A stretch of 64,000 nucleotides of DNA, from the NCBI GenBank assembly GCA_029565065.1, contig JAKQOW010000032.1:52102-116101 (forward strand), in the 5' to 3' direction. This stretch comes from Acidobacteriota bacterium. Lineage in GTDB: Bacteria > Acidobacteriota > JAAYUB01. Below, piece by piece: positions 1-64,000 of the stretch. The notes under the pieces were generated by a model that made no database searches, was not told where the DNA came from, and saw only the letters and a list, made by a program, of their open reading frames with translations. Each line of letters starts with the position of its first letter. The stretch's first letter is position 1. The position numbers were made by a program, and so were the translations under genes.

Positions 1-133
1 GAAAATAGATCTCACCGTCGGAGAAGCGAGTCAGCCGGCATTCCCCTTTCGGCACTTTCAGATAGCGACAGATCTCCTCCGCCAACGGTACGTTGGCAGA
101 TCCGGAAAAGATGATCAAATCGCCCTTGACCAA
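1..133 (-). CDS. prs: ribose-phosphate pyrophosphokinase, N-terminal part (gene runs off the window start)
   Basis: Minus-strand translation from a TTG at 133 gives M-VKGDLIIFSGSANVPLAEEICRYLKVPKGECRLTRFSDGEIYF, the conserved Prs N-terminus. A GAGGAGG Shine-Dalgarno sits 6 nt upstream. Gene order prs / tRNA-Gln / ispE is conserved. Confidence 0.6.
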   Translation of the reverse strand, partial: MVKGDLIIFSGSANVPLAEEICRYLKVPKGECRLTRFSDGEIYF

Positions 134-193
134 AGAAAGCCTCCTCGCCGCCGGACGGCGCCCACGGGCGCGCCGGAATCCGCCGGAAAAAAT

Positions 194-268
194 TGGCTGG
201 GGAGGGAGGATTCGAACCTCCGAATGCAGGTTCCAAAGACCTGTGTCTTACCGCTTGACGACTCCCCA
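194..268 (-). tRNA. tRNA-Gln (anticodon TTG), CCA encoded
   Basis: The reverse complement folds as a cloverleaf. Acceptor stem is TGGGGAG/CTCCCCA, the D-loop is CAAGCGGTAAG, the anticodon stem-loop is CAGGT-CTTTGGA-ACCTG (anticodon UUG), and the T-arm is GGAGGTTCGAATCCTCC. It ends G-CCA and is nearly identical to E. coli tRNA-Gln. Confidence 0.9.
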
Positions 269-273
269 GCAGA

Positions 274-1173
274 TCAATTCCAGTGGGAAAACAGATTGCG
301 ACGGTACTCGTCTCGGCCGATGAACCGGGTGCGGATAATCCGACCCGGAACCGATTGGCGGCACAGGCTACGCTCCGCCTCCATGCACGCAGCCGCAGTG
401 TCAAAGAGCCCGTAAATCGAGGATCCGCTCCCACTCATCATCGTCCCGTCGGCGCCGCAATCCGCGATTTGTGATTTGATATGGAGCAACAGGGGAAAAT
501 CAGGAAAAACCGCCGCTTCAAAATCGTTCACGCCCCGGAATGCGTCCATTCGGCCGTCCGCGAGCACCCTGTGCAGGGGAGGGATTTTATTCACGAAACC
601 CTTTGTTGTCAACTGAAAATTCAGGCGTCCGTACGCCCACGCCGTGCTGACCGCCACCGGCGGGCACACCAGCACCACGTGACGGAACGGCGCGTCCGGC
701 AGCGGCACCAGCTCCTCGCCGCGACCCAACCCGAGTGCAGTGCCACCCATGAGAAAAAAGGGGACATCCGACCCCAGCCGCCCCCCCCATAGCAGCAGGT
801 CTTCCGAAGAGCACGTCAGCTCCCACAGCCGGCTCAATCCGACCAGTGTCGCCGCGGCATCCGCGCTCCCCCCGCCAAGCCCCGCCTGCATCGGAATCTG
901 CTTGCGCAGCGTGATGCGGGCGCCGCGTCGAACACCGGTCTCCACCTGAAGGAGCCGGACGGCTTTCAGGCACAGATTGTCCTCGCCCGTGGGCACGCCC
1001 GGCTGGTCGCAGCAAAACGCCAACTCCCCGTCGGCGGCAGGTTCCAGAACAACTTCGTCGGCCAGATCCACCGTCTGGAACACGGTTCGGATCTCATGGT
1101 ACCCGTCCGGGCGGGGGAACATGACCTGCAGGTGCAGGTTGATTTTCGCCCGGGCGGGTACGCGGAGCGTCAT
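274..1173 (-). CDS. ispE: 4-diphosphocytidyl-2-C-methyl-D-erythritol kinase
   Basis: N-terminal AKINLHLQV motif and the GHMP-kinase Gly-rich loop PMQAGLGGGSADAAA. Start chosen at MTLRVPARAKINL, since the ORF's upstream Met would overlap the neighbouring gene. About 300 aa. Confidence 0.85.
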   Translation of the reverse strand: MTLRVPARAKINLHLQVMFPRPDGYHEIRTVFQTVDLADEVVLEPAADGELAFCCDQPGVPTGEDNLCLKAVRLLQVETGVRRGARITLRKQIPMQAGLGGGSADAAATLVGLSRLWELTCSSEDLLLWGGRLGSDVPFFLMGGTALGLGRGEELVPLPDAPFRHVVLVCPPVAVSTAWAYGRLNFQLTTKGFVNKIPPLHRVLADGRMDAFRGVNDFEAAVFPDFPLLLHIKSQIADCGADGTMMSGSGSSIYGLFDTAAACMEAERSLCRQSVPGRIIRTRFIGRDEYRRNLFSHWN

Positions 1174-1180
1174 CGCCCGC

Positions 1181-2584
1181 TCACCAGAACAGCTCGAACT
1201 CATAGACACTGTCGCCGTTGGAGGCATCCTCGATCTCGACGATCAGCGTGTAGTTGTTGCCGCGGCCCGGCTGCTCCACGATCCGGACCGAGCCCCGGCC
1301 CGCGATCAAATTGAGGCTCACCGTCACGTCCTTGGCGGGCAGCGGATCGGAGAACGTGTGGCTGGCATCGCGGATCGGCTGGGCTGCCAGATGTTGCACG
1401 GTCAGGGTATTGCCCTTGAACATGAGCCGGTCTTTGCCGTCGACCCGACCGCGCCACCGAATCACCCCGCCGCTGCCGGCCGGCGTGGTGCCGGCCGGGG
1501 TGGTCCCGGCAGAGGTGGTGCCGGCCAAGGGCACGGTGTCGGCGGATCCATCCACTCCCCAGCGCAGGCCGAACCGGTAATCGGCGGCCCCGCTTCGGTT
1601 CGAATCATCCACCAGCACGCTCACCGCATACTTGTTGGACCAGCTGGGTTGTTCCGTGATCTTCACCGAGCCGCGCCCCGCGAACACGTGCAAGCTGACC
1701 GTCTGTTCCTGCTGGGGTAACGCCCGGCGCAACTGGCCCTTGACCCCTTCGGGCGGCTTGGACTGCAGGTGCTCCAGCGTCGCACTATTGCCGCGGATGA
1801 TCACGCGATCCACGCCGTCCACCCGTCCTTCCCAATAGAAATCCATTTCGTCGGGTGTGATCGCCTCTTCCGGGATCGTCTTCGGCCAATAGAGGTAGAT
1901 GTCGTACACGTCCGATCCGGAGAACTTCCCGTCGTCCACCCGGATGATGGCGGTGTAGCTGTTGGCGTAACTGGGCTGCTGGATGACCTCGACGGTTCCG
2001 CGCGCCCGTTCCGCGTAGAGCGCCGTCTCGACCCGGGCGGCCGGCAGGGCGGCGGTGTAGTCCACGCGCTGGTTCTTGATGGGCTGCGCGCGCACATGAT
2101 CGATGGTCACGGTGGTCCCCTGGATGCGGATCATGTCGGTGCCGTCCACCTCGCCGCGCCAATGAAAGTAATCGTGGATGTTCCGGTCCATGGTGGGGAA
2201 CAGGGCGGCCGACTGTTCCTCCCATTCGAGGCGGAGCCGGTATTTTTGGGGATAGAGCGATTCGTTGTCATTGTCGATGAGGACTTTCAGCGTGAAGTCG
2301 TTTCCCGTCGACGGCTGCTCCACAACAGTCACCGGCCCCGTTCCCTCCAACCGGGTCACGGTGACGGTCGCCGCCGCCGCGGGCAAGCCGGTCGTGGGAT
2401 CGAAGCGCACCTTCAGATTGGTGAGCGGTTCAAAATTGCGGTGCTCCACGCGAACATCAGCCCCGCGGATCAACAGATAATCCGATCCGTCGACGCTGAC
2501 TTCGACCACCGCAACGCCCGCCTGGATCGGGCTGGCGGCGATCAGGACGCCCAGCAACCATAGGCCCAGCATTGCCTTGCGCAT
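1181..2584 (-). CDS. secreted protein of four tandem ~95-aa repeats, unknown family
   Basis: Signal peptide MRKAMLGLWLLGVLIAASPIQAGVA. Then four repeats with the pattern W-G-VDG-D-IRG-T-EH-QP ... GRGSV-I-EQPS-N-Y ... DD-SG-Y-F-L-W. An AGTTPAGTTPAG linker precedes the last repeat. The antisense ORF 1769..2563 is Arg-rich junk. Confidence 0.7.
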   Translation of the reverse strand: MRKAMLGLWLLGVLIAASPIQAGVAVVEVSVDGSDYLLIRGADVRVEHRNFEPLTNLKVRFDPTTGLPAAAATVTVTRLEGTGPVTVVEQPSTGNDFTLKVLIDNDNESLYPQKYRLRLEWEEQSAALFPTMDRNIHDYFHWRGEVDGTDMIRIQGTTVTIDHVRAQPIKNQRVDYTAALPAARVETALYAERARGTVEVIQQPSYANSYTAIIRVDDGKFSGSDVYDIYLYWPKTIPEEAITPDEMDFYWEGRVDGVDRVIIRGNSATLEHLQSKPPEGVKGQLRRALPQQEQTVSLHVFAGRGSVKITEQPSWSNKYAVSVLVDDSNRSGAADYRFGLRWGVDGSADTVPLAGTTSAGTTPAGTTPAGSGGVIRWRGRVDGKDRLMFKGNTLTVQHLAAQPIRDASHTFSDPLPAKDVTVSLNLIAGRGSVRIVEQPGRGNNYTLIVEIEDASNGDSVYEFELFW

Positions 2585-2743
2585 ATCGTCCTCCTGGAAA
2601 ATACAGCGGCCATCATGTCCGCACCGGGATGACCACATAGTTATAGAGAAATGATAGCACATCTTGCCACCGGTTTCGGGCCGGACAGGATTTCCCGCTG
2701 GTGAACGACGCAGCGTGTATAATCAGGGCTCGCGGCTCAGGAG

Positions 2744-3175
2744 TTGTCAATGGAACGGGATCGTTTCTGCTTTTGTTGCGGGACGGACAATCCGCACGGT
2801 TTGCGGCTGCGGATCGAGCATGACGAGTCGACCGGCCGGGTCTTCACCGAGTGCGCGATGGCGGAGCGGTATCAAGGGTACCGGGGCACCGTGCACGGAG
2901 GCCTGCTGGCCACCCTGCTGGACGAGTTGATGGCCCACGCCGCGCTGCGCGCCGCCGACGGCCACGCGGCCACGGCCCGGATGGAGGTGGCTTTTCGCCG
3001 AGCGGTGCCGGTCGGCGAACCCCTCCGGGTGGAAGCTGAAGTGGACAAGGTCTCCGGCCGCAGGATCCAGACGCGGGGCTGGATCGTGAACAGCCGGGGG
3101 GAGCGTCTGGCCGAGGCATCCGCCTTGTTTCTAGCCGTGCCCGCCGGCGGATCTCCGACACCCGAAACCCGCTGA
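2744..3175 (+). CDS. PaaI/4HBT-family hotdog thioesterase
   Basis: GTVHGGLLATLLDE motif (the HGG signature of PaaI-type thioesterases). About 140 aa, hotdog-fold length. Confidence 0.75.
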   Translation: MSMERDRFCFCCGTDNPHGLRLRIEHDESTGRVFTECAMAERYQGYRGTVHGGLLATLLDELMAHAALRAADGHAATARMEVAFRRAVPVGEPLRVEAEVDKVSGRRIQTRGWIVNSRGERLAEASALFLAVPAGGSPTPETR

Positions 3176-3207
3176 AGCCGGCGGCCGCCGGTCGTCGTTA
3201 AAAATGC

Positions 3208-3236
3208 TTGCTTTCGGCACACTTCTTGGCTATGAT
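3208..3236 (+). promoter_or_regulatory. putative sigma70-type promoter for tRNA-Ala
   Basis: TTGCTT, 17 bp, then TATGAT, lying 17 nt upstream of the mature tRNA 5' end. Confidence 0.35.
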
Positions 3237-3253
3237 GCCGCCTTAAAATTTAT

Positions 3254-3329
3254 GGGGCAATAGCTCAGTTGGAAGAGCGCGGCGTTCGCAATGCCGAGGT
3301 CGGGGGTTCGAGACCCCCTTGCTCCACCA
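3254..3329 (+). tRNA. tRNA-Ala (anticodon CGC), CCA encoded
   Basis: GGGGCAATAGCTCAGTTGGAAGAGCGCGGCGTTCGCAATGCCGAGGTCGGGGGTTCGAGACCCCCTTGCTCCACCA. The G3:U70 Ala identity pair is present, the anticodon loop is TTCGCAA, and the T-loop is TTCGAGA. Confidence 0.9.
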
Positions 3330-3372
3330 TTTCTGGAACGGCCCGTCAGGGTCGTTTCTCATTTAGACCGAC

Positions 3373-4017
3373 ATGGTGACGCGGAAACCCAGAATCGAAA
3401 TCACCGGCTTCAAGGCCCGCCACTACGACCGACTGCTGGATCTGGCCAGCGCCGGCTATTACCGCCGTTTCCTCCGGCGGGTGCTGGCCGATCTGGCCAT
3501 CCAACCGGGCGAACGGATTCTCGATCTGGGCGCGGGAACCGGCCGGCCGGCCGCCCAGATGGCGCGGCGGACCGGCCCGGCGGGCCGGGTCGTCGGCGTC
3601 GAGATCGGCCCGGAAATGCAGGAACGCTTCCGGCGGCGGGCGGCACAGCTCCCCAACCTGACCCTGGTGGAGCGGCGCATCGACGCGCCGCTGGACCTCG
3701 GGGAGACATTCGACCGGATCCTGATCTCCTTCGTGATGCACGGCCTGGAGCAGCACCAGCGCATCCTGGTCATCCAGAATGCCAGCGAGCTGCTGGCCGA
3801 GGACGGCTGCCTGTGCATCCTCGACTGGAATGAACGCGACCTGGCCGACTTCAATCCGCTGGTGCGGCAATTGTTCCAACGGTTCGAGTGCGAGCAGGCG
3901 CAGGATTTCATCGCCCGCGACTGGCGCACCATTCTCGCCGATTACCGGTTCGCCGATTTCCGGGCGTGGTATTATATGCGGGGTTACATCCGCCTGCTGA
4001 CCGGGCGGAAGTACTGA
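3373..4017 (+). CDS. class I SAM-dependent methyltransferase (UbiE/COQ5-like)
   Basis: Motif I is ILDLGAGTGRPA and motif II is VVGVEI. About 214 aa. Confidence 0.8.
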   Translation: MVTRKPRIEITGFKARHYDRLLDLASAGYYRRFLRRVLADLAIQPGERILDLGAGTGRPAAQMARRTGPAGRVVGVEIGPEMQERFRRRAAQLPNLTLVERRIDAPLDLGETFDRILISFVMHGLEQHQRILVIQNASELLAEDGCLCILDWNERDLADFNPLVRQLFQRFECEQAQDFIARDWRTILADYRFADFRAWYYMRGYIRLLTGRKY

Positions 4018-4045
4018 CCGCGGAGTCGCCCGACGCGATAGACAG

Positions 4046-6082
4046 ATGAGAATCACGCATTACCTGGCAGTGTTCCTCGTCACCACCCTGTTCATGGTGG
4101 CGATTTTTCTGCTGCTCTACAGCGCTACGCTGGCGTTTTCCATTGCGCTCCTGAGAGACATCTTCGACTCCTTCCTCGGCATGCTCAGCCGGTCGGCGCT
4201 GGCCGACACCGCCCTCTGGCTCATCCGGTTGCGTGACTCGGTCCACCCGAGTCTGCTGTTCATCGGATCGTTGGGTCTGACGATGCTGTTCCTTTATCTC
4301 GAATATATCATCCTGTCGGGCCGGGACGAGCACCTCCGCCACCTGCCGCTCGAGCTGCAGGCGGACACGCTGATGCGGGAGGGCCGGCTCCGCCGCGCCC
4401 TGCGCCTGTACAAGCAAATCGGCCGGTGGGACCGGGCGGCGGAGATCTACCGCCAGCGCCGCCAGTATCCCCAGGCGGCGCGCATGCTGGAACACCTGGG
4501 CAACGAGAGCCTCACCCGCGCCGGCGAACTGTACGAGGAGATGGGCCGGCTGGACCAGGCGCGCCGGACTTACGCCGCGGCGGGCCAATACTTCTACCAG
4601 CGACAGGAATGGGAAAAGGCCGCCAAGTACTACCTGAAAGCCGAGGACAAGGCGAGCGCGCTGGCGTGCTATGAGACGCACCTGCGCGACCTCCGGAGCC
4701 TCTACCCGCCGGAGCAGCTCCGGGAACGCTGCCAGAAGATCGTCCAGCTGGCCGACCAGCTTGGACTCCCCCTGAAGGCGGCCGCTTTCTGCGAGACCGC
4801 CCAGGACATTCCCGGCGCGGTGCAATACTACACGCAGGGGGGCAACTTCATCCGGGCGGCGGAATTGCTGCTGGCCGGCGGGGAGACCGACCAGGCGCTG
4901 AAAGTCATGAACAAGATCACGCCGGATCACAAGCAGTACACCGACAGCCTGGTGCTCATGGCCCGGCTCCACTTCCGCGACGAGCGTTACCAGGAATCGT
5001 TGAAACACTACGTCGAGTACTTCAAGCGGGTGAAACCTTCCGATGCCACCCTGGAGGAGTTCTTCCAGATGGGCCTCTGCCTGGAGAAACTCGGCCGGCT
5101 CAAGCACGCCCGCGACGTGTATGCGCGGGTGCAGAGCATCCGGCCTTTTTTCATGAACGTGGACGAGCGCATCGACGCGATCGACCACAAGTCCAGCGAG
5201 CCGGACACGATGAAGGCGATGCTGGACCAGGATGCCGCCACCAAGGATGCCGGGCTGTCCGACGATTTTCTGATCCGGCTGGGGGAGCGCTACACGGAAC
5301 TGGAGGAAATCGGCCGCGGCGGCGCGGGGATCGTCTACAGCGCGCGGGACAAGATCCTCGACCGCACCGTCGCTTTGAAAAAACTGCCCACGTCGGTCAC
5401 CCAGGATCCGGCCCGCCTGCAGGCCTTTTTTTCGGAAGCCAAGGCGATCGCCAAGCTCAACCATCCCAACATCGTAGCCATCCACGACATCATCAAGGCG
5501 GATAACGCCTACTTCATCGTCATGGAGTTCATCCGGGGCACCACCGTCGAGCGGCTGCTGGAGGTCAAGGGCGCCCTGTCGCTGAAGCTGTCCCTCTACA
5601 TCGCCCGACACATGCTGCAGGCTCTGTCCTACGCCCACCGCAACGGCGTCATCCACCAGGACATCAAGCCGGCCAATATCATGCTCAGCGACGACAAGAT
5701 CGTCAAGCTCACCGACTTCGGAATCGCCCGCCTGTTCCACGAACTGCCCGGCCACTCATCCGACATCGTCATGGGCACTCCCAAGTACATCTCGCCGGAG
5801 CAGCTCCAGGGGGCCCCCGTTGACGAGCGCTGCGACATTTACTCGTTCGGGATCACCTTTCACGAGATGCTCACCGGCATGCTCCCTTACCCCCTGGACG
5901 GCATCCTCCACCACCACCTGGTCACTCCGCCCATGCCGATCCGGTCCCACAACCCCTCGCTCCCGGTCGAACTGGAGCAGATCGTCCTGAAGTGCCTTGA
6001 AAAGGACCGCCAGCTCCGCTATCCTTCCGCCGCCGCGCTGTTCGAGGAGTTGAAAGCCGCCACGACCCGTCCGCCGAACTGA
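4046..6082 (+). CDS. membrane-anchored TPR-repeat Ser/Thr protein kinase (Hanks-type), kinase domain C-terminal
   Basis: N-terminal transmembrane helices. The middle is a TPR-like helical repeat region. The C-terminus carries the kinase motifs [37 protein letters not shown] and YISPEQ. Confidence 0.85.
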
Positions 6083-6098
6083 TCCCCGGGAGACCGCC

Positions 6099-6518
6099 AT
6101 GCGCCACTACCGTCAGGAACTGACCTTCCAGACTCCGACCCGTTTCGCCCTCGTCAACATCACGCCGCAGGTGGCAGAAGCCGTCCGCGCCAGCGGCGTG
6201 CGGGAAGGGCTCTGTCTGGTCAATGCCATGCACATCACCGCCTCCGTTTTCATCAACGACGACGAGCCGGGCTTGCACCAGGATTATCAGGATTGGCTGG
6301 AGCAACTCGCGCCCCACAGCCCCACCACGCGCTACCGCCACAACCGGACGGGCGAGGACAACGGCGCCGCGCATCTCAAGCGCCAGATCATGGGGCGGGA
6401 AGTGGTCGTGGCCGTCAGCGGGGGTGCGCTCGACTTCGGCCCGTGGGAGCAGATCTTCTACGGCGAGTTCGACGGGCGCCGCCGCAAGCGGGTCCTGATC
6501 AAGATCATCGGGGAGTGA
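6099..6518 (+). CDS. YjbQ/UPF0047-family protein (secondary thiamine-phosphate synthase-like)
   Basis: 139 aa with the typical YjbQ length and conserved [15 protein letters not shown] / HLKRQ segments. Confidence 0.8.
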
Positions 6519-6557
6519 AATCCGGGCGCCGGCTCGCCACCGCCTCCGGCGCCGGAG

Positions 6558-9500
6558 TTACTCCGCCAGCCGGGCGGCCAGCAGGCGGCAATCCAGGGCA
6601 TCGAGCACGCCGGACCGGTTGAGGTCGCCCATGTCCGGCCGGAGACAGGGCGGCGCGCCGGGCGCCAGGTTGCCCACGACCAGGTGCAGCAACAGGCTCA
6701 GATCCCGGGCATCGGACCGTCCGTCGCCATCCAAGTCGCCGTCGGGCTCCAGGACACAGCGGAATTCGCGGCCGCTAATCCGGACATCGTCCACGTACCA
6801 GCCGCCCGATCCCACCAGCAGGTCGCAGCCCAGGCGGAAGCGGATCTGGACTCGCCGGCCGCCGTACGCGTCGAGATCCACCCGGGTCTGGATGAACCCC
6901 TGGCTATCGCCGGACCAGGCGGCGCGCCGGCCCAGCGGGTTGAGCAGGAAGAAATCCAGTTCGTGTGTGTAGCCACCGGTGCTCATCACCGGACCGAGAT
7001 CGGTCCACGGCTCCGTGGCGGTCCGGATCTCCAGGACGCCGCCGTCAGACTCTGTCTCCAGATCGTAATCGTGCCAGAAGGTCAACGCCGCACCTTCAGG
7101 CACCTCGAACCAGGGGCTCAGTAACGAGTTGTCTTTGACGTTGTCTTCCGCGGAGGTGAACCAGCTGGTCACCGGAGAGTGGCTCCACCCGGCGACCGTC
7201 GACCAGTCGGTCATTCCCTGGTCGAGTACGTGGCTCCACCCGCTCGCTCCCGCTTCCACGTCGTCCGCGAATGTGATCCGGTCCACCTCCTCGCCCGCAG
7301 TCAGCGTCATCGGCTGCTCCCACTGCAGCGCGTCGCCTGCTTCGTTCCAGCATTCGATGGTCAGCTGCCAATCCAGGTGCGCGCCGCAGGCCAGCGCATC
7401 ATCCAGGATGACGCCGAACTCGCAGGCCGCGACGGCGCCGACCGCCAGTGTGGAGTGATTACAGGCCGCGGGGTCTATCTGGACCTCCGGCATGACAGCG
7501 GCCAGACTGGCGGTGACGTCCATGGCGGGACTCGTGCCGATGTTCTGCAGCGTCAGCTGCATGGTCACCGTCTCGCCCGGTTCCGGGATCCCGTCACCGT
7601 CGCCGCCCCAAAATTGCCAGTCGGTCGGTACCACCACCGGCCCCACCACCGGCATGAAGCAGAGGCTGAACCCGGGTTCCACCACCGGTTCACGGCAGGC
7701 GAATTGAATCCCTTTCGTCCCGTTGTAATCCTCGATCCCCACCGTGGCGTCGGCGCCGAAGTCATAGGCCGGGTCGCCGAACTCGGTGTCCTGGTAATTG
7801 AGGTGGATCTTGTGGGTCGATTCTTCCAGCGCGATCTGGAACGTGACCGCCCCGACCTTGTTGTAATGCGCCACGTTCAGCCAGGAGACCACGAACAGCC
7901 GATGAGGCGGCTGCCCGTCGACTCGGTGGCGGATGACCGACCCCGGCTTGGTCAGGTCCAGGTCGGTCCAGAGCGCCGCAATGACTGCGTTGGGATTCTC
8001 CGGCCGGGGGATCTGCGCGTTGCCGGCGTCCCAATCGTAGGCGTCGGCGAAGCGGAGCAACCCGTTCGTGGAGATCAGCACCTGCTCATACGTCTTGCCA
8101 TAAAACTTGAACGGAAACCCGATCGGTACGACCGCGCCCGCGTCATCCTGGCCGGCCAGGACGGCCGTGCCGCCCGTCGGCTCGATCCAGGCCGGATCCT
8201 GCGTCAGCATCAGGTAGTCCATCCGCTCCACCACCTCGCCCGGGACCACCTCCTGGTCGGCGGTCAGACCGGGCGCGCTGGCGGAATACGTGATCTCTGC
8301 GCTGCTCGGACCCGTCGGCACCCACCGTCCGGTGAACATCCCGTCGTCCGCCAGGAGGTCGGCGCCCTCGCCGTTGTCGCGCAGGGTGTAAGTTCGTGTA
8401 CCCGCCGCATCCACCACCCGGGCGGTGACGTGCGGCTGGTCCACCGGCTCGGCGCAATCGGTGCCCACCACGGCGCGCAGGGTCACGTCATCACCGTCCA
8501 TGACGATGAATCCGCCTGCCGGCTGGTCGGGGGCAAGCCGGACGGCTGTCGGGGTGCAGGTCCAGTGCAGGGCGGTCTCGGGGCATCCGAAGAGGGTGGT
8601 TTCAAAATAGATCCAACGGTAACTGCCGTCGCCGGCCAGGCCGGCCAGGCGCTGACGGGATTCGTTCAGGGCGAGACCGAGATTGTGGCGGAACTGCTCG
8701 AACACGGACCGCATGTACTCGTGGTCGAACACGTTGGACGTGCCGTTGGTGCCGCCGGACGCATACCAGCCGTAGCGCGTGTTCATCACCACGGCGAACG
8801 CGGCGGCGGTGGTGCCCACGGTCATCCGCTCAGCGAAACAGACGTCGTAGACGAAATTCCCCGGGTAGCAACCCTGGCTGTACACAAAAAACGGGCGGGT
8901 GTTGGTGAGCCGGCTGATATCGGAGTTGTACAGCTTCAGGCAATAGGTGCTGTTGGCGTGCCCCAGGTGGTTGACGATGTGCGTGTCGTCGGTGTTGAAA
9001 CAGGTGTCGATCAGCGTGTCGGCCGACCACTCCGCACCCGGCGCGTCATACAGGCGCTCGGCGGGAATCCCGGCCATTGCTCCGTAGACGACATCCTTGC
9101 TGTCGCCGCCCCAGGTCTGGTCGTCCAGCTTCTCGCCCAACAGCAGCGCGCGGAAGGGCGGCGCGGAGTTCTCGTAGGCGATGATCTTCTGAATCTGGGT
9201 GGTCGCCTCCGTGGGGCTGGAGGCGGCGATGCGGCCCACCGCCACCTCCGCGAACAGGTCGGTTTCATCGGCGGGTTCGCCGTACAAACCGTTGCCGTTC
9301 GCGTTCCAGTCGCCATCGAGGGCGGCAAAATAGAGATCGGTGGGGATGGCGGCGTCCACGGTGTCGCCGACCTTGCCATAAGCGCCCCGCCACGGGATGA
9401 TCTCGCTGTCGCCGCCGAGCACCACCCAGCGGGTGCCGTGGCTCTGGTATCCGGTGGTGATAAACGTGCGGAGCTTGTGTGCGTTGTCGGTGCCCGGCGT

Positions 9501-10280
9501 GGCGGCAAGGATGTCCTCGATTCGGGCGAGATGGACATTCAGCCCCCGACCCGCCTTGTGATCAGCCAGTTCCTGGAAGCTGGCTTCCAGCGCCGCGTTC
9601 GTCACGATCAGGTACTCCCACGCCGTGTCCAGCGTTTTCGCCTCCGGCGGGGCGTAGCCGTCCAGCGCCGCGGGATTGTCCACGAGCGCGGCCACTTCCG
9701 CCCGGTCATCCGCCAGCGGGCGTCGCATCGGCGCGGCCTTGGCCCGCGGCTCCGGCGCCAGCGTGAGCACGAGCCGCATCCGGGGGATGAACTGCAGCTC
9801 GCCGGCGGCCGGGTAGTACACCACCGGATGCAGCGTGAAGAGGGCGACCGGATACCCCTTGAGCCACTGCACGCCGGCCGCCGCGGCGCGGGCGTCGGGA
9901 AACGGCCCGGGCGCGCCGTAGATCCGTGGATCGGGCGCCACCGGTTCGGCGCCGGCCCCCGCCGTGGGGAACAGGCCGGGACAATGGGAAACCCGGACCG
10001 GCCGACCCAATACTTCCGGCACCTCGGTCTTGAGGTCGAAGCTCACCAGGCGGTGTCCCGCGGGGAGGAGCACCCGCCCGGTAAACACCGGCAGCATGGG
10101 CTGGCCGGGTTCCAGCGAATCCGGGCAACCGGCGACCCGAACGTCCACCCGGCCGTCCGGGCGCCGCTCCAGCCGCGGCCTTTCGAAGCGGTATTCCAGC
10201 ACGAGTTCCTCCGCGGCCATCCAAGCCGCGGCGAGAAACAGCAGGACCAGCGCACCCGACATCCGTCTCATGGACACCAT
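6558..10280 (-). CDS. secreted gingipain-like cysteine peptidase (family C25) with a C-terminal dockerin-type domain
   Basis: Signal peptide, then a C25 propeptide-like region. The catalytic region has a His in IVNHLGHANSTY and a Cys in FFVYSQGCYPGNF. It is followed by about 600 aa of β-rich accessory domains. The C-terminal 60 aa contain two Ca-binding repeats, DLDGDGRSDARDLSLLLHLV and DLNRSGVLDALDCRLLAARL, of dockerin type. Confidence 0.75.
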   Translation of the reverse strand: MVSMRRMSGALVLLFLAAAWMAAEELVLEYRFERPRLERRPDGRVDVRVAGCPDSLEPGQPMLPVFTGRVLLPAGHRLVSFDLKTEVPEVLGRPVRVSHCPGLFPTAGAGAEPVAPDPRIYGAPGPFPDARAAAAGVQWLKGYPVALFTLHPVVYYPAAGELQFIPRMRLVLTLAPEPRAKAAPMRRPLADDRAEVAALVDNPAALDGYAPPEAKTLDTAWEYLIVTNAALEASFQELADHKAGRGLNVHLARIEDILAATPGTDNAHKLRTFITTGYQSHGTRWVVLGGDSEIIPWRGAYGKVGDTVDAAIPTDLYFAALDGDWNANGNGLYGEPADETDLFAEVAVGRIAASSPTEATTQIQKIIAYENSAPPFRALLLGEKLDDQTWGGDSKDVVYGAMAGIPAERLYDAPGAEWSADTLIDTCFNTDDTHIVNHLGHANSTYCLKLYNSDISRLTNTRPFFVYSQGCYPGNFVYDVCFAERMTVGTTAAAFAVVMNTRYGWYASGGTNGTSNVFDHEYMRSVFEQFRHNLGLALNESRQRLAGLAGDGSYRWIYFETTLFGCPETALHWTCTPTAVRLAPDQPAGGFIVMDGDDVTLRAVVGTDCAEPVDQPHVTARVVDAAGTRTYTLRDNGEGADLLADDGMFTGRWVPTGPSSAEITYSASAPGLTADQEVVPGEVVERMDYLMLTQDPAWIEPTGGTAVLAGQDDAGAVVPIGFPFKFYGKTYEQVLISTNGLLRFADAYDWDAGNAQIPRPENPNAVIAALWTDLDLTKPGSVIRHRVDGQPPHRLFVVSWLNVAHYNKVGAVTFQIALEESTHKIHLNYQDTEFGDPAYDFGADATVGIEDYNGTKGIQFACREPVVEPGFSLCFMPVVGPVVVPTDWQFWGGDGDGIPEPGETVTMQLTLQNIGTSPAMDVTASLAAVMPEVQIDPAACNHSTLAVGAVAACEFGVILDDALACGAHLDWQLTIECWNEAGDALQWEQPMTLTAGEEVDRITFADDVEAGASGWSHVLDQGMTDWSTVAGWSHSPVTSWFTSAEDNVKDNSLLSPWFEVPEGAALTFWHDYDLETESDGGVLEIRTATEPWTDLGPVMSTGGYTHELDFFLLNPLGRRAAWSGDSQGFIQTRVDLDAYGGRRVQIRFRLGCDLLVGSGGWYVDDVRISGREFRCVLEPDGDLDGDGRSDARDLSLLLHLVVGNLAPGAPPCLRPDMGDLNRSGVLDALDCRLLAARLAE

Positions 10281-10416
10281 CCTGTCGGCGACATGGCATC
10301 ATTGTAAGCCATACGCCGCCGGGGCGCACAACAATTCATGCCAGAGAAAACCGCGAGGAGGCGGGCGATTGCTCTCCGCGCCACCCCCACGCGCTGCCGT
10401 CGGTTGCGGCCGGCCG

Positions 10417-11772
10417 TCAGAACCGGTAGATGAACGTGCCCTGGGCGCGGACGCTCTGGCCCTCGTTCAAGTCGATGTAGCGGGTCCACCAGGGCGAGAC
10501 TTCCAGACCCACCTGGACCGCGCTGGTGATGCTGTAGTAGAAATTGCCGAACAGCGCCATGTTGCGCGAGCGGTTGCCGGAGGCCAGGTCGCGGTTGACC
10601 GGGTCGTCCACGGCGCCGCCCAGGTTGAACTTCCAACCCTTCCACGGACCGAAGCCCACAGCGGCCCAGCCGCCGATGCTGCGGATCTCGTTGAGCCGAG
10701 CCTTGTTGAAGCCCTGCCCCACCGCCGCCAGGTAGGTGTCGACATTGGCGCCGCGCCAGAACTCGCCCTGCAGCGTCACGCCCTTGGCCAGCGGCAGCTG
10801 GGCGTCCAGACCCCATGAATACGTGTCGAGGTCCACACTGTTGCCGGCGGCGTCCAGGTCGTACTCCTCCTGGCCCCAGTGGCCGTACACGCCCACCGTC
10901 GCCTTGCGCTTCTCGCCGAAGGGCAGCGTCAGCGCCAGCCGGCTCTGGACGGTAGGGAAGCCGGCGTCCTCGCCACCGTCGCCCGGATCGTAACCGGAGG
11001 TGTGGCCGATGGTCCGGACGAACGCGCCCTGGAGCTGCAGCTTGGTGTCGCCGCCCAGATCGAATCCCTTGGTCAGCCGGAACTGCGGCCGGCGGTAGCC
11101 CGGATTGCCGGTCCACCACATCACGGTGTAGTTGATGGTGTCGGGCAGTAGCGGCGCGATCACGTCCGAGGTCTGGCCGGCCAGCAGGCTGAAGTCATGC
11201 TCCGGCCACTCCAGCTTCACGAACGCGTGGCGCAGCATCGGCTGGGGCTTGTTCTCGCCGCCCTCCAGGCTGTAGAAGTCGATCTCGACGTTGCCGGTGG
11301 TCTTGATCGATCCGGTGGCCGGCCCGTTGATGTTGAGCCCCACCCGGGTCTGGTTGGCGGTCATGTTGAACTCGTCGTCCTTGCCGCCGGGGCCCTCGGG
11401 CAGCACCCACCGGGCGAAGTCGCCCACGTCGGTCCGGGCGGTGTCGTAGGCGGCGTCCAGCTTGACGAAGCCGTACAGCTCCACCGCCGGTTTCTTTTTG
11501 GCCGCCGCTTCGTCAGCTTTCGCGACGGCAGCCGGGGCCGGCGCCGGAGCGGGGGTCGGGGCGGGCGCGGGAGCCGGGGCGGCCGCCGGCTCGCGGAGCG
11601 CCAGCTGGCGCACCTCCGCAATCGCCACCTCGAGCTGGCGGATCTTTTCCCGCAGCTCCATGTTCTCTTTCTTGAGCGCCTGGAGCTCGTCCTGCACGGA
11701 GGCTCCCTGGCCCAGCACACAGCCGGCGGCGAGGCACAGCCACACTCCGGCGATGATGAGGGGATTACGCAT
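10417..11772 (-). CDS. outer-membrane porin with an N-terminal coiled-coil (DcaP-like)
   Basis: Signal peptide, then a heptad coiled-coil (LQALKKENMELREKIRQLEVAIAEVRQL), then a PAPAPAPTPAPAPAPA linker, then about 330 aa of alternating amphipathic β-strands ending GTFIYRF (C-terminal Phe). An AAGGAG Shine-Dalgarno precedes the ATG. Confidence 0.7.
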   Translation of the reverse strand: MRNPLIIAGVWLCLAAGCVLGQGASVQDELQALKKENMELREKIRQLEVAIAEVRQLALREPAAAPAPAPAPTPAPAPAPAAVAKADEAAAKKKPAVELYGFVKLDAAYDTARTDVGDFARWVLPEGPGGKDDEFNMTANQTRVGLNINGPATGSIKTTGNVEIDFYSLEGGENKPQPMLRHAFVKLEWPEHDFSLLAGQTSDVIAPLLPDTINYTVMWWTGNPGYRRPQFRLTKGFDLGGDTKLQLQGAFVRTIGHTSGYDPGDGGEDAGFPTVQSRLALTLPFGEKRKATVGVYGHWGQEEYDLDAAGNSVDLDTYSWGLDAQLPLAKGVTLQGEFWRGANVDTYLAAVGQGFNKARLNEIRSIGGWAAVGFGPWKGWKFNLGGAVDDPVNRDLASGNRSRNMALFGNFYYSITSAVQVGLEVSPWWTRYIDLNEGQSVRAQGTFIYRF

Positions 11773-12779
11773 GGCGGATACTCCTTATCGATATTTGAAT
11801 CTCTTCATTCCTGTCGTCGGCCCGTCCGAACAACATGGCGGAAGAACATTCCGATCGGTCACAATCGGAGGGTGCATTATGAGATCGTCTGCGGGTCCGA
11901 TATTCACTATCCAGAAGGCCGATGCCCTGACCGGCCAGCCACTCAGGGTCATGCTTGAACGCGCCATCGAGGACGGGCAAACCTCGGCATTGTAATCCAA
12001 CCGCAACCGGCGGGGTTCGGCAGCATCGAGCTTCGTCTGGTCGCGGATGACCGCCGTCCCGGTCCCGACCGCGATGACCGGGTGTTGACCTGCGGTGCGG
12101 GAGCCGGAGATGCAGAGGCCGCCGAGAGCGGGATCACCCGGATCGAATTGTCGGCGTCGATCGCCGCGTGCATGGATTTCTGCAGGAGGAGGTTTTCCTT
12201 ACGCGTGCACGCGGCCGAGGCAAACACCCTGGCATCATCAGGTCCGGGCTCTAACTGGAACCGTCCGGGTGCGCCGGCGACGCGGTCCGGCGCCTTGACT
12301 CCCACATGGCGGAAACCGATGCACCGTCTGTGCGGATCAGCGACTGAGCCGGGCGATCGGAACACTGGACGCAACTGAACCCGGACCGGCCCATGTCGCG
12401 CAGTTGCCCTTCGATGAGGCCGCCTGGAGTGTCCCCGGCTCTGATCATCTGGCCGTAGATGCGGTCATGATCCCTTTCCGCTAAGAATGCATTCAAAGAT
12501 CCCCCGGCGCATCGCCGCGATCCCCGGAGTCACCGTCACAAGCTGCAGCCCGACGGTTGCCACTTCAGCACAGGCAGTCTGGATCATCGTCTCGTTGACC
12601 CGGACCGGGCAGATGCGGCGGGCGCCCGTTCGGCGGAGCCGACGGCGGCAGCAAAGCACAGGCATACGCGCCCTCGGTGTCCGCGCCGCGGCGGAGATGG
12701 TCAGCCAGCGCTGGCTCGCCGCCTCCCGGCGGGTGCACGTGATTCTGATGGCTGGCATGGTCTGGCGCCATCATGGACG

Positions 12780-13166
12780 TCATTTCAAGATCTGACGGAC
12801 GGTTTCGATCAGCTTCTTGGGGGGAATCGGCTTTTCCAGAAAAATGTTCACCGGCCACGGCCGGTCGGTGATGTATTGGAACGTCTCCCCGTAATCGGGT
12901 GATTGGGACATCGCCGTCAGCATGACAATGGGGATTTCGCGCGTGGCCGGATCGCCCCGCAGCTCGTAGGCGAGGTCGAAGCCGTCGGTCTGGGTGTTCA
13001 TCATCACGTCCAGCAGGATCAGATCCGGGGGCTTCTGCAAGATTCGTTCCTTGGCCGCCTGCCGATTGCCGGCGGAACTGACTTCATATCCCTCGGCCTT
13101 GAGGGCGATCGAAACCACCGCCACCAGATCCGGATCGTCGTCGACAATCAGAATTTCTTGAGCCAT
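12780..13166 (-). CDS. single-domain response regulator (CheY-like receiver)
   Basis: ILIVDDDPD acidic pocket, a phospho-acceptor Asp in LILLDVMM, and a conserved Lys in EKPI. 128 aa with no output domain. Confidence 0.85.
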   Translation of the reverse strand: MAQEILIVDDDPDLVAVVSIALKAEGYEVSSAGNRQAAKERILQKPPDLILLDVMMNTQTDGFDLAYELRGDPATREIPIVMLTAMSQSPDYGETFQYITDRPWPVNIFLEKPIPPKKLIETVRQILK

Positions 13167-13229
13167 GACACAGCACGCTCCCGAAAAAAAATGACGGTGC
13201 CGGGCAGTGGGCCCGGCACCGTTCGATGA

Positions 13230-14624
13230 TCAGGCGGATTTCGGGGTTTCGGCGGCGGGCGTCAGCTTGGTGTCGTTGAGCAACAGCGAGAACACCAGGC
13301 CCACCGCAAGGAACGCGGCTCCGGTGTAGAACGAGTAGGTGGCTGCGTTCTCAGCGAACTTATCCTTGATGAGCGCGAAAATCTGCGGTCCGACGATGCC
13401 GGCAGCGGACCAGGCGGTCAGGATCACCCCGTAGACTTTGGGCATCAGCTTGGCGCCGTACACGTCCCCAACGAAGGCGGGCATGGTACCGAAGCCGCCA
13501 CCGTAGCACAGCAAGACGTAGCAGACCAGGATGCCGAAGATCCACGGATTGCTTGTGAACACCATGAAGATGAACGCAACGATCTGGGTGGCCAGCAGCA
13601 GGCGGAACACGTTGGTCCGGCCCAGCTTGTCGGACAGGCCGCCCCAGAGGAACCGGCCGAACCCGTTGAACAGCGAGCTGATGGCGATCAGAGTCGCACC
13701 GACGGCGGCCAGGGAGGCAACCGCTGCGGCGATGGTTTCGGCCGATGCGCCGGCGGCCTCCAGCGCCTTGACGTTGAGGGCGCTGTCCGCCTTCGCCACG
13801 ATGTCCTGCATGAGCGGCGACTGGAGCGAGATCACGGCGATGCCGGCGCAGATATTGCAGAAGAAGACGATCCACATCATGATGAACTTGCCCGAGAGCA
13901 GGTAGCGGGACAGGGGCGCGGTGGGCGCCGCAGCGTCGGCGGCGGCCTTGGCCGCGCCGCCCGGCGGATTGTAGCCCGCCGGCACAAAACCGGCCGGCGG
14001 ATTCTTCAGGAACGCCGCAAAGATCACGCACAGCACCAGGAACGCCACGCCCAGGTACAGGAAGACCTGGACCAGGTTGCCGCCGGTGAATCCCATCAGG
14101 AAGGGCGCGAACACCTTGGACATGATCAGGGCGCCGAAGCCGAAGCCCATGACCACCATGCCGGTCACCAGCCCCTTCTTGTCGGGAAACCACTTGGCCG
14201 CGGTGGCCACCGGCGTCACGTAGCCGAGGCCGAGACCGCTTCCGCCGATGACGCCGTAGCCCAGCAGCAGCAGCGGCAGTGAATGCTGGCTCAGGGCGAA
14301 CCCACCGATCAGGTACCCCAGGCCGAACAGGATACCGCCGGTGACAGCCAGCTTGGTGGGGCCGAACTTGGCCAGGTTGATGCCGCCCCAGGCGGCAGCC
14401 AGACCCAGGAAGCAGATGGCGAGATTGAACGCCCACATCACCTGGGAGTTGCTCCAGCTATAGGTGGCGACGAGCGGCTTTTGAAAAAAGCTCCAGGCAT
14501 AGACGGTGCCCAGCAGGACCATCAGCAGGGTGCCCATGATGGCCACCAGCCAGCGGTTGGGGGTGGATGCGGTTGTATTCAAGCTATTTCCCTCAAAGCA
14601 GAGATTGTTCCGGCTATTCGTCAT
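13230..14624 (-). CDS. MFS transporter, oxalate/formate antiporter (OFA) family
   Basis: Twelve predicted transmembrane helices. The N-terminus RWLVAIMGTLLMVLLGTVYAWSFF is typical of OFA-family MFS proteins. Confidence 0.85.
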   Translation of the reverse strand: MTNSRNNLCFEGNSLNTTASTPNRWLVAIMGTLLMVLLGTVYAWSFFQKPLVATYSWSNSQVMWAFNLAICFLGLAAAWGGINLAKFGPTKLAVTGGILFGLGYLIGGFALSQHSLPLLLLGYGVIGGSGLGLGYVTPVATAAKWFPDKKGLVTGMVVMGFGFGALIMSKVFAPFLMGFTGGNLVQVFLYLGVAFLVLCVIFAAFLKNPPAGFVPAGYNPPGGAAKAAADAAAPTAPLSRYLLSGKFIMMWIVFFCNICAGIAVISLQSPLMQDIVAKADSALNVKALEAAGASAETIAAAVASLAAVGATLIAISSLFNGFGRFLWGGLSDKLGRTNVFRLLLATQIVAFIFMVFTSNPWIFGILVCYVLLCYGGGFGTMPAFVGDVYGAKLMPKVYGVILTAWSAAGIVGPQIFALIKDKFAENAATYSFYTGAAFLAVGLVFSLLLNDTKLTPAAETPKSA

Positions 14625-14913
14625 CGCATTGTTGTTCGGAGCGCGCTATTTTATGAAATTAACGCCCGGGACACAAGCGGATTTGTGGAATATTCTACTT
14701 CTCATGTAAGGATCCAAATCTCGTGGCGACCGGGCGACGCGGCCAATGCACAGCTGCCGTTCAGGAGGTCACGGTTCAACCACAGTGTCACACACCCCCC
14801 GCCTCCTGATCCAAACGTCCCGCCTGCATGCGGCGATTGCCGGATTGCGCCCCGCGGGGAACGTTCCGCCCATGTTCAACGTTCGGCAGTGCGGGCGGAA
14901 GCGGGCAGGCTAT

Positions 14914-16674
14914 CTAAGGAAGAACAGGGGCGGATGGGGCGGACTCCGGCGGCTGGTTGGTCACCAGGCACAGCGGGTTGGCGTACATGCCGGGGATCAT
15001 GTCGCCCAGCGAACGGGCCCGGATCGACAAGAACGGCCGCTCCGCCAGAACCCGATAGGGGATGCCTGCCTGCTCCAGCACCGCCAGCTTGTCTTTGCGC
15101 ATGAGACAGTAGATGGGCTGTCGGCGACTGAAGAAATTGTGGATCTCGCCGTCATAAAACAACTCGAGGATGGGCCGGCGGGTGTAGTAACAGAGCGAGG
15201 GCAGCGCCGTGGCAAAATACGCCACGTAATCATCGGGCCGGGCGCGTTCGTTGATCATCGCGGCCAGTTGGGGCACCTGCCTGTATTTTTCCAGAGCTGG
15301 AATCACCTCGTACACCAGAAACAGGCAGGCTACATACATCCCGGCGATCGGCAGCGCCAGAGCCGCCCGCCACCGGCGGCCGCCCGCCCAGATCCAGCCG
15401 AGCGCCATGAGGCCCGCCATGACCGGCAGGGTGATGGTGAGCAGCAGGTGCCGGTCGAGAATCTGCCGGCCCACCACGTACGACAGCACCACGATGCCCA
15501 GGCCGAGCAGGAACACCCCCCGGAGCACCCACGGGACCCAAGCCGGCGGCCTGGCGGCTCCGGCCAGGCGACGCCCCAACCACGCCAGCGCGATCGCCGC
15601 CGCCGGATAGGAGGGCAGGATGTAATACTCCTGCTTGTTCTTGGACAGGCTGAAAAACAGGATCGGCACAGCGAACCAGATCAGGAGCAGCACGAGCCGG
15701 GACTTGTCCCACTCGTCTAGCTCCGGCCAGTGGCGGCGCCACGCCACCACTCCCGCCACGAACAGCAGGCTCCACGGCGCGAAATCAGCCATGAAAATGG
15801 GCAGGTAATAGAACGGCCCCCGCTGCGGCCCGAAATCTTCGACGGTGAAGCGGCCGAAATTCTCCACCACCAGCAGGCGGTAGATCGTCTCGACACTCAG
15901 CGTGCGGGCCAGGCCGACGTACCAGGGGAGCACGATCAGCGCGAAGGCGACGGCAGCCAGGACGACGGCGCCCCAGGGGGCCCGCGGCCACTCCCGGCGC
16001 CAGGCCAGGTACGCCGCGGCGATGATCAGGGGCAGGGCCGCCGCCACCGGTCCCTTGTCCATGAAGCCCAGGCCGAGGCAGACACCCATCCAGATCAGAT
16101 CGCGGGGACGCCGCTCCTCCAGATAGGCGTGCAGGTAGTACACCACGGCCGTCACGCAAAACAGCAGCACCATGTCGATGACGCTCCGCCGGCCCATCAC
16201 GAAAATCCGGGGGGTCAGCGCCGTGATGGCGGCGGCGGCCCAGGCGACAACCCGGCTCGCGGTCATTCGGAACGCCAGGTGCCACACCACGACCAGCGTC
16301 GCCAGGGCGAACGCGGCGATGACCAGCCGCTGCGACCATACGCTCACGCCGCCCAGGCGGTACGCGATCATCACCAGCCAGTAAGCCAGCGGCGGCTTGT
16401 TGAGGCGGGGTTGGTAGTTGAACGTGGGCACGAGGTGGGTGCCGTGCTCCATCATCTCGCGGGGCGTCTCGACGTAGAACGCCTCATTGGAATCCCAGAT
16501 ACTCGAGGTGCCCGCGTGGATCAGATAGAGGACCGCCAGCAGGGCCGCCAAGGCCAGTGCGACGGGTTTGCGCCCCAGAATATCCTCGATGTGCACGATG
16601 TGTCTCTCCACCTGGACCGGGCCGGCGGCTGTCCGGACCGGACGCCAGACCGCCACTCGTTCCGGCCGCGTCAT
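14914..16674 (-). CDS. glycosyltransferase family 39 (ArnT/PMT-like) membrane protein
   Basis: Multi-pass membrane protein. The first periplasmic loop WDSNEAFYVETPREM resembles the DE-motif region of GT39 enzymes. 586 aa. Confidence 0.75.
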   Translation of the reverse strand: MTRPERVAVWRPVRTAAGPVQVERHIVHIEDILGRKPVALALAALLAVLYLIHAGTSSIWDSNEAFYVETPREMMEHGTHLVPTFNYQPRLNKPPLAYWLVMIAYRLGGVSVWSQRLVIAAFALATLVVVWHLAFRMTASRVVAWAAAAITALTPRIFVMGRRSVIDMVLLFCVTAVVYYLHAYLEERRPRDLIWMGVCLGLGFMDKGPVAAALPLIIAAAYLAWRREWPRAPWGAVVLAAVAFALIVLPWYVGLARTLSVETIYRLLVVENFGRFTVEDFGPQRGPFYYLPIFMADFAPWSLLFVAGVVAWRRHWPELDEWDKSRLVLLLIWFAVPILFFSLSKNKQEYYILPSYPAAAIALAWLGRRLAGAARPPAWVPWVLRGVFLLGLGIVVLSYVVGRQILDRHLLLTITLPVMAGLMALGWIWAGGRRWRAALALPIAGMYVACLFLVYEVIPALEKYRQVPQLAAMINERARPDDYVAYFATALPSLCYYTRRPILELFYDGEIHNFFSRRQPIYCLMRKDKLAVLEQAGIPYRVLAERPFLSIRARSLGDMIPGMYANPLCLVTNQPPESAPSAPVLP

Positions 16675-16684
16675 ACGCCGCGGA

Positions 16685-17443
16685 TCAGAAGCTGCAGCTC
16701 AGCGTCACGCCCCCCCACAGGACATCCGCCTCGCCGTCCCAATTGATGCTGCGCAACGCCTCCTTGCTCTGCGTGGTCAGCGGAAACGAATACGCGATCT
16801 GGCCGCCCAGGCTGAACCGTTCGCCCAGGGGCACCGACAGGGCGGAGTAGAACTCCAGGTTGTAGAACTGGGTGAATGGCTCGCCGTCCGATCCGGACCC
16901 CATGACTTTGTGCCGGATGTTGAAACCCATATTGGCGCCCGTCGCCAGTTCCATATCCCGGGGCAGGGTCCAGACACGTTCCAGCGTGCCCTGCACGAAG
17001 GCGCCGTCCCCCTCATCGAAATCGTAGTAGACCGTCACCTTGGGTGACACCCACCCCTCGTGGCCGACACTGACGAACACCTCCTGGGTGGACGGATAAT
17101 TTGCGATCCAATACATGATGTAACCGGCTTCCAGCTGGAGACCCCGCCACTCCCACGCGCGTCCGACATTGAAATCGATTTCGTTGGAGTCACCACTCCC
17201 GGGTTCCAGGTTGGACCAGACGCCGGCATACCACCCGGACACATCGACCGTCACCTCCGGCTGCAGCACGACGCCCTCGCTCAGCAGTTGACCCCGCCAG
17301 AAGTAGCGGGAATAGAAGCCCATCGCGGCCTCACCCGTGACCTCGGCGGCGCTCACGACGCCGGTCGCGCCGGCGGTGAGGATCAGCGCAACGACTGCCC
17401 ATCGGGACCATGAACCCATCGTGCGTGCCGGGTGTCCGTCCAT
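16685..17443 (-). CDS. outer-membrane β-barrel protein, unknown family
   Basis: Signal peptide (cleavage near VSAAE), alternating β-strand pattern, C-terminal LSCSF (aromatic end). Start placed at the Met with an upstream GAGGTG; the alternative start is 17419. Confidence 0.6.
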   Translation of the reverse strand: MDGHPARTMGSWSRWAVVALILTAGATGVVSAAEVTGEAAMGFYSRYFWRGQLLSEGVVLQPEVTVDVSGWYAGVWSNLEPGSGDSNEIDFNVGRAWEWRGLQLEAGYIMYWIANYPSTQEVFVSVGHEGWVSPKVTVYYDFDEGDGAFVQGTLERVWTLPRDMELATGANMGFNIRHKVMGSGSDGEPFTQFYNLEFYSALSVPLGERFSLGGQIAYSFPLTTQSKEALRSINWDGEADVLWGGVTLSCSF

Positions 17444-17637
17444 GTGCACCTCGCTGTAGGGAATGCGCGCAGCATAACACCACCGGTCTATGCTGGCAAG
17501 GGTCAACGCAGCCGGCGGCCGGTGCCGATCGCGGCAACGACGCCTTTGGTCTATCGGTCCTTGCCTTCGCCGGCGCCAGTTTCTACAATACGATGACGAA
17601 TCGTCCCCGATTCAGCAATCGGCACGGAGTGTGCACC

Positions 17638-19374
17638 ATGCGACGCATCACCTGGTCGACCTGCCACCTGTCCCGCCGCGGAGCGCTGGTCGCCGGCCTT
17701 TGGCTGGGACTGGCTCTGGCGTCCACCGCCGCCGGCAAGGGCACCCTGCCACCACCCACGTCGGTGCTGGCTGAACTGACTGCCGCCGCCCGTTCGACCA
17801 AGCCGGCGGACGTGAAGCTCCGCCTGAACCGCGCGGACACCCTCCTGAACCGCGACGCCGCAGTCGACGAGCGGGACGACCTGGGCCGCAACGTCCTGCA
17901 CTGGGCGGTGATCACCGCGAGCACCGCCGCCCACCGGGCCGAGCAGGAACGCGGCATCGAGGTTCTGGAACATCTGCTGCGCCACGGCGCGGACCCCAAC
18001 TGTCGGGACGTGTTCGGGAATGTGCCGCTGGATTACGAAGGATTCGCGCCGTACGAGACCATCCAGGACCTGCTGCTGGAAAACGGGGCGGAAGGCCGGG
18101 AAGTCAACACGGTCGCCAACCGTCTGGCGGAACAGGTGGCGCAACTCGAGAGCGCCAGCGCCGCCGGCGACCTGGACCGGCTGCGCGCCTTGCTGGAGGC
18201 CGGCATTCCCATCGGGACCAGCCTCGACATCCGGTTGACATCCGCTGTCGGCAGCGCCCGGTCCCGTGCCGGCGATCTCGTCGAGGGCGTTATCTGCGCG
18301 CCGGTGACGGTGGCTGGCCGGGCCGTGATCGGCGCCGGGACCCGCATCCGCGGAACCGTGCTGCGCACCCAAAAATGCCGCAACGCCTACGACCGGGCCA
18401 ACCTCATGCTGGACCTGTGCGACGTGATCCTGCCGGACGGTGCCCATCTGTGCCTGACGACCCGGCTGCAGTCGGTGGACAACGCACGCGAGACGGTCCG
18501 CGACGGGCTGATCATCGGCATCGCCTACCCGCACAACACTGCCAGCCGCATTTCCATGGGATTCCACATGCTCGGCAAGCTGTACCCGGCGGTGGGTTAC
18601 GCCTTCGACAGCGCCATGTACGCTTTCGGCCTGACCTACCACCGCGAGATCGACTATCCGGCCGGCACCGAGCTCACCGTCCAGGTGCAGCTCCCCTGCC
18701 GGTTCGCGCCGCCCGCCGGTGTGGTGCCGTGGCCGGAACTGAACCTCGACGAGGCGACCGCCGCGCAGCTGTGCGGCAGCCCCACCCGCACCGAGTCCGC
18801 CGACGGCCGGCCCGGCGACTGTGTCAACATCGTGCTGCTCGGAACCGCCGCGCAACTGCGGCAGGGATTTGAAACCGCGGGCTGGACCCCGGCGGAGAAG
18901 ACGGGCATGGTCTCCGGCGCCAAAACGTTCCTCGCCGTCCTGCAACAGAAGGGCTACGCGACGGCGCCGGTGTCCACCTTCCTGATGGGCGACCGGGCGC
19001 CGGACTTGGTGTTCCAGAAGCAGCTCAACACCTTCGCCAAGCGGCATCATGTCCGGATCTGGCAGCTGCCTGACCCCGTCGGCGGCGAGACGGCCTGGCT
19101 GGCCGCCGCCACCCACGACGTGGGCATCGGCGCGGAGAAAGCCGGGCTGTCCTGGTACCACCGGATCGACTCTCATATCGACCGGGAGCGGGACAAGATC
19201 GCCGCCGATCTCATGTTCACGGGGCTGCCCCGGGGCGTCTGCTGGCTGGACCGGCCGGACTTACCACGCACCGCCAAGAACGCCACCGGGGATGATCTGA
19301 TCACCGACGGACGGATGCTGGTGCTCGCCTTCCCGGCGCGCGCGGCGACCGCCGACACCGATTCGGCCGATTAG
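17638..19374 (+). CDS. periplasmic ankyrin-repeat protein with a C-terminal LssY_C-like domain
   Basis: Start at MRRITW, with GGAG 8 nt upstream. The ORF-track start at 17410 would overlap the divergent outer-membrane gene. Signal peptide, then ankyrin repeats (GRNVLHWAV, LLRHGADPNCRDVFGNVPL), then a C-terminal region (NTFAKRHHVRIWQ...) resembling the LssY C-terminal domain. Confidence 0.6.
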   Translation: MRRITWSTCHLSRRGALVAGLWLGLALASTAAGKGTLPPPTSVLAELTAAARSTKPADVKLRLNRADTLLNRDAAVDERDDLGRNVLHWAVITASTAAHRAEQERGIEVLEHLLRHGADPNCRDVFGNVPLDYEGFAPYETIQDLLLENGAEGREVNTVANRLAEQVAQLESASAAGDLDRLRALLEAGIPIGTSLDIRLTSAVGSARSRAGDLVEGVICAPVTVAGRAVIGAGTRIRGTVLRTQKCRNAYDRANLMLDLCDVILPDGAHLCLTTRLQSVDNARETVRDGLIIGIAYPHNTASRISMGFHMLGKLYPAVGYAFDSAMYAFGLTYHREIDYPAGTELTVQVQLPCRFAPPAGVVPWPELNLDEATAAQLCGSPTRTESADGRPGDCVNIVLLGTAAQLRQGFETAGWTPAEKTGMVSGAKTFLAVLQQKGYATAPVSTFLMGDRAPDLVFQKQLNTFAKRHHVRIWQLPDPVGGETAWLAAATHDVGIGAEKAGLSWYHRIDSHIDRERDKIAADLMFTGLPRGVCWLDRPDLPRTAKNATGDDLITDGRMLVLAFPARAATADTDSAD

Positions 19375-20879
19375 TACCGCCGCTGGAAAAACGCCGGCGG
19401 CGGCGCCGCGGGATCGAAACCGGGCACCCAGCGCGCCACCTGATCCGCCCCCTGGCTGAGGCGCCGCACGCAACGGGCGCTGAAATCGTCCAGCAGCCGG
19501 CGGGCCTTGTCTTCCTTCCCCTGGCGCGCCAGCTCGGCGGCGCGGCGGCGGACCTGCCGCCACTCCTTCAACTCCTTTCGCTCCAGCCCGGCCCAGTGGG
19601 CGCGGATCCGTCGAATCACCTCGTCCGACTCGCCCCAGCGGGCTTCCAGGTTCCGCGACACCGCCGCCAGCCGCCACCACAGCGACTCCTTCTCATAAGC
19701 CCCCCCTGCTCGGGTCAGTTCCTCCGAGAGCCGGAGGTCCAGCGTCGGAAAGAACGGGACATACGCGTTGAGACACGGCACGTGCAGGCACGTCCACAGG
19801 GTGCCGCCCAGGCCGTCGGCCATACCGGGCTCGGAGACCGCGATCATCGAACCCACGGTGCCGCCATAGCAGATGGTGCGCACCGGAATCCCCTCCAGCA
19901 GGGAGCCAGGCAGGGAACAGTGCGGATCGACGCCCGGCGTGTGCGGCCGGATCGAGCGCCCGTCGTCGGTCCGGAAGGTCCAGGTCTCGAAGTGGTCCCG
20001 GAGCACGGCGGCGATCCCTTCCACCGTGACCCGGCCTTCGATCCGCCGCATCCGCTCCATGCCCCGGCGGTAACGCATCTCGTTATAGTGGGTGTTGTCC
20101 GGGCCGTGATAATCCTTGCTGTATGAGAGCCGGAAACTGAATCGCCCGTTCTCCTCACGGTACTGCCCCTGGGCGCGGGCGTGTTCGATGAGCTCGCGGC
20201 GGCGCAGCCGGAACCGGTCCGAATCGTCGGGCAGGTCGGGGTCGGTGATTTCGAACCGGTTGGCCCGCACACAGACGCCGTCGGTCACCCGGACGGCCGC
20301 CCAGCGGTTGCCGGTGGTCTCGATGATCCAGATCTCGGCGGGATCGGCGACGGTATAGATCTCGGGCACCCGGCTGTGATGGCGGGCGATGAGCGCGTCC
20401 ACCAGGTCCACCGCTTCCCGGGCGGTGCGGCAGCGCTCCAGAATCAGGCGGGTGATATCGTTGTCATGGAGGGCCGGCCCGTCGAAGGTGTCCCAGGTAT
20501 TGCCGTCGTTGTTGGCCACGCTCACCTGGTGGCGGTTCATGCCCATCCCCACGCCCCAGCGCCACAGCCGGTCGTCCCGGTTCCGTTCATCCATGGATTT
20601 GAAACCAAGCAGCTGCCAGGTCTGGCGGGCGGCGTCTATGGTGATGAACTGCATCGTCTGTGTGGCGTCCGCGATATTCTCCCCGTCCGGCTGGAAGTGG
20701 AGGATCTGGCCGGAGTTGACGGGGTAATCACGGTTTTTGCCCAGGATGGTCACGCCGTCGCGGGTGGCGCGCCCGGTGGCGCCCACCATGGTGCAGTCGG
20801 CGGCCGCGACCTGGGTCGCCAGCAAGACCGCCACCAGGAGGATCCAGCCGACAATGGTCCATACGGTGCTACGCTTCAT
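19371..20879 (-). CDS. secreted C69-family dipeptidase (Ntn hydrolase)
   Basis: A signal peptide is followed immediately by the nucleophile Cys in AADCTMVGATGRATRDGVTILGKNRD, the C69 hallmark. 502 aa. Confidence 0.8.
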   Translation of the reverse strand: MKRSTVWTIVGWILLVAVLLATQVAAADCTMVGATGRATRDGVTILGKNRDYPVNSGQILHFQPDGENIADATQTMQFITIDAARQTWQLLGFKSMDERNRDDRLWRWGVGMGMNRHQVSVANNDGNTWDTFDGPALHDNDITRLILERCRTAREAVDLVDALIARHHSRVPEIYTVADPAEIWIIETTGNRWAAVRVTDGVCVRANRFEITDPDLPDDSDRFRLRRRELIEHARAQGQYREENGRFSFRLSYSKDYHGPDNTHYNEMRYRRGMERMRRIEGRVTVEGIAAVLRDHFETWTFRTDDGRSIRPHTPGVDPHCSLPGSLLEGIPVRTICYGGTVGSMIAVSEPGMADGLGGTLWTCLHVPCLNAYVPFFPTLDLRLSEELTRAGGAYEKESLWWRLAAVSRNLEARWGESDEVIRRIRAHWAGLERKELKEWRQVRRRAAELARQGKEDKARRLLDDFSARCVRRLSQGADQVARWVPGFDPAAPPPAFFQRRY

Positions 20880-20968
20880 GGTTCCGCCTCAGGTTGTATT
20901 GACTGGGGTGACGGCCGCGCGGCATCGGCGCGTCGCGCGGAGCCGCCCGCCGAGAGATCGTATCCGGA

Positions 20969-23110
20969 TCAGTAACCGTAAGCCGCCACCACCGCCTCGG
21001 GGCCGATGTCATTGCCGTTCTGATCGATGTGGGCAAAGTTGTAGTTGTTCCCGTTCGTGAGTTTGATATGGAACGCCCGGTACATGCCGATGGGCAACCG
21101 GTTGGTCTTGAATTCCTTGATGGCCGAGCGCGGCACTTCAAAGTCGTCCGAGCGGCCGTCGATGGAGCGGGCGGTCCGGTACACCACCCGGTCGGGAAAG
21201 ATGGACAACTGTCCGACGCAGAACAGCGTGAAGTCCCCGCTGTGGTCGTGACCCACGAGGAACGTTTGCGCCTGACTCATGACGGCGGCCTGCTGCTCCG
21301 CATTCTCCAGATTGCTCATCAGCTGCCGGTAGTCACCGTTGGCGGGGAAAAACTGCATCAACAGCCGACACAGGCGCTTCGCGGACGCCAGGTCGCCCGA
21401 GTTGATCTGCGACTGCATCTGGCTGTGGACCATGGAGACCGCGTCCTGCTGCAACTGCAAAGCGTACGCGTGGCCGGGATCGCGCCGGAGAATCTCCCCG
21501 GTGAGCTGCAGCACGTTGTTCCCGGGTGGTTCGATGAACCGTCCCGCGGAATACGCCTGGTAGGCCTGGGTGGACAAGGCCTGCAGCGGATCTTCCACGG
21601 GTGTTTCTCCACCCGAGCCGGGCTGGTCGCCTTTGTTCGCCCATTTGCCGGAGTCGGGCGGCTCCTCCGACGGCGGTGGCGGCGGGACCGGTGTCGGTTG
21701 CGGCTTGGCATCTTTCCGCCCCTTGTCCGACTGCGCCGCGCCGCCGGGAAGCACGGGGAGCGTGAGCGTGCCGGTCGGCTGGCTCGATGACGGGCTGGCG
21801 GCCGGCAGGGACGCGGGGGTTGTCACGGGCGGAGTCTGGGTGCCGCCGGAGCTGCCGCCGGCCACCGTGGTGGAGGCGGTCGGCGTCTTGGGTGACGGTT
21901 TGAGTAACACCGCCAGCACCACGACCGCCAGAGTCACGATGATCAATCCGGCGGCGGCAACACCTCCGATTATCAGCACCTTCTTCTTGCTGGTGTCGGG
22001 CCGCGCGGCGGGGAAACCGGTGCCCAGCCGCGAGTCAAACACGGTGGCGCCGGGAATCTGGACACCCTGGGTGCCCGGCGGATACGCCTGGGTGCCACCC
22101 GGATATGCCTGCGTCCCGGCAGGATATGCCTGCGTCCCGGCAGGGTACGCCTGGGTGCCCGGCGGGTAAGCCTGTGTTCCGGCAGCGTACGCCTGGGTGC
22201 CCGGCGGCGGCGGGGGCGTTCCCGCCGGGCGGGCCGGGGCGGCGCCCGTGGCGGCATAGGCGGCGGTGGCGCGGGGCGGCGGCGCCGTGCGGAGGGCCTC
22301 CTGCAACGCCGCGCCGAGCGCCTGCGAGAATTCCTCAACGGTCTGGTAACGGGTGCGCGGGTCCTTCTCCAAAGCGTGCAGAACCGCCCGGTCGAACACC
22401 TTGGGCAGTTGCGGCAGGACCTTGGAGGGCGAGGGTGGCGGCGTGCGCACGTGGGCCTGCATGATCTCGAAGTCGGTGCTCCCCCGGAACGGCACCGTGC
22501 CGGTGAGCAACTCGAAGAGCGTGATGCCCAGCGCGTAGATGTCACACCGGTAATCGGTCTCCTTGCCCTGGATCTGCTCCGGCGACATGTAGTACAGAGT
22601 GCCCACCTGCAAACCGGTCTGGGTGAGGCGTGACTGGCCCATCACCCGGGCGATGCCGAAGTCCATGACCTTGACGATGCCTTGCCGGTTCACGATCATG
22701 TTCGACGGCTTGATGTCCCGGTGCAGGATGCCCATCCGGTGGGCCTGGCTCAGGCCGAACAGGGCCTGCTGGAACAGCGGCACGGCCTCATGAAAGGGGA
22801 CGGCACCGCGCTGCCGGATCATCTGCTCCAGGTTCATCCCTTCGACGTACTCCATCACCATGAACAATTGGTCCTGGTGGCGGAAGAAATTGTAGAGGGT
22901 GCACACGTTGGGGTGGTTGAGCTGGGCCTGGGTCTTGGCCTCGGCGAGAAAGCGCTGGATCAGGCTGGCTTCCTGCGACAGCTCTTTCGACAACACCTTG
23001 ATGGCGACGATGCGGTCCAGGTTGATGTCCACCGCCTTGTACACCGTGCCCATGCCGCCCTGGCCGATTTTTTCCAGGATTTTATAGTGGTCGATGACTT
23101 GACCGATCAT
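20969..23110 (-). CDS. transmembrane Ser/Thr protein kinase (Hanks-type) with an extracytoplasmic C-terminal domain
   Basis: N-terminal kinase motifs GQGGMGTVYKAVD, VAIKVL, HRMGILHRDIKPSN, DFGIA and YMSPEQ. Then a Pro-rich linker with 7-aa repeats, one transmembrane helix, and an extracytoplasmic domain of about 330 aa. Confidence 0.85.
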   Translation of the reverse strand: MIGQVIDHYKILEKIGQGGMGTVYKAVDINLDRIVAIKVLSKELSQEASLIQRFLAEAKTQAQLNHPNVCTLYNFFRHQDQLFMVMEYVEGMNLEQMIRQRGAVPFHEAVPLFQQALFGLSQAHRMGILHRDIKPSNMIVNRQGIVKVMDFGIARVMGQSRLTQTGLQVGTLYYMSPEQIQGKETDYRCDIYALGITLFELLTGTVPFRGSTDFEIMQAHVRTPPPSPSKVLPQLPKVFDRAVLHALEKDPRTRYQTVEEFSQALGAALQEALRTAPPPRATAAYAATGAAPARPAGTPPPPPGTQAYAAGTQAYPPGTQAYPAGTQAYPAGTQAYPGGTQAYPPGTQGVQIPGATVFDSRLGTGFPAARPDTSKKKVLIIGGVAAAGLIIVTLAVVVLAVLLKPSPKTPTASTTVAGGSSGGTQTPPVTTPASLPAASPSSSQPTGTLTLPVLPGGAAQSDKGRKDAKPQPTPVPPPPPSEEPPDSGKWANKGDQPGSGGETPVEDPLQALSTQAYQAYSAGRFIEPPGNNVLQLTGEILRRDPGHAYALQLQQDAVSMVHSQMQSQINSGDLASAKRLCRLLMQFFPANGDYRQLMSNLENAEQQAAVMSQAQTFLVGHDHSGDFTLFCVGQLSIFPDRVVYRTARSIDGRSDDFEVPRSAIKEFKTNRLPIGMYRAFHIKLTNGNNYNFAHIDQNGNDIGPEAVVAAYGY
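22065..22215 (-). repeat. seven tandem 21-nt repeats (encoding AGTQAYP units) inside the kinase linker
   Basis: Repeated ggatatgcctgcgtcccggca-like units can be seen directly. They translate to PGTQAYPAGTQAYPAGTQAYPGGTQAYPPGTQ. Confidence 0.6.
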
Positions 23111-23123
23111 GAGTTGCCCCCGA

Positions 23124-23714
23124 TCACAATCTCCGGAATTTCAGATAGACGCCGCCGATCCGGATCAGGTCCTCGTCCGCCAGCAGATGGCGGGGCGACG
23201 GTTGGGTCCCGTTATTAACGAACACGGGCCCCTCCATCCCTTCCAAGTACAGGCCGTCCCGCTCTTTCACCACGCGCGCATGGCTCGGAGCCACCCCCGT
23301 TTCCTCGAGCCGCAGACCGGCGCCGTGACCCGAGCCGACCACCAGCTGCTCGCGGTCGAGGCGGACATCCGCAAACTTGGCGGCACCGCTCATGACCACC
23401 AGCCAGCCCAGCAGGGGCAGACCGCCGGACGGGCGCGCGGGGGACGGCGTGAGCGGCAGCGTGGGCATCGCGCCGGCGGACGCGCCGTCCGCCACCGTCG
23501 CGCCCGGCGGCGTTCGGTAGTGGGCGGTGTAGCCGTCCACCACCGTCGCCCGCAGTGGTGAAGCGGGGCCCAGTTCGGTGGGTGGGGCCACCGGCAGCGG
23601 CGGGGGAGTGGAGCTGCCCAGCGGCTTCTGCACCCCGTCCTCGGTTCGGGCGCAGTACGGGCACTCGTTCATCCACTCTTCCATCGGGTGTCCGTGCGCA
23701 CAGAACTTCAGCAT
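23124..23714 (-). CDS. FHA-domain protein with an N-terminal zinc-ribbon
   Basis: The N-terminus has CAHGHPMEEWMNECPYC (a C/H-x-C ... C-x2-C Zn ribbon). The C-terminal FHA core is LVVGSGHGAGLRLEETGVAPSHARV...DGLYLEGMEGPVFVNN. Start taken at MLKFCAHG. Confidence 0.7.
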   Translation of the reverse strand: MLKFCAHGHPMEEWMNECPYCARTEDGVQKPLGSSTPPPLPVAPPTELGPASPLRATVVDGYTAHYRTPPGATVADGASAGAMPTLPLTPSPARPSGGLPLLGWLVVMSGAAKFADVRLDREQLVVGSGHGAGLRLEETGVAPSHARVVKERDGLYLEGMEGPVFVNNGTQPSPRHLLADEDLIRIGGVYLKFRRL

Positions 23715-23747
23715 CGCTCCACTCCGGCTCCGCGCCCGCACCGCGGA

Positions 23748-25397
23748 TCATTCCACCCGGAAGATCGCCGCCTGCTTGCTCCCCAGGATGATCCGGTCGC
23801 CGCTCTTGACGAAGTTCTGCTGGACCCGCGGCGAGTTGATGTCGTTGATGAACGTCCCGTTCGTCGATCCCCGATCCTCCAGCAGGAGACCTTTGGGGCT
23901 CGGGGTGAGCAGCGCGTGCACCTTGGACACGTGGTCGTCCGGAACGACCACCGTGCATTGGGACGGATCGCGGCCGAAGATCAGGCCCTTGGACGGTATC
24001 TCCATCACTTTACCGGCACTGGGGCCCTTCTCGCAGACCAGCCGGCCGAAGCTGCCCACCTGCTGGCGCTGCGACTGGACATCCACGACCGTGGCCCGCA
24101 TCTCCGGGGTGCCGGCGGCCGGCCGCGGGGGCGGCGGAGCGGCTTTCTTCCCGCGCGCCGCCAGGATCCCCACCACGCCGACGATCACCAGCAACAGCAA
24201 CCCGCCTCCCACGATCGCCAGGATCGTGCCGTACCGGCTGAAGAAGGTGGGCGGATGGGCGGTGAGCCATTCCTGGCATTTGACCTGGATTCGTTTGGCA
24301 TCCGGCTGGTTGGGCATCAGGCGGAGAATCTCGTCGCACTTGACGATCGCTTCCTCGTAATCCTCGTCGAAGTAGAGATCCAGCGCCTGTTGCCACAGGC
24401 TGTCGATCAACCCGCGTTTTGACTGGATGCCGGCGGCGCTGATGAATTCCTTGGCCGTGTTGATGGGGACGGCGAAATTGAATCCCTGGATGGGAATGGC
24501 GCTCTGGGCGCCCGTGGGGGCCAGGCTGATGAACGTGGCGATGCCGATCACCTCGCCGCTGTCGTTGAAGACCGGGCCGCCCGAGTTGCCCCACGTGACC
24601 GGTGCGTCAAACTGGATGACCGGCGTGCCCTTCACGTCCAGCTTCAGGCTGGACACGTGGCCCGAGGTGATGGAGGCTTCGAGCATCGAGGACTGGCTCA
24701 GGTAATCGTGCTGGCTCACCACGCCGGGGTAGCCGGCGGGGAACACCGCCGCCTGGAGCGAAACCGCGGCGGAGTCACCCAGCGGCACCGTGGGCAGGTT
24801 GCCCTGCTCGATCTTGAGCACCGCGATATCCTTGCCCGACTCTTCCTCCTCGTAGCTGAAGATGCCTTCGGTCTTGCCGGCAACGGGGGTGATCGGCGGG
24901 CTGTACTGCTTGATCTCGGCGGGGAAGTACTGCCAGTTCGACAGGAACACGAACAGCTGCTTGGACACCTGAAACACCGCCGCGGCCGCGAGCTGCTGGA
25001 AGACCGACACCTTCTCCTCCTGGGTCAGGGGCGCGCCTTTCCGCTGCTCCAGCGCGGGAAAGATGTGCTGCTCGAGGATCTGCACCAGTGCCTGAGACTT
25101 GAGCGAGTTGTTCTCCTTGCTGTGGTACTCTTTCACTACATGGCCATTGGTCACGATGTAGCCGTCCGGATTGACGATGAATCCGGAGCCGGATCCACTC
25201 ATGTCCATGGGATCGAACTCCTGCAGGCCTTCATCCGTCCGGATCGCCACCTTGACCTGTATCCGCGAGTAGACCATGACCACGCCCGGCTTGACGGTGA
25301 GGATGTTCTTTTCGCGCGCCCGCTCATCGGCGGCGGTCAACGACGCACCGAGAGCCAGCACCAACAGAAGGGCGAGAACGCACCCGCGCTGCGACAT
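23748..25397 (-). CDS. trypsin-like serine protease (S1C/DegP-like) fused across the membrane to a C-terminal FHA domain
   Basis: Signal peptide, then a protease domain with His in TNGHVV and Ser in TWGNSGGPVF. One transmembrane helix (ILAIVGGGLLLLVIVGVVGILAA). The cytoplasmic tail has an FHA core (LIFGRDPSQCTVVVPDDHVSKVHALL...GSTNGTFIND). Confidence 0.8.
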   Translation of the reverse strand: MSQRGCVLALLLVLALGASLTAADERAREKNILTVKPGVVMVYSRIQVKVAIRTDEGLQEFDPMDMSGSGSGFIVNPDGYIVTNGHVVKEYHSKENNSLKSQALVQILEQHIFPALEQRKGAPLTQEEKVSVFQQLAAAAVFQVSKQLFVFLSNWQYFPAEIKQYSPPITPVAGKTEGIFSYEEEESGKDIAVLKIEQGNLPTVPLGDSAAVSLQAAVFPAGYPGVVSQHDYLSQSSMLEASITSGHVSSLKLDVKGTPVIQFDAPVTWGNSGGPVFNDSGEVIGIATFISLAPTGAQSAIPIQGFNFAVPINTAKEFISAAGIQSKRGLIDSLWQQALDLYFDEDYEEAIVKCDEILRLMPNQPDAKRIQVKCQEWLTAHPPTFFSRYGTILAIVGGGLLLLVIVGVVGILAARGKKAAPPPPRPAAGTPEMRATVVDVQSQRQQVGSFGRLVCEKGPSAGKVMEIPSKGLIFGRDPSQCTVVVPDDHVSKVHALLTPSPKGLLLEDRGSTNGTFINDINSPRVQQNFVKSGDRIILGSKQAAIFRVE

Positions 25398-25546
25398 ATG
25401 GCCTCCTTAATCGGTCCTGAATGCATGTCTACCGGCGTTTTGATCTCATTGTAGCACAGGCGCAAAGGCCCGCAATCGATTTTGCTTGGGCGCGGATTCC
25501 GGGCATGTTATAGATGCCGCATGCCCCCAAGCGGAAACGTTCGGCT

Positions 25547-26350
25547 ATGACGCGCTGCCGACTCACCCTGACGAACGACCTGCACCTGGATCTGATCCAC
25601 CTGTGGGACCACCCCTTGTCGCATTTCCTCGACCGCCTGGCCCGGGAGGGCGTCCAACGGCTGGTCCTGGCCGGCGACCTGATTTCGTTCGCCGAGCAAA
25701 ACCTGGACAAGGCCTTCCGGGCGCTCGCCCCTTTCGCCGGGCAGATCTTGTACACGCCCGGCAACCACGACCTGTGGACACGCTTCGGCGATTCCCTGCA
25801 GCTCTACGAGGACTACATCCCGGCTGTGTGCGCCCGCCACGGCGTGCACTACCTGGACGCCGCCCCGCACATCGAGGGTGCGGTGGCCGTTGTCGGCAAC
25901 GTGGGCTGGTACGATTATGCTTTCCGGGATGAATCGCTGGGCTACCCCGACGACTGGTACCGACAACGCTGGATACCCGGACGCTTTCAATGGATGGACC
26001 GGCATTACATTCGCTGGCCGCTGACAGATCCGGAATTCGTCGACCGCTGCTGCCGGCGCCTGGACACCCAGCTCGACGGACTGCCGGACACGGTGGACAC
26101 GGTGGTCGTCGTCACCCACCACGTCCCGTTTCACGAATTGCTCGTCCGCAAATCCGATCCGGTCTGGCGGTTCGGAAACGCTTTCATGGGCAGCCCGCGG
26201 CTCGGTGAGGTCATCCGGAGGCATCCGCGGGTGACCCACGTTTTCTGCGGCCATTCGCATGCCGGAGTGCGCCTCACCACGGAAGGGCGCACCGCCGTCT
26301 GCCTGGGCGGCAACTACAACAAGAAAGTGCTGGAAACCATCGAGCTGTGA
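25547..26350 (+). CDS. calcineurin-like metallophosphoesterase
   Basis: Motifs DLHLD, GDLIS, GNHD and GHSH. Confidence 0.75.
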   Translation: MTRCRLTLTNDLHLDLIHLWDHPLSHFLDRLAREGVQRLVLAGDLISFAEQNLDKAFRALAPFAGQILYTPGNHDLWTRFGDSLQLYEDYIPAVCARHGVHYLDAAPHIEGAVAVVGNVGWYDYAFRDESLGYPDDWYRQRWIPGRFQWMDRHYIRWPLTDPEFVDRCCRRLDTQLDGLPDTVDTVVVVTHHVPFHELLVRKSDPVWRFGNAFMGSPRLGEVIRRHPRVTHVFCGHSHAGVRLTTEGRTAVCLGGNYNKKVLETIEL

Positions 26351-26362
26351 ATGACCGCCGGT

Positions 26363-29020
26363 TCAGCGATCCGGCGCCGACGGCTTCTCCCCGGCCGGGT
26401 CACCCGTTGGGGCGGCTTCGGCGCTCTCTGCGCCGGCGGCAGTCGGCGCCACCATCTGTTCCAGGCGCCGGATCCGGTCCGCCATCTGTTGCCGCTCTTC
26501 CCGCCACGCCGCCGCCCGCGCGGACCGGCGGTGGCGAGCCGTCACGATCGCCACGACGGCGAAGGTGATCAGCATCAGGCCCGCGGTCCACCGGAACGGT
26601 GCGGTCCGCCAGAAGGGCGCCCGGACCTCCACGCTGACCGTCAGCGGCCTGGGGCTCCAGATCCCGGCATGATTGCGAGCCAGAACCTTCAGGGTGTAGG
26701 TGCCGGGCGGCGGGAACGTCAGCCGGAAACCGTGTTCACGGGTGGGCTCAGTCCAATCGGGGTAGAGACCATCCAGCAGGTAGCGGTACCGGACACCCTG
26801 CTCATCTCGATAGCTCAAACCCACCCAGTCGAATGCGACGGTGCGGACCGAGTCCGGCAGCACGCACCGTCCGTTCACGACCGGAACCGGCTGCCCGTCC
26901 GCTTTCAGCTCCGTCAGATGGATCATGGGCGGAGAAAGATTGGGGATGTCGCCCTCGGGATTGTGCCGGCAGGCGCCACGGTTGGTGCCGAACCAGAGCC
27001 GCCCGTCGGCATCCAGCGTCCATGCTCCCCGCAGGACAATCTGCCCGAAAAAACCGGCGAACACTCCGTATGATTCCACCGCCTGACCGTTGAAACGCCC
27101 CAGCCCGCGGTTGGTCAACAGCCAGATCCCGCCCTGCCGATCCTGCAGGATCTCGTACACGGCTTCACCTGCCAGCCCGTCCTGCGGTGAGTAGCGGCGG
27201 AGCTCCTCTCCGCTGAAACAGTTCAGTCCCAGGTCGGTGCCGATCCAGACGTTCTTTTCCGTGTCTTCATGCCAGCTCAGCACCGCCTTGCCCAGCAAGC
27301 CGTTGGCCTCGTTGTAGTTGACGATTCGGCCCTGCCAAAAGACGCTGAGCCCCTCGTCGGTGGCGATCCAGATCCGGCCCATGGAGTCCTCGCGGAAGAA
27401 CCGGATCGAGTCGCTGACCAGGCCCGTCGCCCGGGTGATGTTGCGGAAGTAGTCGTAGCGGTACACCATCAGCCCCGCCCGGGAGCCGAACCACAACTGG
27501 TTTCGGGAATCCTGAAAGATCTGCCGCACCTGGTTGTGGAGCAGCCCGTCGGTTTCGGTGTACACCCGGACGGCGCCGTTCCGGTCGATGGCCGCCAGTC
27601 CTTTTCGGGTGCCGCACCAGATGGTGCCGCGGCGGTCCTGGAGGAGCGCCTGGACCTCGGTGTCCGGCAAGCCCTCCACCGCGTCGTACACGCGGCGGAC
27701 GGCGAGTCCCTCGATCATCGCCAGTCCGCCCGCCATGGCCACCCAGATCCGGCCATCCCGGTCCTCCATCATGCTGGCCACGGGACCGCCCGGCAGTCTG
27801 TGGCCGCGGCCCAGCCGGGTGATCCGGCGGCCGTCGACACAGAGCACTTCCTGATCCGCTCCCAGCCACGCCCGCCCGCGCGAATCCACCAGGGCGAGTT
27901 GCAGCCGGTTGGTCGGCAGGCCGGGTCCCGGATCCAGGCGGATGAAGCCGCGGCCGTCCCAATGGCTGAGGCCGCCGTCGAGGGACGTCAGCCAGAGTCC
28001 ACCCCGCCCGTCCGGTCGGATCTCGTTGATGGATCCCTCGCAGAGACCGTCCCGGCGGTCGTAGAGCACGAACTGTTCACCCATGAATCGCGACAGCCCC
28101 CCTTCGCGGGTGGCGATCCAGAGGTTATGCTCCCGGTCCAGGCACAGACTGGTGACGAATGGACACCCGAGCCCTTCACGGGTGCCGAACGGAGTGAACG
28201 TCCGTCCGTCGTACCGGATGACACCCGCGCCCCAGGTACCGATCCAGAGGCAGTCCCGACGGTCGTCCCGCACAATCTTGTTCACCTCGGGACACGGCAG
28301 GCCGTCGGCGCCGGTGAAGACGCGGATTTTATCGCCGTCGATCCGGAGCAGACCCGCGGAGGTGCCCGCCCAGACAACGCCGCGAGCATCCTCCATGAAA
28401 CCGTACACCGTCCGCCGCGGCGTGGCGGTTTCCCGGACCAGGGTACGGAATGACTCGCCCTCCCGGACGCTGATCCCCCGCATGGTACCCACCCACAGCC
28501 GCCCCGCCCGGTCGAAGAACAGGCTGCGGACCGCGTTGTCCACCAGGCCGTCAGCTACCGTCCAGAGCGTGAACTTCCCGTCCTTCAGGCGGGCGACACC
28601 CTCGTCCGTGCCCACCCACGGGCAGCCGTCGCCGGCGATGACAATGGCGCGGATCGTCCGGCTCCGCAAGCCGTCGGGTTTGACAGCGTGAAACCGGCCA
28701 TCCCGGCGGACGGTCAGTCCCAGTCCGGTACCGATCCAGAGATTCCCCCGGCCGTCTTCCACCAGGCTGATGACCGTGCCGAAGGACAGGCCGTCGGCGG
28801 TGGTGAACGTGGTGAACTCGCGGCCGTCATACCGCACGAGGCCGCCGGAGGTCCCCAGCCAGATGAACCCCCGGCTGTCCTGGATCACCGACCAGACGCG
28901 GGGGCTGGGCAGTCCTTCGAGCGACGAGTACTGCCGAAAAGGCCACATCTCGGCCAGCAACGGAAGGCACGCCAAACCGATCAGGAGCAGGCAAAGGATG
29001 CGCCGCACGACAACCCCCAC
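26363..29020 (-). CDS. Reg_prop (two-component regulator propeller) / Y_Y_Y sensor-domain protein with no output domain
   Basis: Signal peptide, then more than 12 Reg_prop blades (G-L-x-x-D/G-R-G-x-LW-GT) and a Y_Y_Y domain (YRYLLDGLYPDWTEPT). One transmembrane helix (LMLITFAVVAIVTA) and a 60-aa tail. No kinase, HATPase or DNA-binding domain. Confidence 0.8.
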   Translation of the reverse strand: MGVVVRRILCLLLIGLACLPLLAEMWPFRQYSSLEGLPSPRVWSVIQDSRGFIWLGTSGGLVRYDGREFTTFTTADGLSFGTVISLVEDGRGNLWIGTGLGLTVRRDGRFHAVKPDGLRSRTIRAIVIAGDGCPWVGTDEGVARLKDGKFTLWTVADGLVDNAVRSLFFDRAGRLWVGTMRGISVREGESFRTLVRETATPRRTVYGFMEDARGVVWAGTSAGLLRIDGDKIRVFTGADGLPCPEVNKIVRDDRRDCLWIGTWGAGVIRYDGRTFTPFGTREGLGCPFVTSLCLDREHNLWIATREGGLSRFMGEQFVLYDRRDGLCEGSINEIRPDGRGGLWLTSLDGGLSHWDGRGFIRLDPGPGLPTNRLQLALVDSRGRAWLGADQEVLCVDGRRITRLGRGHRLPGGPVASMMEDRDGRIWVAMAGGLAMIEGLAVRRVYDAVEGLPDTEVQALLQDRRGTIWCGTRKGLAAIDRNGAVRVYTETDGLLHNQVRQIFQDSRNQLWFGSRAGLMVYRYDYFRNITRATGLVSDSIRFFREDSMGRIWIATDEGLSVFWQGRIVNYNEANGLLGKAVLSWHEDTEKNVWIGTDLGLNCFSGEELRRYSPQDGLAGEAVYEILQDRQGGIWLLTNRGLGRFNGQAVESYGVFAGFFGQIVLRGAWTLDADGRLWFGTNRGACRHNPEGDIPNLSPPMIHLTELKADGQPVPVVNGRCVLPDSVRTVAFDWVGLSYRDEQGVRYRYLLDGLYPDWTEPTREHGFRLTFPPPGTYTLKVLARNHAGIWSPRPLTVSVEVRAPFWRTAPFRWTAGLMLITFAVVAIVTARHRRSARAAAWREERQQMADRIRRLEQMVAPTAAGAESAEAAPTGDPAGEKPSAPDR

Positions 29021-29193
29021 ACCGGTAAGTGTGGTTTCATCTTAGCCCAACCGGGGGCAAAACTCAGCACAATTCCGTCCGGTGGCGCCACCGGCGGCCG
29101 CCACCCGGCGCCCCGGCAGGCGGGCGGATTGAAGCTTGCATTGGCGGGGTTCCTGGGGTATTTAGTAGTCCACATTTCATTACAGGGAATCGC

Positions 29194-31125
29194 ATGAGAC
29201 AAAAGATAAAACTCAAGGAACAGACCGCACTCAAGCAGTGGTCCATTGACGAGGCCCGGGAGCTTTACAACATCCTGAATTGGGGCAAGGGATTCTTCGA
29301 CATCAATACCCGCGGCGACGTCGTCGTCCGGCCGGAGAAAACCTCGGATAAATACCTCGACATCAAGGAGCTCGTCGACGAGCTGCGCCTGCGGGAGATC
29401 AGTCCGCCGGTGCTGATCCGGTTCACCGACATCCTGAAGAAACGGATCGAGGAGATTCAAAAATCGTTCCAGGCCGCCATCAAGGAATACGGCTACCAAG
29501 GCGATTACATCGGCGTCTATCCCATCAAGGTCAACCAAAGCAAGCAGGTGGTCGAAGACATCATCGAGTTCGGCCGGCCGTATCGGTTCGGGCTCGAAGC
29601 CGGGAGCAAGCCCGAACTGCTCATCGTGGTCGCCAGCCTGGACACCAAAGGCGCGCCCATCATCTGCAATGGGTACAAGGACACGGAGTTCATCGAGATC
29701 GCCCTCTGGGCCTTGAAGCTGGGGCGCAAGGTGTTCATCGTCGTCGAGAAGCCGTCGGAGCTGGACACGATCATCAAGGTGTCCGCCCGACTCAAGGTGA
29801 AACCGCTCATCGGCATCCGGGCCAAGCTGGCCGCCCGCGGGCGGGGCAAATGGGAGGGGTCCGGCGGCGACCGATCCAAGTTCGGCCTTCTGCCGGAGGA
29901 GATGCTGGACGCGGTCCAGAAACTGAAGAAGCACGGCATGCTGGATTCGCTCCAACTGCTCCACTTCCACCTCGGCTCCCAGATCACCTCGATCCAGAGC
30001 ATCAAGGAAGCGTTGCGGGAAAGCACACGCCTGTTCGTGGAGCTGTCCCGCCTGGGCGTCAACATCCGCTACTTTGACGTGGGGGGCGGGCTGGCCGTGG
30101 ACTACGACGGCAGCATGACCAACTTTTCATCGAGCGCCAACTACACGTTGCAGGAGTACGCGGCTGACATCGTGTCCGCCCTGGCCGAGATCTGCCAGGA
30201 AAACGGCATCGCGCACCCCACCATCATCTCGGAGAGCGGCCGGGCCCTGGTCGCCTATCACTCCATCCTGGTTTTTAACATCCTCGGCATCAGCGAATTC
30301 AGCACCGACATGGAGATGCCGACTCTGCCGAAAGAAGCCCCCGAGTCGCTCACCAGTATGAAGCAGCTGCTGGACCATTTGTCCGTGAAAAATTTTCAGG
30401 AGTCATACCACGACGCCATCCAGATTCGCGATGAGACGCTCACCCTGTTCAACGTGGGCATCCTGTCCCTGGAGCACCGCGCCGTCGTCGAGAAGCTCTT
30501 CTGGCTCATCTGCCACAAGATCGCCAAGATCATCGACGGCCTGGACTACGTCCCCGACGAACTGGAGAACCTCCAGGCCTTCATCTCCGACACCTACTAC
30601 GGCAACCTGTCGGTGTTCCAGAGCCTGCCCGATCACTGGGCCGTCAAGCAACTGTTCCCCATGATGCCCATCCATCGCCACACCGAGCGCCCCGTCCGCA
30701 AGGCCACGCTGGCGGACATCACCTGCGACTCCGACGGCAAGGTGGACCAGTTCATCGACCTGCGCGACGTCAAGAGCACCATCGACTTGCATGAGCTGCA
30801 ACCCAACCAGCCGTACTATCTCGGCGCCTTCCTGGTCGGCGCCTACCAGGAGATTCTCGGCGACCTCCACAACCTGTTCGGCGACACGCACACCGTGCAC
30901 GTCTCGGTCACCGGCAAGAACAAGTACCGGATCGACAAGATCGTGGAGGGGGACACCGTCCGCGACGTGCTGGCCTACATGCAGTACCAGAAGCGCGATC
31001 TCATGGTGATGATCAGGCAGGCGGTGGAGGAAAGCATCGAAAAACGGCGGCTCTCCATCAAGGAGTCCGCCCGGATTCAGCGCTTCCTCGAGGAAGGCAT
31101 CGAAGGTTACACGTATCTCGAGTAA
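29194..31125 (+). CDS. speA: biosynthetic arginine decarboxylase
   Basis: 644 aa. The PLP-Lys is in VYPIKVNQ. It has a fold-III decarboxylase N-terminus and the SpeA-specific C-terminal domain. Start at MRQKIK with AGGGA upstream. Confidence 0.9.
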   Translation: MRQKIKLKEQTALKQWSIDEARELYNILNWGKGFFDINTRGDVVVRPEKTSDKYLDIKELVDELRLREISPPVLIRFTDILKKRIEEIQKSFQAAIKEYGYQGDYIGVYPIKVNQSKQVVEDIIEFGRPYRFGLEAGSKPELLIVVASLDTKGAPIICNGYKDTEFIEIALWALKLGRKVFIVVEKPSELDTIIKVSARLKVKPLIGIRAKLAARGRGKWEGSGGDRSKFGLLPEEMLDAVQKLKKHGMLDSLQLLHFHLGSQITSIQSIKEALRESTRLFVELSRLGVNIRYFDVGGGLAVDYDGSMTNFSSSANYTLQEYAADIVSALAEICQENGIAHPTIISESGRALVAYHSILVFNILGISEFSTDMEMPTLPKEAPESLTSMKQLLDHLSVKNFQESYHDAIQIRDETLTLFNVGILSLEHRAVVEKLFWLICHKIAKIIDGLDYVPDELENLQAFISDTYYGNLSVFQSLPDHWAVKQLFPMMPIHRHTERPVRKATLADITCDSDGKVDQFIDLRDVKSTIDLHELQPNQPYYLGAFLVGAYQEILGDLHNLFGDTHTVHVSVTGKNKYRIDKIVEGDTVRDVLAYMQYQKRDLMVMIRQAVEESIEKRRLSIKESARIQRFLEEGIEGYTYLE

Positions 31126-31143
31126 TCCGCGTTCGCCGCAATC

Positions 31144-31176
31144 AAAAGCCCGCGGCGGTCGCCGCGGGCTTTCATA
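31144..31176. terminator. bidirectional rho-independent terminator between convergent speA and the flotillin gene
   Basis: The GC hairpin gcccgcggcg-gt-cgccgcgggc is flanked by AAAA upstream and TTT downstream, so it reads as a U-tailed hairpin on either strand. Confidence 0.55.
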
Positions 31177-31234
31177 TTAATGATCACCGTCACGTCCGCT
31201 CCGGCGGAGCGCCGGAGGGGACGGCGGCCGGACG

Positions 31235-32767
31235 TCATTCCGCCGCCGGCTTGTCCTGCTTTGCCGCGATCATCTCACCCAGGTACTTGGGCAGCTCCAC
31301 GCCGGCCATCTCGGCGATCTCGTGCAGGGGGGGCAGGCTCTTGATCAGGCCGGAGAGAAAGTTGGCGGTCGTGGTGGAACCGCCGGCCGACGTGCCGGAG
31401 TCCCAGACGGTGAGCTTGTCGATCTTGAGGTTCTTGATCGCCTCCACCTGCTTGCCGACGATGTCGTGCAGCTTTTCGATGAGCAGCAGGGTGGCCACGG
31501 ACTTGGCGTCACCCCGGCAGCCTTCCAACAACTTGAGGTAGCCGGCGGCCTTGCTTTCCAGCACCTGCCGGAGACCCTTCGCCTCGGCCTCGTACTTGAG
31601 CAGGATCGCGTCGGCTTCGCCCTTGGCCAGGCGACGGGCCCGCTCGGCGGCGGCCTCCGCGGCGATCTCGACTTTCCGTTTCTCGATCTCCTGCCGGACC
31701 ACCTCCTCGGCCACCAGGCGTTCCTGCTCGGCCAGGTACTGCGCCTTGTTGATCTCCACCTGGGCGGCCAGCCGGGCCAGCTCCCCGCGCTGGCGGGCCT
31801 CGGCCTGGCGCACCGCCAGTTCGGCTTCGGCGGTGGCGATGTCGGCCTGGGCCTTGTTTTCACCGGCAATGGCTTCGGCTTCGCGTTCGCGGACGTAGAT
31901 GCGCCGATCGGCTTCCGCCTGCTTCTTGCCTTTGTCGGAGGAGGCTTTGTTCTCGGCCAGCTTGATCTCTTTCTCCCGCTCGGCCTCCGCCTCGCCGACG
32001 GCGGCCAACGTTTCCTGCTGTTGGACGAACACGCGGCGGCCGGCTTCGGCCTGCTTCTTGCCCTTGTCGGAGGCGGCCACATTCTCGGCGACCTTGATCT
32101 CCTTTTCCATCGTGGCCTGGGCATGGCCGATGGAGCCGTGACGGTCCTGTTCCGCCACGTCGATCCGGGCCTGGTTGATGGCTTCGGCGGCGGCCTTTTT
32201 GCCGATGCTCTCAATGTAGTCGCTCTCGTCGGTGATGTCGGTGATGTTGACGTTGATCAGGTAGAGGCCGATCTTGTTCAGCTCCGGTGACACGTTCTTG
32301 CGGATCGCCTCCAGGAAGCTCTCCCGATCCTGGTTGATCTGCTCGATGGTCAGGGAGGCCACGGTGAGGCGGAGCTGGCCGAAGATGATCTCCTTGGCCA
32401 TCTCCTCGATGTCGCCCCGATCCAGGTTCAGCAGGCGCTCGGCGGCGTTATGCATCACCCCGGGCTCCGTGCTGATGCCCACGGTGAAGGTGCTGGGCAC
32501 GTTGATGCGGATGTTCTGCAGCGACAGGGCCCGCTGCAGGGGAATGCCGATGGTCATGGGCGTCAGGCTCATGTAGGCGTAGTCCTGGATGAGCGGCCAG
32601 ACGAAGACACCGCCGCCGTGGATGCAGCGCGCCGTCTGCCCCTCGCCCACCTTGCCGTACACCACGAGAATCTTGTCCGACGGACACCGCTTGTAGCGCG
32701 ACGCGATCAGCAGCACCGTGAACAGAAAGACGAACGCAAATCCGACGATGGTCAAAAACCATTCCAT
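31235..32767 (-). CDS. flotillin-like SPFH/band-7 protein
   Basis: N-terminal transmembrane helix, an SPFH domain, then a long EA-rich coiled-coil (repeated AEAEREKEIKLAENKASSDKGKKQAEA). 510 aa. Confidence 0.85.
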   Translation of the reverse strand: MEWFLTIVGFAFVFLFTVLLIASRYKRCPSDKILVVYGKVGEGQTARCIHGGGVFVWPLIQDYAYMSLTPMTIGIPLQRALSLQNIRINVPSTFTVGISTEPGVMHNAAERLLNLDRGDIEEMAKEIIFGQLRLTVASLTIEQINQDRESFLEAIRKNVSPELNKIGLYLINVNITDITDESDYIESIGKKAAAEAINQARIDVAEQDRHGSIGHAQATMEKEIKVAENVAASDKGKKQAEAGRRVFVQQQETLAAVGEAEAEREKEIKLAENKASSDKGKKQAEADRRIYVREREAEAIAGENKAQADIATAEAELAVRQAEARQRGELARLAAQVEINKAQYLAEQERLVAEEVVRQEIEKRKVEIAAEAAAERARRLAKGEADAILLKYEAEAKGLRQVLESKAAGYLKLLEGCRGDAKSVATLLLIEKLHDIVGKQVEAIKNLKIDKLTVWDSGTSAGGSTTTANFLSGLIKSLPPLHEIAEMAGVELPKYLGEMIAAKQDKPAAE

Positions 32768-32789
32768 GATGCCTTCTCCTCTATGTCAA

Positions 32790-33416
32790 TCAGTCTTGAA
32801 CACGTTCCACCACCAGGCTGTCACCCTGGGTCCAGACCACGCGGACCCGCTCGCCCGTCCGGATCTCCTGGCCGTCCTGCGCGGTCGCGTCGAACTCCCG
32901 CAGGTGGTCCTGCACCTTCACCTGGACCTGGCCCGTGCCCCCGGCGGGGATGGTCAGGTACACCGTGCCCTCGCAGCCCACGGCGTTGTCCATGCGCAAC
33001 GTGCCGCTGGACTGCAGACGGCCCAGGGCGCCGAACACCCGCGCGATGAGCCACATGGTGATCATGCCCGCGACCGAGGCCCCGGCCAGGGCGGCGAGCA
33101 GCCCCCAGCTCGTCTGGCGCGACAACGCCAGGCCAACCAGCCCGAACATGAGCAGGAACGCCGTCAGGCCGTGGATGGTGAACAGCTTGAATCCGGCATC
33201 GGCGCTCTCGTGATGGTGGCCGTCGGCGTGGGCATCGCCGCCGTGGAAATCGCCGCCGTGGTCCGCCGCCAGGTCCGGGCCGGAGTCCGCCCCGTCATGA
33301 CCGCCGATCCCCAGGAGCAGAAGGGCCAGGCGGCACAGGAGCATCACCCCGCCCACCGTCGCGCAGGTCAGGAAGATGATCTCAAAGCTGGAGAGGCCGT
33401 GCATGTAGGCTTCCAT
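32790..33416 (-). CDS. NfeD-family membrane protein (flotillin partner)
   Basis: N-terminal transmembrane helices and a C-terminal OB-fold segment (TVYLTIPAGGTGQVQVKV...GERVRVVW). The nfeD–flotillin operon arrangement is conserved. Confidence 0.75.
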   Translation of the reverse strand: MEAYMHGLSSFEIIFLTCATVGGVMLLCRLALLLLGIGGHDGADSGPDLAADHGGDFHGGDAHADGHHHESADAGFKLFTIHGLTAFLLMFGLVGLALSRQTSWGLLAALAGASVAGMITMWLIARVFGALGRLQSSGTLRMDNAVGCEGTVYLTIPAGGTGQVQVKVQDHLREFDATAQDGQEIRTGERVRVVWTQGDSLVVERVQD

Positions 33417-33506
33417 CGTCTATCCGCACTCCATGCCGAGGTTCGGGTCGCGTGTTCTCTGAGGATTTGTTTTCACTCTAATTCCGTTTATAGCACCTGT
33501 CAACGC

Positions 33507-34412
33507 TCATTCGGACCGGACGGTCCGGTCGATCAGGCCACATACCCCCGCAAACAGCCGCTGGATCTCACGGATCCCGCCGCAGGCGGCCGCATCGGCC
33601 GCCAGGCGGTCCAGCCGTTTGTCCAGACGAACTCGCCCCGCCGGCCGTCCCGGGATTGTGACAGCCAGGGACCGGAGCAACCCCACGGCCGCCGCCAGTT
33701 GGGTTCGCAGCAGCGGCAGGGTGGCGGCCTGCGTCTCGTCCACCCGGCGGATCAGCTCTTCCAGGTTGGCGGCGGCCGCCGCCAGCAGGGCCCGGCGATG
33801 GACGAGCAGCGCGTGGTGATGGCGGAGCTCGAACAACCGCCGGCCCAACGCGGCTCCGAACTCTCCGGCGGCGGCGCGCACCGCCTCGCCCGCCGCCAGT
33901 GCGTCATCGAGTTCCTGTTGACAGCCGTCGCACGCCCGGCGATGGACTTCGAGCTGGCGCCGCTCCTCCCCCAGCCGCTCCCGGTCGGTCGCCAACGCCT
34001 CGTGCGCGTGAATCAGCGCGGCCCCCAGCCGGCGGAATTCCAGCAGAAACCGTCCCGCGGGATGCGATGAGCGTCCCGCGCGAGGCAGGCCCAGCAACGG
34101 ATCCCATCCCTCCGCGGGGATTTCGGTCCGGCGGACTGCCTCCATGAGCCCGGTCAACCGGTCCAGACTGGCGCCCACCGGATCGCGGCCCGAAGCGTCC
34201 GGGAGCCGGGGGGCGGCATCGGCCAGCTCCGCCAGCCGCGCCAAGGCGTCCGCGGCAAAGCACCGTGCTGAGGCCTCGTCGGCCGGATCCAGCGTGCGCA
34301 TCCAGGCGGCAATCCGCCGGGCGGCCCGCACCGGCGAATCGTCCGACACGGGCGGATCCGCGCCGTCGGCATCGGCCCGGCCGGATTGACGGTCGGAATG
34401 ACAGGCAGGCAC
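33507..34412 (-). CDS. hypothetical all-α protein (no recognisable motif)
   Basis: Ala/Arg/Leu-rich ORF. It is tightly placed between selA (gap 3 nt) and nfeD on the same strand. No antisense competitor carries motifs. Confidence 0.45.
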   Translation of the reverse strand: MPACHSDRQSGRADADGADPPVSDDSPVRAARRIAAWMRTLDPADEASARCFAADALARLAELADAAPRLPDASGRDPVGASLDRLTGLMEAVRRTEIPAEGWDPLLGLPRAGRSSHPAGRFLLEFRRLGAALIHAHEALATDRERLGEERRQLEVHRRACDGCQQELDDALAAGEAVRAAAGEFGAALGRRLFELRHHHALLVHRRALLAAAAANLEELIRRVDETQAATLPLLRTQLAAAVGLLRSLAVTIPGRPAGRVRLDKRLDRLAADAAACGGIREIQRLFAGVCGLIDRTVRSE

Positions 34413-34415
34413 CGG

Positions 34416-35855
34416 TCACACACTCCGTTCGGGTGAATCGTCCCCGTCGTTCGCCGCGGCCGCCGCCAGGGCGGCAATGAGCACGGGTTCCTCCCCCCGC
34501 AGCACCGTTCGCGGATCCACCCAGATGCGGTCCGCGCCTGTCCGTACGAGGATCGGCGGATCCCAGTTCCGCAAGCGTCGTTCGCAGGCGCCGATCCGGT
34601 CAGCCGGCAGACGCACGCCGAGGCACGGCCCATGGATCACCTGGCCGGGTGTGGAGCCGCCGCCGATGAGAGATTCCCCGTCGGCGACCGTCACCGCCCC
34701 GGCCAGGGCCGGCGCCGCCCGCTCCAGCCGGCGCCGCAGACTCAGGCAGCGCCGGCGCAGCGTGGCGGCATCGGTGGTGATCATGGCCCAATGCGGAAAT
34801 CCGGCCCCCGGGTCGTTCCGGAAATAGAGCTTCAGCGTCTCGGCCAAAAGGTAGAGGGTCACCTTGTCCAGACGCAACGCGCGCATGAGAGGGTGGCGTC
34901 GGATGCGGCCCACCAGGTCTGCGCGGCCGAGAATCAGGCCGGCCTGCGGCCCCCCCATCAACTTGTCGCCGCTGAAGCATACCAGCGGCACTCCCTGGGC
35001 CAACAGCGGCGCGACTACTGGCTCGCCCGCCGCGGGCATCCCCGGCTGGGGGAACAGGTAGCCGCTGCCGGCGTCCATCACCAGGGGCACGCCGCTGCGG
35101 TTCGACAATTCGAGCAGCTCGGCGGTCGCCGGCGTCTCGGCGAAACCGACGATCTCGAAGTTGCTCCGATGCACCTGCAGAATGAGCCGCGTATCCCCGC
35201 CGAGCGCCGCCGCATAGTCTGCGGCGCGCGTCCGGTTGGTGGTGCCTACCTCCCGCAGGCGGGCGCCGCTCAAGGCCATGATCTCGGGAATGCGGAACGA
35301 CCCGCCGATCTCCACCAGCTCGCCCCGGGAGACCAGAACTTCACCCCCCTGGGCCAGGGCGGTGAGGATCAGCAGCAGCGCACCGGCATTGTTGTTGACC
35401 GCGGTGGCGTCCTCGCACGGCAGCAGTTCGCGGCAGAGACGGGCCACCGCCGTGTCACGGTGGCCGCGCGCACCGACCGCCAGGTCGTACTCCAGGTCAG
35501 CATAGCCGCCCAGCGCGTCCGGCACGCCCGCCAACACACTCGCGGGCAGCGGTGCGCGCCCCAGATTGGTGTGGATGATGACGCCGGTGGCGTTGATCAC
35601 GCGGCGGATCCCCAGTCCCGCCAGGTGCCGGCGCCTGCCCTCAACCTGGCGCAGGACCAGCTCCACCAGTTTCTCCCGGGAGGTCTCGTCCGGCAGCTGC
35701 CCGGCGCTGATGGCCCGCCGCAGCTCCGCCAGCGCCGCCGTGAGCCAGCCGGTGACCGTCTCCCGCCGGTACTCCGCCAGCAGGCGCTCGATCTCGGGGA
35801 GCTGCACAAGGCGCCCAACTGCCGGAAGCAGCGACAGCAACGCGTTTTCACTCAT
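34416..35855 (-). CDS. selA: L-seryl-tRNA(Sec) selenium transferase
   Basis: VINATGVIIHTNLGRAPL and the PLP-Lys in FSGDKLMGGPQAGLILGR. 480 aa from MSENALLS, with GAGGG upstream. Confidence 0.85.
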   Translation of the reverse strand: MSENALLSLLPAVGRLVQLPEIERLLAEYRRETVTGWLTAALAELRRAISAGQLPDETSREKLVELVLRQVEGRRRHLAGLGIRRVINATGVIIHTNLGRAPLPASVLAGVPDALGGYADLEYDLAVGARGHRDTAVARLCRELLPCEDATAVNNNAGALLLILTALAQGGEVLVSRGELVEIGGSFRIPEIMALSGARLREVGTTNRTRAADYAAALGGDTRLILQVHRSNFEIVGFAETPATAELLELSNRSGVPLVMDAGSGYLFPQPGMPAAGEPVVAPLLAQGVPLVCFSGDKLMGGPQAGLILGRADLVGRIRRHPLMRALRLDKVTLYLLAETLKLYFRNDPGAGFPHWAMITTDAATLRRRCLSLRRRLERAAPALAGAVTVADGESLIGGGSTPGQVIHGPCLGVRLPADRIGACERRLRNWDPPILVRTGADRIWVDPRTVLRGEEPVLIAALAAAAANDGDDSPERSV

Positions 35856-36075
35856 CAGATACCCTCGGCGGGCCGGGATGGATGCCGTCCCAATTGTAGC
35901 ACACGCGGCAGGACGGGCGGACGGCACCGTCCGCCAGCGATACGATCTGTCCATGCCTCCAGATCTGCTGTATGCATTGGCAGGAATCTCTTGATTCGGC
36001 TCAGCCGTTCGTCTATCCTGCCACTGTCCCCGAAGGAGAAGGACCATTAATCTGACGCCTTACATCTTCTTTGGC

Positions 36076-36438
36076 TTGGCTCCACTGCACAGCTCGTCCC
36101 CTCTCACCGTCTTTCTGGCGGCTTTCGCCGCCGGGATCCTGTTCTGGACCACCGTATCCGGACGGTACGAAGGCGACCGGCTGGAGCGGTCATTGCGGTT
36201 ACCGATCGGATCCCGTTATCTGCACGTGCATCATTGGCTCTATTGCTCGGTTCTGCAGGTGGTGCTTCACCTTGCGGGTCTTTCCAACCCATTCACCTGC
36301 GGATTCCTCATCGGATCGGTGGTGCAGGGGCTGACGTACCGCGACTGGTCGCTGCTGTGGTACGAGAAGAGCCAGGTCAACATCATCTACGCCAAATGGC
36401 GCTCCGGCCGTCCGACCGTCCGCGGGATCGACGCATGA
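36076..36438 (+). CDS. small hypothetical membrane protein
   Basis: Two to three predicted transmembrane helices. Its stop overlaps the next gene's start in an ATGA arrangement. Confidence 0.45.
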   Translation: MAPLHSSSPLTVFLAAFAAGILFWTTVSGRYEGDRLERSLRLPIGSRYLHVHHWLYCSVLQVVLHLAGLSNPFTCGFLIGSVVQGLTYRDWSLLWYEKSQVNIIYAKWRSGRPTVRGIDA

Positions 36439-37316
36439 TCCGGCGATGGCTCCGCCGCCTCGCGGCCACGACACTGTTGCTGTGTCTGGGCGTCGTGACC
36501 GGCTGGGCTGCGAGTCCGGATCCCGCGCCGTCGTCCGAGACGCCCATTGATCAGGCGTTCCGGCATCTGTACAACTTCGACTTCGCGGGCAGCCTCGCCG
36601 TTCTATACGACGCCGAACGAGCTCAATCCGACAACCCCCTGGTGTACTCGGTGCGGGCCGGAACCTATTTGTTCATGGAAATGGACCGGCTCAAAATCCT
36701 GGAGACCCGCTTTTTCCTCAACGATGACAATATGGTGGACGGGACCGGCAAACCGGAACCCGATCCGGCCGTCCGGAACAAGCTGTTCGCCACTCTGGAG
36801 CGCTGCCGCCAGGTCGCCGGCCAGCGGCTGAAGGCGGACCCTGACGACGTGGACGCCCTCTTCGCCATGTGCATGGCCGCCGGTGTCGAAACCGACTACG
36901 CCGCGCTGGTGGAACGGCGCACCTGGCGGAGCCTGCGGTTGGCGCCCACCATGCTGGTGCACGCGAAGAAGCTGCTGGCGAGGACGCCGCCCTTTTACGA
37001 TGCCTACCTCAACTTCGGCTCGCTGGAGTATGTGGTGGGCGACCTCCCCTTCTTCATCCGCTGGTTCATCCGCTACGACGGGGTCAAGGGGAGCAAGCAG
37101 CGGGGGATCGAGCAGCTGAAACTGACCGCCAGCCAGGGCCGCTACTATGGTCCCTACGCCCGGATCCTGCTCGCGGTGGTCTATCTGAGGGAGAACCGGC
37201 CGGACGAATCCAGCCGGCTGCTGGAAGGGCTGAGCCGGGAGTTTCCGGAAAACCACCTGTTCCGCGACGAGCTGGCCCGGATCCGCCAGCAGGTCGAGCA
37301 GCACCGAAACAAATAA
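36435..37316 (+). CDS. secreted hypothetical α-helical protein
   Basis: Signal peptide MIRRWLRRLAATTLLLCLGVVTGWAAS. 293 aa. Translationally coupled to the upstream small membrane gene. Confidence 0.6.
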   Translation: MIRRWLRRLAATTLLLCLGVVTGWAASPDPAPSSETPIDQAFRHLYNFDFAGSLAVLYDAERAQSDNPLVYSVRAGTYLFMEMDRLKILETRFFLNDDNMVDGTGKPEPDPAVRNKLFATLERCRQVAGQRLKADPDDVDALFAMCMAAGVETDYAALVERRTWRSLRLAPTMLVHAKKLLARTPPFYDAYLNFGSLEYVVGDLPFFIRWFIRYDGVKGSKQRGIEQLKLTASQGRYYGPYARILLAVVYLRENRPDESSRLLEGLSREFPENHLFRDELARIRQQVEQHRNK

Positions 37317-37381
37317 ATACAAAGGAACATCCGGGTGAGGAAAGGGCGGATGCCGGAGCGCTCCGCCCCGGCATCCGACGG

Positions 37382-37411
37382 CCCCGGCTGGCGCCGGGTT
37401 TACTTTTTCTG
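37382..37411 (+). terminator. putative rho-independent terminator
   Basis: The hairpin ccccggc-tggc-gccgggt is followed by TTTACTTTTTCT. It overlaps the 3' end of convergent sdhB. Confidence 0.45.
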
Positions 37412-38278
37412 ATCCACGGTGAACGCGGGCGTGGCCGGAACGTTCGGCGCCTTCACCGCGTTGTCCTGCTGCGCCGGCATCAGACCGGCGCTTTCCGGTG
37501 TCCGGCAGCCCATGATGGCGCGCTTCACGATTTCCTTCTTCAGGAGCTGGATGGCGAACGCCGGATCGATCCCCTTGGGGCAGGCCTCGGAGCAGGCACC
37601 GGCGAAGTGGCAACGGAAGATGCCGAACTTGTTGTCAATCTCCTGCAGCCGTTCGGCAAATCCCTCGTCGCGGGTGTCGTAGACGTACCGCAGCGCCTGG
37701 CCCAGCGGCTGCGGCCCCGGAAACTCCTGCAGCGACGCCACCGTCGGGCACGCCGACATGCACAGTCCGCACTTCAAGCAATAGGAGAACTGAAGGTACC
37801 GGACCAGTTCCTCTTCGGTCTGATGGAATTCGCCGGCGATGGCCTCCGGCGGCGTCTCGGTGCGGATGATGTACGGTTTAATCCGGGTGTGCGCGTCGAT
37901 CATCCGGCTCTGGTCGGTGACCAGGTCCTTGACGATGGGATAATTGGGCAGCGGCCGGATCTCGATCACATCGGCATGCAGCTTCAGAACCTGAGTCTGG
38001 CAGGCCAGCAGCGGCTTGCCGTGAATGAACATGCCGCAGGAGCCGCACACGCCCATCCGGCACGCCGCGCGCCATGACAGGGTATGGTCCAGGTTGGCCT
38101 TGATCCAGATCAGCGCGTCGAGGATGGTCATCCCGGACGGGACCGGCACCTTGTAATCGACCAGCCGGCCGTCCTCGCCCCAGGTGCCGGAGCTGTCCCA
38201 GCGGTAGATCCGGAGGATCACGTCCTGCACGGCTTTGGTGACGTCAATGACCTTGTTGGGATCGCTGCACATGCTCAA
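37400..38278 (-). CDS. sdhB: succinate dehydrogenase/fumarate reductase iron-sulfur subunit
   Basis: 2Fe-2S CRMGVCGSCGM. 4Fe-4S CLKCGLCMSACP. 3Fe-4S CHFAGACSEACP. Confidence 0.9.
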   Translation of the reverse strand: MSMCSDPNKVIDVTKAVQDVILRIYRWDSSGTWGEDGRLVDYKVPVPSGMTILDALIWIKANLDHTLSWRAACRMGVCGSCGMFIHGKPLLACQTQVLKLHADVIEIRPLPNYPIVKDLVTDQSRMIDAHTRIKPYIIRTETPPEAIAGEFHQTEEELVRYLQFSYCLKCGLCMSACPTVASLQEFPGPQPLGQALRYVYDTRDEGFAERLQEIDNKFGIFRCHFAGACSEACPKGIDPAFAIQLLKKEIVKRAIMGCRTPESAGLMPAQQDNAVKAPNVPATPAFTVDQKK

Positions 38279-38685
38279 CCTCCCAGGGGCGGATTCAGGT
38301 GACCGGCCAGGACCGTGTACACCCCGTACACGGCGGCGGCGATGCCGATGCTGAGGATGATCACGCCAACCACCTGTTTGGCCTTGGCGGAGAACTTAAG
38401 CTCGTAAATCATGGACCGGAGCCCGTACAGCCCGTGGAACAGGCCGAACACCACCAGCAGGAGATAGACGGCGGTCATGGATACGGACTGCATCCGGGGC
38501 AGCACGGCGTGCTGAAAATTCAGCGATCCCACCAGATGGCCGCCCGACTGCCAGGCGGCCTGGGGGATGAAGCCCAGCCAGGTCAGGATGGAATCAAAAT
38601 GTTGGATGACCGTGTGAACGCCCAACAGCAGGATGAGGGCCAAGCCCGAAATCAGATGCCAGAACCAGAGTCGTGATTCTTTCAT
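38275..38685 (-). CDS. sdhD: succinate dehydrogenase hydrophobic anchor subunit (SdhD-like)
   Basis: Three transmembrane helices with a conserved His (GVHTVIQHF). Its end overlaps the sdhB start in an ATGA coupling. Confidence 0.65.
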   Translation of the reverse strand: MKESRLWFWHLISGLALILLLGVHTVIQHFDSILTWLGFIPQAAWQSGGHLVGSLNFQHAVLPRMQSVSMTAVYLLLVVFGLFHGLYGLRSMIYELKFSAKAKQVVGVIILSIGIAAAVYGVYTVLAGHLNPPLGG

Positions 38686-38694
38686 GGCGCCCTC

Positions 38695-39126
38695 CTACAA
38701 CACCCGGATCAGGTTGAAGAAGTCGGCCGTTCCCACGACCGCCAGCACGAACACCACGGCCAGGATCGCGTAGAAGAAAATCCGGTTGCGGTCCAGGCAG
38801 GTCTGATAGGGATAGACGTTTTTGATGGGGCGTCCGAGGCCGAGACCGAACTCCGCCCAGACCAAGCGGAAGCCGTTGCAGGCGTGGATGATGATCGCGA
38901 GGAAGAGAAAGTACTCGCCGATGTGCAGGGGCTGCACCGCGTCCATGGCGCCGGCCCAAGCCGCCTCGCCGGCGTTTTTCTGGGCCGTCACATAGAGGTG
39001 GATCAGCAGGTACAGGATGATTCCCAGCCCGGTGATCCGCTGCAGGGTGTACGCGTACCGCTGGAGGCTATACCGCCCGGCATAGACCCAGCCCCTGATC
39101 CCCAGATCGTTGTCCTTTGCTGCCAT
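38695..39126 (-). CDS. sdhC: succinate dehydrogenase cytochrome b subunit (SdhC-like)
   Basis: Three transmembrane helices and a heme-ligand His in IIIHACNGFRLVW. Confidence 0.65.
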   Translation of the reverse strand: MAAKDNDLGIRGWVYAGRYSLQRYAYTLQRITGLGIILYLLIHLYVTAQKNAGEAAWAGAMDAVQPLHIGEYFLFLAIIIHACNGFRLVWAEFGLGLGRPIKNVYPYQTCLDRNRIFFYAILAVVFVLAVVGTADFFNLIRVL

Positions 39127-39135
39127 GGTGGCCTC

Positions 39136-40854
39136 CTAGTATTTCCGCTCCACCGGTTTCCAGTGGGTGATGGTGACCGGGATGTAATCCAGGCGCATGC
39201 CATCGCCGTCCTGGTAAACCATGGTGTGCTTCAGGAAGTTCTCGTCATCCCGCGTCGCAAAGTCGCGCCGGGCGTGACCGCCCCGCGACTCCCGGCGCGC
39301 CAACGCGCCGTGCACGGCGGCTTCGGCGCAGATCAGCAGGTACTCCATCTCCAGCGCCGTCAGCAGGTCGGTGTTGTAAACGCGCTGCTTGTCGGCAATG
39401 CCCGACCGGGCGAAACGGGCCTTGAGCTCGGCGATGCCATCCTTGGCCTTCTGGATCGATTCGCCGGTCCGGAACACGCCCATGTTGAGGTCCATGAGGT
39501 TCCGCAGGTCGTCCCGGATGGCGTACATGTTCTCCTCGCCGCCGCGGCCGAGCAGGTCGACGAACACCCGCTTCTCCTCTTCGGCCACCCTGGCCTGGCT
39601 CAGTTCCGCAAAGGCCGCTTCCCTGGCGCAGTAAGCCGCGGCCAACGCCCCGGTGATCTTGCCCCAGACCAGGCACTCGGCCGTGGAGTTGGAGCCCAGG
39701 CGGTTGGCGCCGTGCATGCTCACGCAGGCGGCCTCGCCCGCCGACCAGATTCCGGGCGTCGGCGTGGCGCCGTCGATGTCGGTGTGAATGCCGCCCATGG
39801 AGTAATGCGCCACCGGCCGGATGGGGATGGGCGCGTCGGTCGGATCGACGCCGATGAACTTCATGCAGATCTCGCGGATCAGCGGCAGGCGGTCCTTGAT
39901 CCGCTCGGCCCCGAGATGGCGCAGGTCCAGGTGGATGTAGTCCAGGCCGCGGGGGCCCTGATAGCCCTTGCCGGCCTCCAACTCCTTGATGATGGAGCGC
40001 GACACCAGATCGCGCGGCGCCAGCTCCATCTTCTCGGGCGCGTACCGTTTCAGGAACCGCTCGCCCTCGCTGTTGACCAGATAGCCGCCCTCGCCCCGGC
40101 AGGCCTCAGTCATCAGGATGCCGGACGGGATCAGGCCGGTCGGATGGAACTGGAGGAACTCCATGTCCTTCAGCGGCAGGCCGGCCTTGAACGCCAGCGC
40201 CATGCCGTCCCCGGTGACGGTGTGGGCATACGTGGTGAATCCGAACATCCGCCCCGTGCCGCCGGTAGCGATGATGAGCGCCTTGCCCTGGAAGGCCAGC
40301 AGCTCGCCGGTGGTCATGTCAATCGCCGTCAGACCGGCGAACCGGCCGTCCGCTGTCTGGATCGAGGTGACGAAGGTCTCGTCATACCGGCTGAAATTGT
40401 TGTACTTCAGCAGCGTGTCATAGAGGGTCTGCATCTCGAAGAAGCCGGTCTTGTCCGCGGCGTAGACCGCCCGGTTGAAGGAGTGCCCGCCGAACGGCCG
40501 CTGGGCGATCCGGCCGTCGGGGCGCCGGGACCACGGGATTCCCCATTTGTCCAGCAGCTGGATCTCGGCCGGCATCATTTCCACGAAACGAAAGACCGCA
40601 TCCTGGTCGGCCAGAAAGTCGGAGCCTTTGACCGTATCCCACGCGTGCAGCTCCAGAGAGTCGCCCTCCTCCGGTCGAAGCACGGCGGCGGTACCGCCTT
40701 CGGCGGCCACGGAGTGGGAACGCATCAACTGCACCTTGGAGATCAGGCCGATGTTCAACCGTCCCTGAGTGACAATGGACGCCTCCAGCGCGGCCCGAAG
40801 CCCGGCCAGGCCCGAACCCAAGATCAGCAGATCATGACGAATGGTTCTAGCCAT
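39136..40854 (-). CDS. sdhA: succinate dehydrogenase/fumarate reductase flavoprotein subunit
   Basis: FAD-binding [10 protein letters not shown], the covalent-FAD His in [10 protein letters not shown], and HYSMGG. 572 aa. Confidence 0.9.
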
Positions 40855-40961
40855 CGCGCGCCTTCCTTGTTGAGATTTTCTCGAATCTTAAGTGGAACGG
40901 CAGCGCCAAGTCAAGGCCTTCCCGTTTTCGCTCATCGAAAAAATCAGGTGCGTGCCGGAAG

Positions 40962-41612
40962 GTGAGCGGCTATAATCGGGCCACACGATTCTGGCTGGAC
41001 ACTGAGGGACCATCCGACGCTATGCCGACCCTGGACGAAGAATTGGCGGAACTCGAAAAGCGGATCCGCCAGCTGAAAATCGAGTACGACATCTTCCTCA
41101 TCGGCGGGAAGAAGACCCCGCCCCGCAACCTCCAGAGCTCGGTGGACACGATGATCCAGCGCCTGCTCGAGGAGAAGCGGTTCGCGTTCGCGCAGAAATT
41201 CAAGTTCCAAACTCTGGTCGCCCGTTACAGCAGCTACCGCGAGCTCTGGCGCAAGAAGAACCAGGAACGCGAGGAGAAGGGCATCCTGCGCAGCGAGGAA
41301 GAGCTGCAGTCCATGATCGAGCACGGACTCACCCGGCCGCTGGAGACCACCCCTCCCGACAAATATGTATTTGTCACCGACAATCCCGCCGCCGAACCCC
41401 AGCAGCTCCAGGCCATGTTCGATTTCCTGAACGAGGCTCATCGCCGGGTCGGCGACAACCCGCCGAACATGGACTTTGACAAATTCCGGAAACTGATCGA
41501 AACCCGGACCGAGGAGATCCGAAAAAAATACAAGTGCCGGTATGTCGAGTTCTCCGTGTCCGTGGACAGCGACGAGAACAAGGTGAAATTTGCAGCCAAA
41601 CTGAAAAAGTAA
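40962..41612 (+). CDS. hypothetical highly charged protein
   Basis: Lys/Glu-rich ORF with no motif I recognise. The likely start is the internal MPTLDEE at about 41022. Confidence 0.5.
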   Translation: MSGYNRATRFWLDTEGPSDAMPTLDEELAELEKRIRQLKIEYDIFLIGGKKTPPRNLQSSVDTMIQRLLEEKRFAFAQKFKFQTLVARYSSYRELWRKKNQEREEKGILRSEEELQSMIEHGLTRPLETTPPDKYVFVTDNPAAEPQQLQAMFDFLNEAHRRVGDNPPNMDFDKFRKLIETRTEEIRKKYKCRYVEFSVSVDSDENKVKFAAKLKK

Positions 41613-41740
41613 GACGGCCGCAGCGAAAAGGGTTGCAACCCAACCGTCCGGTGCGGTATCAATAATATCCTCCGACACGATAGTTGTTGTGCTAATATGT
41701 TTTTACTGTTTTCTGATTGATCTAGGTTGAGGGTATTACC

Positions 41741-43666
41741 ATGAAGAAATTTATGCTGACTCTGACAATCCTCGCCGCACTCGGTGCCGGAGTGGCGGCC
41801 CAGGGCGGACCGTTTTCCGGCAACGCCGAGGTCTACCTCCAGCTCACCCCGGCGACACCCGCCATCAACAGCACGTTCGAGGTGGACGTGTACGTGGACT
41901 TGACCGGGATCACCGGTTCCGGATCCACCGCGGCAGCGCTGGGCGGATTCGCCATCCCGGTTGCCTTCGACAACTCCCGGCTGACTTTGACATCCGTCGA
42001 GGCGGGCACCAGCGGCTCCTTCACTCCCGGCGACCTGGTGTTCACCGACCTGCCCCGCGCCAACGCCCGCGGATTCGTCACCGTGGTGAACACGCAGACG
42101 GCCTCGGGCACGCCGACCGGCATCGTCCACGTGGCCACCCTGACCTTCCAGACGGGTCCCCAGGGGGGCCGGGTCCGGTTCAACGTCAACTCCGCCCGCA
42201 CCATCCACGAGGGATCGCTGGCTTCGACCTACACCGCCGCCAACGGTGGGCCGGATGAGATTCCTTACGACGATGAGGCCGCCCTGGTCACCATCGCGAC
42301 CGGAGGCACATCCTACAGCATCTATTATCCGGTTTTCATCTCCGGCGACGCCGACTTCATGGGCGTCACCGTGGTCAACGAGGGCGTCGCCACGGAGAAC
42401 CTGAACTTCCGGGCTTACAATCCCGCCGGTCAACTCATCACCCAGGCCGGCATGACCAACCCCAACGTGAGCGACGGCCCCCTGGCGCCGCTGCAGCAGT
42501 ATGTCCGTATGAGCCACAACCTCTTCGGCAGCTCCGGCGCGCTGGACATCGAACATGGCTGGATCGAAGTGACCGCCAACGAGCACAACCTGAGCGGCTT
42601 CTTCCTGATCGGCCACTTTGAGGGCGCGGACATCACCCAGATGGACGGCGCCGAAGTGGGACACCAGGTCGCCTCCCGGGTGATCTTCCCGATCCTGGGC
42701 AAGGACGCCGCCCGCGACACCGACTTGTACGCGATCAATCCCGGCACGACGGCCGCCGCCGGCAACTTGCTGATGAAAGACAATCTCGGCAATACCGTCC
42801 AGACCATTCCCGTCAACATCCCGGCGCACGGCGTATACGAGGGCACCTTCACCGCGAACACCCTGGACCGCTACTTCGACCTCACCCTGACCTCCGGCGA
42901 GGTGCTCGGCTTCCAGTTCTTCGGCAACGCCAACGCCCTGGCCGGCCTCAACGCCCAGGCGGCGGCGGACACAACGGCCAACATTCTGTACGACGCCCAC
43001 TTCGCCTCCGGCAACTACGGGATCCGCTATTTCACGGAAATCAATGTGATCAACGCCTCCGCCCAGGTGGCCAACCTCACCTTGCACCTGATCAACGACG
43101 CGGGGAGCGAGATCGTCACTCCCGTCGCCCGCACCCTCAATCCCGGCGCCCAACTCCGGGTGATGGGACACACCCTGTTCGGCTTGCCCGATCCACTGAC
43201 CGCCGCGGATGGCGTGAGCGGTTCCGTCATGATCGAGAGCGATCAGGGTGTGGTCGGATCCATCACCTTCGGTGACGCTCAGAACGGCCTCTTCCTGGCC
43301 AGCTTGCCGTTGCTCTCCACCTCGGCCGCCAAGCGCGAAATCTACCTGGACCACGTGGCGATCGGCCTGATCGGCACGGTCAACTACTGGACGGGCATCG
43401 CGCTGGTCAATCCCAGCCGGACTCGCACCGCCTCCATCAACCTTCAGCTATACGATCAGAACGGCAACCTGACGGCTCAAACCGCCACGCCGGTCGAGTT
43501 GGCTCCCGGTCAGCGCACGTCGCGCATGCTCCCCAACTTCTTCCCGGGATTCAGCGGCAGCCAGTTCGGCGGCTTCGTCCGGCTGACTTCGGACGTCGAA
43601 GTGTTCTCCTTCATGCTCTTCGGCGACGTCAGCCTGAATTTCCTCGCGGCGGTGCCGGTTCGGTAA
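41741..43666 (+). CDS. secreted protein with an N-terminal cohesin-like domain and C-terminal β-sandwich repeats
   Basis: Preceded by an AT-rich region. Signal peptide MKKFMLTLTILAALGAGVAAQG. The segment FEVDVYVDLTGITGSGSTAAALGGFAIPVAFDNSRLTLTSVEAG...GIVHVATLTFQT follows the cohesin pattern. The antisense 638-aa ORF is Gly/Val/Asp-rich junk. Confidence 0.7.
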   Translation: MKKFMLTLTILAALGAGVAAQGGPFSGNAEVYLQLTPATPAINSTFEVDVYVDLTGITGSGSTAAALGGFAIPVAFDNSRLTLTSVEAGTSGSFTPGDLVFTDLPRANARGFVTVVNTQTASGTPTGIVHVATLTFQTGPQGGRVRFNVNSARTIHEGSLASTYTAANGGPDEIPYDDEAALVTIATGGTSYSIYYPVFISGDADFMGVTVVNEGVATENLNFRAYNPAGQLITQAGMTNPNVSDGPLAPLQQYVRMSHNLFGSSGALDIEHGWIEVTANEHNLSGFFLIGHFEGADITQMDGAEVGHQVASRVIFPILGKDAARDTDLYAINPGTTAAAGNLLMKDNLGNTVQTIPVNIPAHGVYEGTFTANTLDRYFDLTLTSGEVLGFQFFGNANALAGLNAQAAADTTANILYDAHFASGNYGIRYFTEINVINASAQVANLTLHLINDAGSEIVTPVARTLNPGAQLRVMGHTLFGLPDPLTAADGVSGSVMIESDQGVVGSITFGDAQNGLFLASLPLLSTSAAKREIYLDHVAIGLIGTVNYWTGIALVNPSRTRTASINLQLYDQNGNLTAQTATPVELAPGQRTSRMLPNFFPGFSGSQFGGFVRLTSDVEVFSFMLFGDVSLNFLAAVPVR

Positions 43667-43721
43667 TCCGTCCGCGTGACGCACTGAGAATCCCCAAACC
43701 CCCTGGGCCCGCCCAGGGGGT

Positions 43722-45482
43722 TTGTGTTATCCGGCAGGCGACATGCGATCCAACCGGGAATGGACAATCTTCCAACGCAAGCAGGCGGACGACTGTCTGG
43801 TGGGCGTGGTCTACCCGGCCGCCTACGCGGTGGGGATGAGCAACCTCGGCTTCCAATGGGTGCTTCGGCAGCTGGACATCACCCCGGGATTCTTCGGCGA
43901 ACGGTTTTTCCACACACCCGGTGCCGCGGCGCCCCGGTCGCTGGAGGGTCGCCGGCGCCCGGGCGACTGCCACCTACTGGCCTTTTCCGTGTCGTTCGAG
44001 ACCGACTACCTCGCCGTGCTGCAGTTCCTGGCGGCTGCCGGGCTGCCGCTCCAGTCCGCCCAGCGGGACCGGCGGCATCCGCTCGTGGTGGCCGGCGGCG
44101 CCGCCCTGCAGGTGAATCCGGAGCCGCTGGCGTTGTTCGTGGACCTCGTCGTGGTGGGCGAGGCGGAAGCCGCCTGGGCCGAGCTCTTGGCGGTGTACCG
44201 CGACACCGCCGACCGCCAGGAACTGCTGGTCCGCCTCGCCGGGAGGCCGGGATTCTATGTCCCCTCGTGGTGGGAGATCCGCTATGGCGACGACGGGGCG
44301 ATCGTGCAGCAGGAGCGGACCGCCGACGCGCCGGCCGGCGCCGAACCGGTGGTCCGCCTGCCGGTGCTCACCGCCGATGATCTGGCTGCGTTGGAACCGC
44401 CGTTCACCAATCTGCTGAGCACCGGCACCGAGTTCGCCCGGACCCTGCTGGTGGAGGTCGCCCGCGGCTGTCCCACCGGCTGCCGGTACTGCTGGGCCGG
44501 TTACCGCTATCGGCCGGTGCGGCCCTTCGCCGAGAGCCGGATCCTCGCGATCGCCGATGCCGCCCGCGGCCACACGGACAAGATCGGCCTCGTCTCGACG
44601 GCCGTCGGCCAGTACCCCGATCTGGCCCGCCTGATGGCCGACCTGCACCGCCGCGGATTCCACCTCGGTCTGTCGTCGATGCGGCTGGCGGATCTCACTC
44701 CGGAGTTGCTGCGCATCCTCGCCGAAGGCGGCGAGGACACGCTCACCCTGGCGCCGGAGACGGGCGCCGATTCTATGCGCGCCCGGCTCAACAAGCCGTT
44801 CACCAACGAGCAGCTCCTGGACGGCTGTCGCACGGCCCGGGCTGCGGGGATCCGCCGCGTCCGCCTCTATTTCATGGCGGGACTCCCCGGCGAGGAACCG
44901 GCGGACGCCGACGCGGCCGCCGCGCTAGCCGAAGCGGCCGGCCGGGCCCTGACCGGCCGCACCGGGGATGGCCGATTGCCGGTGACGGTGTCGCTCTCCC
45001 CGTTTGTGCCCAAGCCCAACACCCCCTTTCAATATGCGGCGATGCCCCCCCTCCCCGAGCTGCGGGCGACGCTGCGCCGATACGCCGCCGCGTTTCGCCG
45101 CCGCGGAATCGACGCGCAGATCGGTTCCGCCCGGGAGGCCCACCTCCAGTGGCGCCTGGCCACCGGCAGCCGGGTGACGGGTCAACAGCTGGTGGCGGTG
45201 GCGGAAGGCACGGCTGATCCCGCCGATCTGATCGCTGAACACAGCGCCGTCGCGGCGCGCCCGTTCGTCGCCACGCCGGGCCGCCGCCCGCCGTGGGCAA
45301 TGACCACGTGGGGTTTGTCGGAGAACCATATCCTCGAAGAATGGCGCCGGTTCCGGTCGGGCGACCTCACCCCTCCTTGCCCCAGTCTCGCCGGATGCAC
45401 GCGGTGCGGGATCTGCGGAAGCACGGATCCGTCACCCGACGCTCCCCCATCTCGGCCCGACGATCCTGAATCCACCCGTTGA
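43722..45482 (+). CDS. B12-binding-domain radical SAM protein with a long C-terminal extension
   Basis: CPTGCRYC (a C-x3-C-x2-C radical-SAM cluster) follows a B12-binding-like N-terminal region. The C-terminal part is about 200 aa and Ala/Arg-rich, ending in the Cys cluster CPSLAGCTRCGICGS. Confidence 0.75.
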   Translation: MCYPAGDMRSNREWTIFQRKQADDCLVGVVYPAAYAVGMSNLGFQWVLRQLDITPGFFGERFFHTPGAAAPRSLEGRRRPGDCHLLAFSVSFETDYLAVLQFLAAAGLPLQSAQRDRRHPLVVAGGAALQVNPEPLALFVDLVVVGEAEAAWAELLAVYRDTADRQELLVRLAGRPGFYVPSWWEIRYGDDGAIVQQERTADAPAGAEPVVRLPVLTADDLAALEPPFTNLLSTGTEFARTLLVEVARGCPTGCRYCWAGYRYRPVRPFAESRILAIADAARGHTDKIGLVSTAVGQYPDLARLMADLHRRGFHLGLSSMRLADLTPELLRILAEGGEDTLTLAPETGADSMRARLNKPFTNEQLLDGCRTARAAGIRRVRLYFMAGLPGEEPADADAAAALAEAAGRALTGRTGDGRLPVTVSLSPFVPKPNTPFQYAAMPPLPELRATLRRYAAAFRRRGIDAQIGSAREAHLQWRLATGSRVTGQQLVAVAEGTADPADLIAEHSAVAARPFVATPGRRPPWAMTTWGLSENHILEEWRRFRSGDLTPPCPSLAGCTRCGICGSTDPSPDAPPSRPDDPESTR

Positions 45483-45587
45483 GTGCCCGCGTCTCGACTA
45501 TTCCTCGTCAGCCACAGGCATAGTCCCCCTCATCCCCCCTGTTTACTGTTCACTGTTCACCGTTCGCCCGCCGCTGTTCTTTGTCAT

Positions 45588-46244
45588 CTATGGCAGCCCC
45601 AGATGTTTGTGGAGTTGGATCTGGAGTCGCACCGGCAGGTGGTCCTCCAGGATCCAGCGGGCCAAGTCTGCCGGCGGAAGCCCGGGGGTGGCGGGCGCGA
45701 ACAGCACTTCCACACCGGCCGGCAGCGGATGGGCCATGAGGTATTCCCGCGCCCATTCGTAGTCCGCGCGGTCGGTCAGCACGAACTTCAGCTGGTCCGG
45801 CGGCCGCAGCTGGTCCAGATTCTCCGCCCGCATCCGGTGGGCCATGCCGGATCCGGGCGTCTTGATGTCCATGATCCGGACGACGCGGCCGTCCACGACG
45901 TCCAGCGGCAGCGACCCGTTGGTCTCCAGCAGCACCCGGCGGCCATCGGCCAGCAGCCGGCGGCACAGCTCGGGCACGCCGGCCTGGAGCAGCGGCTCGC
46001 CGCCGGTGATCTCCACCAGCGGGCAGCCGAAGGCGGCAACCGCCGCGATCACTTCATCCACGGACATCGCTCGGCCGTCTGTCCGCGCGGCGGGCGTGTC
46101 GCAATAGCGGCAGTCCAGGTTGCATCCGGCGAGGCGGACAAAGGCGCAGGGACGCCCGGCGAACGTGGATTCTCCCTGGATGCTGAAGAAGATTTCCGCG
46201 ACAGCCAGCTTCACAACAACCTCCCGAGCCGGCGGGTCGGACAA
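45588..46244 (-). CDS. queE: 7-carboxy-7-deazaguanine synthase
   Basis: EIFFSIQGE N-terminal motif and a CNLDCRYC radical-SAM cluster. 218 aa. Confidence 0.85.
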   Translation of the reverse strand: MSDPPAREVVVKLAVAEIFFSIQGESTFAGRPCAFVRLAGCNLDCRYCDTPAARTDGRAMSVDEVIAAVAAFGCPLVEITGGEPLLQAGVPELCRRLLADGRRVLLETNGSLPLDVVDGRVVRIMDIKTPGSGMAHRMRAENLDQLRPPDQLKFVLTDRADYEWAREYLMAHPLPAGVEVLFAPATPGLPPADLARWILEDHLPVRLQIQLHKHLGLP

Positions 46245-46274
46245 AAAAGGCCTGCGTGATGCAGGCCGTTTATC

Positions 46275-46367
<93 letters not shown>

Positions 46368-46463
46368 TCGAAAGATCGCTCTCGGGCTCCCCCTTATAGC
46401 ACAACCCCCCGGACGCTTCAACCGAAAACACGCCCGGACACGGCTCCGGCCACGCCGCACCCG

Positions 46464-47555
46464 TCACCGCGCCGCGGCGGCGCCGGCCGGCGGTTCGATG
46501 ATTTCGTGGCGGTTGTTGCGGCGGGCGGGTGTGAAGCCGGCGTCGCGGATGAGGCGGCGGAGCTCCGCCTCGTTGGTGCGGTTGACGGTGCCGGTGGCGG
46601 CCACGACGTTCTCCTCCAGCATCACCGAACCGATGTCATTGGCCCCGAACGCCAGCGCCACCTGGGCGATCTTCAGCCCCTGCGTCACCCACGACGACTG
46701 CACCGACCGAAAGTTGTCCAAGTAGATCCGGCTCAAGGCGAGGAAGCGCAGATACTCGACGGCGGTCGCCTCCAACCCGCCCTCGTCCCCCAGGTCCGTC
46801 CGGGCGCTCTGAAACGTCCACGGAATGAACGCGACGAACCCGCCGGTCCGGTCCTGCAGCCGCCGCAGCGACTCCAGGTGGTTCATGCGGCTGGCCAGGT
46901 TTTCACCGCAGCCGAACATCATGGTGGCGGTGGTGCAAAGCCCCAGCCCATGGGCGGTTTCCATGACGAGCAGCCACTCGGCGGCGGAGCACTTGCGCGG
47001 ACTGATGCGGCCGCGCACGGTGTCATCAAGGATCTCGGCGCCGCCGCCCGGCAGGGAGCCCAGGCCGGCGGCCATGAGCCGGCTCAGGCACTCCGTCAGG
47101 GTGATGCCCGAAACGGTCGCGATGTGGACGATCTCCGGCGGGGAGAAGCAGTGCAGGTCGACGGCGTAGCGCTCGCGGATACCGCGCAGCAGCGTCTCAA
47201 AGAAACGGATGTCGAGACCGGGATGCAGGCCGCCCTGCATGAGGATGCCCGTCCCGCCCACGGCGAGCGTCTCCTCGATTTTCCGATGGACGGCCGCCGG
47301 CTCCAGGACATAGGCATCCGCCGCGTCGGGATCGCGGTAAAACGCGCAGAACCGGCACTTCGAGGAGCAAACGTTGGTATAGTTGATGTTCCGGTCCACC
47401 ACGTAGGTGATGGGCCGGTCGCCCAGCAGCCGCCGGCGCGTGCAGTCAGCCAGGTAGCCCAGCTCGTGCAGGGACGCTCCCTCCGCCAGCCGGATGGCGG
47501 CGGCGCGTTCGAGTCGCTCCCCGCGCTCGATGGCGGCGAACACGTCAGCCGGCAT
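46464..47555 (-). CDS. mqnC: radical SAM menaquinone-biosynthesis enzyme of the futalosine pathway (MqnC/MqnE family)
   Basis: ITYVVDRNINYTNVCSSKCRFCAFYR, characteristic of MqnC/MqnE. Start at MPADVFAAIE with GGAGA upstream. 364 aa. Confidence 0.8.
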   Translation of the reverse strand: MPADVFAAIERGERLERAAAIRLAEGASLHELGYLADCTRRRLLGDRPITYVVDRNINYTNVCSSKCRFCAFYRDPDAADAYVLEPAAVHRKIEETLAVGGTGILMQGGLHPGLDIRFFETLLRGIRERYAVDLHCFSPPEIVHIATVSGITLTECLSRLMAAGLGSLPGGGAEILDDTVRGRISPRKCSAAEWLLVMETAHGLGLCTTATMMFGCGENLASRMNHLESLRRLQDRTGGFVAFIPWTFQSARTDLGDEGGLEATAVEYLRFLALSRIYLDNFRSVQSSWVTQGLKIAQVALAFGANDIGSVMLEENVVAATGTVNRTNEAELRRLIRDAGFTPARRNNRHEIIEPPAGAAAAR

Positions 47556-48384
47556 GGGCCATCTCCAGGTCGGAGTCGGCCGCCACCAGGCCGTCCTCCC
47601 GACACAATTGCAGGAACCGCCGAATCGAATCCAGTTCGGATTCACCCAGATGATAGGACAGGTTTTCACCCAGATAGCGTCGCAGCTCCGCCGCCGGCCG
47701 GCCGAGCCGCGCGCTGAACTCGGCGGCGATTTCGTCCAGCCGGCGCAGCCCCTCGGCCATGCTCGACGCCAGGAAGCGGGCCAACTCCGGGTGGCAGGCC
47801 TCCCGGCGCACCGCCCAGACGGCGAAAACGAAGGGGCTGCCGGTGAACTCGCGCCACAAGGTGGCCAAGTCATAAACTTCGACCCCGGCCGTCTCGTCCG
47901 TCAGCGCCTGGTCGCCGATGATCAGCGCCGCCTCGCGCCGGCCAAGCGCCGCGGGGCGCAGTTCACGGACCGCCGTGGCGGGCATCGCCGCCAGCCGCCG
48001 CTTCAGCAGGACGTGCAGCAGCGCCACGGACGTGCGGGAGTGGGGGCTCAGCCAAATCCGCTCGATCTCCCGCAGCGGCGATCGGCTGGCCAACACGACG
48101 CTGCGCACCGGTCCCGGCGAGGCGATGGCGATACCCGGCAGGACGACCAGGTCCGGGATGCGCACGCACTCCACCACCGGCAGCAGGCCGCCGTCCGATT
48201 CGCCCCGCCGCACGGCGTCGGCACAGCGAGCCGGCTCCTGGAAGCTGACACTCAGCCAGGACGGAAGCGTCCCGTGGCGCAGTCCGTAGACAAGCGGCGC
48301 CGCATTGAGGAACGATACGGCCGAGAGGCGGGTGTGGGGGGGACCAGGCATCGGGTAACCGTCCGCACGAAATCCAGTCCGCAT
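47545..48384 (-). CDS. mqnA: chorismate dehydratase (futalosine pathway)
   Basis: The N-terminus RLSAVSFLNAAPLVYGL and periplasmic-binding-protein-like fold length fit MqnA. It overlaps the mqnC start by 11 nt. The start is 48384 (GGAGG upstream) or 48351. Confidence 0.8.
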   Translation of the reverse strand: MRTGFRADGYPMPGPPHTRLSAVSFLNAAPLVYGLRHGTLPSWLSVSFQEPARCADAVRRGESDGGLLPVVECVRIPDLVVLPGIAIASPGPVRSVVLASRSPLREIERIWLSPHSRTSVALLHVLLKRRLAAMPATAVRELRPAALGRREAALIIGDQALTDETAGVEVYDLATLWREFTGSPFVFAVWAVRREACHPELARFLASSMAEGLRRLDEIAAEFSARLGRPAAELRRYLGENLSYHLGESELDSIRRFLQLCREDGLVAADSDLEMAHAG

Positions 48385-48463
48385 TGTAGCCCCGCCTCCG
48401 CCCCAAAGGCAAACGGCAAACTTTTTTCGAACACCCGCCGACTCATCCGTTATTAATTAATGA

Positions 48464-49648
48464 ATGCCGCTTCGCTCCGGAGTCACGATGCACCCCGACC
48501 CGTCGCCTGCGGCTCCCGTGGTGGAACCGCGCAATTTACTGCTCCTGCATGCCCTGCCCGGTGCCGGGCCGCGCAAGCTGATGGAGCTGGTCCAGCGGGC
48601 GCCTTTCCTCCTGGCCGAGCCGGTGGACAAAAACTTCTGGCTGTTTGTGCAGCGGGAATCGGGCATCGCCGTCACCCGCGCCGAACAACGCGCGCTGGAA
48701 CACCGCGCGGGCGGCACTCTGGACCGTGCCGCCCGCGGCGAGTTCGCCCTGCTCCATTGGTTCGAGGCGGGCTACCCGGAGCTGCTCCGCCACATCTACG
48801 ATCCCCCGCTGGCGCTGTTTGTGCGGGGCGATCCCACGCACCTGAGCGGCGACTGCCTGGCTGTGGTGGGCGCCCGGCACGCGTCGGACTACGGCGTGGC
48901 GGTGGCGCAGGAATTCGCCTGCCGGCTGGCCAACGCCGGCCTGGTGATCGTCAGCGGCCTGGCCCTGGGTATCGACTCCGCCGCCCACCTGGGCGCGCTG
49001 CAGGCTGCGGGCGGCACCATCGCCGTGCTCGGCTGCGGGATCGACATCGTCTATCCCAAGCAATCCGCCGCCCTGCACCGGCGGATCGTGGAGCACGGGT
49101 GCCTCGTCAGCGAGTTCCCGCCCGGGCAGTACCCCTCGCCGCAGAATTTCCCCATCCGCAACCGTATCATCAGCGGTCTGGCCCTGGGCACCCTCATCGT
49201 CGAGGCGACCCAGCGCAGCGGCTCGCTCATCACCGCCCGCCTGGCGTTGGAGCACGGCCGGGAGTTGTTCGCCGTGCCCGGTCCCGTGCACAGTCCCCTG
49301 AGCGTGGGTCCCAATTACCTGATCAAACAAGGAGCCAAGCTGGTGCAACTCTGGCCGGACGTCCTCGACGAACTGCCCCGGCCGGTGCGGGAGCGGCTCC
49401 GCCCGGCCGCCGGCGACCCGCCGGCGGCGGAGCGCCCTCTCGGCGGCGGCGCGGAAAATCTCCGTTTGACAAACGACGAAGAGGCGGTATATAAACACGT
49501 GCTTTTTGACCGGAAGGTCCACCTGGATGACCTGTTGCACCGCACGGGTCTATCCATGGGGAAACTGGGAGCCGCCCTGCTGCAACTCCAGTTCAACAAC
49601 CTGATCCAGGAACTTCCCGGGCAGTATTATCTCCGGAATGTGAGGTAG
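48464..49648 (+). CDS. dprA: DNA-processing protein DprA (Smf)
   Basis: Rossmann-like core LAVVGARHASDYG...VIVSGLALGIDSAAH...LIVEATQRSGSLITARLALEHGRELFAVPG. Confidence 0.85.
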   Translation: MPLRSGVTMHPDPSPAAPVVEPRNLLLLHALPGAGPRKLMELVQRAPFLLAEPVDKNFWLFVQRESGIAVTRAEQRALEHRAGGTLDRAARGEFALLHWFEAGYPELLRHIYDPPLALFVRGDPTHLSGDCLAVVGARHASDYGVAVAQEFACRLANAGLVIVSGLALGIDSAAHLGALQAAGGTIAVLGCGIDIVYPKQSAALHRRIVEHGCLVSEFPPGQYPSPQNFPIRNRIISGLALGTLIVEATQRSGSLITARLALEHGRELFAVPGPVHSPLSVGPNYLIKQGAKLVQLWPDVLDELPRPVRERLRPAAGDPPAAERPLGGGAENLRLTNDEEAVYKHVLFDRKVHLDDLLHRTGLSMGKLGAALLQLQFNNLIQELPGQYYLRNVR

Positions 49649-49651
49649 CGC

Positions 49652-51955
49652 TTGAAACCCAAGTCCCTTGTCATAGTCGAATCCCCCGCCAAGGCCCGGA
49701 CCATCGAACGGTACCTCGGCGGCGAGTACACGGTGCTCGCGTCCGTGGGCCACATCAAGGACCTGCCCAAGAAGCGGCTCGGCGTCGACCCCGCCCACGG
49801 CTTCAAAACCGACTACGAGATCATCCCGGGCAAGGAAGCGATCGTCAAAAACTTGCGCAAGGCCGCGGACAAGGCCGACGTCATCTACCTTGCGGCGGAC
49901 CCCGACCGCGAGGGGGAGGCAATCTGCCAGCACATTTTCGAGGAAATCGAGGCGGCCAACGACAAGGTCTTCCGGGTCATGTTCAACGAGATCACTCGCG
50001 ACGCCATCCGCCAGGCGTTCCAGTCGCCGGGCCGGATTGACGAAAACCTGGTCAAGTCGCAGAACACGCGGCGCATTCTCGACCGGCTGGTCGGCTACAA
50101 GATCAGCCCGCTCCTGTGGCGAAAGGTCCGGCGGGGGCTGTCGGCGGGGCGCGTCCAGACGGTCGCCCTGCGCCTCATCGTGGACCGCGAGCGCGAGATC
50201 GGCGCGTTCCAGAAAGAGGAATACTGGGTGTTCACCGCCCAACTGGAGGCCGCCCTGCCGCCGCCGTTCCGCGCCAAGGCGATCAAGTTGGACGGCCAGA
50301 AGTTCGTCGTGCGCACCGCCGACGAAGCTCGGGCGCTCCGCGGCGAACTGGAGGCGGGCGCCTTCGTCGTCGAGTCGGTCCGCGCCACCACCCGCAAGCA
50401 GCACCCGCAGCCGCCGTTCACCACCAGCAAGCTGCAGCAGGAGGCCAACCGCCGCTTCAAGCTTCCGGCGGCCAAGACCATGCAGATCGCCCAGCGGCTC
50501 TACGAGGGCATCGACCTCGGCGATGGCAGCGTGGGTCTCATCACTTACATGCGCACGGATTCCACCCGCGTCGCTCCGTCGGCGCTGGAAACGATCCGGT
50601 CCTACATTCAGGACACCTACGGCAACGAGTACCTCCCCGAGAAGCCCCGCAGCTTTTCCAAGGCCGACCTGGCGCAGGATGCCCACGAGGCGATCCGGCC
50701 CACCGACATCGCCCGCACCCCGGCCTCCGTGCGCACCCACCTGAAGGCGGACGAGTACAAGATCTACACGCTGATTTGGCAGCGCTGCGTGGCTTCGCAG
50801 ATGGAACCGGCCCTCTTCCGCCACACCGACATCAAGATCGCCGCCGGCCGCTGCCTCTTCCAGGCCACCGGCGACGTGCCGCAGTTCGCCGGTTTCTTGA
50901 AGGTCTACCAGGAGTCGGCCGACGAGGACGTCGCAGAGTCCGACCCGGCCAATCCCAACCTGCCGCCGGTGGAGGCGGGCCAGGTGCTGCGCCTGCAGCA
51001 GCTCCAGACCGAGCAGCAGTTCACCCAGCCGCCCCCCCGCTATACCGAAGCCACGCTCATCAAAGCATTGGAGGAGAAAGGCATCGGACGGCCCAGCACC
51101 TATGCCCAAATCGTGACGGTGATTCAGAACCGTCAGTACGTGATCAAGGAGGACGGACGGTTCCGATCCACCGAGACGGGTGAGATCGTCATCGATCTGC
51201 TGACCCGCAGCTTCCCCGACTTGTTCGACTACAACTACACCGCCACCATGGAACAGAGTCTCGACCTCATCGAGGCGGGGAAGCAGAACTGGCTGGTGGA
51301 ACTGCAGCGGTTCTACGGCGCCTTCGACGGCACGCTGCAGAAGGCCGAGGCCGAGATGTCCAACCTGAAGCGGGAAAAAATCCCCACCGACGAGCGCTGT
51401 CCCAACTGCGGCGCCGGCATGGTGATCCGTTGGGGCCGGTTCGGCAAGTTCATGGCCTGCGAACGCTACCCGGAATGCCGCACCAGCAAGCCGGTCACCA
51501 ACGGCAACGGCAACGGCGACGCGGCCACCACCCCGACCGCCAAGGCCCCGGCCCGGGTGCTGGACGAACAGTGCCCCGACTGCGGCAAGCACCTGGTGGA
51601 GCGGTCCGGCCGGTTCGGCAAGTTCATCGCCTGCAGCGGCTATCCCAAATGCCATTTCAAGAAGAAGCCCGGCATCAACATGCCGTGTCCGCAACCCGGT
51701 TGCAGCGGCGAGATCGTCATGCTCAAGAACAAGCGGGGGCGCATCTTCTACGGCTGCTCCAAGTATCCCGCCTGCACCTTCACCAGCTGGCAGCGGCCGG
51801 TCCCGCGGGCCTGCCCCGCCTGCGGCAATGCCTACATGGTGCAGAAGCAGACGAAGAAGGACGGCCCCTTCCAGGAATGTCCCCGGCCCGAGTGCCGGCA
51901 CCGGCTACCGGGCGAAACCAACGGGTCGGACGCGCCGCCCAACGGCAACTCCTGA
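49652..51955 (+). CDS. topA: DNA topoisomerase I
   Basis: TTG start. The TOPRIM N-terminus is LVIVESPAKARTIERYLG. There are C-terminal Zn ribbons (CPNCGAGMV, CPDCGKHLV, CPQPGC..., CPACGNAYM). dprA–topA linkage is conserved. Confidence 0.9.
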   Translation: MKPKSLVIVESPAKARTIERYLGGEYTVLASVGHIKDLPKKRLGVDPAHGFKTDYEIIPGKEAIVKNLRKAADKADVIYLAADPDREGEAICQHIFEEIEAANDKVFRVMFNEITRDAIRQAFQSPGRIDENLVKSQNTRRILDRLVGYKISPLLWRKVRRGLSAGRVQTVALRLIVDREREIGAFQKEEYWVFTAQLEAALPPPFRAKAIKLDGQKFVVRTADEARALRGELEAGAFVVESVRATTRKQHPQPPFTTSKLQQEANRRFKLPAAKTMQIAQRLYEGIDLGDGSVGLITYMRTDSTRVAPSALETIRSYIQDTYGNEYLPEKPRSFSKADLAQDAHEAIRPTDIARTPASVRTHLKADEYKIYTLIWQRCVASQMEPALFRHTDIKIAAGRCLFQATGDVPQFAGFLKVYQESADEDVAESDPANPNLPPVEAGQVLRLQQLQTEQQFTQPPPRYTEATLIKALEEKGIGRPSTYAQIVTVIQNRQYVIKEDGRFRSTETGEIVIDLLTRSFPDLFDYNYTATMEQSLDLIEAGKQNWLVELQRFYGAFDGTLQKAEAEMSNLKREKIPTDERCPNCGAGMVIRWGRFGKFMACERYPECRTSKPVTNGNGNGDAATTPTAKAPARVLDEQCPDCGKHLVERSGRFGKFIACSGYPKCHFKKKPGINMPCPQPGCSGEIVMLKNKRGRIFYGCSKYPACTFTSWQRPVPRACPACGNAYMVQKQTKKDGPFQECPRPECRHRLPGETNGSDAPPNGNS

Positions 51956-52032
51956 GGGCCTCCGCCTTGTCAGCCGGCGTGGATCCATGATATAACGAGG
52001 CTGATAATCCGGCGAGATTCACCCATTCACGC

Positions 52033-53304
52033 ATGAGCACGGACATCGTTGCACTGGTTACCTGGGCGCTGCTGGCCGCCACACTGGCAGCCCTGGCGCT
52101 GTATTCCGTCATCGAGAACGTGCTGTCGCGTCTCACCCGCGTGGACATCAAGCTGCTCATGGACCGGCGCAAGGGGTTGGGCGAGGACCGGTTCGTCACC
52201 CAGTTGCACCGGGGGAAGTACCGCGTCCAGATCCCCCTGCAGCTCTTCGTCCAGTCCATCCGCGTCGCCACCGGCCTGCTCATCCTGATCCTGTTGAACC
52301 TGCACCAGGCGCCGTACGCCGCGCCGCTGGCGCTGCTGGCAACGGTCGCCGGGCTGTTCTTCCTGTCCCACTGGCTGCCGTGGGCCGTCACCGGAACGGA
52401 GCCGGAGCGCGCCCTGCTGGTGCTGTTGCCGTTCCTGCGGCCGGTGCTTTTCATCGGCATCCCGCTCACCTACCCCATCATCCTCCTGGCGGCCCGGCGG
52501 CACGCCGCCTCGGCCGACAACGAAGCGGGCGAGGACGAAATCACCGACGAGGAGGTCCAGGCCTTCCTGGACGTCGGCGAAGAAGAGGGCATCTTCGAAC
52601 AGGAGGAAAGCCGGATCATCCAGCAGGTCGTCGAACTGGGCGACACGATCGCCCGCGAGATCATGGTCCCGCGCACCGAAATCGTCGCCATTCCCGTCGG
52701 CGCCACGCAGGAGGATCTGCGGGCGCTGATCGTCAAGTCGCGCCACAGCCGGATCCCGGTCTATGAGGGCACCATCGACGCCATCGTCGGCGTCATATAT
52801 GTCCGACACCTGCTGGCCAGCTACTCGGCCGGAGATTCGGGCACATCGTTCAAAGGCCTGATCCGCCCCGCCCTTTTCGTGCCGGAAACGAAACGGGTGG
52901 CCGAGCTGCTCCGCGAGATGCAGGCCAAGGGCGAACAGATGTGCATCGTGGTGGACGAGTACGGGGGCGTGGCGGGGCTGGTCACCCTCGAGGACATCCT
53001 GGAGGAGATCGTCGGCGAGATCCGGGACGAGGATCAGCCGGTGGAGGTGGACATCCACCCCGACGGGGACGGTGCCTACACCATGTACGGCGACACCGAC
53101 CTGTGGGACGTCCAGGAGACCCTGGGCGTGGACCTGGATGAGGAGGGATACAACACCATCGCCGGCCTTATCATCAAGGAACTCGGTCGTCTGCCGAAGT
53201 CCGACGAGACGCTCCGGATCGACGGCCTGGAGATCCGGGTGCTCGAAGTCGACAGCCGCAAAATCCACCGCGTCCGCGTCCGCAAGCTCGATGCCGGCCG
53301 CTAG
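52033..53304 (+). CDS. CNNM/CorC-family transporter-associated protein (DUF21 + CBS pair + CorC_HlyC)
   Basis: N-terminal four-transmembrane DUF21, two CBS motifs, and a C-terminal CorC_HlyC domain (LRIDGLEIRVLEVDSRKIHRVRV). Confidence 0.85.
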   Translation: MSTDIVALVTWALLAATLAALALYSVIENVLSRLTRVDIKLLMDRRKGLGEDRFVTQLHRGKYRVQIPLQLFVQSIRVATGLLILILLNLHQAPYAAPLALLATVAGLFFLSHWLPWAVTGTEPERALLVLLPFLRPVLFIGIPLTYPIILLAARRHAASADNEAGEDEITDEEVQAFLDVGEEEGIFEQEESRIIQQVVELGDTIAREIMVPRTEIVAIPVGATQEDLRALIVKSRHSRIPVYEGTIDAIVGVIYVRHLLASYSAGDSGTSFKGLIRPALFVPETKRVAELLREMQAKGEQMCIVVDEYGGVAGLVTLEDILEEIVGEIRDEDQPVEVDIHPDGDGAYTMYGDTDLWDVQETLGVDLDEEGYNTIAGLIIKELGRLPKSDETLRIDGLEIRVLEVDSRKIHRVRVRKLDAGR

Positions 53305-54427
53305 CCACCATATGCGGCGCGCCCTGCGCCTCGCCCGGCTGGGAACCGGGCGCACCGGTCCCAATCCCATGGTGGGCGCCGTGGTGGTTCGCGACGGGGC
53401 CGTTGTCGGGTCGGGCTATCACGTCTATTCCCAACTCTGGCACGCCGAGCGGGTAGCCCTTGATTCGGCCGGACCCGCGGCGCGCGGGGCCGACCTGTAC
53501 GTTACCCTGGAACCGTGCTGTCACCATGGCCGCACGCCGCCGTGCACCGACGCGATCCTGGCGGCCGGGATCCGCCGGGTGTTCTGCGGCATGGTGGACT
53601 CCAATCCCCTTGTGGCGGGCGGCGGGATCGAGCGCCTGCGGCGTGCCGGAATCGATGTGATCGTGGCCGACAACCCGGAGCCGTTCCGGTCCATCAACTG
53701 CGGCTTTATCAGCCGCGTGACCCGGGGCCGGCCCTGGGTGACGCTCAAGGCCGCCGCCACCCTCGACGGCCGCATCGCGCCCCTGTCGGGCCGCTCCCGC
53801 TGGATCAGCGGCGAGCAGTCCCGCCGCCACGCCCACTGGCTGCGCTTTCGTCACGATGCCATCCTCACCGGCATCGGCACCGTGCTGGCCGACAATCCGT
53901 TGCTGACCTGCCGGCACAAGCGGCCGCGGGAGCAGCCGCCGTTGCGGCTCGTGATCGACCCGACCCTCCGGCTGCCACCGGAATCGCGGCTGACCGCCAC
54001 TGCCGCCGAGGCGCCGGTCTGGGTGTTCTGCGGGCCGTCGGCGCCGCCGGCGGCCCGCGATGCCCTGGCCGCCCGCGGTGTGACGGTAGTCCCCATCACA
54101 ACGGCAGATGATGGGGGACTGGAACTGGCGGCCGCGCTCCGCCGTCTGGCTGACGTCGGCGTGTCCTCGGTGCTGGTGGAGGGCGGCAGCCGCACCCTGG
54201 CCGGCTTCATCCGGGCGGGGCTGGCCGACGAGTTCTGCTTCTATTTCGCGCCGATAATTCTGGGCGAGCGAGCGCTCCCGCTGGCGGGCGACCTGGGGGT
54301 GTTGGAACTGGACGGCTGCCCCCGGCTGGACATCCGTCGCGTCCGACCGCTGCCGCCCGACTGGCTGTTCGAGGGATTTTTCGGCGTCCCGCCCGGCGGC
54401 CCGCCACCCGCTCTCCCAATCCGCTGA
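53291..54427 (+). CDS. ribD: bifunctional riboflavin-biosynthesis deaminase/reductase
   Basis: Deaminase motifs HAERVAL and LEPCCHHGRTPPC. C-terminal reductase domain. The start overlaps the upstream stop; the alternative ATG is at 53312. Confidence 0.85.
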   Translation: MPAASHHMRRALRLARLGTGRTGPNPMVGAVVVRDGAVVGSGYHVYSQLWHAERVALDSAGPAARGADLYVTLEPCCHHGRTPPCTDAILAAGIRRVFCGMVDSNPLVAGGGIERLRRAGIDVIVADNPEPFRSINCGFISRVTRGRPWVTLKAAATLDGRIAPLSGRSRWISGEQSRRHAHWLRFRHDAILTGIGTVLADNPLLTCRHKRPREQPPLRLVIDPTLRLPPESRLTATAAEAPVWVFCGPSAPPAARDALAARGVTVVPITTADDGGLELAAALRRLADVGVSSVLVEGGSRTLAGFIRAGLADEFCFYFAPIILGERALPLAGDLGVLELDGCPRLDIRRVRPLPPDWLFEGFFGVPPGGPPPALPIR

Positions 54428-54479
54428 AGCCAGGCGGACGGTCGGGTCCCGGGCAGACATTCCGCAGGGGAAACAAACG

Positions 54480-54932
54480 ATGAACACGGTCTATTTCAAG
54501 AATCTTCAGCGCCAACACCGGATCGACATCAAGGCGTCCCGCCGGCTGCTCCTCAACGCCATGCGCCGGCTGGACGTCTCCGGATCCCTGCTGACGGTGG
54601 TGTTCTGCCGCTCGGAGCGGATCCGGGAGCTGAACCGGTTGTATCGCAACCTCAATGAACCGACGGATGTTCTCTCGTTCCCCACCGCCGATTCCGGCGA
54701 AGACGGGCGAACCTATCTGGGGGACATTTTCATCGCGCCGGAAGTGGCGGCCGAGTATGCGCGCCGAGGCGGGATCGAGCTGGCCGACGAGCTGGCCGTC
54801 CTGCATCTCCACGGCCTGCTGCACCTGCTCGGATATGACCACGAGACCGACACCGGCCAAATGCTGGCGCTGCAGGCCGCGCTGGAGCGGGAGCTCAGAC
54901 CACGAGGACCGGCACGGTCGACCGCCGGATGA
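54480..54932 (+). CDS. ybeY: rRNA maturation endoribonuclease YbeY
   Basis: HGLLHLLGYDH metal-binding motif. 150 aa. Confidence 0.85.
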   Translation: MNTVYFKNLQRQHRIDIKASRRLLLNAMRRLDVSGSLLTVVFCRSERIRELNRLYRNLNEPTDVLSFPTADSGEDGRTYLGDIFIAPEVAAEYARRGGIELADELAVLHLHGLLHLLGYDHETDTGQMLALQAALERELRPRGPARSTAG

Positions 54933-55803
54933 CCCGCTCCGTGGTGCTCCCCACCACGTAATCCTCGACTTCGTCGTAACCGTTGTTGGACAGAATGACC
55001 AGGTCGATGCCCGCCTCCGTGGTGTAATCCACGATGGTCGCCGGCGGCGCGCCTTCCCGCAACGCGATGGTGACTCCGGGTGCACCCTCATCCGGCAGGG
55101 CAAACAACCGGCGGACCTTCGCCTCCATTCGGCCCTTCGCCTCGGGGTCCAGCTCAAAGACGGACTCGACGCCACCGGCATAGTAAGCAGGGTGGAACCG
55201 TGCCTCCACCGCATGCAGGAGATGGACGTGGGGGTCGCTGTTCCCCCGAATGAGGGGCAGCCAGCTCATGGGCCGAACGGAGTTGGATGAGAAATCGGTG
55301 GGGATGAGGACGTGGTCCAGGTGCAGGTCCCGCCCGTCGGACGTCAGGCACGGCCGCATGCCTTGTCGCACCAGCCAGGCCGGGCAGGGGCAGCGGCGCA
55401 GCACCGCCTCGGCGACACTCCCGAACACCACCTGCTCGAGGCTGCGCCGGCCGTGGGTGGACATCACCATCAGGTCGATCGCCTGTTCGGTGACGTAATC
55501 CATGATCATGGACGGAACGCTGAATCCCCGGCGTGTTGCCTGGATGGTCCGGACGCGGCCGCCGGCCGCGGCGCCGGCGAGCTTGTCTCGGGCCTGGTCC
55601 TCCGCGACGTCAAAGAACCGCGCCAGGGAGGCGAATTCTTCGGCGACACGCTGCGGATCGTAGGCATGGGGTGTCACCGCATGGAACAGGTGAAGGGTGG
55701 CTCCGGACCGGGCGGCCAGCGCCGAGGCATAGGGCATGGCCGCCTCGGCCGCTTCGGAAAAATCGGTGGTGAACAGAATGTTCCGGAGTTGGGGATCGCT
55801 CAT
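54895..55803 (-). CDS. tandem universal stress protein (two UspA domains)
   Basis: Two Usp domains: NILFTTDFSE...LVMSTHGRRSL and HVLIPTDFS...LVILSNNGY. Start at MSDPQLRN. A TATAAT-like −10 lies about 20 nt upstream. The ORF-track start at 56094 would run into fabH. Confidence 0.75.
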   Translation of the reverse strand: MSDPQLRNILFTTDFSEAAEAAMPYASALAARSGATLHLFHAVTPHAYDPQRVAEEFASLARFFDVAEDQARDKLAGAAAGGRVRTIQATRRGFSVPSMIMDYVTEQAIDLMVMSTHGRRSLEQVVFGSVAEAVLRRCPCPAWLVRQGMRPCLTSDGRDLHLDHVLIPTDFSSNSVRPMSWLPLIRGNSDPHVHLLHAVEARFHPAYYAGGVESVFELDPEAKGRMEAKVRRLFALPDEGAPGVTIALREGAPPATIVDYTTEAGIDLVILSNNGYDEVEDYVVGSTTERVIRRSTVPVLVV

Positions 55804-55892
55804 TTGGCACCGCCTGCTGTTTTTCAGCATTATAGCGGAGCCCGGGCCCAACGACAACGGCAGCGTCCGTCGGTCGCCCGGATCAGAGACGA

Positions 55893-56888
55893 TCAGATTT
55901 CCCAGCGCAGCAGGGAACTGCCCCAGGTGAACCCGGCGCCGAAACTGGCCAGGACGATCCAGTCGCCTTTCCGGATGCGGCCGTCCCGGGCGGCTTCGTA
56001 CAGGCAGATGGGAATCGTGGCGGAGGTCGTGTTGCCGTAGCGATCGATGTTGACGATCACCTGGTCGTCGCGCAAACCCAGGCGTTCGGCGCACGCTGAG
56101 ATTATCCGCAGGTTGGCCTGGTGGGGAACAAACAGTTTAAGCTGCTCCGGGGCCAGGTTGTTCCGCCGCAGGATTTCCTCAGAGGCGCTGGCCATCTCGG
56201 TGACGGCAAATTTGTAAACCTGGCGGCCCTCCTGGTGGATGACATGCATCTTCTTGTCCACAGTCTCGTGGCTGGGCGGGTTGAGGCTGCCGCCGCCCGG
56301 CATGTAGAGGAACTTGCCGCCCGACCCGTCGGTGCGGAGCACGAAATCCTTCAACCCGACCTCGCCTTCGCCCGCCGGCTCCAGGAGCGCGGCGCCGGCG
56401 CCGTCGCCGAACAGCACGCAGGTGGCCCGGTCGGTGTAATCGACGATCGAGGACATCGTCTCGGCGCCGACGACGACCACCCGCCGGTGAACGCCGGTCC
56501 GGATGAACTTCTCGCCGACGGCCAGGGCGAAGATGAATCCGGAGCATGCGCCCGACAAGTCGAATCCCCAGGCGTTCTTGGCGCCGATTTTTTCCTGGAC
56601 CACGCAGGCGGTCGAGGGGAAGAACATGTCGGGGGTCACCGACGGGATGATGATCAGGTCAATGTCCGCGGGCTCGATGCCCTGGGAGTTGCACAAGCGG
56701 AGGATGGCCTGGGCGGCCAGATCGGAGGTGGCCTGGCCCTTCTCCACGATGTGCCGCTCGTGGATGCCGGTGCGCTCCAGGATCCAATCGTTGGTGGTGT
56801 CGACCATTTTCTCCAGATCCGCGTTCGTCAGGACGCGCTCCGGAACGTACATGCTGATGCCGGAAATTTTGACCTTATATTCGCTCAC
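55893..56888 (-). CDS. fabH: 3-oxoacyl-ACP synthase III
   Basis: Active-site Cys in GACSGFIFAL, plus HQAN and GAGFTWGS. GTG start at VSEYKVKISGISMYVP with AAGGCGG upstream. 332 aa. Confidence 0.85.
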   Translation of the reverse strand: MSEYKVKISGISMYVPERVLTNADLEKMVDTTNDWILERTGIHERHIVEKGQATSDLAAQAILRLCNSQGIEPADIDLIIIPSVTPDMFFPSTACVVQEKIGAKNAWGFDLSGACSGFIFALAVGEKFIRTGVHRRVVVVGAETMSSIVDYTDRATCVLFGDGAGAALLEPAGEGEVGLKDFVLRTDGSGGKFLYMPGGGSLNPPSHETVDKKMHVIHQEGRQVYKFAVTEMASASEEILRRNNLAPEQLKLFVPHQANLRIISACAERLGLRDDQVIVNIDRYGNTTSATIPICLYEAARDGRIRKGDWIVLASFGAGFTWGSSLLRWEI

Positions 56889-57113
56889 GATGGCCCGCCT
56901 TTCGGGTGAATTTTTGAAAACCCAGTTTGTATCAGAATCGACGGAGCATTTCAACCCCGAATTTCCGGCGCGGCCGTGCTCCCGCCTCGACGCCGCAGGC
57001 TCAGTGCGGCCCGCCGCGGGAGGAACGGCTCACCCGGATCGCCAGAAAAGTAAAGTCCTTTCGCCTTTTTTTGATAGAATGACATCTTTCATCTTGGCCC
57101 CGGGACTGTTCGG

Positions 57114-57698
57114 ATGAGCAGCGACGAAGCGGAAGAGATCCGGCGGTTTTTGGCAGGCGACGAGGGTGCGTTCCAGGCGATCATGGATCGCTGGCGTCGA
57201 CCCATCGTCAACTTCCTGTACCGGTGCACCGGCAGCCAGGATGACGCCGCCGAGTTGGCTCAGGAAACCTTCCAGACCGTCGCCCGGCGGCTTGGCGATT
57301 TGAAGGATCCCGCCCGGTTCTCCTCGTGGATCTACAAGATCGCCCTGAACCACTGCCGGATGCGGATGCGCAAGCAGCGCAACCGGCAGATGGAGTCGCT
57401 GGATGCCCAGACCTTTGATAACAACGAACTGAAGGACAGTTACCAATCGCTCACGCTCAACACGTCACTCTCCCCGGAAGAGCGCCTGTCCAAGCAGGAA
57501 ATGGCCCGGGTGGTTCGCCGGGCGCTCGACCGGATCGAGCCGAAACAGCGCGAGGTGATCGTATTGAAGGAGTATTCCGGATTGCGGTTCCATGAGATCG
57601 CCGAGGTGCTCGATGCCCCGATCTCGACGATCAAGTCCCGGATGTACCTGGGACTGGAGAGCCTTCGGCGGGAAATCATCAAAATCATTCGGCCATAG
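57114..57698 (+). CDS. ECF-type RNA polymerase sigma-70 factor
   Basis: Region 2 (IVNFLYRCTGSQDDAAELAQETF) and region 4 (VIVLKEYSGLRFHEIAEVLDAPISTIKSR). Confidence 0.85.
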   Translation: MSSDEAEEIRRFLAGDEGAFQAIMDRWRRPIVNFLYRCTGSQDDAAELAQETFQTVARRLGDLKDPARFSSWIYKIALNHCRMRMRKQRNRQMESLDAQTFDNNELKDSYQSLTLNTSLSPEERLSKQEMARVVRRALDRIEPKQREVIVLKEYSGLRFHEIAEVLDAPISTIKSRMYLGLESLRREIIKIIRP

Positions 57699-57705
57699 GT
57701 GCGCC

Positions 57706-58341
57706 ATGAATTGCGATCAAGCCAGAGAGCAGTTGCTGGATCTGATGTACGACGAGATGCCCCCGGGCGCCGACCATGACGCTCTGGATGCCCATCTGAG
57801 CGGCTGCCCCCGCTGTCGGGCCGAACGGGACGAACTGGGCATCACCCGACGGTTTCTGGCCGCCTGGGACGACACCATACCGGCGGCTCCCCGCAGCCCG
57901 CTCGCCCCAGCCGCCACGGCCGGCCGCCCGGTGCTTCATTTTCCACGGGTCTCCTGGCTCACGGCCGCCGCCGCCCTGCTCGTGATCGCCGCCGGCGTCC
58001 TGGTGGCCGTCACCCCGGTGCAGATCCGCTACCACGACAACGCGGTGGAGATCCGTCTGGGCAGCACACCGGCAACACCGACCGCCGCCGACTCGGAATG
58101 GCTGCGCACGGTGGACCAGATGATCGCCGAGAGCGAAACCCGCCAGATGGGCCGGTTCATGGACGCCATGCAGAATGTCCATTTCCGGCTCGAGGATGAG
58201 CGCAACCGCGACCGTCAGGCCATTCAGCAAGGTTTCGATCTGGTGAAGGAGATTTACATGGACCAGATCGAGCGCAACAACCAGCTGCTGGAACTGTCTC
58301 TCCAGCAGGCGGACTACCGCACTCGAATCCAGCCCCGTTGA
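57706..58341 (+). CDS. anti-sigma factor (zf-HC2 type) with one transmembrane helix
   Basis: HLSGCPRCRAE zinc-finger motif 8 nt downstream of the sigma gene. A transmembrane helix LTAAAALLVIAAGVLVAV. Start at MNCDQAREQLLDLMYDE. Confidence 0.7.
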   Translation: MNCDQAREQLLDLMYDEMPPGADHDALDAHLSGCPRCRAERDELGITRRFLAAWDDTIPAAPRSPLAPAATAGRPVLHFPRVSWLTAAAALLVIAAGVLVAVTPVQIRYHDNAVEIRLGSTPATPTAADSEWLRTVDQMIAESETRQMGRFMDAMQNVHFRLEDERNRDRQAIQQGFDLVKEIYMDQIERNNQLLELSLQQADYRTRIQPR

Positions 58342-58348
58342 GGTCGTC

Positions 58349-58921
58349 ATGATCCGCAGAAGCCATCTGCCCGCTGTATTCTGCCTGATCGTCGGGCTGT
58401 CCGGCACCGCCAGCCTCTTTGGCGCCGGCACGCCGGCCGTCGATTTGAACCAGTTGCGGCGGGAGTGCGAGCTGTTTGAGAACATTCTCAACACTTCCCT
58501 GCGCCAGAATATCCAGAATCCCCTGTTCATCGCCGAGAAGGTGCGCGGCGCGTACTTGGAAGGCTACGGCATCACCTTCACGTACACCGTCAACCTGAAC
58601 CGCTCGATGATCCTGTTCCCCAGATCCGCCCAAACCGGCGCAACCCAGGCCAGCAACGAACCCGATCTCGGCAAGACGGTTCAGATCCTGCGGCGGTGTG
58701 CCGCGGAGGTGCTGAGCCAGTATGGATCAGCCTTCCGGCAGTTGCCGACCCAGCACAAAATCAGTATAATCGCCCACGTTCTTTCCCGCTCGGTGGATCC
58801 GAATGTGCAATCCGGGCACGTCCTGGTCGTCACGGCCACCCGGAACGATCTGGACCAGCTCCAGCGGGCCCGGATCAACACCGATGAATTCAAAAAGAGG
58901 ATCGTCTACCTTGAGTATTAA
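58349..58921 (+). CDS. hypothetical periplasmic protein
   Basis: Signal peptide MIRRSHLPAVFCLIVGLSGTASLFGA. 7 nt downstream of the anti-sigma gene. Its end overlaps the gspE start. Confidence 0.55.
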   Translation: MIRRSHLPAVFCLIVGLSGTASLFGAGTPAVDLNQLRRECELFENILNTSLRQNIQNPLFIAEKVRGAYLEGYGITFTYTVNLNRSMILFPRSAQTGATQASNEPDLGKTVQILRRCAAEVLSQYGSAFRQLPTQHKISIIAHVLSRSVDPNVQSGHVLVVTATRNDLDQLQRARINTDEFKKRIVYLEY

Positions 58922-60617
58922 ACTGTCCGACATCAAGCAGAAGAAAAAGATCGGCGATATCCTGGTAGAAAAAGCGCTGGTCAGCGCCGACGAACTCAAA
59001 ACCGCGCTCAACCTGCAGAAGGAGTCGCGGGAGAAAATTGGGCGGATCCTCTGCGAACTGGGCTACATCTCCGAGAAGGACCTGTTGCAGGAGCTGAGCC
59101 TGCAGCTGGAGATCCCCATTCTGACCCCCGAGATGATCCCGCCGGTTCCGGTCATCGAGAACACCTTCAGCATCAATTTCATGAAGTTCAATCGGTTTCT
59201 CCCGGTCCATTTTGAGGGTGGTCTGCTGAGCATCGCCTGTGTCTACCCCAACGACTACGCCTTGGTCAACACCATCCGCCAGCTCACCCAGCACGAGATT
59301 AAAACCTACCTGGCGGTCGAGTCGGAGATCATGGACCTCATCGACCGGCTGTACGGGGGCGCCGCATCCGACATGGAACGAATCATCGAGGGGATCGGCG
59401 ACGGCGAGATGGCCGGTCTCGAGGATGTCGAGGATATCGAACACCTCAAGGATCTGGCCTCGGAGGCGCCGGTTATCCGTCTGGTGAACCTGTTCCTCCA
59501 GAAAGCCGTGGAGAGCCGCTCCAGCGACATCCACGTGGAACCCTTCGAGAAGGAGTTCAAGGTCCGGTTCCGCATCGACGGCATCCTCCACGATATCGAG
59601 TCGCCGCCGAAGCATCTCAAGGCGGCGATCATCTCCCGCATCAAGCTCATGGCCAAGCTGAACATCGCCGAACGGCGGCTTCCCCAGGACGGTCGCATCA
59701 AGCTCCGGGTGCTGGGCAAAGAGATCGACCTGCGCGTCTCGACCCTGCCCACGCTGTTCGGCGAAAGCGTCGTGCTCCGCATTCTGGACAAAGGTTCGGC
59801 CGCCCACTACGACCTGGCCAAGCTCGGTTTCCTGAGCGACACCATGAACGCGATCCACATGATCATCCGCCGCCCCTACGGCATGTTCCTGGTGACGGGC
59901 CCCACCGGCAGCGGCAAGTCCACCACCCTCTACGGCTCACTCAAGAAGATCAACCTGCCCGACAAGAAGATCATCACCATCGAGGACCCGGTGGAGTACC
60001 AGATCGAGGGGGTGAACCAGATCCACGTGAATCCCCAGATCGGCCTCACGTTCGCCAGCGGCCTGCGCCACATCGTGCGCCAGGACCCGGATGTGATCAT
60101 GGTGGGCGAAATCCGCGACCTCGAGACCGCGGAGATCGCCATCCGGGCGGCCCTCACGGGTCACCTCGTGTTCTCCACCCTGCACACGAACGACGCGCCG
60201 GGCGCCATCGCCCGCCTCATCGACATGGGCGCGGAAGACTACCTGCTGGCGTCCTCGATCCTGGGCATCCTGGCCCAGCGTCTGGTCCGGGTCATCTGCG
60301 ACGAATGCAAGCAGCCGGTCCGGCCCGAGTCGGCCCTGCTCAAACAGTTCAATTTCCCGAACGACACCATGTTCTTTGAGGGAAAGGGATGCCCCAGCTG
60401 CGCCGGTACCGGCTACCACGGACGGATCGGGATCTTCGAGCTGATGAATATGACCGAAGAAGTCAAACACCTGACCATCAGCCGTGCGCCGGCGTCCGAG
60501 ATTCGCAAGATGGCCATTCAGCAGGGTATGCGCACGCTGCAGGAGGACGGTTTTCTGAAAGTCAGCCGGGGGATGACCACCCTCGCCGAAGTGCTGCGCG
60601 TCACGCAGGACGTGTAG
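58911..60617 (+). CDS. gspE: type II secretion system ATPase GspE
   Basis: The N-terminal T2SSE_N domain is KKKIGDILVEKALVSADELKTALNLQ. Walker A is GPTGSGKST. There is a tetra-Cys motif CDECKQ...CPSCAGTG. TTG start with GAGGA 9 nt upstream; an alternative ATG is at 58884. Confidence 0.85.
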   Translation: MSIKLSDIKQKKKIGDILVEKALVSADELKTALNLQKESREKIGRILCELGYISEKDLLQELSLQLEIPILTPEMIPPVPVIENTFSINFMKFNRFLPVHFEGGLLSIACVYPNDYALVNTIRQLTQHEIKTYLAVESEIMDLIDRLYGGAASDMERIIEGIGDGEMAGLEDVEDIEHLKDLASEAPVIRLVNLFLQKAVESRSSDIHVEPFEKEFKVRFRIDGILHDIESPPKHLKAAIISRIKLMAKLNIAERRLPQDGRIKLRVLGKEIDLRVSTLPTLFGESVVLRILDKGSAAHYDLAKLGFLSDTMNAIHMIIRRPYGMFLVTGPTGSGKSTTLYGSLKKINLPDKKIITIEDPVEYQIEGVNQIHVNPQIGLTFASGLRHIVRQDPDVIMVGEIRDLETAEIAIRAALTGHLVFSTLHTNDAPGAIARLIDMGAEDYLLASSILGILAQRLVRVICDECKQPVRPESALLKQFNFPNDTMFFEGKGCPSCAGTGYHGRIGIFELMNMTEEVKHLTISRAPASEIRKMAIQQGMRTLQEDGFLKVSRGMTTLAEVLRVTQDV

Positions 60618-60636
60618 GCGAACCGCACGAGGGATC

Positions 60637-61860
60637 ATGACGGCATTCTCCTACAAAGCCACCACCCGCGACGGCAAGGTCGTCGAAGGCCTGATCGAGG
60701 CCGAGAGCGAGCGTGCCGTCCTGGTCAAACTGCAGGACTTGGGCTACCTGCCGCTGCGGATCACGACCGGATCGAAAGGCGGCTCCTCCATGTTCGCCTT
60801 CAATTTTTCCGCCCAGCGCCGGCGTAAGGTCCGGGCCAAGGATCTGCTGATGTTCACTCAGGAGCTCAAGACCCTGCTCCGGGCCGGACTGCCGCTGGAC
60901 CGCAGCCTGATGATCCTCGAGCAGCTCGCGGAGAAGGGCGTGTTCCAGGAGATCATCCACGACGTCATCGGCAAGATCAAGGGCGGCAAAACGCTGGCCG
61001 ACGCCATGGCCGATCATCCCGACGTGTTCCCCAAGGTCTACCTGAATATGATCCGGGCGGGCGAATCCGGCGGCGTGGTGCCGCAGGTCCTGGAGGAAGT
61101 CAGCGCCTACCTCGAACGGAGCGTCGAGCTCAGGACCTACCTGGCGACCTCGCTGATCTACCCGGTCATCGTTTCTTCGATGATGATCGTGTCGCTGCTG
61201 GTGATGTTCCTCTTCGTCATCCCCAAGTTTGCGCAGATCTTCGAAAGCTCGCGGGCGCCGATCCCGCTGCCCATGCAGGTGCTGATGACGATCAGCGATT
61301 TCTTCACCGGCTGGTGGTGGGCGATCGCGGCTGTCCTGATCCTCGCCGTCGTGGGCTTTGTCCGCTGGCGCCAGACGCCCCGGGGCCGGCGGGTTTGGGA
61401 CGAGCGGCTGCTCCAGACGCCGGTCCTCGGCCGACTGGTCAGTCTGGTGGAAGTCGCCCGGTTCAACCGGACCCTGGGCACCCTGTTGCAGAGCGCCGTC
61501 CCGCTAGTCCAGGCGCTCACACTGGTCAAGGAAATCATCAACAACCAGGTTATCGCCGAGACCATCGAGCCCATCAAGAATGGCGTCAAGAAAGGCGACG
61601 GGCTGGTGGGCCCCATGCGGAAAACCGGCGTCTTTCCGCCACTGTCCCTGCACCTGATCGAGGTGGGCGAAGAGACCGGCAACCTGGCCGCCATGCTCAC
61701 CCAGGCCGCCGACGTGTTCGAGAACGATGCCCGGGTAGAGGTCAAGCGGCTGATCGGCCTGTTCGAACCCGCCATGATCCTCCTGATGGGCGTGGTGGTG
61801 GGCCTGATCGTCATCACCATGGTGTTTTCGATATTCAGCATCAGTGAGATTCCGATGTAG
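60637..61860 (+). CDS. gspF: type II secretion system inner-membrane platform protein GspF
   Basis: 407 aa. Two T2SSF repeats and three transmembrane helices. Confidence 0.85.
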   Translation: MTAFSYKATTRDGKVVEGLIEAESERAVLVKLQDLGYLPLRITTGSKGGSSMFAFNFSAQRRRKVRAKDLLMFTQELKTLLRAGLPLDRSLMILEQLAEKGVFQEIIHDVIGKIKGGKTLADAMADHPDVFPKVYLNMIRAGESGGVVPQVLEEVSAYLERSVELRTYLATSLIYPVIVSSMMIVSLLVMFLFVIPKFAQIFESSRAPIPLPMQVLMTISDFFTGWWWAIAAVLILAVVGFVRWRQTPRGRRVWDERLLQTPVLGRLVSLVEVARFNRTLGTLLQSAVPLVQALTLVKEIINNQVIAETIEPIKNGVKKGDGLVGPMRKTGVFPPLSLHLIEVGEETGNLAAMLTQAADVFENDARVEVKRLIGLFEPAMILLMGVVVGLIVITMVFSIFSISEIPM

Positions 61861-61868
61861 GAGTAGCT

Positions 61869-62300
61869 ATGAGCGAGAAACGGGAACGTCGTCGGCAGCA
61901 CCCCAGGGGCTTCAGCTTGATCGAGCTGATGGTGGTGCTTGTCATTCTGGGTCTGATTGTCGGCATCGTGGGCCCGAGCGCCTGGCGCAGACTGACCCAG
62001 GGCCAGAAGATTGCGGCCAAAACCCAGATTCAGCAACTGGAAGCGTCCCTGCTCAGTTTCAGCACCGACATGGGCCGCCTGCCCTCCACCGAGGAGGGAC
62101 TCAAGGCGCTTGTCGAGAACCCGGACGGCTCGGAACTATGGGCCGGCCCCTATCTGAACAAGATGAAGGTGCCCAAGGATCCCTGGCAGGCGGACTACGT
62201 GTACACCTTCCCGGGTTCCCACAACAATGAATTCGACCTCTATTCCAAGGGGCAGGACGGCCAGGCGGGGACCGCCGACGATATCACCAATTGGGAATGA
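61869..62300 (+). CDS. gspG: type II secretion major pseudopilin GspG
   Basis: Prepilin signal ...RGFSLIELMVVLVILGLI, the GspG core QKIAAKTQIQQLEASL, and the C-terminal DPWQADY. 143 aa. Confidence 0.85.
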   Translation: MSEKRERRRQHPRGFSLIELMVVLVILGLIVGIVGPSAWRRLTQGQKIAAKTQIQQLEASLLSFSTDMGRLPSTEEGLKALVENPDGSELWAGPYLNKMKVPKDPWQADYVYTFPGSHNNEFDLYSKGQDGQAGTADDITNWE

Positions 62301-62303
62301 TCC

Positions 62304-62801
62304 ATGAACCGGCGTCGCGGCGGATTCACGTATGTGGAGGTGGTGGTGGTGTTGGCCATCCTGGCCGTCACCGGTCTCGTCGCCTATCCGCCCCTGCGCG
62401 CCACGCTGGAAAAAACCCGGATGGAGAGCGCCGTCCGGGAGCTGGCGGCTCTGTTGAAGTACGCCCGGGAAAAGTCCATGGCCGAACAGGAAACCGTGGC
62501 CGTGGTGCTGCGCAAACAGGAAGGCGATCTGACAATCTTCAATCGCCGCGGCCAATCCATCAAATACTACCGCCTGTACGACAAAATTGCGTTCACCCGC
62601 CTCATCCTGGACGGATTCGACGTGGCGGACAACCGGACGGTGGTGTGGTTCTACCCCGACGGACGCAGCACCGGTGTCGCCATGGTCGTCCGTCATGAGA
62701 GCGGCCGCCAGCTCCGGCTGAAAACCGACATTCTCACCGGCAACACGCGGATTTACGCGCCCGGGGAAAGCGGGTTCGATGATGAAATGTTCAATCCCTG
62801 A
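62304..62801 (+). CDS. gspH: minor pseudopilin, GspH-like
   Basis: Prepilin motif GGFTYVEVVVVLAIL. 165 aa. Its position after gspG fits GspH. Confidence 0.65.
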   Translation: MNRRRGGFTYVEVVVVLAILAVTGLVAYPPLRATLEKTRMESAVRELAALLKYAREKSMAEQETVAVVLRKQEGDLTIFNRRGQSIKYYRLYDKIAFTRLILDGFDVADNRTVVWFYPDGRSTGVAMVVRHESGRQLRLKTDILTGNTRIYAPGESGFDDEMFNP

Positions 62802-63279
62802 CAACCGGGAGACCGGACGCCGCCTCCGCCGCCGACGCACCGACGCCGGTTTCTCCCTGCTGGAGGTGGTGATCGCGGTGGTGCTGGTCGGGGTGATCTT
62901 CGGCGCCATCATCCAGGCGTTCTCATCCTCACTGCGAAACATCAGCCAGATCAACGTGTATCAGATCGCCCTGCAGTTGGCGCAGAACAAGATGAACGAG
63001 CTGCTCATCGACGAGAGCATCATCGAGGACGGCGCGCTGGAAGGATCGTGGGACGACAATTACAGCTGGCGCGCCGTAATGGAAACCCATGAGGTGGACG
63101 ATCTGACCATCGACAAGAACCGGCTGACGACCCGGTTGCTTCACATCCGACTCACCGTCACGTACGCCAGCGAAGGCCGCCGCCGGGAGGTCCGGCTGTT
63201 CACCATCAAGCTCGTCCCCAAGCCGAGCGTGGGCGAACCCGGCCGGCTGTCGGGGAGGAGGACGCCCTATGACCGCTAG
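62779..63279 (+). CDS. gspI: minor pseudopilin, GspI-like
   Basis: Prepilin motif AGFSLLEVVIAVVLVGVI after a long basic leader. 166 aa. Confidence 0.6.
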   Translation: MMKCSIPDNRETGRRLRRRRTDAGFSLLEVVIAVVLVGVIFGAIIQAFSSSLRNISQINVYQIALQLAQNKMNELLIDESIIEDGALEGSWDDNYSWRAVMETHEVDDLTIDKNRLTTRLLHIRLTVTYASEGRRREVRLFTIKLVPKPSVGEPGRLSGRRTPYDR

Positions 63280-64000
63280 GCGCGGGCTCTCCCCCAGAGG
63301 ATTCAGCTTGCTGGAAGTGCTGGTGGCCGTGACACTGTTCGCCATCATCTGTTCCGTGCTCTACTCCGGCTTTGACATGGTCACCCGCAGCTGGCGCCGC
63401 GGCCACGAGAACATCCAGCAGAGCGAGCGACTGCGCAGCGTGTTCGAGCTGATCCGGCGGCAGGTCATCTCCATCTACCCGGTGGTGCCGGTGGAGGAGG
63501 ACACCGAGGCTGATCTGGCCCAGCCGGGGCCGCAGCGCATGATCGCCGCCAAGATCCCCTACTTCGTGGGCAGCGACCAGCAGGTTGCCTTCGTCACCCT
63601 GTTTTCACTCCGGCTCAATGCCATTCCCGGCCTCTGCTTCGTGGCTTATGGTGTTGAGCCGTCCCCGGACGGCGATGGACTGGCGCTGGTGGAACTGGAG
63701 AAGCCTTACACCGGCATCAGTCCGCTGGCGGCCGGCGGGGTGTCGTCGGCGCCGGAGGACATGTATCGCTATACCCTGCTTGACCGACTGGAAGAAGTCA
63801 CGTTCGAGTTCTACGGCCTCGACCTGTCCCAGGCCGGCGTCGTGCCGGAGGAGGAGCAGACCAAGCAGTGGTACTCCACTTGGAAGGTCGAGGAGATGGG
63901 CGACCTGCCGGAAGCGGTCCGCATCCGCTATCGGTTCATGCCCGAAGCCAAGATGCGGTTCCCGGAGGGCGAAATCCTGGTCCCGATCCGGAGCAAAGGC
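63269..64000 (+). CDS. gspJ: minor pseudopilin, GspJ-like (runs off the window end)
   Basis: ATG with GGAGGA upstream. Prepilin motif RGFSLLEVLVAVTLFAII. More than 244 aa with no stop inside the window, so it is absent from the ORF track. Confidence 0.6.
   Translation, partial: MTARRGLSPRGFSLLEVLVAVTLFAIICSVLYSGFDMVTRSWRRGHENIQQSERLRSVFELIRRQVISIYPVVPVEEDTEADLAQPGPQRMIAAKIPYFVGSDQQVAFVTLFSLRLNAIPGLCFVAYGVEPSPDGDGLALVELEKPYTGISPLAAGGVSSAPEDMYRYTLLDRLEEVTFEFYGLDLSQAGVVPEEEQTKQWYSTWKVEEMGDLPEAVRIRYRFMPEAKMRFPEGEILVPIRSKG

What the first reader, a model, noticed from the sequence alone, without database searches (positions are those of the whole stretch)
57114..64000. ECF sigma / anti-sigma / periplasmic protein fused transcriptionally to a gspEFGHIJ type II secretion operon
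The ECF sigma gene, its zf-HC2 anti-sigma (gap 8 nt), a signal-peptide protein (gap 7 nt) and gspE (an 11-nt overlap with the upstream gene) are packed without intergenic space. gspF, G, H, I and J follow with gaps of 20, 9, 3, −23 and −11 nt. So an envelope-stress-type sigma module heads a T2SS pseudopilus/ATPase operon. That implies the secretion machinery is under a dedicated ECF sigma and co-expressed with its own regulator. The secretin and the gspC/L/M genes are not in the window and may lie beyond 64000 or elsewhere.
Basis: seen in the sequence. Interest (0 to 1): 0.55.

Follow-up and report, generated by a model that had tools for sequence, protein, structure and literature searches.

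The report
ECF sigma module heading T2SS operon
In this Acidobacteriota genome, and in every related lineage sampled, a stress-type sigma factor, its membrane anti-sigma and a novel periplasmic protein sit at the head of a complete 11-gene type II secretion operon, so the secretion machine appears wired to its own envelope-signal switch.

Summary
Window 57114-64000 holds an ECF sigma, a zf-HC2 anti-sigma, a signal-peptide protein ("X", no Pfam family) and gspEFGHIJ. The gaps are 7, 7, -11, 19, 8, 3, -23 and -11 nt.

Longer copies of the contig continue with gspK, L, M, a 274-aa gene and the secretin gspD. The strongest + strand terminator lies 25 nt after gspD, giving 14 genes in about 13.4 kb.

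The same order recurs in about 15 distinct Acidobacteriota lineages, including Terriglobia and Bryobacteraceae.

An RpoE/AlgU-like promoter motif ([GA][AC]CTT-N16-[GA]TCT; window 57063-57089) precedes the sigma gene in nearly all loci. It also precedes homologous sigma/anti-sigma/X triads that lack a T2SS, so X belongs to the sigma module.

In the window's lineage, a sigma-70-like promoter (TTGCCG-17-TATAAT, 58742-58770) lies inside X. It is built from rare codons and conserved. It probably gives the gsp genes ECF-independent basal expression.

Verdict: a new variant of a known theme, ECF-controlled secretion (PUMA3-Hxc, sigmaE-eps). All regulation is inferred from sequence. Interest is moderate.

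The parts
57061..57097 (+). Conserved 37-nt block in the fabH-sigma intergenic region (TCGCCTTTTTTTGATAGAATGACATCTTTCATCTTGG)
   Evidence: It is the only conserved stretch in otherwise diverged upstream regions of window, L013-L016 and L010.
57063..57089 (+). Candidate ECF-type autoregulated promoter P1. The -35 is GCCTT (57063-57067), the spacer is 16 nt, and the -10 is ATCTTT (57084-57089). It ends about 25 nt before the sigma ATG.
   Evidence: The same architecture ([GA][AC]CTT-N15-16-[GA]TC..) lies upstream of the sigma gene in Terriglobia loci and in 7 of 9 loci not used to define it. The stringent form is unique in the 64-kb window. The relaxed form has 3 other hits, all inside long ORFs.
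57072..57080 (+). Possible overlapping sigma-70 extended -10 element, TGaTAGAAT
   Evidence: TGnTAGAAT is kept in window, L014, L015, L016 and L010 while the n position varies (A, G, T). It is absent from the other clades.
57114..57698 (+). ECF (group 4) sigma factor, 194 aa
   Evidence: Pfam Sigma70_r2 and Sigma70_r4_2. TIGR02937 sigma70-ECF scores 89 bits against a cut-off of 42.9. The closest solved structures are SigW, AlgU and RpoE.
57706..58341 (+). Single-pass anti-sigma factor, 211 aa: N-terminal zf-HC2 anti-sigma domain, one TM segment (about residues 84-102) and a periplasmic helical tail of about 105 aa
   Evidence: zf-HC2 scores 23.7 bits. H30, C34 and C37 are invariant across 11 lineages. 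The topology was read from the sequence.
58349..58921 (+). Protein X, 190 aa, with a signal peptide: a periplasmic alpha/beta domain of an undescribed family and the third member of the sigma module
58742..58770 (+). Candidate internal sigma-70-type promoter P2 inside X: TTGCCG-17 nt-TATAAT, about 140 nt upstream of gspE
   Evidence: It matches 10 of 12 consensus positions. It is built from the rare codons TTG, AGT and ATA (8%, 6% and 3% usage). The DNA is kept in L013, L014, L015, L010/L011 and L017 and lost in L016. Codon-usage-aware synonymous conservation gives z=6.2, rank 5 of 1498 windows.
58895..58921 (+). X/gspE translational-coupling junction: Shine-Dalgarno AAGAGGA (58895-58901), gspE TTG start (58911) and an 11-nt overlap TTGAGTATTAA with the X stop
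   Evidence: The junction sequence is conserved in all close lineages and in distant L026 and L029. It holds the highest synonymous-conservation peak, z=8.95.
58911..60617 (+). gspE, the T2SS ATPase, 568 aa, with an N-terminal MshEN c-di-GMP-binding motif
   Evidence: TIGR02533 scores 657.7 bits against a cut-off of 630. Pfam T2SSE and MshEN match. NF053729 scores 59 bits against a cut-off of 38.
60637..61860 (+). gspF, the inner-membrane platform
   Evidence: Pfam T2SSF, two stretches, E=2e-56. TIGR02120 scores 387 bits.
61869..62300 (+). gspG, the major pseudopilin
   Evidence: TIGR01710 scores 134.5 bits against a cut-off of 88.9. Pfam T2SSG and N_methyl match.
62304..62801 (+). gspH-like minor pseudopilin
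   Evidence: Pfam GspH scores 26.1 bits against a cut-off of 21. N_methyl matches.
62779..63279 (+). gspI-like minor pseudopilin
   Evidence: N_methyl matches. XpsI and GspI hits fall below their cut-offs. The assignment rests on position in the operon.
63269..64000 (+). gspJ-like minor pseudopilin, cut by the window end (260 aa in full)
   Evidence: N_methyl matches and T2SSJ is a weak hit. The full gene and gspK-L-M-(C/N)-D follow on L001.

Best explanation
The region is the 5' half of a single 14-gene unit of about 13.4 kb. Its layout is: P1, ECF sigma, zf-HC2 anti-sigma, periplasmic protein X, gspE F G H I J K L M (C/N) D, terminator.

Proposed mechanism:
- At rest, the membrane anti-sigma holds the sigma through its cytoplasmic zinc-finger domain. 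Periplasmic X partners with the anti-sigma's periplasmic tail, by analogy with RseB/MucB.
- An envelope or periplasmic signal releases the sigma, most likely through regulated proteolysis of the anti-sigma, as for the sigma's closest relatives RsiW/SigW, MucA/AlgU and RseA/RpoE.
- The freed sigma initiates at its own RpoE-like promoter P1 (GCCTT-N16-ATCTTT). It thereby amplifies itself, its regulators and, by read-through, the whole T2SS.
- gspE is translationally coupled to X through an 11-nt overlap and a conserved Shine-Dalgarno sequence.
- In the window's lineage, a second sigma-70-type promoter inside X (P2) probably supplies a basal, ECF-independent level of the gsp genes. The ECF module would then act as an inducible booster rather than the only switch.
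- GspE carries an MshEN c-di-GMP motif, which suggests an additional post-translational control.

Shown here: the gene identities, the spacing, the conservation of the gene order and the conservation of both promoter-like motifs. Inferred: co-transcription, recognition of P1 by this sigma, the role of X and the nature of the signal.
For: 1. Gene content and tight spacing in the window. The complete T2SS lies downstream on the same contig.
2. The largest gap is 38 nt. The best + strand terminator lies 25 nt after gspD, with none comparable inside the unit.
3. The gene order is conserved in about 15 distinct Acidobacteriota lineages, with sigma identity down to 33% and X identity down to 23%.
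4. An unbiased GspE-first sample gave 4 of 4.
5. The upstream neighbours differ between lineages (fabH; IMPDH/SecA; M23 peptidase; hexose dehydratase), so the block moves as a unit.
6. The promoter motif lies 20-110 nt upstream of the sigma gene in all 9 defining loci and in 7 of 9 further loci, against 0.018 expected per window. It is the only intergenic copy in 64 kb. It resembles the RpoE/AlgU consensus (my own knowledge), which fits the SigW/AlgU/RpoE relationship.
7. Triads of sigma, anti-sigma and an X homologue without any T2SS (L020 in Bacteroidota, L025) carry the same motif. This ties both X and the motif to the sigma.
8. P2 is conserved at synonymous sites in rare codons.
9. There is precedent that ECF sigmas drive T2SS genes: VreI and hxc (PMC2729926) and sigmaE and eps (PMC6598108).
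Against: - There are no transcript, TSS or genetic data. Every regulatory statement is sequence inference.
- The relaxed promoter pattern was written after I had seen most loci, so its statistics are partly circular. L017 and L027 do not match it strictly.
- In the window's lineage the P1 spacer also reads as a sigma-70 extended -10 (TGnTAGAAT). The operon could therefore be driven by the housekeeping sigma.
- P2 could make the gsp genes largely independent of P1.
- Other synonymous-conservation peaks of similar height exist without explanation, so P2's signal is not unique.
- The X model matches no known regulator fold, so the RseB analogy is positional only.
Confidence: 0.68

Rival explanations
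1. This reading treats the adjacency as a shared transcript only. The T2SS genes are expressed mainly from housekeeping sigma-70 promoters: P2 inside X, and/or the TGnTAGAAT element at 57072-57080. The ECF sigma's real regulon lies elsewhere, and the module is just the first cistron of a constitutive operon.
For: TTGCCG-17-TATAAT at 58742-58770 matches 10 of 12 consensus positions. It is held in rare codons across lineages. TGnTAGAAT is conserved with a variable n. In many bacteria, T2SS genes are expressed more or less constitutively (my own knowledge).
Against: P2 and TGnTAGAAT are confined to the window's family-level lineage. They are absent from L016 (P2 only) and from the Terriglobia and L023-L029 clades. 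Yet the sigma-T2SS fusion and the ECF-type motif occur across the phylum. Conserved stop/start overlap of X and gspE in distant clades argues for expression from one mRNA. No other intergenic copy of the ECF motif lies in 64 kb.
Confidence: 0.2
2. X is a T2SS accessory component rather than part of the sigma-regulatory module. It could be a pilotin, a GspC/GspN/GspS-like assembly factor or an inner-membrane-ring partner. The true regulatory pair would then be sigma and anti-sigma only.
Confidence: 0.1

Closest known systems
Pseudomonas aeruginosa PUMA3 (vreA-vreI-vreR) next to the Hxc type II secretion cluster
   Same: An ECF sigma and its membrane regulator are encoded immediately upstream of a T2SS gene cluster. 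Over-expressing the sigma raises the T2SS genes (PMC2729926).
   Different: PUMA3 is a FecI/FecR-type cell-surface-signalling system with the TonB-transducer-like VreA. The anti-sigma here is zf-HC2 rather than FecR. The third protein X is unrelated to VreA. The sigma here is closest to SigW, AlgU and RpoE. Here the genes are fused into one tightly packed, overlapping operon that is conserved across a phylum.
RpoE-RseA-RseB (E. coli) and AlgU-MucA-MucB (P. aeruginosa) envelope-stress modules
   Same: The order is sigma, single-pass anti-sigma, periplasmic third protein. The sigma is among the closest solved relatives (1or7, 6in7). The promoter has the same architecture, -35 (A/G)ACTT, N16, -10 TCT (the consensus is my own knowledge), and is autoregulatory by position.
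   Different: The anti-sigma has a zf-HC2 domain, not RseA_N. X gives no MucB_RseB hit and has a different fold. The downstream cargo is a full T2SS rather than rseC or general envelope-repair genes.
Vibrio cholerae sigmaE control of the eps T2SS
   Same: An RpoE-type sigma positively regulates T2SS genes, and T2SS defects feed back on sigmaE (PMC6598108, citing Zielke 2014 and Sikora 2007).
   Different: In Vibrio, rpoE is unlinked to eps and is the general envelope-stress sigma. Here a dedicated paralogue is physically fused to the operon.
Bacillus subtilis SigW-RsiW
   Same: SigW is the best solved-structure match to the sigma (5wuq, E=5e-22). RsiW is also a zf-HC2 single-pass anti-sigma, removed by regulated intramembrane proteolysis (my own knowledge).
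   Different: There is no periplasmic third protein and no secretion-system cargo. Site-1 and site-2 proteases were not looked for here.
ECF32 (HrpL-type) sigmas linked to type III secretion clusters
   Same: This is an ECF group whose conserved genomic context is a large secretion-system cluster (PMC7826278).
   Different: It involves a different secretion system, is regulated by two-component or enhancer-binding proteins, and has no cognate anti-sigma. The main text of that classification mentions no T2SS-linked group. Its supplements could not be read.

Membership tests
ECF (group 4) sigma-70 family | Only the sigma-2 and sigma-4 domains, about 200 aa | tested here: met
   Sigma70_r2 covers residues 25-90 and Sigma70_r4_2 covers 133-184 of a 194-aa protein. 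TIGR02937 scores 89 bits against a cut-off of 42.9.
ECF (group 4) sigma-70 family | A cognate anti-sigma factor encoded next to the sigma gene | tested here: met
   A zf-HC2 protein starts 7 nt downstream. The HxxxCxxC motif is invariant in 11 lineages.
ECF (group 4) sigma-70 family | An autoregulated promoter with an ECF-type -35 and -10 upstream of its own gene | tested here: inconclusive
   A conserved [GA][AC]CTT-N16-[GA]TCT motif lies at the expected place in nearly all loci. No TSS or in-vitro transcription data are available.
RpoE/RseA/RseB (MucA/MucB) module | An anti-sigma with the RseA N-terminal domain and a periplasmic MucB_RseB protein | tested here: not met
   Pfam finds only zf-HC2 in the anti-sigma and nothing in X. 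The X model does not match RseB or MucB in the PDB.
FecI/FecR-type cell-surface signalling (PUMA3-like) | A FecR-type anti-sigma and a TonB-dependent transducer partner | tested here: not met
   There are no FecR or TonB-receptor domains in the module. The sigma is closest to SigW, AlgU and RpoE.
Type II secretion system (Gsp) | GspE ATPase, GspF platform and GspG major pseudopilin | tested here: met
   TIGR02533 (657.7 against 630) and TIGR01710 (134.5 against 88.9) exceed their cut-offs. Pfam T2SSF matches at E=2e-56.
Type II secretion system (Gsp) | The minor pseudopilin set GspH, I, J and K | tested here: met
   GspH exceeds the Pfam cut-off. GspI and GspJ have N_methyl plus weak family hits in the canonical order. 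GspK has T2SSK_1st.
Type II secretion system (Gsp) | The outer-membrane secretin GspD and the GspL/GspM assembly platform | tested here: met
   On L001 the secretin shows N0, Secretin_N and Secretin domains. T2SSM scores 34.6 bits against 27.8. The GspL-like gene has only weak PilN and T2SSL hits.
Type II secretion system (Gsp) | GspC (HR plus PDZ) and the prepilin peptidase GspO | tested here: inconclusive
   The 274-aa gene between gspM and gspD has no family hit. No peptidase gene lies in the operon. It may be encoded elsewhere.
MshEN-type c-di-GMP-binding ATPases | An N-terminal 24-5-24 residue RLGxx(L/V/I)(L/V/I)xxG... motif pair | tested here: met
   NF053729 scores 59.2 bits against a cut-off of 38, mapping to about residues 13-65 of the 568-aa GspE (the query began 9 codons upstream at 58884, where the hit is 22-74). 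Both half-motifs are readable (KIGDILVEKALV..., KIGRILCELGYI...), with K in place of R. Binding was not tested.

The most novel reading that the evidence does not exclude
The sigma/anti-sigma/X triad would be a T2SS-dedicated surveillance circuit, hard-wired to the secretion operon across the phylum Acidobacteriota. X is an undescribed periplasmic domain family (about 900 clusters, single and tandem forms). In this reading X would sense the state of the secretion pathway, for example substrate load in the periplasm, secretin or pseudopilus assembly, or an external polymer signal. It would tune production of the machine through regulated release of the sigma. That would be the first secretion-system-specific ECF feedback loop for a T2SS outside the FecI-type PUMA3 case, and a new ECF sensory partner.
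Probability: 0.3. Interest if true: 0.65.

Novelty: new variant of a known kind. Interest (0 to 1): 0.5.

Why it matters
How T2SS genes are regulated is poorly understood outside a few Proteobacteria. Acidobacteriota are abundant polymer degraders in soil and in anaerobic digesters, and they depend on secreted enzymes.

An ECF module fused to the T2SS operon across the phylum gives a concrete, testable handle on when these organisms deploy secretion. It also defines a new periplasmic partner family for RpoE/SigW-like sigma systems. The motif [GA][AC]CTT-N16-[GA]TCT can be used to search these genomes for further targets, including T2SS substrates. Finally, the locus may be a compact example of layered control: ECF induction, a basal sigma-70 promoter, translational coupling and c-di-GMP sensing by GspE.

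Tried and rejected
- The GGAAC at 57022, suggested as the ECF -35, is not conserved (GGAGC in L013; the region is unalignable in others).
- Pfam and NCBIfam searches for X, down to E=1 for Pfam, gave nothing.
- The first AF2 model of X, from 7 sequences, was weak (pLDDT 69). A 48-sequence alignment gave pLDDT 86.5.
- An Rfam scan of 55800-64000 at E<=0.1 found no known RNA element, so there is no c-di-GMP riboswitch.
- Folding of the putative P2 leader gave z=-0.72, so no notable structure.
- A second copy of the ECF motif inside gspK of L019 scored 26.4. It coincides with a conserved peptide (PxFxxRHxSF) and decays in L021 and L022, so it was not accepted as a promoter.
- The weak + strand terminator-like hits inside the anti-sigma gene and gspF have 5-10 bp stems and poor T tails and lie in coding sequence. 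I judged them to be noise.
- Literature searches for an Acidobacteria ECF-T2SS link found nothing relevant. The supplements of the ECF classification paper are not held.

Full report
**1. Observation.**

| Gene | Coordinates | Evidence |
|---|---|---|
| ECF sigma | 57114-57698, 194 aa | Sigma70_r2 and r4_2; TIGR02937 above cut-off |
| Anti-sigma | 57706-58341, 211 aa | zf-HC2 |
| Protein X | 58349-58921, 190 aa | N-terminal signal sequence; no Pfam or NCBIfam family |
| gspE | 58911-60617 | TIGR02533 657.7 bits, cut-off 630 |
| gspF | 60637-61860 | Pfam T2SSF |
| gspG | 61869-62300 | TIGR01710 above cut-off |
| gspH | 62304-62801 | Pfam GspH above cut-off |
| gspI | 62779-63279 | N_methyl; weak family hits |
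| gspJ | 63269 to window end | N_methyl; weak T2SSJ |

The spacings are 7, 7, -11, 19, 8, 3, -23 and -11 nt.

gspE starts at a TTG (58911), 9 nt after an AAGAGGA Shine-Dalgarno sequence. The TTG lies inside the last codons of X (TTGAGTATTAA).

**2. The rest of the system.**

The GspI protein is found on longer metagenomic contigs identical to the window. On L001 (L001 coordinate = window coordinate minus 52778) the operon continues with:

- gspJ (260 aa) and gspK;
- a 454-aa GspL-like gene, with weak PilN and T2SSL hits;
- gspM, with T2SSM above its cut-off;
- a 274-aa gene with no family;
- an 841-aa secretin, gspD.

The gaps in this stretch are -14, -4, 1, -4 and 38 nt.

The strongest + strand terminator in 14.5 kb is a 10-bp GC-rich hairpin with a T tail, 25 nt after the gspD stop. 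Nothing comparable lies inside the unit. The unit is therefore 14 genes in about 13.4 kb.

**3. Conservation.**

X has only seven 90%-identity clusters in the word-indexed search, all Acidobacteriota where named. Their contigs, plus a scan of one genome per species, gave loci in which sigma, anti-sigma, X and gspEFGHIJKLM..D appear in the same order. These fall into two groups:

- the window's lineage: L013, L014, L015, L016, L010/L011 and L007/L017, with X identity of 39-93%;
- Terriglobia and Bryobacteraceae MAGs: L018, L019, L021 and L022, with sigma identity of 33-38%, X of 23-29% and GspE of 55%. Homology of X was confirmed by hhalign at 98% probability.

Sigma-first look-ups added L023 and L024.

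As an unbiased test I took four GspE orthologues at 63-65% identity, chosen only for long contigs. All four have an ECF sigma and two proteins of about 180-230 aa directly upstream of gspE.

The neighbours upstream of the sigma differ between lineages. fabH is there only in the window's lineage. Elsewhere it is IMPDH/SecA, an M23 peptidase or a hexose dehydratase. The sigma-to-gspD block is thus the conserved unit.

The TTGAGTATTAA overlap of X and gspE recurs in L026 and L029, far from the window's lineage.

**4. X belongs to the sigma module.**

Two loci carry sigma, anti-sigma and an X homologue with no T2SS genes nearby:

- L020 (Roseivirgaceae, Bacteroidota): X homologue of 386 aa, hhalign 97%;
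- L025 (Acidobacteria): X homologue of 289 aa, hhalign 95.5%.

A full HMMER search finds 884 representative clusters of the X domain, in single (about 180-200 aa) and tandem (about 360-480 aa) forms.

The anti-sigma family keeps H30, C34 and C37 invariant. It has one TM segment and a helical periplasmic tail of about 105 aa.

**5. Promoters.**

Upstream regions of the sigma gene are diverged except for one block. In the window this block is TCGCCTTTTTTTGATAGAATGACATCTTTCATCTTGG (57061-57097). Terriglobia loci show CGACTTTTTT-N11-CGTCTT at the same place.

The shared architecture is [GA][AC]CTT, 16 nt, [GA]TCT. In the window this is GCCTT at 57063-57067 and ATCTTT at 57084-57089. It is close to the RpoE/AlgU consensus GAACTT-N16-TCT (my own knowledge). 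This fits the sigma's closest solved relatives, SigW, AlgU and RpoE.

- The stringent form is unique in the 64-kb window.
- A relaxed form occurs in the 90 nt before the sigma in 7 of 9 loci that were not used to define it. These include both T2SS-less triads. The expectation is 0.018 per window.
- The relaxed pattern was written after I had seen those loci, so the statistic is optimistic.
- The three other relaxed matches in the window lie inside long ORFs.
- The GGAAC at 57022 is not conserved.

In the window's lineage only, the spacer also reads TGnTAGAAT (57072-57080) with a variable n. This is a possible overlapping sigma-70 extended -10.

**6. An internal promoter.**

The consensus scan found one sigma-70-like site in 7.5 kb: TTGCCG-17-TATAAT at 58742-58770. 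It lies inside X, about 140 nt before gspE.

It is encoded by Leu-TTG, Ser-AGT and Ile-ATA, which account for 8%, 6% and 3% of their amino acids in this genome. The same DNA is kept in L013, L014, L015 (66% GC), L010/L011 and L017. It is lost in L016.

A codon-usage-aware test of synonymous conservation gives z=6.2, rank 5 of 1498 nine-codon windows. The top window is the gspE start, at z=8.95. Several other peaks of similar size are unexplained, so this is good but not unique evidence.

The element is absent from the other clades.

**7. Interpretation.**

The best reading is one operon under an autoregulated ECF promoter. In this lineage it is supplemented by a basal sigma-70 promoter for the gsp genes. 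X-to-gspE translational coupling and a c-di-GMP-binding MshEN motif on GspE (NF053729, 59 bits) add further layers.

The signalling steps are inferred by analogy with SigW/RsiW, AlgU/MucA/MucB and RpoE/RseA/RseB. These steps are sequestration by the anti-sigma, modulation by X and release by proteolysis.

**8. Comparison and novelty.**

ECF control of a T2SS has precedents. VreI of the PUMA3 system lies next to the hxc genes and up-regulates them (PMC2729926). V. cholerae sigmaE positively regulates eps (PMC6598108).

This case differs in four ways:

- the sigma type (RpoE/SigW-like rather than FecI-like);
- the anti-sigma (zf-HC2);
- the new partner X;
- the physical fusion into one overlapping operon conserved across a phylum.

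I found no paper that describes it. I could not consult the ECF Hub group descriptions. I file it as a new variant of a known kind, of moderate interest, with all regulatory claims awaiting transcript or genetic data.

Noticed in passing
window 58911-59130 (GspE N-terminus): GspE carries the two-part MshEN c-di-GMP-binding motif (KIGDILVEKALV...Q, a 5-residue linker, KIGRILCELGYI...Q). NF053729 scores 59 bits against a cut-off of 38. Secretion may therefore also be gated by c-di-GMP. Both half-motifs start with K rather than the canonical R.
   Followed up: partly
L001 17871-20501 (beyond the window end, about 155-270 nt after gspD): A second ECF sigma (151 or 189 aa, depending on the start) follows the T2SS terminator. 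After it come a 180-aa protein with no family, a 163-aa TPR protein and a large FG-GAP protein. The T2SS is thus flanked by two ECF modules.
   Followed up: no
L019 14272-14301; L022 16244; L021 about 8370: A near-perfect second copy of the ECF promoter motif (CCGACTTTTTTGGCCCGCCATGCGTCTTTT) lies inside gspK of a Terriglobia MAG. It overlaps a conserved peptide (PxFxxRHxSF) and is weaker in two relatives. It could be coding constraint or an internal ECF promoter for gspL-D.
   Followed up: partly
window 57636-57662, 60958-60984, 61459-61485: These are further peaks of synonymous-site conservation across lineages (z 6.1-6.8), in the 3' end of the sigma gene and in gspF. No motif is recognisable in them.
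   Followed up: partly
L018 12200-12616; L024 14284-15364: The operon varies between lineages. A 138-aa gene (its sequence looked GxxExxY/PDDEXK-like by eye; not searched) is inserted between gspE and gspF in one Terriglobia MAG. gspG is duplicated in another acidobacterial MAG.
   Followed up: no
proteins P0178-P0318: About half of the X-domain family consists of proteins of 360-480 aa with two to four matched stretches. These are tandem duplications, as in the Bacteroidota triad L020. The family is absent from Pfam and NCBIfam.
   Followed up: partly
window 54895-56954 (- strand): A tandem universal-stress-protein gene and fabH lie divergently upstream of the sigma gene. fabH keeps this position only within the window's own lineage. 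The USP ORF overlaps the end of ybeY (54480-54932) on the opposite strand.
   Followed up: no
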